Assembly: GCA_020137815.1 (NCBI GenBank)
Contig: CM035352.1
Location: 930,001 to 994,000, forward strand
Direction of reading: 5' to 3'
Source of the DNA: Hormiphora californensis
Lineage: Eukaryota > Animalia > Ctenophora
DNA: 64,000 bases
Each line of letters starts with the position of its first letter. Position 1 is the stretch's first letter. The translations under genes were made by a program, and so were the position numbers. The notes below the pieces were generated by a model. The model searched no databases, was not told the DNA's origin, and saw nothing but the letters and a program-made list of their open reading frames with translations. This document shows positions 1-64,000 of the stretch, one piece after another.

Positions 1-604
1 ATTAGCTCCTTTAATTGACCCCGGAGAACTTCGAAAAGTAACTCATGTGATTCAGCGTATAAAAATTAGTGGGGATAGTGGGCAATGACATGAGTAATAG
101 CCCATTCTAAAAAGTTGCTAATTACCGGCTAATTATGCCAATTAGCACACTTAATTGACCTCTGAGGTGATTAAAAAGTAGCTCACGTGATTCAGCGTCC
201 CAAAATTAGTGGGGTTAGTGCTAAAACTTGATTAATTTAGAAAATTTCAATTTTTGTATTTTCCGGCAGAAAATCGTCAACTTTCCCTCCCCATTCCTAA
301 GGAATATTCGAGGAATAAATATCGGCATGCCGATTTTTCTTGCCGATTTTTTAAAATACAGATTCAATGAAGTTAGAACTGATCTCTGGTGATTTCATCC
401 ACATTTTTAATTTAAAAGGACCAAATGGAGGCATGTGTCCCCAAAACTTCGCACAATTGTGAAAAATACGAATGTGTACTGAAACACAAGGATTGTTTCT
501 ATCCTGAAATTTAAACATGGTCGCCGGCTGAAATCTTGCCGAAATTTAGGTCAACAGAGCTGACTTGCCGGAAGGAATGCCATTCCTAGATTCCTCACAT
601 TGTG
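1..604. mobile_element. Right end of a probable non-autonomous DNA transposon with a CACAATG (Transib-like) terminus; left end outside the window
   Basis: Duplicated subterminal block (ttaattgacc...gtgattcagcgt...aaaattagtgggg at ~11-80 and ~151-220). Ends ...cacattgtg at 604 (reverse complement CACAATG), followed abruptly by LINE RT sequence. Confidence 0.4.
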
Positions 605-1580
605 CCACCGGGCTACAATGCGATATTGGAGGACCTCGACGCGAACGCTGGAAGAGAAGTGGATGTCGCCTAAAGCATTTCACAAAGTGGATATCCACTA
701 TCCAGATCCTTTCAGTGAAACTCAATCGCTATATGGAATAAGAGGAACCCTATGGAAGTGGATACGATCATTCCTGACGGGGAAATTCCAAACTGTGGAT
801 GGGCAGTGTTCCCACCCTGAAGCAGTGATTGATAGTGTGATTCAGGGGTACTCGGCCCCATCCTCTACATCATCTACATAGCGGACTTAGCATCATCTGC
901 AAGTGGAGACATCTTCACTTTCGCACACGACACCAAGCTCCGACGAGCTATTGAAGCGATGATGGATAAGATTGTACGTACTACAGCACGATCTTGATCT
1001 GATTGCAGGCTGCCAGGCTGATCTAGAAGAAACAACATGTAGCAACATAGTGGAAAATTTGAGGTGTTCAACTACAAGCGGATGGCATGTTGGGTCTTAG
1101 GTGTGTTTAGAGACCGTTCTGAAAAAACAATGCTGACCCTCCTAGAGACCCCTGTGAGGGCCAAGCCCGAGTATTGCTCTCCCTTGTGGTCACCTTGTAC
1201 GCTGGGGAATATTCAACGACTGGAGGACGTTCAGCGGTACTTCACCCAAAAGATAGAGGAGTGCCAGGGGATGAACTACTGGGAACGACTTCAACACCTA
1301 AAGATACTCTCACTCCAGCGAATGAGAGAACGGTATATGATCATCCATACCAGGACTGGCTCCTACAATCCCAGGGATCACTTTCTACAGAGAAAAAGAA
1401 CGTGATGGAAGGAAAGCTACCGGCTACCCGCCCAAAGCTCTACGGCAATGCACAAAACTCTGTGAGAACAGCTAGGGATGCATTGTTCCAGATGAGAGCT
1501 GCGCTTCTCTACAACAGAATGCCGGAGAAAGTTTGACTGTGTACCACATTTGACAGCATCACAGTGGAACTGGGAAACAA
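605..1580 (+). mobile_element. Degenerate non-LTR retrotransposon reverse transcriptase fragment (CR1/Jockey group), frameshifted
   Basis: RT-like peptides across frames: KAFHKVD, YGIRGTLWKWIRSFLTGKFQTV, VIQG, FAHDT (decayed FADDT), EYCSPLWSP, YWERLQHLKILSLQRMRERYMII. Confidence 0.8.
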
Positions 1581-2039
1581 TCTCGCTACTACCCTCTTGT
1601 TAAAGGGTACCCCAGTCCTCGGGACAACTCACTAGTTGCTCTGCTAAAGGAAGGTATCTAACCAAAGAGCACCCCACCCAATACACCACACGCGGAAGCA
1701 TCAGCTGAGTTAAAACACACTTAACTGTACAAAATAGAAAAGAAACACGACTGTGCGGGTCTACCATATAGTGTCGTGTTGGTACACGGAGAATATGGGA
1801 AAGTGACACAACAACAGTGGCTTCACAATCCACCACTCTTGGTACACCACGCACACCCCATGCGACTTATAAACATCAGCTGAGTGCGTGTGTACTTATT
1901 TCTGTTAAGAAGATACCACCCTTTATAGGATTGTTATTCAGTTATTGCCGCAAATGTGACTTTTCAACAAGATACGTTTTTTTCTAGCACTTTTTTCATT
2001 TATGACTGTTCACCAATTCAAATAATGGCAAAAACAGAA

Positions 2040-2116
2040 ATGTGCGCGTCGCAATGTGCGCGTCGCAATGTGCGCGTCGCATGCGCGTCTCATGCGCGTC
2101 GCGATATGCGCGTCTC
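2040..2116. repeat. Short tandem repeat, unit ~ATGTGCGCGTCGCA, about 5 copies
   Basis: Seen directly in the sequence. Confidence 0.85.
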
Positions 2117-2219
2117 AACACATTCGGGGTGCCTCCATAGGGTCAGGCCAATGCTCTGACATTCGTTTCCCTACATAAAGGAAAGACATTCAGACGGGGC
2201 CATTTTAATGAATCAACTT

Positions 2220-4200
2220 TTTTGGAAGTGTATGTGTACTGGTGTATAAATGTGTCAATGGTGTTGCACCTGGCTACTTATCTGACCGAATTCAAAAAAG
2301 AAGGAGGAAATCTATTAGTCTCAGAAAAGATGACGACAACCTTCTCTTGGAGACACCAAGGGCTAGGTATAAACTAAACGAAAGTGCCTTCAGTGTATGC
2401 GGCCCGAAGTTTTGGAACCAATTGGCAAGAAGACTTAGATCTGCCGAATCCTTAAACAGTTTTAAAAGAGATCTGAAGACGCATCTGTTTGGAAAGGCAT
2501 TTGGGTAGTTTTGGTGTTAGAAGTCTTCTGTGTGGGTTGTGGTTTGTTTTCTGTCCTGGCGTTTGTGTTAGGCTTTGGTTGCATCGGGGGTTTGTAGTGT
2601 GGTCTTCCGGTGGAGTCTGTGAAGTGGTGGTGGGGTCTGTGAAGTGGTGGTGGTGTCTGTGAAGTGGTGGTGGTGGTATCTGTGAAGTGGTGGTGAGGTC
2701 TGTGAAGTGGTGGTGGAGTCTGTGAAGTGGCGGTGGAGTCTGTGAAGTGGTGGTGTAGCATGTGATGTGGTGGTAGGGTCTTTGAAGTGGTGCCTCTTTT
2801 GGCTTTGAAGTGAGGTTTTGAGGTGATCTGCTGAGTCTCGGTTTGGAGTTTTAGATTCATCGTGGGAAAGGCTGTGGGAAAGGCTGTATTGTGGTGAAGT
2901 CTCGGATGGGAGGTCTTTCCTTTTACGTCCTACATTCCTCTACTGTGCTACATTCCTATCATTACTACATTCCTATTTTGACTACATCCCCTATAACTAC
3001 ATCATCATCTGAAGTCCTTTCCTCCAACATATGAGTAGAGTAGGGGTCTGATATCATGTCAAGAGTGTCAAGTTTTTGAGTATATTTTCTGGTTGTATTA
3101 GGACAGTGTGTGTTGAGTTTCTTTCCTTTCTGGCTAGAGTAGAGTCATAGGTTCTTTGAGCGAGCGAGTGAGCCAGCCTGAGCAATGTTCAGTGAACATC
3201 ACGGAGGGTATTACGTTCTCGAAGACATCAAGACGATAAACATACATGGACTTTATACGAGTGTGTTTGGAGAATAGACTCTAGAGTTTCTAAGTTGGGC
3301 AGCTCTTAATTTTATATCTTCTCTATCCTAGTTACCTTAAAATTACTTATTAGAACCTAAATACTTACGTCTAGTACCGTTATCTATCTTACAGCTTACT
3401 ATAATTAGCTTAACGTTTTTATCGTACATTAAATTTTAAACCCAACCGCATTAATTAACTTATTCTGACTGGCCATTGCACTGGTCTCCTGCCTTTTTAT
3501 TTTTTACCGCTCCAATTAATTAATTTATTAACAGCTTTGTATTTAACCTATCTGACTGACCTCTGGTCTCTTGCTTTTATTTTTCTACCTCGTTATTCAT
3601 TAATTTATTACCAGCTTCTTTAGAATTTTCCATAGGCCATTTATTAGATCATAACCTTATATAGCAATTAATATGGTTAGTGTGTATTACCTTATCGGTT
3701 ATCCTGTTACAGTTACTTTATCCATTAACTAATTACTTAGCTATTCGCCTCCTTTTTAGATCACTAGCCTTTTACTTGAATTAATTATTAAACTATACTA
3801 CTTACTTAGTATTTACACTATGTACTTATTAATCAACAGTTAATTATCTAACTAGTTAATTATCTAACTAGTTAATTATCAATTATCTACCTAGTTAATT
3901 TCTCAATTATCTAACTACTTAATCACTCAACGAATTAATTACGCTATTTCTTAATTAGATATTTTATAACCCTTATTTTCTACATACATTTATATATATA
4001 TTATATCGAATGACTGCCGACGGTTTTTTAAGGCCTTTAGGATCTTATAATCCTATAAGAGCCGCTTTAGAAGGCTTGTTAGTGGTGGGTGCGTTGCTTC
4101 AATCGACTGATTGAAACGGCGTCCTCCTAGCACTAACAATGCATAGGCCCAAAAGCGGGATATAAATTATAATTGTATTTGTATTTGTATTTGTATTTGT
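2220..4200 (+). mobile_element. 5'-truncated L2-type LINE: ORF2 C-terminus (2242-2508), long 3' region and (TATTTG)n tail
   Basis: YKCVNGVAPGYL...AFSVCGPKFWNQL...SLNSFKRDLKTHLFGKAFG is a typical L2/CR1 ORF2 end. The 3' end GCGGGATATAAAT + microsatellite (4156-4200) resembles the 3' end of the full-length element at ~4917-4960. Linkage of this tail to the ORF is inferred. Confidence 0.6.
2625..2760. repeat. Minisatellite, unit ~GTGGTGG(A/T)GTCTGTGAA, about 6-7 copies
   Basis: Seen directly in the sequence. Confidence 0.85.
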
Positions 4201-4765
4201 GTGCACAGGCCACCAAACACCCAGCTCGTAACGGCGCCCTTGATCTTGGACTTTCGAGATAAGTGAGTTGAGAAAGAGAGTATCAATTTTCGAGTTTCGA
4301 CCTCGTTTAACGATCTTGCCGACCAAAAAAAACGGAAACTGGAAAGTTTGTTGAAAAGCGCTGTCTTATCCCAATTTCCAATAGGGTTTCCAATAGAGTT
4401 TGCCAATAAAGTTGGGTAAGTTTACATAACTTTTCCATTGCTTCTGCTTTTCTCTCTCCGTCTTTTTGGCCTTGGTGTCCACTGTCCGCGGACACCCGGA
4501 CACCCACGAGCGCCATCCCTGTTAACTTAAAGCGAAATTTCACATTAGGCTATTAAATTTCCATGCCACATCACTGCCCACGCGGATGCTTTTTGCTGAG
4601 TGCGTTGTTACGGTAGTAACTGAAACTTATTTGTAAAAATTGTAAATTATTCTGTCATGTGTTGCACAGTGATGGCCACCGCGTGATACAGGTTACATCA
4701 GCGAATAGGTGCGACAGATAAGAGGAAGTGGCCCCCACTCCCCAGCTAATATCCAAACTTTAGGG

Positions 4766-7700
4766 ATGAATGAGCCAGTGCTGAAACATCGCCGGGCGAC
4801 GTTTGAACGGATAGAGAAGTTCATTTCGGATCTTTATTTCACAGATGTCAATATTCGTGGAAGGTTTAACAATTTTTATTATTTTACCTTTTATTAATAG
4901 AAATTATCATCATTATTTATAATAATAATAATAATAACTATGTTTGTATTCCGCCCATATCCGACAGGGACAGAGCAGTAGAACTGTTGCTGTCACTGAA
5001 GGATGATCTGAACGGTTAACATACTTGAATATACCTGCCGACTTATCCTTAATATTGCACAAAAAATGGTAAAGAAAAAAACAACGGCCCACATAACTAT
5101 CGGTAACTGAAAACATAACAGACTGAGATAGAGTCCTGGAACTCTAAAAAGATGGTTTAAAAGTCCAATAGATAGAAAACACTCGTGCTATGAAAAAACC
5201 CAAAACGTGCTTCACACTTCTGCTCGCCACGAGCCAAAATACAGAAAAAATAAAACAGGTACCAGCTAGAGAACAAACCTCAGTAAGATGGAGAGAACAC
5301 TCCTAGGACAATCAGGATTCACCGAAAGCCTCAATGAAGAGACTAGTCTTTAGCTTAGACTTGAAAGAGTCCACAGAGTCAATTGCTCTCAGATCAATGG
5401 AAAGCTTATTCCAGATTTCAGGCAGATAAACCGACGGACGTCTCCTCCTCAACTTAGAAGTTGCATTCACACTGGATAGCTTAGGATACCTCAGCTTGAG
5501 GCCATCAGGCTGAGCGTTTCCTCTGGTAGTCCGGATCACATGTAGTCCATCATCCACAGGGACCTGTTCCTGCAGGTACACTGGAGCCAAGCCATGTACA
5601 ATCTTGTACGCCATTAAGCAAACCTTGAACTTAACTCGCTGTTCAATCGGGAGGACGTGCATTTCACTCAAGTAGGGCATGTAACTGTCCTGGTGACCAT
5701 ACAGGCCATACACAAATCTGACACATGAGTTCAGAACTCGCTGCAAGCTATCCAGGAGCTTCTTTGGTAAGCCAGAATAAAGGACATTACAGTAGTCAAG
5801 TCTCGAAACGATGAGTTGCTTCACCAGAAGCATCTTGGTCGGTTTATCCAAACATCGGTTAACCTGCCACAAATTCTTGAGAAGCATTCCACATTGCTTC
5901 TTAACACTGTTGATCTGCCTTTCCATCGAAATGTTACTGTCAAGGAATACACCCAGGGTCTTCCCTGCAGATCCAGTAAATTCCATAGGGCTGATTTCCA
6001 CTCCTCCAAAGCTTACTGTGGGCTGGAAGACCATCTTATCCAGAGCACTGCTCTTACCTAACAGTAAAAACTCTGTCTTTGCCTCATTACACTTAAGCCA
6101 GTGATCACTCATCCACAGTTTCACACTTGATAGACACTCCTCAATCCTCTCCTTCGCTGCATTCCAACCATCCTCGTCAGTAGGCACAAGACTGATGTAC
6201 AGTTGAGAGTCATCGGCGTATAGCTTAATCCTCAGACCAAAGGGTCTAACCAAGTCCTGGAGCTCCTCGACATACAACAAGAACAATACCGGCCCTAGCA
6301 GTGACCCCTGTGGAACTCCACATATCAGCGTGATGATCCTCGAAAGCTCCCCCTCCACATTAACTCGGTAATTCCTACACTGTAGATAGCTGGCAAACCA
6401 ATCCAGCACAGAGCCTTTCACTCCAAACTGTCCTTCCAGAGTCTCTAGCAGCTTCCCATGGTCCACTGTATCAAAGGCAGCACTCATGTCTAAAAGAAAG
6501 AGGCCAGTGACCTTTCCTTCATCAAGGTCTCGTAGTAAATCATCAAACATACCCATCAGGAGTGTTTCACAACTATGTCCCACCCGATAACCCGATTGAT
6601 GTTTGTTCAGTAACTCATTCTCATTGAGGTATGAGTTCAGCTGCTCTAGGACAACCTTTTCCAGTAATTTGGAGATAAACGGTAGGTTGGAGACTGGACG
6701 ATAGTTGGATAAGGAGTCTTTGTCCCCATGGGGGTTCTTAATCGTAGGAAAAACCAATGCTTGTTGAAGAATATCAGGAACTCTGGAACACTGGAGTGAT
6801 AGGTTTACAAACTTGCACAAAGCGGTGGCTAGCTCATCAATGCAACCTTTCACCAACCACGTAGGTATGAGATCAAGATCACAGGTCTTGTCAGGCATAT
6901 CTTTGATAATCCTGATTAGTTTCTCTGGGGAAACTTCCTCAAACTTTTCAAAACAACAGACAGGGGTCTGATGTAAAACATTCCTCGTTGTCCTCTGGTT
7001 CTGCTCCTCTAAAACAGTAGTTCGGATCCTCTCAACTTTTCCAACAAAGAAGTCACCAAAATCATCCGCTAGCTTCCTCTTATCACTTGTTTCTGGTAGA
7101 AAGGTTTCATTGTTTCCAAGAAGGCGGCTGAGCTTCCTCTGAAGTGCTTTTGGGTCATCCCTTGATTCCTCTAGATCATCTTTCACATACTTCATTCTCG
7201 CCTCTTTATCCACACGTCCAAACTGTCTCTTGAGGTCATTGAATTGCTTCTTCGTTATACTAGTTCTGTTGCTTTCCCAAGCCCTCTCGGCTTTCCTTCG
7301 TAGTCGAAGAACCTCACGCACCTCTGGATTATCTCTCCATGGCTTTATCTTCGCCCCTTTCTTCTTTTTCCTCTTCAGTGGGACAGTCCTCTCCACAAGA
7401 TCCTCGATTATCCTCGAATAAGCAGCCAAAGCATCCTCAGCAGATTTAGACTCCATCACCGCACTCCAATCCACATCTCCAAAAGCTCGCCTGAACAGTT
7501 CCAGGTCAACTGCCCTAAAATCCCTGTATGTGTCAATCTGTTCACGGGTTTTGTATTCACTTCTAGTAGTCTCGATTAACAGATCAGCTAAAACCATAAA
7601 GTGATCCGAAGTTGTCCCTTCTGGAAATATTGTCACTGATTGAACTTTGGAAACTCTGTCTTTTTGGCACAGCAAGAGATCAAGAGTACCTCCTCGAACA

Positions 7701-10700
7701 TGGGTGGGTTGCATTGGAACTAATTGATCAAACCCCAGAGAGTCAAGCAGTGCAAGTAATTTCTTGGCATAGAAGTTCTGGGTGTCGTGGACTTGGAAGT
7801 TAAAATCACCCATCAGAACGGGATATCCAGTTTTGCAGACTAGCTCGGACAGATAGTCATTAAACTCATCCAGGAACTGTGCTTCCGTATATCTTGCCTT
7901 GCCCGTGTAAGGAGGCCTATAGATATTGCACAACCTTGTAAGATCCTGCCCAATACCGATAAGGGCTTCCTGGACCTGGAATGATTTAAACTTAGTCTTT
8001 ACTGGTGTGTACTTGATCTTTACGCCATCCCTGTACAAGATCCCAATTCCTCCTCCAGAGCGTTCGGCCCTAGGAGAGGAGAAGATGTTCCAACCATAAT
8101 CTCTGATCTCCTGAAGTTTTGCAGTGTCACTTTGCTTCAGATAAGTCTCCTGTACCAAGCAGATGTCGCATCCTTTTTCCTCCAAGTGTGTAATTACACC
8201 TGACGTTTTATTCATAATTGAGTGAACATTTAGTGAGCCAATCTTCCAAGTCGTTTTCCTCTCAGGTCCTCCCATGCCCTCGTCTGATACAGGTTTTTTT
8301 CCTCCTTAGTCACGCCACTTGTGCTCTCCATGAGTCTAGCTTTAGCATTGATGTAGAATGGACACATACTGCTTGAGGCTGGGTGACTCTTAGCATGACG
8401 CTTGTCCTCTTTGCTTCCTCCATGATCACAGTTGACACATTTCATTCTGCTCACTACGTTATCCTTCTTGGCTTGGCAACTCCTAGTATCATGATCCCCT
8501 GTACAGAAGGCACAAACAGCAGATTTATCCTTGTTTGGACAGTAGATGGACCCTGCTACATGACCAAAGCGCTGACAGTGGAAACACTGAGTGACATAAA
8601 ACCTGTTCCTAACAAAGTGCTGTCGGAGCTTCAAAAAGAGCTTGTCCTTCCGGTCAGCAATCACCTTCCTCACCTCTGGGGTTACCTGAATCACAGCATA
8701 TCTCCCTGTCTTGTTAATATGAACCACCTTCACAACATGACCCTCCTCAACAAGCCTCTTCACTGACTCATTCTTATCACTGACAATCTCGGAGAGAAGA
8801 CTATCCTTCTCTAACAGGTCCTGATCAAGGTCATTGACCATTATCCGGGGATCCTTCTTCTTCTCTTTCTCCACTGCAGAAGACACATCAAGGAATGGGG
8901 AGAGAACCTCCTTCGCTTGTTCCATCTGATCATCCGTCTCAAACATCAGATTAGTCCGTCTCTTGTTGACAGAAAGATCTAACACCGGAATATTCTTCAA
9001 CGCTGTTTCCACTTTTGTTCGTACAACTTCGGTCCATTTCTTCTCACACATTGGTCCATCTTCCCCTTTGTCCTTGATTGTCAGGTACCTCTTTATCGGA
9101 GTCACAGGAGCCACTGCTCCAGTATTTGAGTCAGGAGGAGTCACACTGTCAGGGATGGTTCCTCGATCAGCTGCAAGAATCTTGCTAACCTTGGGAGCTA
9201 CTAGATCCGGAAGTGAACCTAGAAGATCCTCTTTCAGCTTTTCCAACGTCTCCTGTAAATCTCCTGCCGTGAATGAAGATACAGATTCAGATGAGTGGGT
9301 AGAGATGCGTCTGGTGTCCGGTAACAAAGCATACAGTTGTTTGATAACTGTCCATAAAATCGGTTTGGTAGTCCCCCTCGGAGGTTCCGCCGTATCATCC
9401 TTGATGCTCTGTGCTATGCTGGCACCTTTACAACTATCAGAGTAGCTCGTGGCGAGCAACTTACCCTCCATATCTGTCTTGCACATTATAACATCATGGG
9501 TAGCCACACCCGACATCCTGTCCTGTAAATAGAGGCGCGAGGAACCGTTCCTTGCAAGTCTTGGCGTCCTTGGTTATAACCCAACGAGGTCCTCTGAGAT
9601 CTGTTTACTTAGAAAAACCAGACACGTCTTCTCTTGTCTTTTCTTTAAGGAGAGGGATAAACAGAAGTCTCAGAAGGATTAGCGAGGGGCAGCAAAACGG
9701 ATCCTCAAATTAATTTGTTTAAAGTAGTGTTGAAAAGTTATATCATATATTTAATAGAAACTATCATCATTATAAATGCTTATGACTTTTTGAATTACGT
9801 GAACAAATATTCTTGTTTTCAGAATTGACTCCAAGATTTTGGACTGCTCTTTGTATCGTTCCACCTGCTCTACCAGCCAAATAGCCAAGTTTGAAGAAAT
9901 TAAAGTGGCCTCCTTCAAAGAAATTGGAGTTGGAGAAAAGTTCTTCCCATTGTGAGTTTATTCAGGACATGATATATATTGTCAAGTATGTAATTTCAGA
10001 TTAAATACAACTAATAATACCTATTCACACTGATATATATCTGGATTTGATCTAAATTCCTTCAGATGGTCGCAACATTGGGTTAAAGTGTCCGTACCCA
10101 AATCTATCCAATCTTCCTACCCGAACCTCTATCTGTCCTGGGACGTGGACGGAGCTGAGTCATTAGTTTGTGATGTTAATGGTTCTCCAATCCAGGGTCT
10201 CAGTTGCAAACGTCGTGAGATGAAACTTCCTGAAAACAGTGGCGATCTTTTCATTCAAGTATCATGTACAGGTACAAAACGAGATTTAAATTTAGTGCAT
10301 TTGTTTCAGTTAACAGCGATTAATAAGGTTATTGATAAGTTCCCTCATTTAGGTTTGTTTGGTGCCGGAAACAACGGGATGATAAACCCACCAGATGAAA
10401 GCAAGATCTACACCCTCTCAAAGGCACACTTCTTTGCACGAGACGAGTTGAAACACTCTGTATTCATGGACCTTTCCGTGCTGTTCGACATATGTAAATC
10501 AACAGAGCAGGAAACCTCCCTGAATTACGATGCCCTATACACGGGAAACAAGATTATCAATACGATTGTGACAGGAGAGCACAGCTTGGAATCTTACCAA
10601 AGGGCCAAAGACATCGGTTGTCGCTTCTTTTCCTCTCCTGATGGTTCGGGCGGTATCAGAGATACAGTCCATGTGATCGGGAACTGCCACATTGATTCAG

Positions 10701-13700
10701 CCTGGCTGTGGCCCTGGAGAGAAACCGTCCGGAAAGTAGCCCGTAGTTGGTCGACCACTTTGCGTCTGTTCGAGGATGGTAACAAGTTTAACTTTGCCGG
10801 ATCCCAGGTTGTACAGTTTGCCTGGCTGAAAGAACACTATCCAGAATGTTTTGCCAAGCTGAAAGAGGCCGTTAAAAAGGGGACAGTTTACACCAGTAGG
10901 GGGTACTTGGGTTGAGATGGATACAAACATTCCCAATGGTGAATCTCTAATCAGACAGTTCCTATATGGACAAAAATTTTACCGTGAGGAGTTTGGTATC
11001 CATAGCGACATCCTCTGGTTACCAGACACCTTCGGTTACTCAGGGCAACTCCCCCAAGTTATGAGACAGTGCGGTGTAACACGTTTCCTCAGCCAGAAGC
11101 TCAGTTGGAACCTGACCAATACCTTTCCACACCACAGCTTTATTTGGCAGGGTATTGACAGGTCCTCCGTCATTGCCCACTTCCCTCCTGGAGACACCTA
11201 CGAATCAGATGTTAATGTGAAGGATGTCATGAAAACTATCTCTAACAACAAGGACAAGGGACGAACACACCAACAGATGCTGCTATTTGGTCATGGTGAC
11301 GGGGGAGGTGGCCCTACTCCTGATATGATGGAGAGGTTGGATCGGCTGGAAAAGGTACCCGGTCTACCCAAGATACATCGATCCTCTCCCAACGAGTTCT
11401 TTACCTCTCTGGAGGGGTCCAAGGAAGATCTGTGCAAGTGGTGGGGTGAACTATACTTTGAGTTACATAGGGGGACCTACACAACTCATGCCAAGTTGAA
11501 GGAGCGAAACAGAAAGTGTGAAATAGATCTGATGAACTTGGAAATGATTGCAACAACCTGGGAAGGGAGTGATAAAGGGAAACTTGAGGAGATGTGGAAG
11601 ATCGTTTTGTTTAACCAGTTTCACGATATAATTCCAGGCAGCTCCATTGGACAAGTTTTTAAAGATGCCATGACTGATTATGATAAATTTGATGAGATGT
11701 ACGCGGAGGAAATAGAGAGATTTAGGGGCTCATTTAGTGGAGAGTGTATCGTAAACCCATTTCAGTGGACCAGAACTGGAGTGTTGGAGCAAGATGGCCT
11801 CTACAAAATGTGTAGTGCCACTGCCATGACAGTTGCTCAGCCTATCCAGTGTGAGAAACGGGCTGGCTCAGGTGTGGGGGTGTTTGAGACTAAAGGCGGC
11901 TACAAACTCAGTAACTCGGAGATCAAGGCTGAATTCACCCACACTGGTGAGCTTGTTGCATTGCAGCAGAACGGGGAGAGTTACAACTATATCTCTGGAT
12001 GTGCTAATCGGTTCCTGGTGTTCGATGATGTTCCACTCTTTTGGGATGCCTGGGATGTCATGGAGTATCATGTTGAGACTAGGCAAGAGTTTAAACCCAC
12101 ATCCTGCAAGGTAAAACAATATCACTGTCTTCTCTCTTTATCTGACCTCAACTGTCTCTGCCTGATTAAATGGTGGTGGGGGCTATTTAAATCTGTATTC
12201 TGTACAGTTTCCGCCTAGTCATCATTCATCTCTCTCTCTCTAGATAGTGTTAGATAATGAGTTGCGGTGCTCCCTTGAAACAGAGGTGCCCCTTGGTGTA
12301 CATGGGCATATCACCTGTACCATATCCCTTGATAAGGACTCCAAGTATCTCTCATTTGTCTCAAAGGTATGCACTTCACTTCTTACCGTACAATTATACA
12401 TGCATTTCAAATACATAGTAATACTGTGATTCAAATTGACTACTCTCCCATAAAATAAAACTTCTTCTTTTTCTGTCAAGCTGGGACTTTTCGCCCATAA
12501 AATAAAACTTCTTCTTTTTCTATCAAGGTTGACTGGAAGGCTAAACACAAGTTCCTGAAAGTGGAGTTTCCCCTCTCGTTCAGTTCGGACCAGGCCCAGT
12601 ATGAAATACAGAGCGGACTGATCAGCCGCCCAACACACTCTAATACCTCCTGGGACAGTGCCAAGTTTGAGGTTAGCAACATTGAAACATTGCCATAGCA
12701 ATAGTAGAGGCAATAATTACACTCACCTCCTCTGATTTCTATGAAACTTCTCCCATGCTAAGAGGTGGCAATAGAGGTTCAAATACCGCAGAGTTTAAGT
12801 CTGAACAATGTTCGGTTCGTTAATTATCGCTAATTGAAAAACGCCAAAATGGCCTAAAATCGCCCTAAGTTCCGAATTGAAATTTTGGAGTTGAGACTCC
12901 AGACTTCGTAGAGATGTCCGCTAGGATGACAATATGCACCAAAATCGGACGGAAGCCTAAATTCGTCCGAATTCGGTACGAAAAGCCGGGTAGACTGATT
13001 TTTGGTCACGTGACATGGGTCCAAAATCAGTTTTTTGCCATTTACGCCTTTCCTGTACGTCGGAGACAAAAAATATGGCCAATACTTGTCATTTCCATCG
13101 CTTTCTGCATCTTTTAAGCCCCCTATGAATATCCCTTACTTCAACGGTTCAGAAGTGACGTCATTTAGTCTCCTGAAAAACTCTAACTTCTGAACCGTTG
13201 AAGTAAGGGATATTTATAGGGGGCTTAAAAGATGCAGAAAGCGATGGAAATGACAAGTATTGGCCATATTTTTTGTCTCCGACGTACAGGAAAGGCGTAA
13301 ATGGCAAAAAACTGATTTTGGACCCATGTCACGTGATCAAAAATCAGTCTACCCGGCTTTTCGTACCGAATTCGGACGAATTTAGGCTTCCGTCCGATTT
13401 TGGTGCATATTGTCATCCTAGCGGACATCTCTACGAAGTCTGGAGTCTCAACTCCAAAATTTCAATTCGGAACTTAGGGCGATTTTAGGCCATTTTGGCG
13501 TTTTTCAATTAGCGATAATTAACGAACCGAACATTGTTCAGACTTAAACTCTACGGTATTTGAACCTCTATTGCCACCTCTTAGCATGGGAGAAGTTTCA
13601 TAGAAATCAGAGGAGGTGAGTGTAATTATTGCCTCTACTACAACGGCTCCCTAACAATAGTTTTGTAGGTTTCAGGTCACAAATGGGTATATCTGGGTGA

Positions 13701-16700
13701 TGGAGGACATGGAATGGGACTGGTGAATGCCTCTAAGTACGGGTTCAGTTCACGAACACAACACCCTTACTATGTCCCTGCTCCGTAGTCCTACCTGCAC
13801 CCGATGGAACAGCTGATATAGGTGTGTAGTTTATTCAGAATATTCAGACTTTGTTTGTTTGTTTGTTGTTACAAATTCAATAAACCCAGTGATCACGGTT
13901 GGAAATTCAGGTTGGAGCCAATTTCAGCCATGGTATTTTCTATTCAATGATACTTTTTTTCAATGTTCGACAAATTTACACAAACAAATGAATCAGTAAA
14001 GCAAAATTATTTGAATTATTTACAATTACACAATTGCTAGAATTTCAGTCCAATGTACATCGCACTCGTCCACCTGCTTGAATGACCTTCTCTATTGCTA
14101 TATCTAGCTCTATCTCCTGCTCCTCACTTAACTTGCCCCTCCATCCACCCACTTTTCCCTGCCTTATAAAGGGGGTCTGTATCTCAGAATTTGAATCTTT
14201 CTTAGCCCAACTGTAGCTTACCGCATCATTCCTTTGCATCGTTTCAAACTTTCCCTCGTGTAGGACCTTTTTCCTTTAACTCGTCAGTCAGTTCAACACC
14301 GAGGAACTCAGCAATTCTCTCAATTTCTCGTCCTGTATCCTCCACCAAATCCTCAAAAGTTGTAAACAACACATTGGGCTATGGATTGCGCGAGCCATTG
14401 GCACACATGATCCTCCCACAGTCCGTAATGGCAGACTATGGGGCTGTCTGAATATCTGGGAGAAGAAGGTCCTCAAAATCACCCTCCTCTACCGTCTTGC
14501 AGTGGAAGAACCAGTTGAAGTTTGCCATGTGGTGAAAAGTAGGAGAAAAACACATCTTTCGGGTTCCGATAGCAGTAGATAATCTTAGTTTTCTGCCATT
14601 GCTCTGGTAGCCATTCAAAGTAGTCGTGTGTCTTGAACACTCTCGGGACTCATCATCTCCTCAGCATGTACTGGCCTCTTTTAGGGATTGCAACCAGGGA
14701 ACCTGGATATCGATCTGTTCAAGGGGTCCATTAGGACATTCTAGCAGCTGGTACACCATGTTTTGTAGCCATGTTGTACCACTTTTTTGGTAGGTTGCAA
14801 TTAGGACATCCCCAGGTCTTGTGGGCAGTGATTCCACCAGTTCGTAGCCGGATGGTGGAGTTAGGGGTGCAATGGTTCTTCCTTCTTTAGCAAAATGGTT
14901 GAAGTGGCTGTGAAGGGGTGTCATGACCAAGCCAGGGGGTGGTGGGGGCAGATCTGGCATACTGTTCTGTCGTGGCAGTTAACGGTAGTATGAAAGATTA
15001 GGTCGTGCGCGCCAAATGGCGCCATATGGCGCCAAATGGCGCCATCATATTCGCCAAATGGCGCCACGTGGCGAACAAATGGCGCCATTTGGCGCCAAAA
15101 TGTGGCGAGTGCGCACTATCGCCAAATGGCGCCATTTCTGGCGCCATTTGGCGCCAAATCTGGCGCCGCGTGGCGCCACGTGGCGCCAGTGGCGATCGCC
15201 ATTCGCCAAATGTTGGCGACTCTTGGCGGTATCGCCACGTGGCGATGCTATGAAGTCTGAAAAAAACATGCGCAACATATTTATCGCCAAATGGCGCCAT
15301 TTGGCGATAAGAATAGCAAATTTTCAATGCTTTCCAAAATATGACGCTCGCCACTCGGCGCCGCGTGGCGCCATTTGGCGAAAAAATCGCCAATTGGCGC
15401 CGAACGGCGCCAAATGTCGCCAGTTGGCGCTAAACGTCGCCATTTGGCGCCAAATGTCGCCATATGGCACCAAACCTCGCCATTTGGCGCCAAATGTCGC
15501 CATATGGCGCCAAATTTTTGTAAAACGTTTGTCGCCAAACGTCGCCATATGGCGCCACTTGGCGCCGAACATCGCCATTTGGCGCCAAATGTCGCCATAT
15601 GGTGCCAAGTGGCGACATATGGCGCAAACTGTTTGTCAAATGTTAGTCGCCATCTGGCGCCAAACGTCGCCATTTGGCACCAAACGTCGCCAGTTGGCGC
15701 CAAATGTCGCCATATGGCGCCAAATTTTTGTCAAATATTTGTCGCCATCTGGCGCCACTTGGCGCCGAACGTCGCCATTTGGCGCCAAATGTCGCCATAT
15801 GGCGACATATGGCGCAAACTGTTTGTCAAATGTTAGTCGCCAAATGTCGCCATATGGCGCCAAATTTTTGTCAAATGTTTGTCGCCATCTGGCGCCATAT
15901 GGCGCCACTTGGCGCCGAACATCGCCATTTGGCGCCAAATGTCGCCATATGGCGCCAAGTGGCGACATATGGCGCAAACTGTTTGTCAAATGTTAGTCGC
16001 CATTTGTCGCCATTTGGCGCCAAATGTCGCCATATGGCGCCAAATTTTTGTCAAATGTTTGTCGCCATCTGGCGCCATATGGCGCCACTTAGCGCCGAAC
16101 ATCGCCATTTGGCGCCAAATGTCGCCATATGGCGCCAATTGGCGACATATGGCGCAAACTGTTTGTCAAATATTAGTCGCCATTTGTCGCCAAACGTCGC
16201 CATCTGGCGCCAAACGTCGCCATCTGGCGCCAAACGTCGCCATTTGGCGCCAAATGTCGCCATATGGCGCCAAATTTTTGTCAAATGTTTGTCGCCATAT
16301 GGCGCCACTTGGCGCCGAACGTCGCCATTTGGCGCCAAATGGCGACGTTCGGCGCCAAGTGGCGACAAATGGCGACGTTTGGCGCCAAATATTTGACAAA
16401 AATTTGGCGCCATTTGGCGATATTTGGCTCCAAATGGCGACGTTTGGCGCCATATGGCGACATTTGGCGCCAAATGGCGACTAACATTTGGCAAACATTT
16501 TGCGCCATATGGCGCCATTTGGCGCTATATGGCGACATTTGGCGCCAAATGGCGACGTTCGGCGCCAAGTGGCGCCATATGGCGACGTTTGGCGCCAAAT
16601 GGCGACAAACATTTAACAAAAATTTGGCGCCAAATGGCGACGTTCGGCGCCAATTGGCGACAAATGGCGCCATATGGCGACGTTCGGCGCCAAATGGCGA

Positions 16701-18453
16701 CATTTGGCGCCAAATGGCGAACTAAATTTGACCGCCATTTGGCGCCATATGGCGACATTTGGCGACATTTGGCGACGTTCGGCGCCAAATGGCGACATTT
16801 GGCGCCAAATGGCGAACTAACTTTGACCGCCATTTGGCGCCAAATGGCGAAATTTGGCGCCAAATGGCGCCATCTGGCGAGTCAATCGCCAGTTGGCGCC
16901 ACGTGGCGCAGAACGGCGAGTGTACTCCTTTGAAAACCAATGAAAATATTATTGATACATCGACAAATGGCGACAAATGGCGATGTTTGGCGATGAGTAT
17001 CGCCAAGTGGCGCCAAATGGCGCCATATGGCGATAAATTCGCCGAATGGCGCCATTTGGCGCCACTTTGTGACGATTGGCACCAAACGGCGCCATTTGGC
17101 GACAAACGGCGCCAGATGTCGCCAAACGGCGCCATTTGGCGACTTGATCTCCTGATCACTTAATGGCGCCAAATGGCGCCATTTGGCGATAACAATTTTG
17201 CGCATGTTTTTTTTCAGACTTTGTACCATCGCCACGTGGCGATACCGCCAAGAGTCGCCAATATTTGGCGAATGGCGATCGCCACTGGCGCCACGTGGCG
17301 CCACGTGGCGCCAGATTTGGCGCCAAACGGCGCCATTTGGCGCCAGAAATGCGCACTCGCCACATTTTGGCGCCACGTGGCGCCATTTATTCGCCACGTG
17401 GCGCCATTTGGCGAATTTGATGGCGCCATTTGGCGCCATATGGCGCCATTTGGCGCGCACGACCTAATCTTTCATACTACCCAGTTAACTGATGAATACA
17501 AAGTATTGCAACGTATATGATCAATCAATATATATATATATATATGGTTAATTGGAAATGGACAAAAGAGGCAGCCTAACAGAAGGTGCCTAACAGAAGG
17601 TGCCTAACAGCTCACTATGTAAATAAACATGACATGTTTATATCATGTACATGGTAGCTGCTAACCAATAACCATGCTAACATTATGAAAATTAATTGGA
17701 CAGTAGCCAATAAAGCTCGACTGATACACATCCCCTATTGCAGGTGAACACACGATCCGATACGGGCTACTACCGGACAGGTCTGGTAACCTGTGGGAGT
17801 CTGGTATTGTGAAGGCTGCCTGGTGTTTCAATAACCCCCTGACCGTTCTACATGGCACTGGAACAGGGCCATTACCTGGACCGTTATTTAACGGACTGGA
17901 CTCTGACGGCGCTGTTATACAGTCCATCAAACCGGTAATATACAATATTATTTAGCCATTCTTCTTCCGGCTTTACATATCTAATGGCAATTTATAATTT
18001 GTTTTATTGATCGATTATATCTCTACTTTTAGTCTGAAGATGGACGAGGAGTGATTGTTAGGGTATATGAACCATATGGAACCAAGTGGGAACACATTAA
18101 ACTGTCATTCAACCATCCCATATGCAGAGTTTTCGAGTAAGTAACAAGCTAGATAATTGTCGGTATTTTACTGTGTGTGTCTCTCTAACCCTGGTTCTAA
18201 TCTATCCGATTCATTTTACCAATCCATGTCTATCATTCCATTCCACTTTAGAACTAATGCCGTGGAGAACGAGGCAATCAGGAAGTCTCTACCAATCACA
18301 AGGGAGGGAAATGAGAGAACTGTTGGTTTTGGACTGAACGCCTTTGAGATAAAGACACTGTATCTTGAAAAGGAACCAGTATCTGGTCAGACAAGACGAC
18401 CATCCAGCACCGTGTCCACCCCCTCACCCAAGAAGAAGTTCAGAAGAGCGTAA
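4766..18453 (+). CDS. MAN2C1: Alpha-mannosidase 2C1 (GH38), multi-exon. Approximate exons: 4766-4863, 9823-9951, 10066-10271, 10353-12110, 12244-12366, 12528-12671, 13669-13821, 17744-17934, 18033-18136, 18252-18453
   Basis: N-terminus [28 protein letters not shown]; [85 protein letters not shown]; GT-AG boundaries. A few single-base frameshifts (~10075, ~10880, 13750-13800), probably sequencing errors. Confidence 0.93.
5312..8275 (-). CDS. LINE ORF2: apurinic endonuclease + reverse transcriptase (987 aa)
   Basis: APE motifs SLNVHS, LVQET, GDFN, GGTLDL, SDH; RT motifs [44 protein letters not shown]; L2-type end [10 protein letters not shown]. Confidence 0.95.
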   Translation of the reverse strand: MGGPERKTTWKIGSLNVHSIMNKTSGVITHLEEKGCDICLVQETYLKQSDTAKLQEIRDYGWNIFSSPRAERSGGGIGILYRDGVKIKYTPVKTKFKSFQVQEALIGIGQDLTRLCNIYRPPYTGKARYTEAQFLDEFNDYLSELVCKTGYPVLMGDFNFQVHDTQNFYAKKLLALLDSLGFDQLVPMQPTHVRGGTLDLLLCQKDRVSKVQSVTIFPEGTTSDHFMVLADLLIETTRSEYKTREQIDTYRDFRAVDLELFRRAFGDVDWSAVMESKSAEDALAAYSRIIEDLVERTVPLKRKKKKGAKIKPWRDNPEVREVLRLRRKAERAWESNRTSITKKQFNDLKRQFGRVDKEARMKYVKDDLEESRDDPKALQRKLSRLLGNNETFLPETSDKRKLADDFGDFFVGKVERIRTTVLEEQNQRTTRNVLHQTPVCCFEKFEEVSPEKLIRIIKDMPDKTCDLDLIPTWLVKGCIDELATALCKFVNLSLQCSRVPDILQQALVFPTIKNPHGDKDSLSNYRPVSNLPFISKLLEKVVLEQLNSYLNENELLNKHQSGYRVGHSCETLLMGMFDDLLRDLDEGKVTGLFLLDMSAAFDTVDHGKLLETLEGQFGVKGSVLDWFASYLQCRNYRVNVEGELSRIITLICGVPQGSLLGPVLFLLYVEELQDLVRPFGLRIKLYADDSQLYISLVPTDEDGWNAAKERIEECLSSVKLWMSDHWLKCNEAKTEFLLLGKSSALDKMVFQPTVSFGGVEISPMEFTGSAGKTLGVFLDSNISMERQINSVKKQCGMLLKNLWQVNRCLDKPTKMLLVKQLIVSRLDYCNVLYSGLPKKLLDSLQRVLNSCVRFVYGLYGHQDSYMPYLSEMHVLPIEQRVKFKVCLMAYKIVHGLAPVYLQEQVPVDDGLHVIRTTRGNAQPDGLKLRYPKLSSVNATSKLRRRRPSVYLPEIWNKLSIDLRAIDSVDSFKSKLKTSLFIEAFGES
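8230..9516 (-). CDS. LINE ORF1 (gag-like nucleic-acid-binding protein with three Cys/His knuckles), overlapping the ORF2 start by 46 nt
   Basis: [33 protein letters not shown]...HPASSSMC; lies directly upstream of ORF2. Confidence 0.9.
   Translation of the reverse strand: MSGVATHDVIMCKTDMEGKLLATSYSDSCKGASIAQSIKDDTAEPPRGTTKPILWTVIKQLYALLPDTRRISTHSSESVSSFTAGDLQETLEKLKEDLLGSLPDLVAPKVSKILAADRGTIPDSVTPPDSNTGAVAPVTPIKRYLTIKDKGEDGPMCEKKWTEVVRTKVETALKNIPVLDLSVNKRRTNLMFETDDQMEQAKEVLSPFLDVSSAVEKEKKKDPRIMVNDLDQDLLEKDSLLSEIVSDKNESVKRLVEEGHVVKVVHINKTGRYAVIQVTPEVRKVIADRKDKLFLKLRQHFVRNRFYVTQCFHCQRFGHVAGSIYCPNKDKSAVCAFCTGDHDTRSCQAKKDNVVSRMKCVNCDHGGSKEDKRHAKSHPASSSMCPFYINAKARLMESTSGVTKEEKNLYQTRAWEDLRGKRLGRLAH
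12702..13640. mobile_element. Non-autonomous palindromic DNA transposon (~455-bp arms, ~30-bp spacer), TAG...CTA termini, possible 3-bp TSD CAA (Academ-like)
   Basis: TAGTAGAGGCAATAATTACACTCACC...GGTGAGTGTAATTATTGCCTCTACTA; mirror ORFs on both strands are almost identical; caa at 12699-12701 and 13641-13643. Superfamily is inferred from termini only. Confidence 0.85.
14045..14960 (-). CDS. Cytosolic sulfotransferase (SULT-like), apparently intronless, nested antisense in a MAN2C1 intron; contains frameshifts (errors or pseudogene)
   Basis: 5'-PSB loop [15 protein letters not shown], 3'-PB motif [12 protein letters not shown] (~14545-14580), C-terminal [10 protein letters not shown]. Confidence 0.85.
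14984..17481. mobile_element. 2.5-kb foldback-type non-autonomous transposon: ~325-bp TIRs starting GGTAGTATG, 8-bp TSD CAGTTAAC, interior is a 10-bp CGCCA-NNN-GK array in inverted halves
   Basis: cagttaac at 14976-14983 and 17482-17489; GGTAGTATGAAAGATTAGGTCGTGCGCGCC and its reverse complement at the ends; array polarity flips near 16330. GG termini with an 8-bp TSD fit Merlin (inference). Confidence 0.88.
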
Positions 18454-18784
18454 TTTTGACATATATCATTTAAACTTCAGACTGATTGTAGTGAACTGAT
18501 TTAGGGATTGTGTTTAACAAAATGAATGTGTTTTTGAAATATGGCGTTTTTGTAGAAAATTTTATTAAGTTTTATCGCATGTTTGTAAAGTAATGAGTCG
18601 TTTCTTGTTGCCTAGCTAGACTGTGTTTTGCGTGCCCCGCCTCCGAAACAAAGGTAAAGGGAAGGTTAGAACATAACAAGTTTCTTGTGGATTGCAGAAA
18701 ATAAAATAAAATGGCAAAAATATATTGGTAACAGCACACGAGAATCGATACATAAGGACACAATTAATAAAAACACCCTCAGTT

Positions 18785-21700
18785 CTATTTCCCTCCGGAT
18801 ATTCCAATTAGAGAGTTCAGTATAATGGCGGAGGAGGACCCTGTGGTTAATCCGAGTAGCATACACATGGTCATCAGGTTCCCTGGAGAGATTTGGATTA
18901 GTGTTTGTACTTTGTTTGTTTGTTTGTTTGTTTGTTTGCTTGTTTGCTTGTTTGTTTGTTTGATTGTTTGTTTGGTTGCTTGTTTGTTTGTTTGTTTGTT
19001 TGTTAATTGTTTGTTTGTTTGTTTGTGTTTGTCTGTTTGTTTCTTTGTTTGTTTGTTTCTTTGTCTCTTTGTTTGTTTGTTTGTTTGTTTGTCTGTTTGT
19101 TTGTCTCTTTGCTTGTATGTTTGTTTGTTTGTTTGTTTGTTTACCTGCCATCTCCCGTTCCCCTGGCTCCACCCGCTCGCTCGCAGAGCACATTGGTATA
19201 GAGCCCATGTAGCCGGTTGTAAACCCGATGACTGCAATGACCCCCATAGGAATGGCCTCCCCTGCTATCAGTGGATTCCCCATAGGTAGACATGACAAGA
19301 TGAGGACAGGGAATAGGAGCCACCGGGCAGCTCCACAGAGTAGAAGTGTCCTGTCTGATACCACCCAGGATAAACCAGTTACCAACTAGGCATATTGAGA
19401 TGGTGTTATACATTGTGGGGTGTGGGGAACAGGAAGTAGTTAGCGAGTCATTAGTCAAATGTGACAGAATTTGCCAAAGAATTAGAAAATAGAAACTCAA
19501 ACATTTGACATAACTTTACTAACCGTGCCTACAAAGTCGAAAACGTTGAAGATGGTTACCATGGCAACCGGAAACCAGTTGTTGTCCCAGGTAGAGGGGA
19601 TTACACTGGCAAGGCCCGGGTAAACCAGGTTGGTCACTAGATACACATTGAATATCCCTAACATCAACTTCCATATCTTCCTGCTAACTGATAAGCCGGA
19701 GTCTTGTACCCTCTGAATGAGGGATTGAGAGGGCTGTTAGGGTGGGGGACATTATTCATAGTTTTGAAAGGGTGGGTTAATATTCAGATATAGTAATTAG
19801 TAGGACAAGTCACAAGGTAAGCTTGTCTTAATCAGAACGTCTCGGCTAAAGAAAGAATAGTATAAACAGTACAACTGTGACTAAGTTCTACTGTATAATG
19901 AAGCAAGGCCGCTAGAACAATAGAGTTCCTTCCTACACACACACACCTTTAACAGAGCTCCACAGGGAGGTAGTCCGTTTCTCAATAAGTGGTGTTACAG
20001 ATGTGGTGGTAGGCGATCTGAGGTCAGTAAATACACTATCTTCGTAATAACCCACAACGTCAGAGTGTCTGATGTGCCGATGTAGAAAGATACACAGCTG
20101 AAATATTACATGAGAAATATTACATGGGTAGTTTAGAGAGAGTTTCCTGGTTTGGGGTATGGTGAGAAAGGGAAAGAGATTCCCTTCCTATTGTAATGGG
20201 ATATATTATGATAACTTACTATTTCCCCCATAACAGACAAGGCAAAGAATATGTTGGTGTCCACCTGGGTACCCTGACTAGTCAGCTTTGTTATGATCCT
20301 ATTGAGGGAGACAATGATTCCAGAGAACGCCTCACCTAACATAACAGCTCGTGTGTACCGGGCCGGGAGGGTGCCTGCGTAACCATAGTAACTTGCCTCT
20401 TGCACTGAGAGAGAAGGGGAGGGTATTAGAGAGAAGGGAGGAGGGGGCACTCACTTCCTAGTCATTCAGTAAAATGTGAACGATGTGCTATTATACGGAT
20501 ACCTAGTTTACTGTTTACAGTATAATGTAGCCCTACTGGCTACTAGACTAGGGCCCCTATTAATCAATTAACTAGTTATCCAAGTAGTTAACTAACTAGG
20601 TAGTTAACTAGGTGTAACAGATAACCTAACCTCCACATCCAAGTCCTGTTAGAATTGTTGCTGCTATGGTAACCATGAATCCGATATCAGCTGTTATCAA
20701 GTCAGTGACCTGTGTCAATAACACAACTGCTACCATTGCACCAAGGGAGATGGAAAATGCAAGATACCCAAACAGTATCCTCCTGTAGCAGGAAGGTGGC
20801 AGTAAAAGTTAAGATGTGTTACTCGCACCCCCATGTTACTCTCACCCCCCCCCCTGTTACTCCCACCTTTCCCTGTTACTCCCCCAAACGTCACCCCCTC
20901 CGGCCTCCCATCGCTGTTACCCCCCTCCCATCCCTGTTACCCCCTCCCTGTTAACCCCCCCCATGTTACCCCCCCACGGCGTGCCTGGTGAAACTTTAAC
21001 ACGACCTAGCATGCTACGGGAAACCACCACTTGTACGTGGTAGCTGAGGGTCTACAGAATGGCGCTACGGTGCGGGAAAAAACATTCCATTGCCTAAAAT
21101 CTTTTTTTCTACTTTTATTTGATTTGGGTCAAAATTGGCTATATTAAACGTGGTCCCGAAAAATCCATAATGACTTAGCACACGAAATATGTCACCCCCA
21201 CCTATTTTTGCACGTAGAATCGATTGCCGTTGAAGTCGAATCTCTAAAATGACTGTAAAATGGTCAAAAGTTGATTTTTTACCATTTTTTGGAGGTTTTT
21301 GGCTCCTAAACCATTGAAAACGTTGAGATAGGAATTTGAAACTAGTGCCAATCGTTAAAATGGTCATTTTTCTACCAAGAACCAAGTTTTCGTGTATATC
21401 CGATTTATGGTTAGATTTGGGCAAATTGTTGAAATCTGCCAACTAGGAGAACCGTAACTTGATTTTCTTGTTTTTTGGATTTTGGCATTTTTGACAAACT
21501 TCTGATTGAAATGGTCAATCGGGACCATGCTTAAGTTGTTTATGGGACAATTTTCGACTAAAATCCAAGATTTCATACCAATCCAATAACAGATCGTTGA
21601 TTTATAGAAAATTTAAGTAGGCAAAACGGTCAAAATAAGCAAGAAAAGTTGTCATTTTGACCGTTTTGCCTACTTAAATTTTCTATAAATCAACGATCTG

Positions 21701-22704
21701 TTATTGGATTGGTATGAAATCTTGGATTTTAGTCGAAATTTATCCCATAAACAACTTAAGCATGGTCCCGACTGGCCATTTCAATCAGAAGTTTATCAAA
21801 AATACCAAAACATAAAAAAGGAAAAAATCAAGGTACGGTTCTCCTAGTTGGCAGATTTCAACAATTTGCCCAATTCTAACCATAAATCGGATATACACGA
21901 AAACTTGGTTCTTGGTAGAAAAATGACCATTTTAACGATTGGCACTAGTTTCAAATTCCTATCTCAACGTTTTCAATGGTTTAGGGGCCAAAAACCTCCA
22001 AAAATGGTAAAAAATCAACTTTTGACCATTTTACAGTCATTTTAGAGATTCGACTTCAACGGCAATCGATTCTACGTGCAAAAATAGGTGGGGGTGACAT
22101 ATTTCGTGTGCTAAGTCATTATGGATTTTTCGGGACCACGTTTAATATAGCCAATTTTGACCCAAATCAAATAAAAGTAAAAAAAAAGATTTTAGGGAAT
22201 GGAATGTTTTTTCCCGCACCGTAGCGCCATTCTGTAGACCCTCAGCTACCACGTACAAGTGGTGGTTTCCCGTAGCATGCTAGGTCGTGTTAAAGTTTCA
22301 CCAGGCACGCCGTGCCCCCCCCCCCCCCCCCATATGTCACCCCCTCTTACTGATGTGTCCCGATCTTGTTCACCAGTAGCACATTGAGAAGTACTGCTGC
22401 ACACACGGTGTGAGAGTTCGTTGCTGAAACAACAAACCCCATGTCGCTGCGGTCAAACTGTGTTTTAAAGTAATCAACTGCAGCAACGAAACTATTGAAT
22501 GGCAGATGGAAACCTGCGGAGAAGTGAATTGATCAAACACTAAACAGTATCTTGGGTGCTCTAGATGAGTTGATAATGTCATTAGTATGGCCGGTATAAC
22601 TTACCAGCACCGAGCACCATAAAGGCAATGAAGTATCTGTTATGCCTGTCCCTTGGAGGGCGATCTATCTTATCCAGGCCAGATGTAGCAGATGATACTT
22701 CCAT
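18785..22704 (-). CDS. Equilibrative nucleoside transporter (SLC29, ENT4-like), multi-exon
   Basis: PRDRHNRYFIAFMVLGAG|GFHLPFNSFVAAVDY; QEASYYGYAGTLPARYTRAVMLGEAFSGIIVSLNRIITK; GFTTGYMGS...EREMAG|NLMTMCMLLGLTTGS. Confidence 0.88.
18911..19142. repeat. (TTTG)n microsatellite in the last ENT intron
   Basis: Seen directly in the sequence. Confidence 0.95.
20815..20974. repeat. C-rich minisatellite (poly-C + TGTTAC)
   Basis: Repeated ccc...tgttac units flanking the hairpin element. Confidence 0.7.
20975..22314. mobile_element. Non-autonomous palindromic DNA transposon (~660-bp arms, ~20-bp spacer), CACGGCGTG termini (Chapaev/CMC-like), in an ENT intron
   Basis: CACGGCGTGCCTGGTGAAACTTTAACACGACC...GGTCGTGTTAAAGTTTCACCAGGCACGCCGTG; centre ~21636-21654; inserted in a poly-C run, so TSD length cannot be resolved. 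Confidence 0.88.
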
Positions 22705-23860
22705 GGACACTGTAGGAGGGAGTGAGTTTTATTAGACACTAGTCCTAATGAAAACTAGGACAACTACTGGCAACACTGAAAATAGGACAATAAAACTATC
22801 TTTGCAGCAGCAGCAGGGGCTGTGTTTGGATGGCTGATTATTATACAGCCATATGACTAACTCATTTAATCTCTCACCTGCTGTCCTTGAAGTAAATGTC
22901 ATTCCTGCGACCATGGGATTACAGAAAAACGACTCATTGTACTCCATGATCAATCAAATTCCAACTGGAGAGTTAGCAACGTTGAAACAAATCTGGGTTT
23001 CAATTGAAGTCAAACAGACACCTGAAACGCACTGTAATCGCAGAAGTGAGGCCGATAGAATATAATACATGAGAGAAAGAGAGAGGGAGAGAGAGAGGGG
23101 GGGGGTTAATATTGGATCGCAATAATACACGCTTCATGTGTCACTATTATGGACCGAGCACAGATGCGTGTAAGACAGCCCCGGTATAGGACTTGTTGTA
23201 GGGGGTGGGGGAGGGGCAAACTTTTTGGGGATTTTGGTCTAACTTCTTAACTTGTCTTGGTAGGTTTCAACCCACCATTATTTTATCGAAACTTCATTTG
23301 ACACCAAGAAAGATGGTTACACTTATTTTTCCAGAACGCCCCTGAAACCCGTAACAGTCCAAAAACCTAAAAATCCCAAATTTAGGATTTGAGAACTAAT
23401 TGTCTGAGCATTCGCCCGGCAGAACACTAACATTATTTTGACATCTATTTAGACACCGAAGAACATTCTGACCGAGTTTCATCAAAATTGGGGTAAAATT
23501 GAAGAGTCAAGAGGATCTGAAGGCCTTTATAGTGCTAACTAAAGTAACAACTAGTTGGTTATCCAACATGTATTGATATATCTTAGTTGTATAACGGGGA
23601 GGTGCAGATGCATACATGATTAGGTATAATTAAATTGCATTGTAACCTCTTTAAGGTAAGAGTGACAGATTAGGGCGTGACAATCAAGCGAGTTAACGAC
23701 GCGATAAGTCATAAGGTAGCAGGAAGACATCAGATTGTGTCGAGAAATTATAAAATATAACTGATAAGAGAATGTCTGGGATGATGAATAGAGACTCACA
23801 GTAAGACGCGTGTGAGAGTTCTTGACTAGCTTATCTTTGTAACATTTCTTCATACACAAA

Positions 23861-23943
23861 TATAGTCGGACCCCCATTTACCGTGACGGGAAAGGGGTTT
23901 GCCCGGTTAATCGGGGTGCACGGTGTATCGGGGTCTGACTATA
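23861..23943. mobile_element. Tiny MITE (Tc1/mariner-pogo-like, TA-flanked)
   Basis: tatagtcggacccc...ggggtctgactata inverted termini; a related terminus tacagtcggaccc occurs at 26638. Confidence 0.6.
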
Positions 23944-24170
23944 TTGTTCAAAACAGTCGTTTAGTCCGACAGAAAGAATGGAGCTGCAATATTACCAACT
24001 ATTCAATTCAAATTTTAACACAATCGGGCATGCTAAATCAAAACCGGGGACCAACTTACAAAAAATAGCTGGGCTCAAACATAGAAATGATGTGTGTGTG
24101 TGTGTGCTCAATGTTGCGTAACTGCTGCCTGTCAACTGTCATCATGACAAATTACAGGATAGTCATTGCA

Positions 24171-25543
24171 TCATGGACTATGAGGTTTACCAATTTTTCT
24201 CTCCGCGACTTTAGTAACAGCTCCGTATTTTGGTTGCTCTAGAACTTTCTCCCAACTAACAAAAATGTCGTTAACGGCCACAGTGTCAGGGCTGGTAGAG
24301 CCATCGTACAACGCCTAGGGGGGCAATGTTGTCAAATGTACTAGTGTAGGAAGGACCCTCTGAGCACCCTCTTAAATGTTCATTGTTCATTCTGCACCTG
24401 TATCAGAGCTAAAAGCTGTAATTTCCAAAACTTTTTTCCACAAAACTGAAATTGATGCAGAACCCCATAAAATTTATTCCACCGAACCGAACTTTTGGTC
24501 GCTTCCTGGTCATACCTTTACTTGCTCAGATGTGAGGGCTTTGCTGTAGAAGTACACATCCTTGATATCGCCAACATAAGACTTTGTGGTTTTAAATCCA
24601 CCGTCCAATGAGCCGTGACCCTAGGAGAGAGATAATAGGGCCAAGTTAAAATCTGGGTGCCTTCCATTACTAAAAATATATTGATTTTGGCTGCGGAGAC
24701 GGGTTAGGTCGGCCCGTTAGGGTCTGGTTAGGATTTGGTTAGGGGTTATCGGTTAGTGCTATCGGTCTAAGTGTACTCTTTTTAGACAGAAAGATCAACC
24801 GAAGACATTCTCCTAGGCAGAATAAAAGTGATTACACATACCTGGCCTATGACAAAGTTTCCATCTTTCCCTGGCTTCTCGCCCTTGGACAGTGTAGCAG
24901 AAAGGACGTTCTCTCCATTGAGGTATCCCCGATACTGACCATCAGAGCTTCGCCAGCTGAGAGCGATATGGTGCCACTCCCCATATACAGGAGATTTATC
25001 TGGGAAAGTATTTGATATTGTATGAGATAATGATTTCTGTATTACAGCTGTATTATAATACTGTCAGTGGAGTTGTCAGTGGAGTTGTCAGTGATCGGCC
25101 AATCCTAACAGTGCCTATTCTGTTATGAACACTATTCCTAAATCTATCATGTCCCAGACTTACACACGTTAAGACAATCAGAGGATTTAGTTGGTGCATC
25201 TTGTATCCTTGAATAGATGATGCAACTGCTAAATGAATTAGCATTGTACCAGTAATTCATGGACTTTGACCAACTAATCCAAGTCTTGGTGGCGTAGGAG
25301 ACGATGCTAGTAATGTGGTCCGATATGGCGCTATCAGGTTTAATCCATCCAGAGATAGACAACTCAGTAAACGTACCAGCATCTGTAACAGGTATATCGG
25401 GTTAAAGGGAGGCATGGCGTTCTAAACTCATCATTACCGTTTAGATTCACTTGGACGAAGTTATCTTTGCTCCTCGGCGAAGGAAAGTGGAGGATTTGGG
25501 ATGAACAAACAACAAATACAGATAAGAGTATCTGTAATGCCAT
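24171..25543 (-). CDS. Secreted pentraxin/LamG-domain protein, about 5 exons
   Basis: Signal peptide MALQILLSVFVVCSS; ILHFP; FTELSISGWIK; SIVSYAT; GEWHHIALSWRSSDGQYRGYLNG (pentraxin-like signature lacking the Cys); FVIGQ; SYVGDIKDVYFYSKALTSEQVK. Confidence 0.75.
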
Positions 25544-26637
25544 TCTATCAAACTATAATATGATGGTTAGATGCCGTTATATTTTGTTAGAATACGATAT
25601 TAAAATTAACAAACTTGGATCTTCTGATGAGTAGAAAAATCAATTGATTCAGTTTGAAAAGCGCGCCACAGGGTGTTTATTTCCTTGTTGCAAAAAGTGG
25701 GATGAACAGTTTTACTGAAGGACGATTTTACTAAGTATAACGGAGGACGACGATGACGTAGAAAGGAACAAATTAATTGACTTCACGACTGCGATATTTA
25801 AAAGGTCGCATTGTCTAACTAATGCCTTGGCTTCAACACAGGTGCAGGGAAAAAGTTATGACAACTGGATCTTCTGAGGTAACGGGAAACACGAAATCAT
25901 TGATCAGTTGATTAAGTAGCTACAAGATGCTGAGAGATTATACGGCGATCAACCCGTACCAAACGAAACGGGAGGGAAATAATTTAAAAATGGAGTCTGC
26001 TGTTCTGGAAACAAAAAATGATCATTTACTGAGCTATATAAACAAGAATAATTGAGCTCATCCAGGGACCCTCTAAACACGTAAATTTAAAAGGGCACCC
26101 GCACAAAAAGTAAGTACTGAGTTATACAAAAGATAATATCTGATCCAGGAGCCTCTAGATCTCGTAGAAATAGGCACAACGAACGAGCATATGCTAGCCA
26201 GCTTAGTAGCATGAGAGAGACGAGCAGTTCACGAAGTCTCACGATCTGACTATCCTCGTCTAGCATCTCGAGAGAGATACTATCTATCTCCTCTACGATG
26301 ATAAGTCAGCTGATAGCCTATCATATCCAGTCCTATATCTGACTGACTATCTCTCTAGAGTGCGTGAAGAGCTCTAGTGAGTATACTGGCGAGTCTATCG
26401 TCTCTCTTCTTCTATTGTCTTCTCTCTCTCTCTCTCTCTCTCTCTCTTCCTCTCTCTCTTCCTCTCTCTCTTCCTCTCTCTCCCTCCATCGCTGTAATGC
26501 CCCATCATCGCTTATCCCCATAATAATAGCTTATGCCCCATAACAGCTTATCCCAGTGGTCCGTTACTCTCTAGTCTATCCCTCTATCTATCTACCCCTG
26601 TCCGCTGCCTGTCTCATCATCGCTTATCCCAATATAA

Positions 26638-26712
26638 TACAGTCGGACCCTGATTTACCGGGCCCCGATTTACCGGAACCCCGATTTACCGGGAGGATAA
26701 TCCTTCTCCGAT
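26638..26712. mobile_element. MITE terminus fragment (CAGTCGGACCC with three CCGATTTACCGG-like subterminal repeats)
   Basis: Same family as 23861-23943. Confidence 0.5.
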
Positions 26713-26747
26713 ATATGTAATGCCATTCTATCAAACTATAATATAAT

Positions 26748-26877
26748 GTGAGGAAGTTTAGTTTTCTCCTTCCGGCTGGGTTTTTATTGTAGAAGCGTTC
26801 TTCTACGCGTTCTTCTACAATAAAAACCCCGTCTACTTATTTTGTCCAGCCGGAAGGAGAAAACTAAACTTCCTCAC
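26748..26877. repeat. 130-bp inverted repeat with a nested internal hairpin (MITE-like)
   Basis: gtgaggaagtttagttttctccttccggctgg ... ccagccggaaggagaaaactaaacttcctcac; inner gggtttttattgtagaag / cttctacaataaaaaccc. Confidence 0.7.
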
Positions 26878-27259
26878 TGATATGCGGCTAATAAACAATC
26901 AACCGATCCATATTCTCTATAATATAATGGTTAGATGCCGTTATACTTTGTTAGAATACGATATTAAAATCAACAAACTTGGATCTTCTGATGAGTAGAA
27001 AAACAAAATCAATTGATTCAGTTTGAAAAGCTAAGAAAGAGTCTGAGAGATATATCGGCCGATCCAGGGAGCCTCCTACCAAACGAAACGGGGATGATAA
27101 TTTTAAAAAGAGGGCAGCTCTCTCTGGCACAGAAAAGTACAGTACTGAGCTTATCTAACAACAATGAATAATTATTGCTCATCCCAGTGGTCCCTCTCTA
27201 TATCTCTCCCTCAATATAGCTGTCCCAACAACACTTATCCCCATAATAGCCTATCCCAG

Positions 27260-27272
27260 CTCTCTCTCTCTC

Positions 27273-27334
<62 letters not shown>

Positions 27335-27361
27335 TCTCTCTCTCTTCCTCTCTCTCTCTCT
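27260..27361. repeat. (CT)n microsatellite (others at ~26400-26490, 29903-29965, 32371-32432, 46175-46245)
   Basis: Seen directly in the sequence. Confidence 0.95.
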
Positions 27362-29913
27362 CAATCGCTGCTATGACCCATCATCGCTTATCCCCATTAT
27401 AGGCCATAATAGTAAATGCAATATGCCCCATAATAGTAATAATAATATAATAATAATATCGAATATTTATATCCCGCTATCATGCGTTAAATATGCTAGT
27501 TCAGGACTTAAAAAACACCCGAGATTATCGTTAAAACTAACACCGCGTCTATAGCGGCCTTCTCAGGGCCAGAGAAATGCCATTCAAGCTATTTTTGATC
27601 AAGAAAGAAGAATGAAGAGAGAAGATTTAATCCGAGGAAAAAAGTATAAAAAAAATACGTTAGTATACGGTATAGTTAGGGGCATTAGTTGAGTAACTGG
27701 GAAAAAATTTGTGTCAAGCCGATTTCCCCACCAACGCGTCCCAACGGGCCGGGGTCCCCCTCCAGCCCTCCCGAGCCCCCCCCCCCCCCAACTCGGGACA
27801 AGGCGCAACATGCCCACTTCCGGGTCTACCCTCCACCTGCATTTCCAGCCCGAGGCCAAAAACGCAACCACCCCCAGGAAAGGAGCAGAGACAAAATCGA
27901 GGGCACCAAAGCGACCAGCGTCCTCGCATCAGTGGGGGCAGTTACCGGAATCAAGTCTCCATCCCATCCGGCCAACCAGACAACCGGACAATTAGGCCTG
28001 CACATAACCGTTCCCTGGCCAATACGGCCACAGCCACCCAGGAAGGGGTTGGAAGCTCCCCACCGGCGCCACCCTGCAGGCAAAGCCAAGCTATGGAGGG
28101 CCAACGTCGGACCCTCAAGCTCCACCCTCAACCGCTTAGCCGTTATTTGGCAGTAACGGTGTTTAAAATCGGGCTTTTTATCGTATTTTGCTCATTTTGA
28201 GCATCTTAAAAGCCAAATAACGGCCAAACGGTTGAAGATAGAGCCCAAAAGTCTGACGTCGACCCCCCCACAACTCGGCTTCACCCACAAAATAGCACCA
28301 ACGAAAAGCCTCCAAACCCCTCCCAAGTGGCTATAGCCGTATCATCCAAAAAACGGCCATGGGCAAACCCAATTATCCAATTATCCAATTAACCAGATGA
28401 GATAGAGACGCAATTTCAGCACCCAACCCACTAATTCGAGGACGCTGATCACTTTAGTGCCCTCGGTTTTATTTCTACTCCTTTCCTAAGTGGCTATAGC
28501 CATATAGCCAACAATAGCTTCAAGCTTATCCCAGTGGTCCGTTTCTACTCTCTAGTCTCTCCCTCTCCCTCTATCTATCTACCCCTTAATTGCTGTCCAT
28601 TGTTTCATCATCGCTTATCCCAATATAATAATGGACTTGGGCAAACACCAGAAACAGGCACTCAATTGAGGGACATTGTCACAAATGATCAGATATCGAC
28701 AGACATATCAGTAACGCGCCGAGTCTACCGACCTACTACAACCGCGCACACACGCCCAGAACTGCAAGCTGCGCTTTTAATGATATTTGTGCTGACAAGC
28801 GTCAATTGGCAATCACAAGGACACACTTGGTGTTACCAAGCGTATAATTAGACATGGGTTTAGAAAGTTAACGTTGTTAGTTAATGTTGTATAAAAGTGA
28901 ATACTTTAAACCAACGACACTTCGACTCACCACATCTTTCTGGACAAAACTGTGCGCGGCTTTGATTTTGCGCGTGCAGTATTTTAGGTTTAAATTGAAT
29001 TGCGTCCTCAAAGTCAAAATAAAACGAATCCCCTTTTTTTCTTTGATACTTGAAAAGCGGGAGGTGTTATCTACTGTCTGTTGATACAGCTACAGTGACT
29101 TAATTCAGCTCAGTTCGTTATGAGCTGTGCAGTATCTGCACAAAGAGAACGGGCGGAATGATGCCGTCTCTCTTTAATTCCGGTGGTACTACAATGGGAA
29201 ATGAGAATGCTATTAAACACTTGTGATTGTGGTGGACTCGCGAACTATCACAGAAACCACATCTCAATCATGTGATAAAACCCGCTTCCCAAACTGCAGG
29301 AAGGATTCTGAGATCCGTTGGTGCAAGATCCAATGAAAACCTTCGTCGGACCTCTCCCCGAGTACACCGTCTCTTTATGTGGTGGAGGAAATTCAACGGA
29401 TAGAGGTGGTGCTCATGCTACTGGCTGCACGTGGTGAGTTTCTGGCAACGGTCATCTCGGCTTGTACTCGCTACAGAGGAGAGAGATAAAAAATTTCCCC
29501 GCCTCTGGACATTTGCATTTCACAACCACAATTTTGTTTTCAATTCTCCAGCCAGTCCTTATGTCAATAGTCCGTTCGGTAACTAAAGCTTAACTGAAAA
29601 AAGTCAACTACAAAATATAATTCATGTCCATCAACTGCGGTTTCCATGTCCAATACCCTTCCAAAAGTAGTCAAGGAATCCTAGCAACTGGAGCTGAACC
29701 TGGTCACATGTGATCACAGGTAGATACTCTCACTCCCTTCCCTCTCTTTCATGTTCATGCCAGTTCTGACAACTATATCCGTCACATGGCATATCATGTG
29801 ACACAGCGAGTATCCCCTGTTGTTGACTGTTTTGTTAAAATTTAGTTGATGCACATATAGTTGTGAGAGACTAGGGGAGGTGTGTTCGCAGCAAGATGGC
29901 TTCTCTCTCTCTC

Positions 29914-29957
<44 letters not shown>

Positions 29958-32366
29958 TCACTCTCCTTTCAACGGCCGTCTATGATTTCTCTCCCTTCCC
30001 ATCTCCCCCTTGTTATCTATTTCTTTGTAACTTACAAATGTATTTATACTGATTGGCATTGGTCATTGGTGATTAGATGCAGCTTGATTTTTAATAGTTT
30101 CGGCTTGTATTGGTCGATCCGGTATTAGAAACTATTAATTTAATTCTTGCTCAGATCTCTTTATTCAGAATAACAAATCAATCTCTCCTTAACCGAGATC
30201 AGCCCGTGTATGTGTGAGATTTCCCATTCATCTGTTGTTACAGAGGGCGTGTGAGTGTGTATCAGCACCAGAAGGAGATATCAAAATTACTTCCCACTAT
30301 ACATAATACTTTATGCGTATAAGATCGATTAGGATACTTGTCCGTTCACCGTTGTCACACTAAAAGATATCAGGCTTCTCGCTGTCACAAAAGTGAGCTT
30401 TATACCTACTTCAATATTCTAGAAGTTAGGTTGAATTTACGTCAGGACTCAGGAAATGAGCAAAATGAGTTGTCAAACTGCAGCACCGATATAATGAGGT
30501 AGGTAAGCACCATATTTGGTATCCTATCTACTACTGGATTGGTTGAGTTCCTTCAAGGGGAGTGGTTGGTGATCCCCTATTATGTTATCCGCAGGCTTCG
30601 TTTAGGGGTGACTGCGTGTGGCTTTGTGTAGGGGTGACTGCGTCACCAAGGGGGGTGGGGACGCTATCATATATGGGGACATATCATGTGTACGCCGTTT
30701 AACTCATTTGGCCTTCCTGGATCTCCAACTGTATAGTAGACATTGTAATTGCTGCTAAATTTATTCCAAATTAATGCCCATTAACTGGATGAACTGTTTT
30801 TAATACGACAATACGTCATGGTTGTTGTAATAATGCTGAAATCCTCTTTGCTTGATGTTATATCTTTAATGCTGCTACTGAGAGACCGCATTGTGGCCAA
30901 GAGGAGAAGGAGAATGATCTATAAGAGTCCTATTAGGGAGAGAGATCTGAGAAATTACACCGAACAATCAGGATCCTGCACTAACTCCCCCCTTGTGAGT
31001 TGTCTACATGTTATCATTATACCCTGCATCTCTTGATCCAATTGACGTCATACTGCCAGGCATTGGTTTTTGACAATGATTTAATTTGTTAAGTATCATT
31101 TCTGAAGACATTAAGTTTACTCTTTCTCGGCAACTGTAATAAGGCGGGGTAGGTTACTACTGTTATGTCAAACTAGTTGCTATAGCAACGTTGTAGTAGT
31201 GGAGGCGTTGAAGTACATCATAGTAGAATCCCTGTTGTAGGATTTAGTAATTCGAGCAGGGCGTCTCTTTCTGATCTGTTTTTCTTCATGTATCTTCTCT
31301 TCTTTAATTGTATCTCCCTCTCTCTGAGAGAGAGTCTCTCCCAACCTTTTCTCGTATACTCTTTCTCTCTATGATCTCCTCCTACGTATGATGCATATTC
31401 CTTTCTCTATGATATTTTGTGTATGGTTTGATATGGTATTTTGAATCATGATGTCTCATCTCACAAATTTAAGTACTAAGTAGTCGAGACAGTAAAGGAA
31501 GAGAGACAGAGAGATGTAGATAGAAAGAGAAGGAAAGATAGAGAGAGAGAGAGGGAGAGAGGAAGACAGATAGTAAACAGATATTCCCTTCTTGGCGGCG
31601 TCTCACAGGACACAGACTGTACTGATAGATAGTGTGACACAGATACCAAACAGATACCAAACAGTGTGTGGTGGGTGTGTGTTGAATGATCATTGATCTT
31701 GTATTAGATGATAAAGGTGTCATGACATGTCATGTTGGGGAATGTCACCGATCAGCTACCTACTGCACGTCAAGAGGCAGCTGTTGATAGGTGTGACATC
31801 ATCACTATTGTTATCTTCATCTTCAAGATCTTTCGTGGTAGTCAGGCCAATATCATCACCCCATATTTCCTATTTTTGATTCAATTTGTCAAGTTTGATT
31901 GAGCGTGAGGGATCAAAAATCTGTTAGAGTTTCTTATTTTCTTAACATTTTGAATACTATTTATTGGTATTTTAATGATTGTATGAGCAATATCCATGAC
32001 TGTGATCATAGTGTCTACTATCAGTTGTGGAATGTGGAATCTTCTTGAGTGGTTTCCACATATTATGTGTCCTATATGGTCTCTCATGGAGGAGACTCCG
32101 ATAATAACAAGAGTATGATCCTACATTCTTTACACAGATTTGTAATCTCTATTATTGACATTGACAATGGAGATGTTAGCAACTCGTTGGATTCTGGAAT
32201 CTCCCCCACATTTTGCTTTGTCATATTGAACTCCTTTACCCAATAAATCATAATTTCCTTTTTCTAATAGCCAATAGGATTATGCCTCGCATGAGAAAAG
32301 GAGGAGGAGGTGGTGGGGGTGGTTATAACGACGCAGTTATGAAGCCCAGGAAATCTTCCAACAAGT

Positions 32367-32436
<70 letters not shown>

Positions 32437-35135
32437 ACCTTGTACAGCATGTAATGTAATAGTGTGTGAAATTGCTTACCAAATGTATGCCACCCTCCCC
32501 ATAGGACACATACCGTTAGAGAGGCCCTGGGGTGCCCCACACATTAGCAAAGAATGAGCGCGCGCGGACAGCAATTCAACAATGTTGTAAAGAAAGTACA
32601 CAGCTGTTATTGTTTTACCTACCGGCATGTGCGCGGCGTTCAGCCACCAAACAGCGGCCTCTCAATTCCATCACACAGGCCACTTGCTGCAGGAATCACA
32701 TAAAAAGCTGCAGCAAGTGGCTGTAATGGAAGGTTCAAGATTAGATTTCTGGCTCTTGTGTGAATGAGTTAAGTAGAGATTTGTAGATGTGACCCCTACA
32801 ACAAGCTTCCATTTTCTCTGCTGAGATTGTAATAGTATGTATTGCACTGCACCATACCTAATAATCTAACAATGCTGCACTCCCACACAGCACACACTGT
32901 TATAATAATAGAGGGGGGCCACTATTGTGTGTTAGCACCATATTATGCAGCACTACAGCAACATATTGTTTATAGTCCGTGTCTTCTAAGACTAAACAGC
33001 TGTCTCTCTCTTCCGCAACACTAGTAGCAGAGTCATACAGCGATATAAACAGATAGACACTGCCGGAGACAGTGTCTGCATCTTTGTCTGCAGCTTTTGT
33101 TTTCTTAAAGTCTCCATATATCAATATTTCTGTCTAACTTCAATCTATATTCTGACATTTTAATGAGTTGCAGCCTCAACGCCGGCTTTTCGCTAATGTC
33201 CTAGTGGCACTGGGCCATTAAACTGGTGAAAATCAGGCGTTGAGGCTGGCCGCTGGGTCGGGCAGTGGTAACTGGCACATACTATGCAACATAGGAATAT
33301 GGATCAGTCAGCGTGAGTGTGTGCAGGAGCAGCTATCTACAAGCCTCGTTCCCATGGTAATGTGAGTGTATGATGGAATTGTAAACAGATTCTCATGAGG
33401 CAAGTGGCATATAATAATCAGAATCTTCCAGCTCCTCTCTCTCTCTCTCTCTCTCTTCTACTTTGTTTTGTTTAGTCCTAACTTATAATCCTTGCAGCAT
33501 ATGATAATTTCATAATCTCTACAGCAGTAGAAAATCTCGAGTTTTTAGCAAGGCATTAAATGTCACACGTTATCGATAGTTAAACTTTATAATGTTATCT
33601 CTTGCTACTATGGCATATCAGTAATTGCGATCGATTGTCAATGTTATGGCAATCTAGATCTATTAAGGCTAATACGTTCAGGAGCGTGTCAGATATAGTT
33701 CGGTGTACTGGGATGTGTACATCATGTGTATAGCAGTGTTATATGTATCGCATGCATGTAGACCTAATATATTTAATAGCTGTCCCTCTCCCTCTAATTA
33801 GGGGGGCTTTGGACATAAGTCGTTATAAGTTCCATGACACATGTCAACTTATTATGATTACATATCACATCACCCCACCCACCATGCTGCTAATAATCAA
33901 GGTTTATGTGATGGTTACCACCCTGTAATTATGATCTGGCCCTGATATAATAATAATAATCAGGCTGTAATATACAGTGTATATCAAAACCCTTTTCGAC
34001 ATATTATGTTGCTGTGTCCTGAGAATCTTTCGTCATTTGCCTTCATTAATTTTATAGATGGCGATAGAGAGGGTGGTGTGTGTGGGCCTTTTATGTCAAA
34101 TTGTGACATTAATCTCCTGCTAGCTGGCAGCACATGTCCTCTCAACTCCCTCTCTGTCAGAGAGCAGACGGCACACTATTGAGACAGCTCTCCATCTCTC
34201 TCATACTGCATATAATGCTATGTGTATGTGATAGTCTGTTTCCGAATAGTGTTTGCGTGTAATAATGCTGTTTGGGGGCTCCCTCTCTCTTCTTTCTTCT
34301 TTTTCTGGATATAAACAAATGCAAAAATGCCGTAATATTTTTTGTCCTTCTTTTGAGCTGTATGAGATTGAGACAAAGAGATTGGAGAGAAGAACCGTCT
34401 GAATAGAGTTCTGTAGGAAAGTTCACTATTTCTTCTTTGTCTCTTCAGAAGGGATTGTCTTGGTGTGTCCCTGTCCATTTCTTGGCCACCACAGTCCCCC
34501 TGCATGTGTCCGGACATGTCCCTACCATTAGTGTGTACATCTTACTCAGTAGACGCCCCTCAACTTGTACACACTTGTTTTACCTTGCTTTCCAACGGCC
34601 TAATACATAACGTTGTTAATAATATTAACAATCATTGCCCACAACAGTTAATCCATGTCTGTTTAGTAAACAGTTTACCCGGCCCCTTTAATTCTCCAAT
34701 ACACACACCCTGGTACTAACACTTCCCTCCCCACTCAGTCGGCTGAATGTGTCTCTGATATTTAGTGATAGTAATTCAACGGACTACGAAACTTCAGAAT
34801 TGTAAGTATAGCCATTGGGCCTGCTGGGCCTTTACTAAGTTCAATGTGTATGTTGGTAGAACCTACATGAGCAGTTACAGTCCCATGTAGTGCTACTGAT
34901 AAAACCTGACACCACGTACCATGATGTTAATCGCATCAGTGCACTAGATAATGTACAATATACGGCCCCCTACCCTTGTATGTATTTTCAGTGTGTGTCT
35001 TGCTTCCTGTATTTACTGCAGTGTGCAGCAGTACCTACTAAGTTTCCCTCCACATGATATATGGTGTTGTTTATCCTCTCAGTCTCATTTTGTTTGAATT
35101 TGTCCACCCCACCCCACCCCACCCACCTAGAATGA

Positions 35136-38100
35136 ATGACTGCTAATGCCATGTGTTTCAGTTTTACTATAGGAGAGGACCGATCTACCCTTTACAGTAG
35201 AACTGCAACCCTCTCTCCCCCTGAGAGTCCGTGTATAGACCAACGTAAACTGAGCTCCGTATCTCGCCAGTCCTTTGCCAGTACACCCTTCACAGCCTCC
35301 CAACCTTCCTCCCCAGTATCTACTGTGAGTGAGGATCAAGTGTTTGTCAGGGATCCATCCCTCAATGTCATCAGATCTAGAACGAGCCCCGATCAACATC
35401 ATCAGGACTCAAACCGGATATATCTTGCCGATACAAGTAGTAACATGATCAAGGCGGGAAGGGACTCCTAGTGGTGGGGAGGTGGGGAGGTATGAAACCT
35501 GTTCGGAACAAGAGTGATGTGTCCCCTACCAAGGAAGAAAAGGAGTCTCCCTTCATGAGGAGACTCAGTCAGAAACAGAAAAAGAAGAAGAGCAGTACTA
35601 GTAATGGTATTGTGATGACACCAGATAAAACTAAATCAGCCCCACCCACCCCGGGAGCTAAACCAGGATCTCTTACACCCTCAGAACGAACACTTAAAAC
35701 GGACAATTTCTAACAGCAGTAGGGGGAGTAGTACAACTGGTCACGGGACATTGTCACGACGGCAGTCAGCTAGCAGTGACAAGGGGAACAACAATACCCT
35801 AACGAGAAAGAGGGTTGGTAGTGGGAGTGTGAGAGAGAGAAGTGGATCTAAAGCATCAGATACATTCATCGCTACTTGACGAGAACCTGCCCCCCTGTTC
35901 CACCTACTAGGACGGCATCAATCAAGGCTAGTGAAGTGCGGACATTTAGACAGGAAGTTCTCTCAAAGTAGAGGATCAATTCCCAAATCACCGGAGACAG
36001 AAGAGAAGAAGGATTGAGGAGTGATTCAACTGTTGTTTACAGTAAGTGATAAGCGTCTACACTGCGTATCAGTGTAGACCAAGCTATTCCGACGCTCTCT
36101 TCATATCTCTAAAATACTAATTCCCAATTGTATTTTCCACTAATTCCCTACCCCCTCATTCAGATGATTTTGAAGAAATGGAGGCGCTAATGTTGCAGCA
36201 GGAGGAACTAAATCAGCGGTTAGAACAGGAACGGTTAGAAAAAGAACAGCTTGAAAAGGTAACCCCCACGTATAAATCATTTGTGTCTGTGAATGTGGGC
36301 GGGGGGGGGGGGGTGTCTGTGGGGTCTCAGACAATTTATCAAAACTGGGCGAATACGGCAGGGTAGGGGGATGAATGACGTGTCAATACATTGAGTCCTG
36401 ACATCCTAACCCACCAGGAGAGGTTAGAGCTGCTTGCCAAGGTAAAAGTCTACCTAGACGACTTTGTTGAGTCTGCAGCCTCGTCCAATGATCACCCTGT
36501 TGATTCTCCTTTAACCACTGAACTAATTACTGATGATTATTGTGTCATTGAACCCACGTTGTCCAATGATTTGGACCCCCTCACTTTTGTAAACAACTCC
36601 AGTTGCCATGGTTACCCGCCTAGTGATTCTTCACCTGGTGATAGTCCCAATGATGTCACTGATCTGCTGCAGGAGGTGTGCTTCATGTCTATTTGTGGGC
36701 TTTCTCTAATGGCGGGATCTAGTTAGTTGTTAGAATGTTAGCTTATCTGTGTTTGCTTGCTTCTGGGGATCTACCTCATACCTGTGCTGTCAGGCCAGTG
36801 CTCTGTCAGAGCCTGTACCGATATTTTCAGTGTATAGAAATGTACAATGTATTCCATGTATACGATGTACACTAGTGTGGCTGCGTTTCACATCATCCGA
36901 TTCACACCCTGTGACCTGTCAGTCATATATCATGGCAAATCACTTTGTCCTTATAGACCTGGCCTAGAATCAGAAGAAGCGTGATATCATATCGTGTTGT
37001 TTGTAGTAGATTATTAGATGTGCAACTACAGTGTTTCATGTTCCTGCTACTACAGCTTCTTTGTCGTGATCTTTCAGCAGCCATGTAATTACCTTCGTAC
37101 CCCCTGTCCCGAGGATATTGTCTCCCCCTTCCTAACATGTGATCCCCTCTCTAACATGTCCCCCCCCCCTCAGGAGAAGGTGGAGCAGCAGAAGAAAGAG
37201 GAGGAGATGGCAGGGACAATAAAAACTCTAGAACAAGAGATTGTTAATGTGGATTGTCAGATGTTGAAACTCAAGGCTGCACACGCGGAGTTAGATGATG
37301 TAGACGACCTTATGGACCACAAGAGGTCTCTTCAGGTACATGGTGGTCTAGGTTTCCAACCCTAGTCATAAATTGGTGGTCTGCTGGCTTCCCAGTCTTG
37401 TTGGGACCCAATTATTCTAGGAATTGAGGTCTTGGTCAACTAGAACAATCTCCCCTACTGTGTAAATATGGATACTGCCCTGCAGGCCAAGTTAACGATG
37501 GAGAGGGGGAAACAGCGGGTTTCAGACGACCTCATATCTATATCAGGAATGAGCATCTACTCAGAACATGGACTTCTCTTGAGTGAGGTAATTAGTTAAT
37601 TAGTTAATTAGTTGTTGTATAATGTATTAATGTATACTCAGTAAGTATAATCAATTATTATATTTCACCACGTATGACCCTGTCTTCTTGTATGAAGAGA
37701 AGACCACCACACTGAGTGCCACAGCTGTTCGTTAGAGATGAATTCAATTGAGAGAAAAACTATATCGGTAATTTGTCAAAGAGTGTCATACTATCCCATT
37801 CAACTGCAGCAGCTCTCTCTCTCTCTCTCTTCCCTCCGCGCTCTGAATCGCCAGGTGGTTACGTGGTTGAGCTATTGGGTTTCGATAAATTAGTGGCGGT
37901 TTTATTCTCCTTAGAGAACCTTCTCGGTTGAGCTCATCTTTCACTGATCAATATGGTACACCCCACCGAGTTGTTGAGTAAGGGTGACATTGAGTAATAC
38001 CTGATACCTGTGATAGTATAAATGGTGAACTATAAATATCAGCTACTGGTTGCTCTATCCCCCCCCCTGGTGGGTGGTAAAGGTGGTGCACAGATCATGC

Positions 38101-38720
38101 AACCATTTATGATATTGTGTTACTCAATAACATGTTCAGTGTTCATGAAAGACAAAGATGTGTTCAGGTGGATTTTAAGTTCTTTAGTCTCTCGCATTTT
38201 GTGGGATTCTTCCCTTACAAAGCATGCATTAGTGGAATTTTAGAAAAACGAGAGAGAAATAAGTGGGGATGCCGGGTTGGGTTTCCTGTCCACATGTGCT
38301 CGCTGAGAGGAAAATATGGTTGTGAGATGCATCTAGCAGATCACCTGCTATCTCTCTCGCACCACCGTCCTATCATTCGCGGCTGGGTTATCATATTTAA
38401 ATAGGGGGTTTTTCTCCCCCCCCGTGTAAAGACAAAAAACACCCAAGTTTTACATTTTAATCTAGGAAATTTTAAAATATTTGTTTGGGTAATTTTTTTT
38501 TGGGGGGAAAATATTTTATTTTTTTAATCCCCCCCTTTTTTTAAAAAAAAAAAATTTTTTTTCCCCCTTTTTGGGGTTTTTAAAAAACCCCCCAAATTGG
38601 TTTTGAAAAAGGGTTTTAAGGGGTTTTTCCCTTTTGGGGAAAAAAGGGGGTTTTTTTTGGGGGTTTTTTTTTTTGGGCCCGTTTTTCTTTGCCCTTTTCC
38701 CGGGGCCTCCCGGGGGGGGG

Positions 38721-38754
<34 letters not shown>

Positions 38755-41234
38755 TTTTCCCTTTTCCCCCCCTTTTTTGGGTCTTTTCCCTTCCGTTTTT
38801 TTTCTAAAATTCGTCTTTTTTCTCTTCCCCCCCCCGGGGGGTTAAAGGTTCCCAAAATCTGCCCTTTTTTTTTTTCTCATCTGTTCTTTTTCAAAAAAAA
38901 GAGGGGGGTTTTTTTTTTGGGGCCCCTTTTGGGGTTTTTCCCAAAAGGTTTTGGGGAATTTTTAGGGGAGGTGGGGTGCCGGGGGGTTTTTTTTCCCGGG
39001 GCCCGGGGGGGGTAGTTGGGAATCATTGATACCTGCTTCTCTCTCGACCACCCCCTATCTTCGGGCGGGTTTCTTTTTCTAAACCGTCGGTTTTCCCCTC
39101 CTCCCTCTCTCTCTTCTCCTTTTTTTTTTCCCCTTTCCCCCTTCTCTCCTCCTCTCCCCCTTTTCCCCTCTCCTACTCCCTTTTTTCCTTTTTTCCCCAT
39201 TCCCCCTTTTCTCTCCTCCCCTTTTCTCTTCTTCCTTCTCCTCCCCCCCCCCTTTCCCCTCCCCCGGGCCCAAGGGGGGGGGGAATTTTTTTTGGGTTTT
39301 TCCCCTTTTTTTGGTTTAAAGCCCCCCCCCCTTTCGGCCCTTTAAGGGAATTAGCTGGGTATATCAATCGAGCGGTATTTTTAGTCGGAGAAGATTCTGG
39401 GCCAGGCAATTTGGCAGTGAAATCATTATTTGGTGGCTGAATTTTAAAGAACTCTTGGGGTCGAATGTTCGGAGAACTCCCTTTCTCAGCCCCCCCCCCT
39501 CACTCCGTAGGAGGCCTCCTACCACAATTACAAGTCGACGGAGGGATGAAATCTTATTTAAGTGTTTCTGGCCTAATTTAACTAAAACATTAGATCACCG
39601 GCCCAACTGCTGCACTTGCGGCAGGTCTCACGTAACAATTCACGTGAATCATATTGGTATAGAGTTTCGTTAGAACACAGGATCTGGATCGGGTCCAGCT
39701 GCACAGAGCATGATGTCATTGTACATGGGATTGTAGTAGGAGTTGGCATGTCGCCAATGGGTTTTCCTTTCATAGTAACAACTCGATACAACTCGATACA
39801 GGTAGTGACCTAACCGTCCCTATTCATTTCAGGATATCTCTGACTTTAGTAAGAGGGATCTATTGGACCAAGTGAGGAACCTGAAACGAGAGAAGACGGA
39901 ACTGGAGGGAACTCTGAGACAGGTTAGTGCGATCTAACATTGTTTAGTCTGGCACCCCCTTTGGTGATGTTATAGTACATAATAGTATAGAACTAGAAAT
40001 GTACATTAAAAGAGACTCGAGGCTCATGACCCGAAATTTGATAACGTGTTGACACCCCTCGGATACCCAACACTCTGTGTGTGTGCCAGTCCTGCCACCG
40101 TGTTAACAGAGAGGGGGTTCAGTGGAGAGAGTGTGTGAGAGATTTCTAAAATTCCAATTGACCTTGAACGCTAGAATAGCTTCGGATATATTCATGTGTT
40201 GATAGGCATATATCGCTGAATTCAGGTCTGACTTGCTCTGCGGAAGCAGACCCTTTGCACCAAAGTTTGCTATACAAAGACAAGCCAAATTCCATAATAG
40301 TAGGTAAATGAATTTCCCTTCGTGTTCATGAATGTGGTGTTCATCTTCCTTCCTGGGGTTGGGGAAACTTACAGGCATGTAGGGGAAGTTTTGAAAGTGG
40401 TGGGGCCAAATTTTTTTGGTCACGTGATATGACATACACTGACCTTGCTATTGAAAATTTGAATAGACCGGGCGAAGCGACAGCGGAGCCCGAGAAAATT
40501 TTTCGGTTTTTAAACCAAAAAGTCATATTTTTTGTTTAATCATGAAAAGTACTGGGGCCATTTCCTGAAAAGTACTGGGGCCATGGCGTACCCTGCCCCC
40601 CCTTCCCCTACATGCGTGGAAACTTACTATATAGGGACTATCACGTCATGGTGTTCACGTGTCTCACAAGTTCTATTTTTCAGATCAGGATGGATTCTGC
40701 GAATGAAAAGAGAAAACAGGATAGGGTTATTAAGGATCTGATGGCACAAATCAGAGGTTTCCATATGCCTCAAAAACCAACCGACGTATCAGGTGAGAGA
40801 TATCCTTCAAACTTTTGGGACCAACATCTAGTTAGAAATCTCATAATGAAAGTGTGGTTTTGGTAAAGCTAGGGATCCTATTTGGGTAATATCGGTGAAT
40901 GTGGACTCTCTGGCACATCTTGCATATATTGACATTCCATGTATAATGTATTGAATCCCTGCAGGTCCCCAAGAGACGATGGCTCTGATAACAGATTTAA
41001 AACACCAACTGGAACAAATGACTAGCCAGAACAAATCTCAGACTAAACTTATTGAGAGGTAAATCCCAATAAGTTTACCATTCATATTGGCACCCAGATA
41101 TCTCCCAAAGCCCATCTAACCCACCCCCCTCTCCCAACAGACTGGTCTCAGAGAGGAACCACCACCTTCTAGAGATGGCCCGGTTGAAGGGTAACCTGGA
41201 GGAGAGCACTCAGCTCCGCGGGGAGGTGTCATGA
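35136..41234 (+). CDS. Uncharacterised multi-exon protein: Ser/Lys-rich disordered region followed by coiled-coil exons; 5' end uncertain
   Basis: Spliceable exons such as EEMEALMLQQEELNQRLEQERLEKEQLEK (36165-36258), EKVEQQKKEEE... (37174-37335), 39833-39922, 40684-40792, 40965-41058 and 41141-41234; several frameshift errors. Confidence 0.6.
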
Positions 41235-42738
41235 GGGAACACACGTGTCATATAATACACATGTTCTAAGGATGATACTAAAGACTGAATACAGCATCAT
41301 GTGATCTTGATGATGTTTTTAAGCAGAGAAAATGTAAAAAGATAATTTTGAGGGACGGACACAAAATGTTGGTGATGACATCCCCTAGTGTAGGGGACAG
41401 GGGTGGCTGCGTCACCAATACAAAATGGTGTATGTGTCTGTGTAAACAAATGACAATATTTGTAAGTGTGTTATTCAATGGTCCCAGATATTCCTATGTC
41501 ATACAGGTACATTGGTTGTTAGACCGTTCGATCCGTTTTTTATCGCGAAGACAGTGTGAACAGTAGTTATGATATTGATGGGGTCCAATGAACGGTCCAA
41601 GGTGAAATTATTGTATAAAATGATGGGTGAAAGAGGGTTGTGATTATAATATAATGCTCTGACAATATACTGACAACTAAATGTCTAGAGAGGATCAGCT
41701 GTGAGAATTGGTTTCAGCTACTGTGAGTTGATCTGAGAACTACATTTTTACGAAGACTTTTATTTTTCTATGCCCTTTGTACAAAAGTCTGTTTCCTATT
41801 TTCTTGCCTCCTCGTGAACCCACGCTGTTTTTATTTGGTTCCCCTAAAGAAGTTAACCACATCGGTACAATGTTAAATGTATAACAACAACCACTGGCAT
41901 TACCCAACCTGTAACTCAACAAGATGGGAGAGAATCATGGAGAACTCGGTTATTTGGTGAGCTATATTGAATGACCCTTCTCGATTGTGGGTAAAGGAGG
42001 GTTGGGTACTTGTTGAGTAACTCAACAAATACAAACTAGACAATTCTAGAAGGAGATGCTCAAACTGCCTAAATCCCACGATCGTTGTAGTTACAGCAAG
42101 CCGTGGTAAACAGTGATAATCTCTCTCAGAGCAACATGAACTGGGGACTGAAAAACAAACGGATTTTTTGGAAATCGTGTTAAATAACAAATAATTAGCG
42201 TCCCTTAATTCGAATGAGATCAATTAGCTCTAATTCTCTCGTCACAACTACCCTCGGTCTTCTCTCACACTGTCCTGGTCTCCGGGACCACCTCCCTGAC
42301 AATCACCCATCAATCACACTTCGCTATAAATCACATAGGTAGAAGAAGCGTGTATATTTACAGATTAATTAATAGTTGTTGATTACGATTGTTAATTATT
42401 TTGAGTTGGTAGATTTGCACATAATGGCACCGATCTCATCACACCATGTGCTCCAAACCTCTCACTCACACTCTCTGTTAAATAGTCACACATGTAATTC
42501 CTGTCTGAATACGTGAGTTGTATAAATCGTCAAAAAAGTATCAAATAGTGTTTATTATTATTGATAGATCTACTTAGAAGAGAAAAGAAATCAGCGATTG
42601 TAGAATCAAGCTAAATTTGAAGGAGCCCCAGGCCCTGCATGACTGGAGAAGAGTGTTATTGGTGGTATCACTCCAACTTCATGCTCACTTCCAGAAAATA
42701 AATTAAAGTGTCATCCCTCTCTCTCTCAGTCCAATGCT

Positions 42739-43716
42739 TCACCTGACATTGCACTCTTTATGTAGCACATTATTCCCAGCTGATCTAGACCTCCTGGTTG
42801 CTGTGGCAACGTTGTACCCCTGGCATCTCTGAATATGCTCCTTTAGCTTGTCCACGTCATCAAAGCTGCTGTTACACTTCAAACAACTACAAATGGCCAG
42901 GACATTCTTCCCCAGGACCATCTCAGAGCGGCATTTTGAGCGCGGTGGAGGTGCTGAGGTTCGTGGTGTTGGTTGGGTGGGCTGGGTTTTCAGGGGTACC
43001 GGAGCGAGGGTGGGCGTGGGACGGTTCCGGAATGATCTAGCTGCAGGGGGTGCTTTCCTTGTGTTCCCTCCAGAGGATATCTTTGCTTGCTGGTGTTCGT
43101 ATAACCGGGGATCTTTGAGCTGGTATCGGATCTCGCTCGTCCCAGAGGCGGAGACGGCCGTTACTACCGGTTTAGTCTCGTCAGTCGGTGAGGGGGTTGT
43201 GGTGACGACTCCAGAGTGTCTGGCCATGTGTCGAGTGAGGGACCCCTTGAACATAAACCCCTTGGAGCACACAGCACACATGTAGTAATAGTTCTCCTTG
43301 GTGTTCTTCTCCTTCTGTTCCGCGGACAGGAGAGGCAGGGAAGGGGGACTACGGCTAGCAGGTTTCTGTTTAAGAACTGCCAATGGTGTCGCACTGGCAA
43401 GAGGAGGTGGGACGTCAAGAAGGGGAGGTTTCACAAGGGGGAAGTACCGTGTCACAGCGGCATCGAGTTGATCTACAGGGGATGTTGTAGCTGTTTTACC
43501 GGGCGATAGAGTGGTGCTAGTATCAGGGGCAGGTTGGTGAGTGAAGCACTCCATAAGAGAGAGCTCCTGAGAGGGGTGACACTCCATCGTCTCGACCAGC
43601 TCCTCTTCAATCTGTTGGTGCTCCATGGGTTTCTCATAGTGAAATGTTATCTTGGGTTTCCGGGTCTTGGTGGCGTTTAGTGTAGCGTGAGCTGCAATAC
43701 TTGCACTAGAACCCAT
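42739..43716 (-). CDS. Zinc-finger protein (one C2H2 and one C2HC-type finger), single ORF, N-terminal MGSSAS
   Basis: YMCAVCSKGFMFKGSLTRHMARH and CLKCNSSFDDVDKLKEHIQRC; ATG preceded by cccttccctctag. Confidence 0.8.
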   Translation of the reverse strand: MGSSASIAAHATLNATKTRKPKITFHYEKPMEHQQIEEELVETMECHPSQELSLMECFTHQPAPDTSTTLSPGKTATTSPVDQLDAAVTRYFPLVKPPLLDVPPPLASATPLAVLKQKPASRSPPSLPLLSAEQKEKNTKENYYYMCAVCSKGFMFKGSLTRHMARHSGVVTTTPSPTDETKPVVTAVSASGTSEIRYQLKDPRLYEHQQAKISSGGNTRKAPPAARSFRNRPTPTLAPVPLKTQPTQPTPRTSAPPPRSKCRSEMVLGKNVLAICSCLKCNSSFDDVDKLKEHIQRCQGYNVATATRRSRSAGNNVLHKECNVR

Positions 43717-46171
43717 CGTATAGCTAGAGGGAAGGGGGACTGTTAGGTAAAACACATCATTGGAAGTAGAGCATGTATTTTAACAGAACCGGGCGGTAGG
43801 CCCAGAGGAAAAGATAGTTGACATATGATACTAAAATCACCCACTAGATAGATCTTTAGCCCCCCTATCGGGGAAGAAAACAACAGGCGACGCGTCACTA
43901 GTAACTGAGAGAACTAAGGAGAATCATGGTCATCAGTGAAAACCTGAGAGGGCCAACTTGGAAAACAGAAACGGGTAGTCAGGAAGTCTAGAGTATTGAA
44001 TTGGAGAAGAGAGAGAGTGACATAAGATACAACATTTTAAGACGAGATCGCTCAGGGACTTAGATTGACACAGGTGCATATAATAGTTAGGAGTGAGAGA
44101 GAGAGAGAAAGATGGAGAGGGGGTAGAGAGAGAGAGAGGGGGTGAGAGAGAGGGGGAGAGATAGAGAAGAGACGGCCTGGGAAGCAGTTGGTGCTACAGT
44201 GAAACTCTATCAGGGTTTACCAACCCACCGGGTGACCACTCCCCTACAAGGTTGTTACCACATAATCAACTAAACCATCGAAAAAAGGGGGTCCTTTTCC
44301 CCCCCTTTTTTCCCCCCCCTTCCTCTTCTCCCTTCTTTTTTTAAACAACTCCAATCCTCCGGTCTAACTTGGTGAAGAAGGGAGAGAGATAGTTAGAGGT
44401 TATAGAGGATGGAGAGGGGGAAAGGGAGGGGAAGGGGGAGAGGGGGGGAAGGGCGGAGGAGAGGGGAGAAGAGAGAGAGAGGGGAGAGAAGAGAGAGAAA
44501 AAGGGAGGAGAGAGGAGAAGGAAAGGGGGGGGGAAGGGGAGAAGAGAGAGGGGGGGGGTGGAGAGTGAGCCGGTCCCTTGAGGGCTTAACCCGGGGTTAA
44601 GTGATTACCACGGCCCTACTCCCTCCCATTAGGTGTCCCCACTATGTGCAGTGGCCCCCAAAATACCCCCCAGTGGGCCTTTTGAAGGGGGGGTGGAGTG
44701 TGTGAGTGATGGAGAGAGAGAGGGAGGGAGAAAAGTGGAGGGGACCCGAATTTTGGTAGGTTCCCCCCGATTATAATCAGAGTGTGACTTGCACCCAGAT
44801 GGAGGGCTCCCATTTTCCCCTTTTTGAAAGTTGGGTAGGCTTTTGTTTATTGTGAAAACCCTTTTTATTTCAAAACCCCCCCCTTTCTCTCTTTCTCTAG
44901 TTACTACATACTTCATCACGGTCTTCTCGGACACGGGGGCCCAGAGCAAAAGGGTCTTATAAGCAAATGTGTGATTTGAGTTTGGTACTGGTTTTTTTCT
45001 AAATTGCATGATTCTCTGCTTGGTTTTTTACCAAGTAGCTCTCACACGTATATATGCGAGGGGGGAGAAAAATCAATACTTTTTCCGCCCAATGCTTACC
45101 GGATGATCTTTCCAGTTGATGTAGTTTTTTACCCCCCAAAAAAGTCCGTTCATGGTTAGAATAAGATATAATTAGTGAATTTAAGCCCTTTTTGCCGTTG
45201 GTTGTTTTTGTTTTGAGTTCCTGGAGAAAACAAAACTAGTAGATGAAAAAAAATAGCGGATGTGCCGAGATAGGGCTCTAGTTTACCGTGCTTATTTTTC
45301 CCCCCCTCTCTCTCTTTCCCCCTCTCTTTTCTCTCCTCTTCTCACCTCTCACTTCCTTCTCCCCTCTCTCTCTTCCCCTTTTATCAAAAAGTAAGTATCT
45401 CTCTCTCTCTTTCTCTCTCACTTCTCACTTTATCTCTCGCCCTTCATCTCGAGACGGTGTCAAATTTGCCGTTGAGCTCCTTCATCTGTCAGCGAGAGAG
45501 GGGGTCGAGATGACGAGAGAGTGTCGAGTGAAATATAAATCAGAGATAGCTAGCGAAGGGCGATTTAGATATATCAGAGCCCAATTTCTACTCAACGCTA
45601 TCTGTCGTCTCTTTAGGGAGATATTATCATATCGACAGAGGGAGAGAGAGAGGAGAGTGAGGGAGGGAGGGAGAGAAAGAGAAATCTCATTGAGCCTATT
45701 CGCTATTGCGAAACGTTTAGCTTCTCTCTCTCTCGGTCATCATTCTTGTCCTTTCGCAGCAAAACAAAGTATATGAGCAGAAGGTATATGAACAGTTCAT
45801 AGCAAAGCTAATGGTTATATAGCTACCAACTGCTTCTCGAACCATTGCATCTAATTTGTAATTTACATCTAGTTTGCATTTCATTGAAGTTGCTGAAGTA
45901 TCAAGTGATACCTATCACTGCAATACCCAGTGTGCGTGCCCTGCGAGTGTTTGATGAAGTAAGGGTTCTAGAGGTATCACATTACCTCTCGGCCATGATG
46001 AAGTCTTTGTAATAAAACCTCACCCTTTCTTCAGTTCTATGTAATCTCCTATCCTACCCTCCCCCTCACTTTACCTCCCTGTCTTCATATTACATCTTCT
46101 CTCTATTGATATGTTATGTATCTCTCTTCCAATTCTCCCCCGGCTCCTATCAGCTCATTTTATCTATTCCA

Positions 46172-46245
<74 letters not shown>

Positions 46246-47406
46246 CCATCTCTCTGTCCCTCATTTCCCTCGTGTGTTCTGTATGAGATGCACTCTGTGG
46301 ACTGTGTGTGAAAGAGAGATGCACTCTGTTGTATATAGCTCTGAGCGCTGATGAACTATTCGCCCACCACCACCCAATTTCTGCGATTGGACCTCCATCT
46401 CACACCCCCTCACTTTGCCCTTTTTGGGCGACCGCAAATCATTTACCAGCTGCTGATGCTCCCAATAATTTGCTCAAAGTGGTCCCCCAGTTATTTAATA
46501 ATGATATTTCTCGTTCCCATTGATCCAGAGTCTACTCCGCCATCTAGCAGACTGATGTTAGGTTCTAACCGTCCCTTTACATTTGGGCGCCCGAAACACA
46601 GTCTAGCTAGGCAAGTAGTCTGATCAATATAATATGACTCTGTCTGATCACAACCCAGTTATCCAGTTGTCTAATCAGATGACAGCACTGCCCCGCTAGT
46701 CTGCTGGGGTTCTCACGGTCTAGTACCCGATCAGGTCATGGTTCCCATGTGTCTGAGTAGTGCACGTGTGATTGGATAACAAGGGCCCTTCCGCAACTAG
46801 TGCTCCCACGCTCCCTCCGTTACAAGCACAACATGATCCCCCCTGATTGGTTTGTGCCCTAAACACAGGTCCCACACGTGCAAGCTTGATATATTGTGTG
46901 TCTGGTCAGGAGAGAGAGAGAGCATGACGGGACTAATTGGGTAACACACTGTCCTGGTTTAATTCCCACCGTCTAATTGACATGTGACACGAATCTTGAC
47001 AAGCTGGAGGGTGGATTGATTGGGTGGGGGTACAAATACTGCGGAACATCAGTAGTGAGTTACCAATTAGTTTTGTGTTACAGTGTGAACTGCGGGGTGA
47101 CCTTCCCCCTTTCCCCTATGATTGACCTGTCAGTTTAGATTTGACAGTGACAGTTTAGTTTAAAGCCGCTGTTGCAATCTGTCATTTATCCCTTTCTTGC
47201 TCATTCAGATTTGTGTTTCTTGCTCTTAGTGCATAATTCCATTCCAAATGCAACTATTGAAATTGTTTAGATTCTTTAGTTTGGGTTTTGTACCAGATAA
47301 AATGTGACTTGTAAATACCGACAACTTCTTATCGTAACCATTCTGCTTTAGTGTAGCACAACTCTGACCCAAACTTCCCTCTCCTAGCTAGCTAAACACG
47401 AACACC

Positions 47407-49542
47407 ATGAATACTGAAACCCAGAAGACTCAGCAGTGTACAAGGTTAGGAAGGTACAGTCTCTCTCACCAAGGCTCATTCCAAGGACGACACATCTGTT
47501 TTGCGAGGGACGATCAAAACAAAACATACACATGTAAACGTCGAACTGGTGAGTTAGATTCTGCCCCCCCCCCCCCCGTTTGTCCAGCCCTTTTTCTCTC
47601 TAGAATTAACGTCCCAACCCCTCCTTCTTCTCCCAACTTCTCCATCATGTTCCCGACAACTAACACCAACTTCTCTCTCCAGGCGCTGAACTGAACCATG
47701 TACGGCGTGTCCTGGTCCAACTGGGAAGTGCAACTAGAGTCCTACCAGTCCTGAACACGGTGAACACTGGATCAGTCCTGACTGACAGCTACACATTCCA
47801 AGTATGTCTTAGTTCTCTATTAGTTCTCTATTAGTTCTCTCTTAGTTCTCTCTTAGTTCTCTCTATGTTCTCTCTTAGTTCTCTCTTAGTTCTCTATTAG
47901 TTCTCTCTTAGTTCTCTCTTAGTTCTCTCTTAGTTCTCTCTTAGAACTTTATTCTAGACTAGTTGTGCTTCCCTCTTGTTAGTTTAATTGAAGGAACATT
48001 TCCGTAGTCTACCTCTAGTTAGCTGCATTCTTCGCATACAACATTCCAACATTCCATAATGACACAACCATATTCCTGCAGGATCTCTAGCTGACGTTGT
48101 AGCAAGGAAGGGCCCTGTTGCCGAGATGGTAGCGGCACGAGTTATGAAACAAGTCCTAGAGTGTCTAGCTGAGCTACATAGGAAGGGAGTGATAGTGCAG
48201 GATTTGGAGTTGGATCACTTTGTCGTCACCACGGGCAGGTAAATATAGAAGTCTGTGTGTGTCTCACAATATAGATCTCTACAGGATCATCACCATCATC
48301 ATGGTCATTGTGTTTACACGCGCCCACATTCCTGCTCCCCTCTCTCTCTCTCACCCTCACATGCGTGCGATTAGGAAGCACCAAAAGCTTGCCATAATAT
48401 GAGTTTTGTGAAGCATTTTGGAAGAGACTTGCTACCCCCTTCTCACCCCCCGTCCCCAATATTTAAATATCTATCGTGCACAAATTTCTCCCTTATATGT
48501 GAGATCATTCAAGCTCCATGACTATTATATAATCCCCCTCTTTTTACAGTATCTGAGTATTCTTCACATTGTCTATAATGACCGAGATGAGCTATCAATC
48601 TAACTGACCAAGATGATCAATATCAATCTAACTGAAATCTCTCCCTACAGCGATAAGATTTACCTTCATGACGTAGTTGATTGTGACATCTTCGATCCTG
48701 AGGCTGATCACGATGCTCCCATCAACCCCTTTACAGCGCCTGAGGTAAATACTGAGTTAATTGATAGGTAAATGTAGATGTGGTAACTGAAAATAAGGGA
48801 GATTCTCTCCTACATGTATGATTAGGATTTAAAGACATCACTTTCTCTCTCTGTGTGTGCTAAATGACACACCACCCCAATTAAATAGGTCGACTAATGA
48901 CAGCAATTACCTCGCAGGTCATGATGACATCCCAACACACACCCCAGAGCAACATATGGAGTGCAGGTGTCATGCTATACGTTCTTCTCTCACAACATTG
49001 GCCCTTCTTTGGAAACAATCAGGAGGAGCTGATTCAGTCGATATTCTCTGGACAGTACTTCATACATCCTTGTGTAAGTTTAGAAGGGTTAATTGGAGTA
49101 ATTGGTTACCAATTTAGGGACCCCCGGAAGGGTGGATAAACGGAGCAGTTTAGCTAAATGGGGGATGGGGCTAATTGGGGATCAATCAAATCATCTAATT
49201 AGAGGGTAGAGGCTAACAAGAAACAGCTAATTGGAAATGTAAATTGGGTTAATTAGATTCAATATTATAACACACACACTTGAAACTAACACCCTCCTCT
49301 TTTTGCAGTGGTCCTACGAGCTGAAGCACCTTCTACACTGTATGTTATCCCTTCAACCTAACAAGAGACTGACAGCTGAGCAACTGATCAAACACCCCTG
49401 GTTCAGTATGTGCACTGCCATGGAAACACGACAGAAGCAGCAACAAGCTCAAATACCAACAGTGCCATCATCAGAGGCATCATCATCTCCCGCCAGCACC
49501 ACAAGTGCAGGGTCCTCTGATGATCACCCGGACAATAAGTGA
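47407..49542 (+). CDS. Tribbles-like (CAMK group) pseudokinase, about 6 exons
   Basis: LGRY...TYTCK; LHRKGVIVQDLELDHFVV (no HRD); no DFG (IYLHDVVD); FTAPE; SNIWSAGVMLYVLLSQHWPF; CMLSLQPNKRLTAEQLIKHPWF. Confidence 0.7.
47809..47944. repeat. 11-bp tandem repeat TTAGTTCTCT(C/A), about 12 copies, intronic
   Basis: Seen directly in the sequence. Confidence 0.9.
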
Positions 49543-50258
49543 AGAGAGTGAGATGGTCAGAGTTAGGTAAAATTGATGCTATTCGCGATGCTGGACTTAA
49601 ATCTATAGAGTTCTGATAGATCATAGAGCGATTTAATTGCAGAGCGAGATAGAAAAGTTGTTTTAAGACTTGATTTGATTTCATTGTTTTTTTAAATAAT
49701 TTATTGGACGCAATCCGTTAAGATATGTGTAGGTAGGTTCTATTACCCAATCTGATATGAGAGAGAACATATATGTTCGACTTATATTAATGTTCCTCTC
49801 TTTCTAGATGTTCTATATGATTGCTACCCTCATTAGTTGTTACTCAACATTAGATGACTTTGCTGAGAACATTACAAAATTCTGTGTTTATAACTTTGTT
49901 ATTCGGGGACCATAGAAAGATATAATGACCTTGAGGCCACTATGTGATTACGTGTTGGTAATTGGTTGAGCTGTGTGTGGATTTCAAGAGACGGGTTCTC
50001 GCTTCAAGATGTGTGTGGGTGCGTGGGAGTTAGTCTCATGGGGGGGGGGGGGGGGTAGTCTAATGGTCTCATCCAATACAATAGCTCACACCCACACATT
50101 CATATTTCATCATTCATGGTATTGCAATACCATTACCAGGAACAGTATATTGTTTCTGGCCACACGAGACAGTGTAGTCTATAACAAGTCAAATAGTCTA
50201 CTGATCTACTGAACAATCTGCACAGTCTTTAAGTTAACGACTTGTTAACGTAGCAGAT

Positions 50259-52564
50259 CTACCGAACAACAGAGAATGTGCTCTGAACCCGTTCCACTGA
50301 CTTCTCCCCTCCTTCTGTCATGTCATAGTTAGGATCTTTCAGTATATGTTCCATATACACACTCTCAACCATGAGCTCCTGTATTGAGTTCCCACCCTTA
50401 CCTCTCACTATTTCCCTCATCTTCCTCTTCTTGACAGCCATCACAATGTCATGTGTCAGCCAGTTCACGATGGTACTGACAAGGTTCAGAACGGTAGCCC
50501 CCACCGCAAATGAAATGAAGAACATCATCCAGGGGAAGTTAGAGAGGGCCAGGTCACCCAAGTGCCGCACACTCACGTCAGTATCGTTGCCACTTTTGTA
50601 CCATACTATAGAGTACACCTGGTAGACATGACCCCTCTCGAGGAAGCCGTTTAGAAATCCACCATACTTCAACCCGTCCCCTAGAGATACTTTCCGAGGG
50701 AGGGGTTCTAAGCGGGTAACAGAGAAAGAGGCGGTTATGTAGGGTCCCTGTAGGTGGTTAGTCTGGTAGGACTGATCGAATCGGGCTGCATGGTAAATAG
50801 CTGAGAGATCTAAGTCAGGGTGATCTGTATCAATCATTAACACCGTTCGTAAGATCCTGATATCTCTCCGGACGGTGTTCTTGAAATACACATCACTCCC
50901 CTCAAGGCTCACTGTACTGCTTTGAAAGAACCACCTTGCAAAGTCATACTTCCCATGGTTCTTTTTGTCATACTGAAAGAAGGGTGAAGTGTAGAGCAGT
51001 GTCTCGGAAGCAACACGGCTATATCCCACTGAGTTCACTGCTCTAACAGTGATCTTGTAGGAGGTGTTGCTCCTCAGGGGCAACAGATCCCATCTATCTA
51101 CTGTCACCTCCTTCTCTGTGGTCCCATCTTCCTGCTGGAACTCAATTAGGAACTCTGAAGCGGGGATACCGTCACTCCCAGAGTACTGCCAGGTGAGGTT
51201 GAACATGTGGTTGGGTAGGTGGGTGATTTGGAGGTGTGTTGGAGGGGACAGGAGGGAGTAACCAGGTGTATGAACCTCTGTGTACTGTCTAAATGTTGAA
51301 AACCGTTCTGTCACCTCCGAAGCAGAGTCATCATCGTGTCTGTATTGGGGATGCTGGCTACCAATGCTCTCCAAGAGATAGGTGCTGTTAGGTTCTACCT
51401 TCCACTTCAGGACCGCCTTACCATTCCTCATTTCGGCTGCTTTCCTTACCGGCACACCCTGGCGTGCCCCTAGACGGTTCTTTTTCCCTCCAACGTTCAC
51501 CCACAATTTGAATAGAGCCGCATGAAGATATTTCCAGAGGTCCCCGTCGAAGTTGGAGAAGAACACTGCCTCCAGCTCTCCCTCCTTGAAGTCAACCTCT
51601 ATGTTGTACATGGCGGTGTACCGAGCGAAGAAGGCAACATCTTCCTTCTCCTTGATAGAACAGTACTCCCCAGTCCACAATCCACCCCAACCAAATATAC
51701 CATGTCTGTCACACTCACACATCTGACCATAATCAGTCCGAATACACTTCTTAGCTTCGTGACAAAACCCCTTTAAACACGGTTCCTTGTAGTCCTTTAC
51801 ACACTTATCTGATTTGGGCCATCCATCGGGTTGCTTTTCTCTTTTGTTGAAATGGCGATGGGCAGAGTAGAACTGGCACACACGCCTCTTTTTGCAGGTA
51901 CCATTGTCAATTTTCACTTTTCGACATTGTTCCAAAATAAGATGATCGTTGTTTTCACCGGGATCAGTCAGAATTTGCTGCTGAACTGAAGGCTGATACT
52001 CACGCATTGCTTGGATCGTATGGTACATTATTTCCAGGGAGTAACAGTCGTCCTTGTGGCCGACAGTCCTCTCGTAATTACGTTTCATTCCGAGGTGGTT
52101 TATAATAATGACACGAAACCTGCAGAGAAAGATCTTGGCTAGTATGTAACAGTGTGTAATTTGTAGACAATTACTAATTGTCTACAAAGTACACACAACT
52201 GTCAACTGATCAAAGACAAAATAATTTATGAACGCTTACCACACTCTTTTGTCGCTGTTGTGAAACTCGATTATGAAGCGTCTCTTGTCATTTTCGCAGA
52301 TGTGCTCCTCGCGATATAACCGACAATATTCCCCTTCAATTTTAGTTACCAGAGAGACTTGGTAGGGGTAAAACTCGGCCGAGGGAGTCCTATCGTAGAC
52401 CACAATCTCACCTGAGAGGGAGAGAAAATTGTCATGATGAGAATTCGAATTATTGGAGCTGAAACAACAACTGGATACCAATAAATGTAGGACAACTGTC
52501 ACGCCTACTCACCCGATAGTGTTAAGGTGAAGAGGGCTGCCAGGTAAAGGTTGAAACTTGCCAT
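50259..52564 (-). CDS. Single-pass membrane protein: signal peptide, EGF-like, FN3, RPTP-type juxtamembrane domain, TM, short tail (3 exons)
   Basis: MASFNLYLAALFTLTLS|; Cys-rich CECD...WTGEYC; FN3 PPTHLQIT...LTW...YKITVRAVNSVGYS; PYITASF...LGDGLKYGGFLNGFLERGHVYQV; TM WMMFFISFAVGATVLNLVSTIV. Confidence 0.8.
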
Positions 52565-52754
52565 GTGCTAAACCGTCCTAACCTGAACGAAGCCCATGTT
52601 ACGGTGAGTGCTAACACTTGCAACTTTGCAATGACCGTTCAGAGCGCGCGCGCGGAATATTTTCTGAAGGAGCAGCCCTTGGTGACCGCGAGGGTGATGT
52701 AGTGCGAAACCCTCCGCGCCCGCCGTCCAAGAGTCTACGTCGAAAGTTCTCGAA

Positions 52755-53405
52755 ATGGCCAAAAAGTCCGAATTCTCAAAGGACGATGTCCATGACAGTT
52801 TCACGGAAGAACAAGTTGCCGAATTCAAAGAGGCATTCAATCTGTTTCCCCAAGACAACAAGAACTGTATCAAATCAGAGAGTGTCTTCACGTTGCTGAG
52901 AGCACTCGGTCACAACCCTCCACAAGTGAGTTGTTAGGAAAGAATCGATTTTAGTCAGTACATTAACATTCTCATGATAACACCGTCCAATTTCAGTCAG
53001 AAATCAATAAGATTTTCAAGCAACTTCACATTACAGCCATGACTAAGGTGAACTTCAAGCTGTTCCTCTCGGTTATGGCCATGCTCGTCATGACGTGCTC
53101 CGAAGAGTCCATCCGACAGGCATTCCGAATGTTCGATAAGGTTAGTTTAGAACTTTCTTTAAAGCATTTCGTTTTTCACCACCATTTACCAATAGCAATT
53201 TTCGAACTTCGCCCTTCGAATGACAACCAACCAACCATCTCAGGACGGTAACGGTACGATAGATTCCCGGGAGTTACGTCACGTGATGCTGAATTTGGGG
53301 GAGGCCCTAACTGACGAGGAGATAGATGATATGATCAGAGAGATAGATGTGGACGGAGATGGAGAGGTGGACTGCGAGGAGTTTGTGATGATGATGAAGA
53401 AATAG
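52755..53405 (+). CDS. Calmodulin-like EF-hand protein (introns 52926-52996 and 53141-53243)
   Basis: [16 protein letters not shown]; canonical C-lobe loops [12 protein letters not shown] and [12 protein letters not shown]; degenerate N-lobe loops. Confidence 0.9.
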
Positions 53406-53914
53406 GAGGGCAGGATAACTGTAGGATAACTGTTGGGATAACTGATCTGGGATAACCGATCTGCAGTTCTTGATACCTCATATCATTGGTCTCCTGCTGG
53501 AAAAAACGTTTTAGCAGACAGACAGACAGACTGTGTAGCTAAACGATAGACAAATTGATACGTAGGGCGAACATAAAACAACCACTTTTTTGTTACAATA
53601 AAATGTAATTCGTCATGTGTGTGATAACAACAAATAATTTAATAAAAACACTACTTCAGTCCACAATTCGACTAAAACAGAAAAAACAACGGTTACAATA
53701 ATAATTTAAACAACTTCGCAATACACACACTGCCTCCGATTAGTAAATAACAACCCATTTTTAATTTCCCAGCTGGAATTGCTATCTCCATAGTTCATGC
53801 ATAGTTCATGCATCACAAGTTCATGCATCACAAGTTGGTCATTATATATATGGATATATACTGGAGGAGTCCTTGGAATTCAGTTCATGTCCTTGGAGAA
53901 TCATTGGAATTGTT

Positions 53915-55231
53915 TCAGTTTACAACATCCACATTAGACACCTCTCCAGGTATATTTCCTGCTTCTGATTCCTCCTCAATGGCCTTGATAAGACGTCCAA
54001 AGTCTGTGTTTAGAGTGGCAGTAGCACCAATACTTTGCCAAGGATATGGCATCCGTTGTTGCTGAAAACTGTCCGGTGAAAACTTGTCGGGCATCGCAGG
54101 GAATTGGGCACTAGGACACACGATGGTATTGTCAGGTCTGAAACTGGGCAGCATATTGGGCAGCATATTGGGCAGCATATTTGGCAGCATGTTTGGTTGC
54201 ATGTAGGCAAACTGATGATAGTTCTCTTGTTTCTCTAAATCTGATCCATCAGCAGAGGTATCAAGCCCTTCCTCTCCCTCTGTGGACATCTCCTCACTCT
54301 CTGATGCAATGATATACTCCCCGGCAGCCTCCCCAGCAGCAGCCTGACTCTGTTGGACCAACTCGTAAAATAACTCAGTGGGAATCTCTTCTTTGATGAT
54401 AAAACAATCTGAAACGGGAAAACAGTGTTAGCTTCTGGAGTAACAAACTTGTATTAGCCAGAGTTTAGACAGTATGAAGTGGCTAAAAATCGAGTTGATA
54501 ATCCTTTGAGACAACTCAATATAATATTAGGGGACTTACTCTCGGGTTTAACTGGTACATTCTCTGTAACTATCTCTGCCATGGGTTTGAGGAGGTTAGG
54601 TGGTGATGGTGCCTCATCCAGGTGCTGCAGGGGCGGTGGTGGTAGGTAGGAAATGGGTGGTGGTGCCTCCGAACCTGAGGAATGGAACATGGTAAAGAAT
54701 TGTCAAGACAAGAGGCTATCATAATTGCCGCTGGTAAGCCAAGACACTCACGAAAGAAGAAGAGCCTATATATATCATATTCATTATTCATGTCAATTAA
54801 TATCAGCACTAACCCATTCTGTGTAGATCATCCAGTTTCTCTCTCTTCATGACAACATGCCGTCTGAGTTCAGTGATTGCCTCTGTTAACATACCCCTAC
54901 TATAAAGTGATAACACCTCTTCATTACGCCATAACTCCTGGAAAACAGGATATCAGCAACTACTGGCCAATTGGGTAATGAGTTCTAAAGAGTAAAGAGG
55001 ATTTGGAGTTGTGGATTATTTACTAGTGCAACTCACCCAGACAACCTCCCGTATCTCTGAGAGGACATCAACCCACGCCCTCCTTTTGACTGTCTGAGGA
55101 AGGTATAGCTGTAGCCTATTAAAACCATCTGATATCAATCTTCTCCTTTCTCTCTCGTCCTCTCTATGTGCAGTCACTGGGTCTGTTGATTTCTTGATAG
55201 GTCTTTTTCTTTTTGATGATGATCCTGACAT
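53915..55231 (-). CDS. bHLH transcription factor, SOHLH/FIGLA/TCFL5-like. Approximate exons: 55231-55037, 54937-54814, 54674-54541, 54408-53915
   Basis: AHREDERERRRLISDGFNRLQLYLPQTVKRRAWVDVLSEIRE (H-x3-E-x2-RR basic region); exons splice in frame; Pro-rich and acidic C-terminus with (PNML)x4. Confidence 0.75.
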
Positions 55232-55239
55232 TAGTTTTA

Positions 55240-55270
55240 CTACAAGGGATAATAGGGACGGGGATTAATT
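55240..55270 (-). promoter_or_regulatory. Apparently unpaired 3' splice acceptor 8 nt before the bHLH ATG
   Basis: Minus strand: ttaatccccgtccctattatcccttgtAG|taaaactaATG. Confidence 0.6.
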
Positions 55271-55443
55271 GGAACTAATAGGGTGGGGGAATTAATTTGT
55301 ACTAACACAGGAAACTCATTGAATTTATCAACAACGTTAAATACAGAGATTATAAATATTTTAGATCGTATATTAACCAACAATTACATTGTATAAACAC
55401 TAGAAAACAATTTGAAATTCAAAAAACAGATTAACATGATAAT

Positions 55444-57135
55444 TCATTGTTCTCTGGCAGGTTCAATGTATTTCAGAACTTCAGCCTGTAGTTGGTCTTT
55501 CTTCATTTTACTAAGCCCCTTCACATTCCGCGACTTCAAGAATGCAACCAAGCTGTGATTGTTGACCTTCGAGATCTTTCCAGCAGCATAACAATCCTTT
55601 ACCTCACTTTCACTCAAGATCTTGGGAGCACTCTTAGGCTTTTTACCGCCAGGTGTCCCCTGACTAAGTCGAGGTGTCCCCTGGCTAAGTTGCGGTGGTG
55701 GTCGCTTGGGTGTCTGAGGAAGATCTACTGTAGGACGAGACTGGAATGCTCTAGGTTCGAATCGTGGTTTCGCCGGTAGTGCTACGCTCGAAATTGTAGT
55801 AGTAGGAGCAGTCGATGTAGTGGTTGCATGTTTCTCGAGCACCGAACGGACAACTGCATCTGGAATATCAAAATCATCAAACTCATCGTCCACAACGGGC
55901 GACTTTACAGTTTTAATACTGGATTTGATAGGGTTGGACAGGGTGGTGGATGGGATTTTAGAAACTGGATGCGATGGTTTGAAGGTTGGAACCGCTCTTG
56001 GAACGTTGCTATCAGCTGGTTTGATTGGCGTGTTCTGAGGATTTGATGGTGCTGGTCGTGAGTATGGTGCAAACTTGGGTTTCACCCTCTCACCGGTGTT
56101 CGAAACTTTGACTTTTACATGTTCAGGGGGTGAAAGATCAGGAAGTCGCGTTGGCACACGTGGTTTCACAGATTCTAACGGTATGAGGCATTGTACGTTT
56201 TGGTTTGGTTTTACGGCCACTGAAGGCTTTGATGGGAAATCTAGGCCAAATCGGGGAATCTTTTCTGAACAGACTTTACCGACAGATGACATGAAGTTGT
56301 CAATTGTATTAGAATCGACCCGACCCCGGACTTGAGGAAATCCCTTGCGGATGCAGTAGTATGGATAGGTCATGACAGGAGCACCCGGAAAGTTGAATTG
56401 AAGAGTGACAAACAAGTCAGTATCAGATGGAATTAAGATACCATGATAGTCGAGCCAGTAGGCGATCATATCTCGTTTATTTTTCAACGGACATCCCTCC
56501 GGTATATCGTATGAGACATTGTGCACCAGAGCCAGTTTAAAACTTGGTAGAACATAGCACGAATTGTCACCCATGTGCCGGGAATGAATAGTCCTAATTT
56601 CACGCCGGGAAAACTGCTGAATAATCTCAGGATTGATGTTGAAGGAGGATAGTTTGGGGACGAGTAGTTTGACAAGAGCACCCCTAACTGAGAGCGCCAC
56701 AGCTTTAGATTGGACCGTCAACTGGGCCTTGATACACCCCATCCAGGTGTTCTGGAAGAGACAAGTTTTACCCTCAAAATACTTGTTGTCCACTCTGGTC
56801 CAAGATGGGTGGAGGTAGGTATGGAGGGTGAAATCTAGACAATACTGGAGGATCTCTCGGGTTAGCTCAATTACCTTACTCAACTTCAGGTTACTCTCCG
56901 TGACACCACTGCTGAAGGAATCCCGCTGTACATCGGACTTATGAATTACAATGTAGACATGCCTCTTGCTCGAATGGGATGGACTTGAGAGGAGGTTGGA
57001 GGATTTCTTAAGGAGGGCTCGTGAACACGCACAATTGAGAAGGTGAGGACCGGAAGTTGTTGTTTCTGCCACTATTGTGACAAAATCACTTGTGTCTGGT
57101 GTAGTACTGAGAAATAACTGAGGCGCCTCATTCAT
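55444..57135 (-). CDS. C18orf63: C18orf63/DUF4708 homologue with a C-terminal SAP-like helical module, intronless (563 aa)
   Basis: Matches recalled motifs: ILQYCLDFTL...PSW, CYVLPSFK, IPEGCP, YWLDYHGILIP, TYPYYCIR, RVDS; C-terminus KISKVNNHSLVAFLKSRNVKGLSKMKKDQLQAEV. Confidence 0.85.
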   Translation of the reverse strand: MNEAPQLFLSTTPDTSDFVTIVAETTTSGPHLLNCACSRALLKKSSNLLSSPSHSSKRHVYIVIHKSDVQRDSFSSGVTESNLKLSKVIELTREILQYCLDFTLHTYLHPSWTRVDNKYFEGKTCLFQNTWMGCIKAQLTVQSKAVALSVRGALVKLLVPKLSSFNINPEIIQQFSRREIRTIHSRHMGDNSCYVLPSFKLALVHNVSYDIPEGCPLKNKRDMIAYWLDYHGILIPSDTDLFVTLQFNFPGAPVMTYPYYCIRKGFPQVRGRVDSNTIDNFMSSVGKVCSEKIPRFGLDFPSKPSVAVKPNQNVQCLIPLESVKPRVPTRLPDLSPPEHVKVKVSNTGERVKPKFAPYSRPAPSNPQNTPIKPADSNVPRAVPTFKPSHPVSKIPSTTLSNPIKSSIKTVKSPVVDDEFDDFDIPDAVVRSVLEKHATTTSTAPTTTISSVALPAKPRFEPRAFQSRPTVDLPQTPKRPPPQLSQGTPRLSQGTPGGKKPKSAPKILSESEVKDCYAAGKISKVNNHSLVAFLKSRNVKGLSKMKKDQLQAEVLKYIEPAREQ

Positions 57136-57141
57136 GACGGC

Positions 57142-57170
57142 CTAATGGGAAAAGGTAGTTGTTGTTAGCG
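57142..57170 (-). promoter_or_regulatory. Apparently unpaired 3' splice acceptor 6 nt before the C18orf63 ATG
   Basis: Minus strand: cgCTAACaacaactaccttttcccattAG|gccgtcATG. Confidence 0.65.
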
Positions 57171-57355
57171 GAAGGAGGGGTGGTTCATGGGGGCGGTGGG
57201 TTGATGAATTGTGTGAGATCAGGTAAAACACAGGAGGATATAACATGAATATTTTAGAACAACGAGCTGATAAAAGACAATTGTCACACAAAATTAGTTA
57301 CAAAGAACATGCAAGATGTCACACGAAATAATAATAAATTAAATACCACACATTA

Positions 57356-58396
57356 TCAATACTCCGACCTACAAACTCTCTCAAAGAAATGATCATCTTT
57401 ATATGCATCCCAAGCCATGTCTGATTTCGTTGCCTTGGTGACCACAACAAAGTTGCCCCGACGACCACGACCCTTCTTCCTCGTTGACTTGAAAGTTTTC
57501 ATTGTACTACAGGACCATTTCCCAATGCTCTCGTTATCACTATCCCAGCTGTTTTGTCGTTTCATTCCGCGAGATGCTAGAAACCGTTTGATAGTGGTAC
57601 CACCTTCAGGTGATTTTACTGGACTTGGGATGGATTCCAACCATTTCTTGGTGTTTGCAAACCTAGGGCTCACCCTAACAGACAACCTAGGGCTGGTACG
57701 TCGGGCTTTTGAAAGACGAGGACTTGTGCGTCTAGTGGTTGGGAACTTTGGGCTTGTTTGACTACTGCTTCGGACGGCGTTTTTACGGTTTTTCTCCTTC
57801 TTCACCGAGAAACAGGCAGCGTTGCTCCCCCGTTGTGGCCGTGACACCGTGTTGAATATATCTGCGTGGTTTGATTGTGAGTTGTTCCGAACAGGAGATT
57901 GAGGTTTCCGGTGTTGTTGGTCATGTTGTTGCTTCAGCAACGCTTCAAAAGAACACGGTGGCGTCAGTGGTCTGGCATCCTCCTGAGAGTGGGTCAACTT
58001 TGGCGGTACAATCATACTTTGTTGGGACAGATGGGGAACGATCAGACTTTGTTGGGACAAATGTTGCAGATCATTATTCCCACGCACCGACTTGATGTCC
58101 TCCCTGACTTCCCTCATCATTTCTTCCAGTTTGCTCTTCTGCAACACCACGTATTCACTGTTTGGAGCAAACAACTTGTTCACCAGCTCATTAGTCACCC
58201 GCATGCTCACGTGCATCTCCTGTACCATCGAGCACAAACTGCTAACTGAATCCGCGAGAGCACTGTTCTGAGCTTCACTGACTTGGTCTCGAAATTTCCG
58301 AATCTGAGGCTCGGGTGATGGAGTTTTTGATAATAAAAGTGGTTCATTTAAATAACTTTTAAAGAGCATGGCTGCTCCTCCACTGCTGATGCTCAT
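57356..58396 (-). CDS. Intronless coiled-coil protein with an SP/SQ-rich basic tail (346 aa from the first ATG); candidate IHO1/CCDC36 (Mer2 family) homologue
   Basis: Long ORF with N-terminal heptads; LFKSYLNEPLLL...IRKFRDQVSEAQ...SSLCSMVQEM resembles the recalled IHO1 segment IFTKYQTKPQLF...LEQFEEKKKRAK...YNFVSNVRES. The ORF is secure; the identity is tentative. Confidence 0.6.
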   Translation of the reverse strand: MSISSGGAAMLFKSYLNEPLLLSKTPSPEPQIRKFRDQVSEAQNSALADSVSSLCSMVQEMHVSMRVTNELVNKLFAPNSEYVVLQKSKLEEMMREVREDIKSVRGNNDLQHLSQQSLIVPHLSQQSMIVPPKLTHSQEDARPLTPPCSFEALLKQQHDQQHRKPQSPVRNNSQSNHADIFNTVSRPQRGSNAACFSVKKEKNRKNAVRSSSQTSPKFPTTRRTSPRLSKARRTSPRLSVRVSPRFANTKKWLESIPSPVKSPEGGTTIKRFLASRGMKRQNSWDSDNESIGKWSCSTMKTFKSTRKKGRGRRGNFVVVTKATKSDMAWDAYKDDHFFERVCRSEY

Positions 58397-58412
58397 CTTC
58401 TTGGACTTGATA

Positions 58413-58440
58413 CTAAAGTTGGTAAGGAAGTGGTTAGAAG
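58413..58440 (-). promoter_or_regulatory. Apparently unpaired 3' splice acceptor (candidate trans-splice site) 16 nt before the IHO1-like ATG
   Basis: Minus strand: ttCTAACcacttccttaccaactttAG|tatcaagtccaagaagATG. Confidence 0.6.
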
Positions 58441-58582
58441 TTATTAGCAATGGGTAATTCAAGCAGCAAACTCTAATGGAAATATAAATAACAAAATTTG
58501 TAACGAAATTGTAACAAACAGTTCACAGAATTAAAAAACCAAATAAACCATTCCATTTTTAAACTAAAGAAGAAGTCTCTGG

Positions 58583-60056
58583 TTACTCCTTTGCATCATC
58601 AATCCCACCAGCGGTGATACAGAAGGTCGCCTCGGCTTCAGGCATATCTGGACTATCATAAATCTTTGCTATCCTCAACTCGCCTCTCCCTAAAATAAGA
58701 GTTGTGATTAGATAATAATGGTATAATTTGACCTAACATATATCACCTAACATACTAATGTAGGTACCTTTTCTGAGGTAAATCCGTGTTGTTGAAGCAT
58801 GAGCGATAATATTTCCACCGATCGGTTTTTTCGGGTCAGCTTGAAAGCTCATTGCCGCACCAGGGTCTGCCGTCATTTGGTTTGTAACGAACACCGCCAA
58901 ATTATACTCCTCAGATATTTTTTGCAACCTGCAGGAGTAAAATCAGGAGTAAAGCAGAAATAAAAATATCGTAATCCAATTTCTTATCTTTAGCAAGTTA
59001 TATTGTATCAGGTTAGCGAGAGAAATGGGAGAAATACTTTATCAATGCATGGAAAATTGAAGTGATTTGTGTTACACACGTACCTTGCCATGAGTTGTGC
59101 TAGTTTCTGCTGCCTGTCCGCCAACTCACCGCGACCACTGAAGTCAACTCGGAACAGAGCCATCACACTATCAACTATCAGGAGCTGCAAAATGAGGATT
59201 TTATGAACCGATATAGATAGAGCCGTGGTCCGTGGAATGGAGGTTTGTTGCAGCTATTGATGAAATGAATAATGTGCAGTTTGCATAAATGAACGTACGC
59301 GTAGGTAGTATTATCTCAGATTAATCGGCCCCTGATTTCCCAGATAATTTGGCAAATCAGGGGCCGATTAATCTAACTGTATTACAGCTCAGATTATCTA
59401 ACCTTGAATATTCCTGGTTCCTCGTGGCATTTAGCGGCAGCAAAGTCCAGGAGCTCCATCTGATGCTCGCTGGTGTAGGCTCGTGCATACAACACGTTAT
59501 CCAACATGGCAGTGTGGTCAAGGTTAAACCGGTCCGCAATGGTCCTAAGTCGATCTGGCCGGAATGTGTTTTCTGTATCAATGAAAATAATCTTCCCACC
59601 TCCATAACCATTAGCACCGGGTAGCTGCGTCAAAACACACAAGGTATGTGAAAGCTGAGTTTTCCCCGTCCTAAATTCCCCGAATGCTTCTGTTATGGAC
59701 ATGCTTTCCATCCCTCCACCAAGCAGTTTATCAAGCTCTTTACTGCCCGTACTGACCTTGAAAATATTTTTCCTTTTCTCACTCACCTCAAAGGCGGTGA
59801 CAAACCCAGAGTCACACAAAGTCTTACAAACGTCCTTTATTTTCTCCACTTTGGCCTCTGAAAGCCCCTTGATATTGCACAACTTTTTGGCGGTAGTCAT
59901 AAGAATTCCCTTTAGGGTGCAAATGCCAGCGCCCTTTAACTTCTTGATATCCGCAACATTGATGCCGTGAGATTGGAGAAGATCGACATCTTGGAAATCT
60001 ACAGACGCCTCCGCCTCATACGTAACTGTTTCTTGTTCTACCGCACTCGCAAACAT
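58583..60056 (-). CDS. DMC1: Meiotic recombinase DMC1 (exons 60056-59403, 59184-59084, 58928-58768, 58689-58583)
   Basis: [122 protein letters not shown] stop. Confidence 0.97.
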
Positions 60057-60447
60057 GCTATTCTTATCAGGAATATGAAGATAATTATTGGGACTGGTCT
60101 GGTGGGATTCGATTCCAGAATTCATTTGATTTCCTTCGCATTATAATGTTGAGTTTCTTATGCGAAGGTAGCCTGTTTTATGACTATTGTGACTGGGTAA
60201 ATTATAAGACGTGCAATAAATTGTATCGTTCTCATTTCAAGTCTGTGTCAGGGGAAGTAAAGTTTTTGTATACGCTTCGGCGCTTCTGAATTAAATATAA
60301 TGGAGCCTTCGTTTCGTCCCATGGGTGGTCACTGGTCACTAATCACCCAGAGAGAGAGAGTTGTGCAGTTAAATGGATTATTCTTATCTCTCTATATAAA
60401 AAACCTAGGGTCCTGAGATTTTTGTTCTGGTCATTTCTTAGAGCATC

Positions 60448-62392
60448 ATGGCCATTTTATCTGCCTTGAAGGGCCTTCGACACAAGTACAGATATTTTGC
60501 ATATCTACTAACAATTCTCATGCTGCTATCGGAAATGGTGTCAAGGTTTGTTGTTGATAATTTGAGTCTTAGCATAATCTAAATTGCCATATTTTCAGTT
60601 GCGGAGTATCCTTGGCAATGCTTGGAGGTCTAGCGAAACAGGATTGCAATGATCCAAGTGACACGGGAGAGTACTGTTGGAGCGAGGCTACCAAAGCTGC
60701 AGTTGTGGCCGCATACTTTTATGGCAACTGGTTACAGGTGAAAGAGGAATAGAAAATTGCGTTATTGTTATCAGCTATAGTAGTTCAACACCGATAGATC
60801 TTGATTTAGTGCGAATTCCAAACTGACAGATCTGCGTTCCAAATTACGGGATTCTTATTCCGAACTCCTCCTGCAGATCATACCAACGACACTAGCTAAG
60901 CGGACCGGATTCACCATAACTACACGAGTAATAGCACTTGTGGATGGTATCATACAGATGACATTTCCCTACTGCATACAAATTAGCATTCCCCTAACCC
61001 TGGTGCTGCAGGTTAGTGAATCTGTCAAATATTGGTGTGATCATAATTGCATGAGTTATTATTTTCTTAATTCAAATTGATATATCCAGGCACTGCGAGG
61101 TATGTGTGGAGGAATATTCTTCACGAGTAGCATGGAGTTCACACGAAAATGGGGCATTGGAAGCGAGTGTAAAACATTCATCTCTTTTGTAGGTCAGTAC
61201 TACATATATTACACATGACAGTATTATAATATGATAACTAATTCATGATGACTTCATAGTGTGTTTGTTTGTTAGTAAACCCTGTTTACCGTTCACAGGA
61301 ATTGCATGTCAATTAGGCAATGGTTTGGGGCCCTTTCTTGCTGGTCTCGTGTCGACTCATGTGGGCTGGCGCTACTTTTTCTACATAAATGGGCTCTCTT
61401 ATCTCATTGTCCTAGTGTTGATGGTTATTTTCGTGCCTGACTGCCCCCAACATGCCTGGTAAGAGTGAAATCTCCTAGGCTAATAAATTATCTTAACGTA
61501 CGGCATAGAATATTCTAAACCTTTTTACAGGGCCATGAGTGAGACTGAAAAAGCATTGTTTGAGGAGAAACAGAAGGTACTGATTCGCAGCGTCTCCGAA
61601 AACAGAGCAGAGGATGCCCCGAAAAGCATTACATCTAAAATAAAAGACATCCTATCGAGAGTGTACGTGATATCGTTTTGCATTTTCGCGTTCATGGATG
61701 TGTTTCAACTTGTAACATTGATTGCAGTGACACCCTTCTTCATGCATGATATCCTGGAGGCCAGCACTGAGTTTATCAGTTATACCAACCTTTTCGGTGG
61801 TCTGGCAACGGTGGCCTGTACTCTTGTGTGCATCATGACTCTTCCCTGGCTAGATAAGCGATACCCGTGGTTTTGGGTTCGGTTATGTTTCATGACCATA
61901 CCCCAGATAATCCGGACAGTGCTGTATATCGGGATAGCCTACATATCAAACAAGTGGGCGGTTGCTGTCATGGTGATAGCAAATCTAACAACATGGGGAA
62001 CCATATTTAGTGGATCAATCGTCACCGTCAACTATGAGATAGACCCGAAGAAAGCCCCTATCACCCTGGCAGTCATCAATGGAGTTGGACAACTTTGTGG
62101 GTTCATTGTTCCTCTTCTAAGGGCAGCTATAACTAATGTAGAGAAGCATCTCCCGCTGTATAAGGAGCGGTGGCAGCAGTTCTACTGTTTGACAGCCATC
62201 ACTTCGACCCTAGCCATGATGGCCATACTACTTGGGATGCAGCTCCGACCGAACGAGTGGAAGAAACACCACTCACTTCTGGCGGAGGAGACGGTCAAGA
62301 AGGAGGTGAAGGGATTCGTAAATCTCGCCATAGAGGCAGAACCAACACGGGGAGAATCAATTGTCATGGAGAACAAAGCTGCACTGTATTGA
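60448..62392 (+). CDS. MFS transporter, SLC17/sialin-like (copy 1), multi-exon
   Basis: SR|CGVSLAM, YCWSEATKAAVVAAYFYGNWLQ, LQ|ALRG, GWRYFFYING, PDCPQH, AVINGVGQLCGFIVP, RWQQFY. Confidence 0.85.
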
Positions 62393-62555
62393 GGACTGTT
62401 AATGAACATGTATCACATCTATATAATATATATGCATGAATACAGAATTTGAAGTTTTTAGTTTTATTTTGAGACATCACTAGAATACAACCATGAAAGA
62501 TTGGTTATAAAGGTAGCTAGATATAATAATAAGTATACCTAAATATCTTGTAGCT

Positions 62556-64000
62556 ATGATTTTGAATTGCTTAAAAGACCGGTTTCGCTATGTTGGATTT
62601 ATGCTGACGATGATAACACTTTTCACAGATTTCTCTTCAAGGTACAGTTACAGTTACTGTAATAATAATACGTAAAATTACTAGTAATTTTACAAGTAAC
62701 ACTGAATTGTATCTGATTATGATAGGGATCCCTAAAAAAGTTCAGTATTTACACAGAGTTTACACAGTCTTTACTCAGTCGTTACACCCAGAGCGCCCGC
62801 GCCGCTCTGGGTGTAACGACTGCGTCTTTCGCACTCGATTTGCAGCGTTTTTGGAAACTTTCTTCGCCGCAGCGCTCAATTTTGTCAATTGTGCAGCACA
62901 CAATCCAATATTTTCTTGGAAAAAGCCACTGTGCGCAGCACGCGCCGCTCTGGGTGTAACGACTGAGTAAAGACTGTGTAAACTCTGTGTAAATACTGAA
63001 CTTTTTTAGGGATCCCTATATGATGATGATGTTGCTCACTTTTCAGATCAGCCATTACATTGACCATGATCGGTGGGATGGTAAAGAAAGACTGTGACGA
63101 TCCATCTGACGAGGGAGAGTTCTGTTGGTCAGAGGAAACCAAGGCTGCCATGATAGGAGCTTACTACTACGGCTATGTCTTTCAGTTTATTCCTGCTACC
63201 ATCGGTCGAAAATACGGTAATTAAACCTGGCACTGATTGGTAGCAACAATCACAAGATTGTTTCTTTTCAGGTTTCAACATCATGCTAAGGATAAACCTG
63301 GCAATATCCGCTATCGTTCAATTTACATGTCCATGGTCTGCAGCCTTATCACCGGCCCTAGCTATTGTACTCCAGGTAATGAAGTGTCAAGTGATCTTTA
63401 GAACTCTCGACCCCCACCTTAATTTCAGACTCATTTATTCTCCTCAATAGGCTGTGAGAGGGTTTTCCGCAGGAATTATCATGCCAAACACTCTGGATTT
63501 TGCGAGAATTTGGGGAATTGGATCAGAGGGCTCGGCTGTCATTTCTTTTATGGGTAACATACAAATTACTTACAGTTTACTGAATAATTTCAAAGCGATC
63601 CGCGATAACACTTTCAACTTATTTTAGGTGCTGCTATTATTCTCGGTTTAAATATTGGTCCCACGATTGGCGGGCTACTAACTATAACATTTGGCTGGCG
63701 ATACTACTTTGTGATCAATGGTTTACAGTACCTGATATTGTTTATTTTCTTCACTACTCTCATTCCCAGCGAACCTACCGAAGCAAGGTAATTGCCAATT
63801 GTTATAGAAAGCATCAATACAATAGGGTTTTATAGGCGACAGAGTTATTCGTAATGAGGAGTCAGTTTGTTAATGTTTCACTGACCCCTCAATATATATT
63901 ATATTGATCTACATCATAATATCATGACGTCATTAATTTCAGGTTCATGTCAGAAAAAGAAAAGGAGTTGTTCAGAAAGAAACAGGTCATGTTGAAGGAG
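62556..64000 (+). CDS. MFS transporter, SLC17/sialin-like (copy 2), runs off the window end
   Basis: Paralogous exons: SR|SAITLTMIGG, DCDDPSDEGEFCWSEETKAAMIGAYYYGY, LQ|AVRG, GWRYYFVING, PSEPTE. Confidence 0.85.
62723..63018. mobile_element. MITE (~296 bp, ~75-bp TIRs starting TAGGGATCCCTA) in intron 1 of SLC17 copy 2
   Basis: tagggatccctaaaaaagttcagtatttacacagag... and its exact reverse complement; tatga flanks both sides (62718-62722, 63019-63023). Confidence 0.85.

Follow-up and report, generated by a model that had tools for sequence, protein, structure and literature searches.

In the operons of Caenorhabditis elegans, the poly(A) site of one gene lies about 100 nt from the trans-splice acceptor of the next, the spacer between them is U/pyrimidine-rich, and the genes are germline-biased. 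The operons of Ciona have almost no intercistronic DNA, and Hydra reportedly has trans-splicing of a spliced leader (SL) with a few documented operons. In chaetognaths, candidate operons have been delineated by gaps below 250 bp together with SL evidence, and such operons are over-represented among germline markers (PMC12460157). SL trans-splicing has also been published for the ctenophore Hormiphora californensis, where at least 56% of the Iso-Seq reads bear a leader (PMC8527503). According to a 2021 review, no operon or polycistronic mRNA had been reported in ctenophores (PMC7986045), and no later report of a ctenophore operon was found in the literature that we searched.

Here we analyze a window of 64,000 nucleotides of the H. 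californensis genome (contig CM035352.1), in which four genes headed by DMC1 are closely packed on one strand. This arrangement is best explained as a tightly packed cluster of germline/meiotic genes that is conserved within the phylum.

Results

Layout of the DMC1 cluster

All four genes lie head-to-tail on the minus strand. The DMC1 coding region (58583..60056) runs from the ATG at 60056 to the stop codon at 58585-58583 and is followed by the intronless gene 2 (57356..58396; ATG 58396, stop 57358-57356), the intronless gene 3 (55444..57135; ATG 57135, stop 55446-55444), and gene 4, which has four exons (53915..55231; ATG 55231, stop 53917-53915). The stop-to-ATG gaps, re-read from the sequence, are 186, 220, and 212 nt, as in the tight quartet described in the first-pass annotation. 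Plus-strand genes bound the block at both ends. An MFS transporter gene is divergent to DMC1, with ~390 nt (392) from ATG to ATG, and an EF-hand gene is convergent to gene 4 with 509 nt from stop to stop. The divergent intergenic region (60057..60447), which is covered by none of the RNA contigs described below, must contain the promoters of both genes as well as the DMC1 outron, and a TATATAAAAA box is found on its plus strand at ~60390-60399. An Rfam search of the region gave no family matches.

The genome has a density of one gene per 7.8 kb. Given the published count of 14,265 genes for the 110-Mb genome (PMC8527503) and an exponential gap distribution with a mean of ~3 kb, we roughly estimate that fewer than one four-gene same-strand run with gaps of at most 220 nt would be expected by chance genome-wide.

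Protein products

The identity of DMC1 (exons 60056-59403, 59184-59084, 58928-58768, and 58689-58583; 340 aa) is solid. The product matches the Pfam Rad51 family (PF08423) at 5e-52 and scores 351 bits versus human DMC1 and 194 bits versus RAD51, so that the proposed assignment to DMC1 is preferred. The 340-aa model fits the DMC1 proteins of ctenophores, with 89-92% identity to those of Mnemiopsis and Bolinopsis, and a spliced RNA contig from a close relative bears out each of the three introns. Similarly, gene 3 (563 aa) is, as had been proposed, a homologue of C18orf63/DUF4708, with a match to PF15813 at 9e-39 (133.8 bits versus a cut-off of 27). It has homologues in P. bachei, M. leidyi, and B. 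microptera, and weakly matches a fish protein that is annotated as C18orf63 homolog (2e-9).

In the product of gene 2 (346 aa), a conserved motif at the N-terminus is accompanied by a ~75-residue helix and a basic, disordered tail, and further motifs are conserved at the C-terminus. In particular, helices are predicted at residues 7-16 and 31-106, and islands of conservation are found within the disordered tail. It matches neither Pfam nor the protein atlas. Nine relatives were found at E values of at most 1e-10, several of them near-equal in length and with conserved motifs in common, and all those that could be identified come from ctenophores or from contigs that also bear ctenophore-like DMC1 and DUF4708 genes. 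Gene 2 is a predicted coiled-coil protein restricted to ctenophores. The label 'IHO1-like', under which it had been annotated, found no sequence support: IHO1/Mer2 models gave no match in gene 2 or in the seven relatives tested, and PF15771 (IHO1) stayed below the cut-off everywhere in the genome, with the best score (16 bits) at another locus. Proteins of the IHO1/Mer2/Rec15 group are disordered apart from a coiled coil in the centre and a conserved motif at each terminus (PMC5695089, PMC10425845). The layout of gene 2 resembles this scheme, but it is a generic one, and no alignment of the gene 2 motifs to SSM1 or SSM2 was obtained.

Gene 4 (exons 55231-55037, 54937-54814, 54674-54540, and 54408-53915; 315 aa) encodes the basic region and helix 1 of a bHLH domain in exon 1 and has an acidic, proline-rich C-terminus. 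The junction of exons 2 and 3 is present in an RNA contig of the close relative, and the remaining junctions were read from the sequence. The HLH match (PF00010; 24.7 bits versus a cut-off of 20.7, 2e-5) is confined to the basic region plus helix 1, and the other exons match no Pfam family. All neighbours in the protein atlas are HLH proteins with scores of at most 0.82, the nearest cluster being SREBP-like, and no match was found in PDB. Of the earlier description as a 'SOHLH-like bHLH', the HLH domain stands, weakly, whereas membership of the SOHLH/FIGLA subgroup found no support, the signal being that of a generic bHLH. Gene 4 may be classed, on this weak match, as a putative divergent bHLH.

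Intercistronic gaps

Each gap was searched against the 110.7-Mb genome and proved to be single-copy DNA. This agrees with the repeat-free gaps described earlier, save for a C-rich tandem duplication (27 nt, 2.1 copies) at 55250-55305 in gap 3, which is their sole blemish. On the transcribed strand the gaps contain 39-43% T, and a motif search of this strand found no AATAAA, ATTAAA, or GTRAGT in any of the three; the first-pass annotation of U-rich gaps that lack AATAAA and end in Py-AG, two of them with CTAAC, was thereby borne out. In gap 1 (58397..58582) the predicted DMC1 3'UTR is followed by a pyrimidine-rich spacer with CTAAC at 58437 and the acceptor AG at 58414-13. In gap 2 (57136..57355) the 3'UTR of gene 2 gives way to a C/T-rich spacer of 99 nt; CTAAC is found at 57168 and the AG at 57143-42. 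Gap 3 (55232..55443) has TAAAAT at 55363, CTGTGT at 55310, and AG at 55241-40. The candidate acceptors are thus located 16, 6, and 8 nt ahead of the respective ATGs.

Spliced leader and transcripts

The RNA evidence consists of assembled contigs from a bulk marine metatranscriptome, which represent a relative with 90-95% identity and not the sequenced animal. The DMC1 contig spans 59926-60057 and continues with 20 extra 5' letters, which are absent from the window and have 206 dispersed copies in the genome. Among the matches listed, the nearest same-strand upstream copy is ~0.9 Mb away. The 24-mer of the published leader occurs 652 times in the genome, which contains two classes of leader. 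The leader copies, the DMC1 contig, and the published data (PMC8527503) bear out the expectation that this organism uses SL trans-splicing. Moreover, the contig places the DMC1 acceptor AG at 60058..60059, 1-2 nt before the ATG, which demonstrates at DMC1 itself that a short Py-AG acceptor before an ATG is a real SL site. The leader was seen only on DMC1; the relative's contigs stop short of the 5' ends of genes 2-4.

At the 3' side, the DMC1 contig reaches 58526. The gene 2 contig (57799-57241) continues on the RNA strand into 18 consecutive A residues, which maps a poly(A) site at 57241, 115 nt past the stop codon and 99 nt ahead of the predicted acceptor of gene 3; TAAAAT precedes the site by 15 nt, and CTGTGT follows it by 8 nt. 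Gene 2, the one gene with a mapped 3' end, is polyadenylated ~100 nt upstream of the next acceptor, a spacing that matches that of nematode operons. We infer the putative sites of 3' end formation in gaps 1 and 3 from motifs only. Full-length homologues of DMC1 and gene 2 were found on RNA-sized contigs of 1.2-1.65 kb, and the mature mRNAs of the cluster are monocistronic. The metatranscriptome recovered genes 1, 2, and 4 but not gene 3. None of the relative's contigs bridges a gap, although contigs from poly(A) libraries cannot prove the absence of such a transcript.

Linkage across ctenophores and similar clusters

Gene order in related genomes, the comparison suggested in the first-pass annotation, revealed that at least three of the four genes, DMC1, gene 2, and gene 3, stay linked in Mnemiopsis, Bolinopsis, and several further ctenophore contigs. 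M. leidyi has ACHWQZ_G006566 as its DUF4708 gene and ACHWQZ_G006568 as its DMC1, and in B. microptera both genes are on one chromosome. Homologues also co-occur on contigs of 6,731, 12,069, 14,041, and 348,408 bp, among others. The linkage (same contig or same chromosome) was found in seven of the ten lineages of the DUF4708 gene. Microsynteny in ctenophores has been reported to be poor, and Hormiphora and Mnemiopsis otherwise have at most four genes per common block.

A genome scan flagged further clusters of similar layout. The one examined, on the same chromosome, is composed of unrelated genes (F-box/LRR, GNAT, and NDUFA12) in a like arrangement; its gaps measure 201 and 130 nt, and its acceptors precede the ATGs by 7 and 5 nt.

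Discussion

The SL use, the one-strand geometry, the RNA contigs, the linkage, and the recurrence of the layout, taken together, make co-transcription plausible, and we consider the chances that the cluster is transcribed in an operon-like manner to be evenly balanced. Transcription would start in the ~390-nt region common to DMC1 and the MFS gene and read through the cluster. Each upstream cistron would then be cleaved and polyadenylated, with SL trans-splicing at 58412, 57141, and 55239, and weak internal promoters may contribute as well. Linkage is no proof of co-transcription, because tight spacing itself makes rearrangement less likely. A serious rival is that the four genes are independent, each gap, perhaps along with the terminal part of the gene before it, holding a compact promoter, and a very short outron being replaced by the SL; the linkage would then follow from packing or overlapping regulatory DNA. 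The MFS gene needs a promoter of its own, its TATA box is only ~50 nt away from its likely acceptor, and the divergent region must accommodate two promoters within 392 nt. Therefore promoters here can be very compact, and short gaps alone cannot exclude internal ones. Consistent with this, gaps 1 and 3 contain TATTTATA, a candidate TATA box, at a distance of 70-120 nt ahead of their acceptors, and gaps 2 and 3 have C-rich stretches like CACCC or GC boxes. The lack of a bridging contig, the failure to recover gene 3 where its neighbours were recovered, and the lack of a published ctenophore operon point in the same direction. Nevertheless, the 99 nt between the gene 2 poly(A) site and the gene 3 acceptor contain no TATA-like motif, three successive same-strand gaps of ~200 nt are unexpected at this gene density, and the linkage has been kept in a phylum with scrambled gene order. 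We regard independent promoters as a real possibility, somewhat short of an even chance.

Two other explanations appear much less probable. If the acceptors of genes 2-4 served mainly for cis-splicing, with donors in the DMC1 exons or in a non-coding 5' exon, the locus would be one complex, alternatively spliced unit. Gene clusters with an apparently common first exon have indeed been described in this genome, but the same study ascribes them to mis-mapped leaders (PMC8527503); the poly(A) site of gene 2, the RNA-sized contigs with full-length DMC1 and gene 2 homologues, and the lack of a GTRAGT donor in the gaps also make this explanation improbable. That some of the models are mistaken, gene 2 being spurious or genes 3 and 4 being a single gene, could be suspected from the lack of Pfam and atlas matches for gene 2. 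This suspicion is largely refuted, and we give it hardly any weight, since gene 2 has nine relatives, several near-equal in length with conserved motifs, and a polyadenylated RNA contig, gene 3 terminates at its stop codon like the full-length homologues, and the junction of exons 2 and 3 of gene 4 is present in RNA.

All gaps of the cluster are shorter than 250 bp and at least one of its genes bears an SL, so that it falls within the operational definition of an operon applied to chaetognaths. The fullest form of the co-transcription reading, in which a DMC1-led, SL-resolved, and phylum-conserved polycistronic unit would give Ctenophora its first documented operon, is tentative, and we consider it less likely than not. 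If validated, it would extend SL-resolved operons to a further, early-branching animal phylum and would inform the debate on the proposed association of operons with germline expression; the DMC1 unit and the flagged clusters of the same layout would together add a phylum to the list of those with SL operons. It would also single out two proteins as meiotic factors, namely the C18orf63/DUF4708 protein, for which a human homologue exists, and the fast-evolving coiled-coil protein of gene 2. The conserved linkage, one of the few blocks kept between Hormiphora and Mnemiopsis, offers a guilt-by-association hypothesis for the uncharacterised human C18orf63, and the cluster points to the ctenophore-specific gene 2 protein as a possible meiotic factor.

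Among the known systems, the DMC1 cluster resembles the SL2-type operons of C. elegans in its one-strand arrangement, the ~100-nt distance from poly(A) site to acceptor, the pyrimidine-rich spacer, and the acceptors near the ATGs. Unlike C. elegans, Hormiphora has no known operon-specific leader, the leader was seen on the first gene, and the cluster is known from its genes and from contigs of mature mRNAs. In adding the SL to monocistronic and clustered genes alike, Hormiphora is similar to tunicates (Ciona, Oikopleura) and chaetognaths, which use a single SL or non-specialised SLs. The operons of these animals have been validated by RNA genome-wide, whereas the DMC1 cluster is known from sequence and a few contigs of a relative; its gaps, unlike those of Ciona, comprise ~100-nt spacers and 3'UTRs. 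Like Hydra, the ctenophore is an early-branching animal with SL trans-splicing, but it belongs to another phylum and has an unrelated leader. Finally, the deeply kept gene order and, plausibly, a single tissue of expression are shared with microsyntenic blocks held together by common or interleaved regulatory DNA. Such blocks usually extend over tens of kilobases and have mixed orientations, whereas the genes of the DMC1 cluster follow each other head-to-tail across gaps of ~200 nt.

Layout of the DMC1 gene cluster

Four genes lie head to tail on the minus strand: DMC1 (ATG 60056, stop 58585-58583), a gene for a coiled-coil protein (gene 2; ATG 58396, stop 57358-57356), a homologue of C18orf63 (gene 3; ATG 57135, stop 55446-55444), and a bHLH gene (gene 4; ATG 55231, stop 53917-53915). 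The first-pass annotation had read them as a candidate meiotic operon under one promoter, resolved by spliced leader (SL) trans-splicing. The underlying observation is real and well described. On direct reading, the stop-to-ATG gaps of 186, 220, and 212 nt (gaps 1, 2, and 3, respectively) are exact; a motif search of the gaps found no AATAAA, ATTAAA, or GTRAGT, CTAAC is present in two of them, and an AG closes each gap 16, 6, and 8 nt ahead of the next ATG. The T content of the gaps on the RNA strand is 39-43%, and every gap is unique in the genome (search of 110,691,255 bp in 45 pieces). Within this assembly the window corresponds to C3:930001-994000. An Rfam scan of the cluster region gave no family match.

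Downstream, the cluster is bordered by a plus-strand EF-hand gene that converges on gene 4, with 509 nt between the two stop codons, and upstream by a plus-strand MFS transporter gene divergent to DMC1 (392 nt ATG to ATG). The stretch 60386-60450 (plus strand) at the start of the latter, SLC17-like gene contains a TATATAAAAA box about 50 nt upstream of a pyrimidine-AG acceptor at 60440-60441, which is 6 nt ahead of ATG 60448. Judged from these positions, the MFS outron would be very short and its promoter very compact.

When the three gaps and the sequence upstream of DMC1 were compared by k-mers, all that emerged was a pair of motifs resembling 3'-end signals, TAAAAT and CTGTGT, shared by gaps 2 and 3; nothing convincing as a promoter or spacer element common to them was found. 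On the minus strand, C-rich stretches similar to CACCC/GC boxes precede the acceptors of gene 4 (55250-55305) and gene 3 (57185-57215) by 30-60 nt, the stretch in gap 3 coinciding with a 27-nt tandem duplication. The sequence CCACCCATGG is also found upstream of DMC1 at ~60320, and could, like the C-rich stretches, be a candidate promoter or spacer element.

Identity of the encoded proteins

The nearest protein matches come from Pleurobrachia bachei models (93-100% identity). The identity of DMC1 is secure (Pfam Rad51, 5e-52): its exon 1 scores 351 bits against human DMC1 versus 194 against RAD51, and the four-exon model encodes 340 aa, the same length as the Mnemiopsis and Bolinopsis proteins. 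Gene 3 belongs to the DUF4708/C18orf63 family, as proposed (Pfam, 9e-39). The C18orf63 papers listed appear to be omics screens, a few of them on oocyte, sperm, or testis, and no functional study stands among these matches. Gene 4 had been described as a SOHLH-like bHLH. Its exon 1 passes the Pfam HLH gathering score, the match covering the basic region and helix 1 only, and no tie to SOHLH/FIGLA was found. Exons 2-4 have no Pfam match, and no PDB relative of the bHLH exon was found; as we read the translation, the strongest helix 2 candidate is encoded by exon 2, implying a long loop.

Gene 2 is a real, conserved gene with nine relatives at E <= 1e-10. Several of them are near-equal in size (337-354 aa), with common motifs at both termini and in the middle of the protein; one is a named P. 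bachei protein, and several others are on contigs with ctenophore-like DMC1 and DUF4708 genes. An AlphaFold model predicts helices at residues 7-16 and 31-106 followed by disorder, with a mean pLDDT of 53, which is below use for fold search. An atlas search with gene 2 gave no match, a profile search against PDB gave short coiled-coil noise only, and metagenome scans with the gene 2 and gene 3 proteins gave no matches. The predicted layout resembles that of IHO1/Mer2 (PMC5695089, PMC10425845), but such a layout is generic. The IHO1 Pfam model matches neither gene 2 nor its relatives, and finds nothing above cut-off anywhere in the genome; the IHO1-like label is therefore an idea rather than a finding.

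Genes 2 and 3 (57359-58396 and 55447-57135) are fast-evolving, with 28-50% protein identity across ctenophores; DMC1 retains 89-92% over the same span. Reproductive proteins typically evolve fast.

Conserved linkage in ctenophores

Linkage of genes 1-3 is conserved across ctenophores. It was judged from NCBI locus tags and from homologues on contigs of identical length, and thus describes shared location rather than strand or spacing. In M. leidyi, DUF4708 (ACHWQZ_G006566) and DMC1 (ACHWQZ_G006568) share a 17.37-Mb sequence and are separated by a single gene, and in B. microptera both are on a 21.28-Mb chromosome, their protein accessions differing by six. Homologues of all three genes are found on a contig of 348,408 bp, those of genes 2 and 3 on contigs of 14,041 and 12,069 bp, and those of DMC1 and gene 3 on contigs of 6,731, 400,146, 328,638, and 1,831,460 bp. 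We take identical length to mean the same contig, as seven coincidences are not credible. With gene 3 lineages counted as separate at a difference above 10%, seven of ten show the linkage, and the 28-50% identity of the gene 2 and gene 3 proteins across linked lineages implies deep divergence. Microsynteny between Hormiphora and Mnemiopsis is limited, the largest blocks comprising four genes (PMC8527503).

Trans-splicing and polyadenylation

Contigs from an oligo-dT marine metatranscriptome match the cluster at 90-95%, and thus represent RNA of a close relative. All three DMC1 introns are spliced in them as predicted, and the exon 2-3 junction of gene 4 is present. The contig over 59926-60057 extends 5' by 20 letters that are absent from the window and dispersed in the genome, so that DMC1 is SL trans-spliced 1-2 nt ahead of ATG 60056, which confirms this start codon. 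The leader on DMC1 shows that acceptors of the same type are real SL sites. The gene 2 transcript is polyadenylated separately and close to the next acceptor: its contig stops at 57241 and continues into a poly(A) run, 115 nt past the stop codon and 99 nt ahead of the AG at 57143-42. On the minus strand, TAAAAT (57256) lies 15 nt upstream and CTGTGT (57233) 8 nt downstream of this site, and both recur in gap 3 (55363 and 55310). They are likely local 3'-end signals replacing AATAAA. Full-length DMC1 and gene 2 homologues occupy contigs of 1.2-1.65 kb, which fits monocistronic mature mRNAs.

The H. californensis leader is carried by 56% or more of the Iso-Seq reads, and 718 copies were reported in a 110-Mb, 44-scaffold assembly (PMC8527503); a whole-genome search with its 3' 24-mer yielded 652. 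The leader on the relative's DMC1 mRNA represents a second class, ending in ...AAAACTATTTATTGAG, with 206 dispersed copies (e.g. C1:3489319 and C3:922912). The full second leader is about 40 nt long and resembles the published one, sharing its TTGAG end, but does not belong to its '>90% identical' class. The same ~20-nt stretch precedes 25 of the 26 second-class copies read, and unrelated sequence follows each.

Copies of both classes (loci L001-L026 and L031-L044) run directly into unrelated sequences that belong to repeat families. The same family can stand behind either leader, for example L031 and L039 versus L001, L005, and L007, or L033 versus L010, L018, and L021, and some copies form head-to-head inverted pairs (L023, L043, and L044). 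Two open reading frames of these SL-prefixed families have no Pfam identity. By their arrangement, the copies look like trans-spliced transcripts that have been retroposed, and not like SL RNA genes; retrocopies may thus make up many of the leader loci in the published set of 718.

Evidence for and against co-transcription

The operon interpretation is supported in part and undecided. The block would be co-transcribed and then resolved by SL trans-splicing. Three short same-strand gaps in a row, where gene density averages one per 7.8 kb genome-wide, argue for this, as do the 99-nt spacer between the gene 2 poly(A) site and the gene 3 acceptor, which has no TATA-like motif, and the linkage kept across ctenophores. 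In favour, too, the block would count as an operon under the operational definition applied to chaetognaths. However, tight packing by itself favours keeping gene order, and gaps 1 and 3 hold TATTTATA. The MFS gene needs its own promoter, and its TATA box is about 50 nt from the likely acceptor, which means that very little DNA can suffice for a promoter here. Moreover, no bridging RNA is found among the relative's contigs, although these contigs, which leave gene 3, the spacers, and the 5' half of both gene 2 and gene 4 uncovered, cannot prove absence. On balance, we give about even chances that the block is co-transcribed at least in part, and consider the proposed single-promoter, functionally coherent meiotic unit rather doubtful.

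A second same-strand cluster is located on the minus strand 2.2 Mb from the DMC1 block (C3:3235130-3238367; locus L028:2130-5367). It comprises F-box/LRR, GNAT acetyltransferase, and NDUFA12-type genes, with gaps of 201 and 130 nt, acceptors 7 and 5 nt ahead of the ATGs, and a CTGTGT motif in a gap. This layout beyond meiosis genes raises the odds of ctenophore operons. Since members elsewhere are functionally unrelated, the mechanism does not call for functional coherence of the DMC1 block; the case for such coherence rests mainly on DMC1 and the conserved linkage.

The DMC1 block is a useful lead on C18orf63. A literature search found no report of a ctenophore operon; should the interpretation hold, the phylum would gain its first recorded operon of the SL type. 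The operon-like architecture appears to extend through the genome and to join genes of unrelated function, as it does in other animals that have operons.
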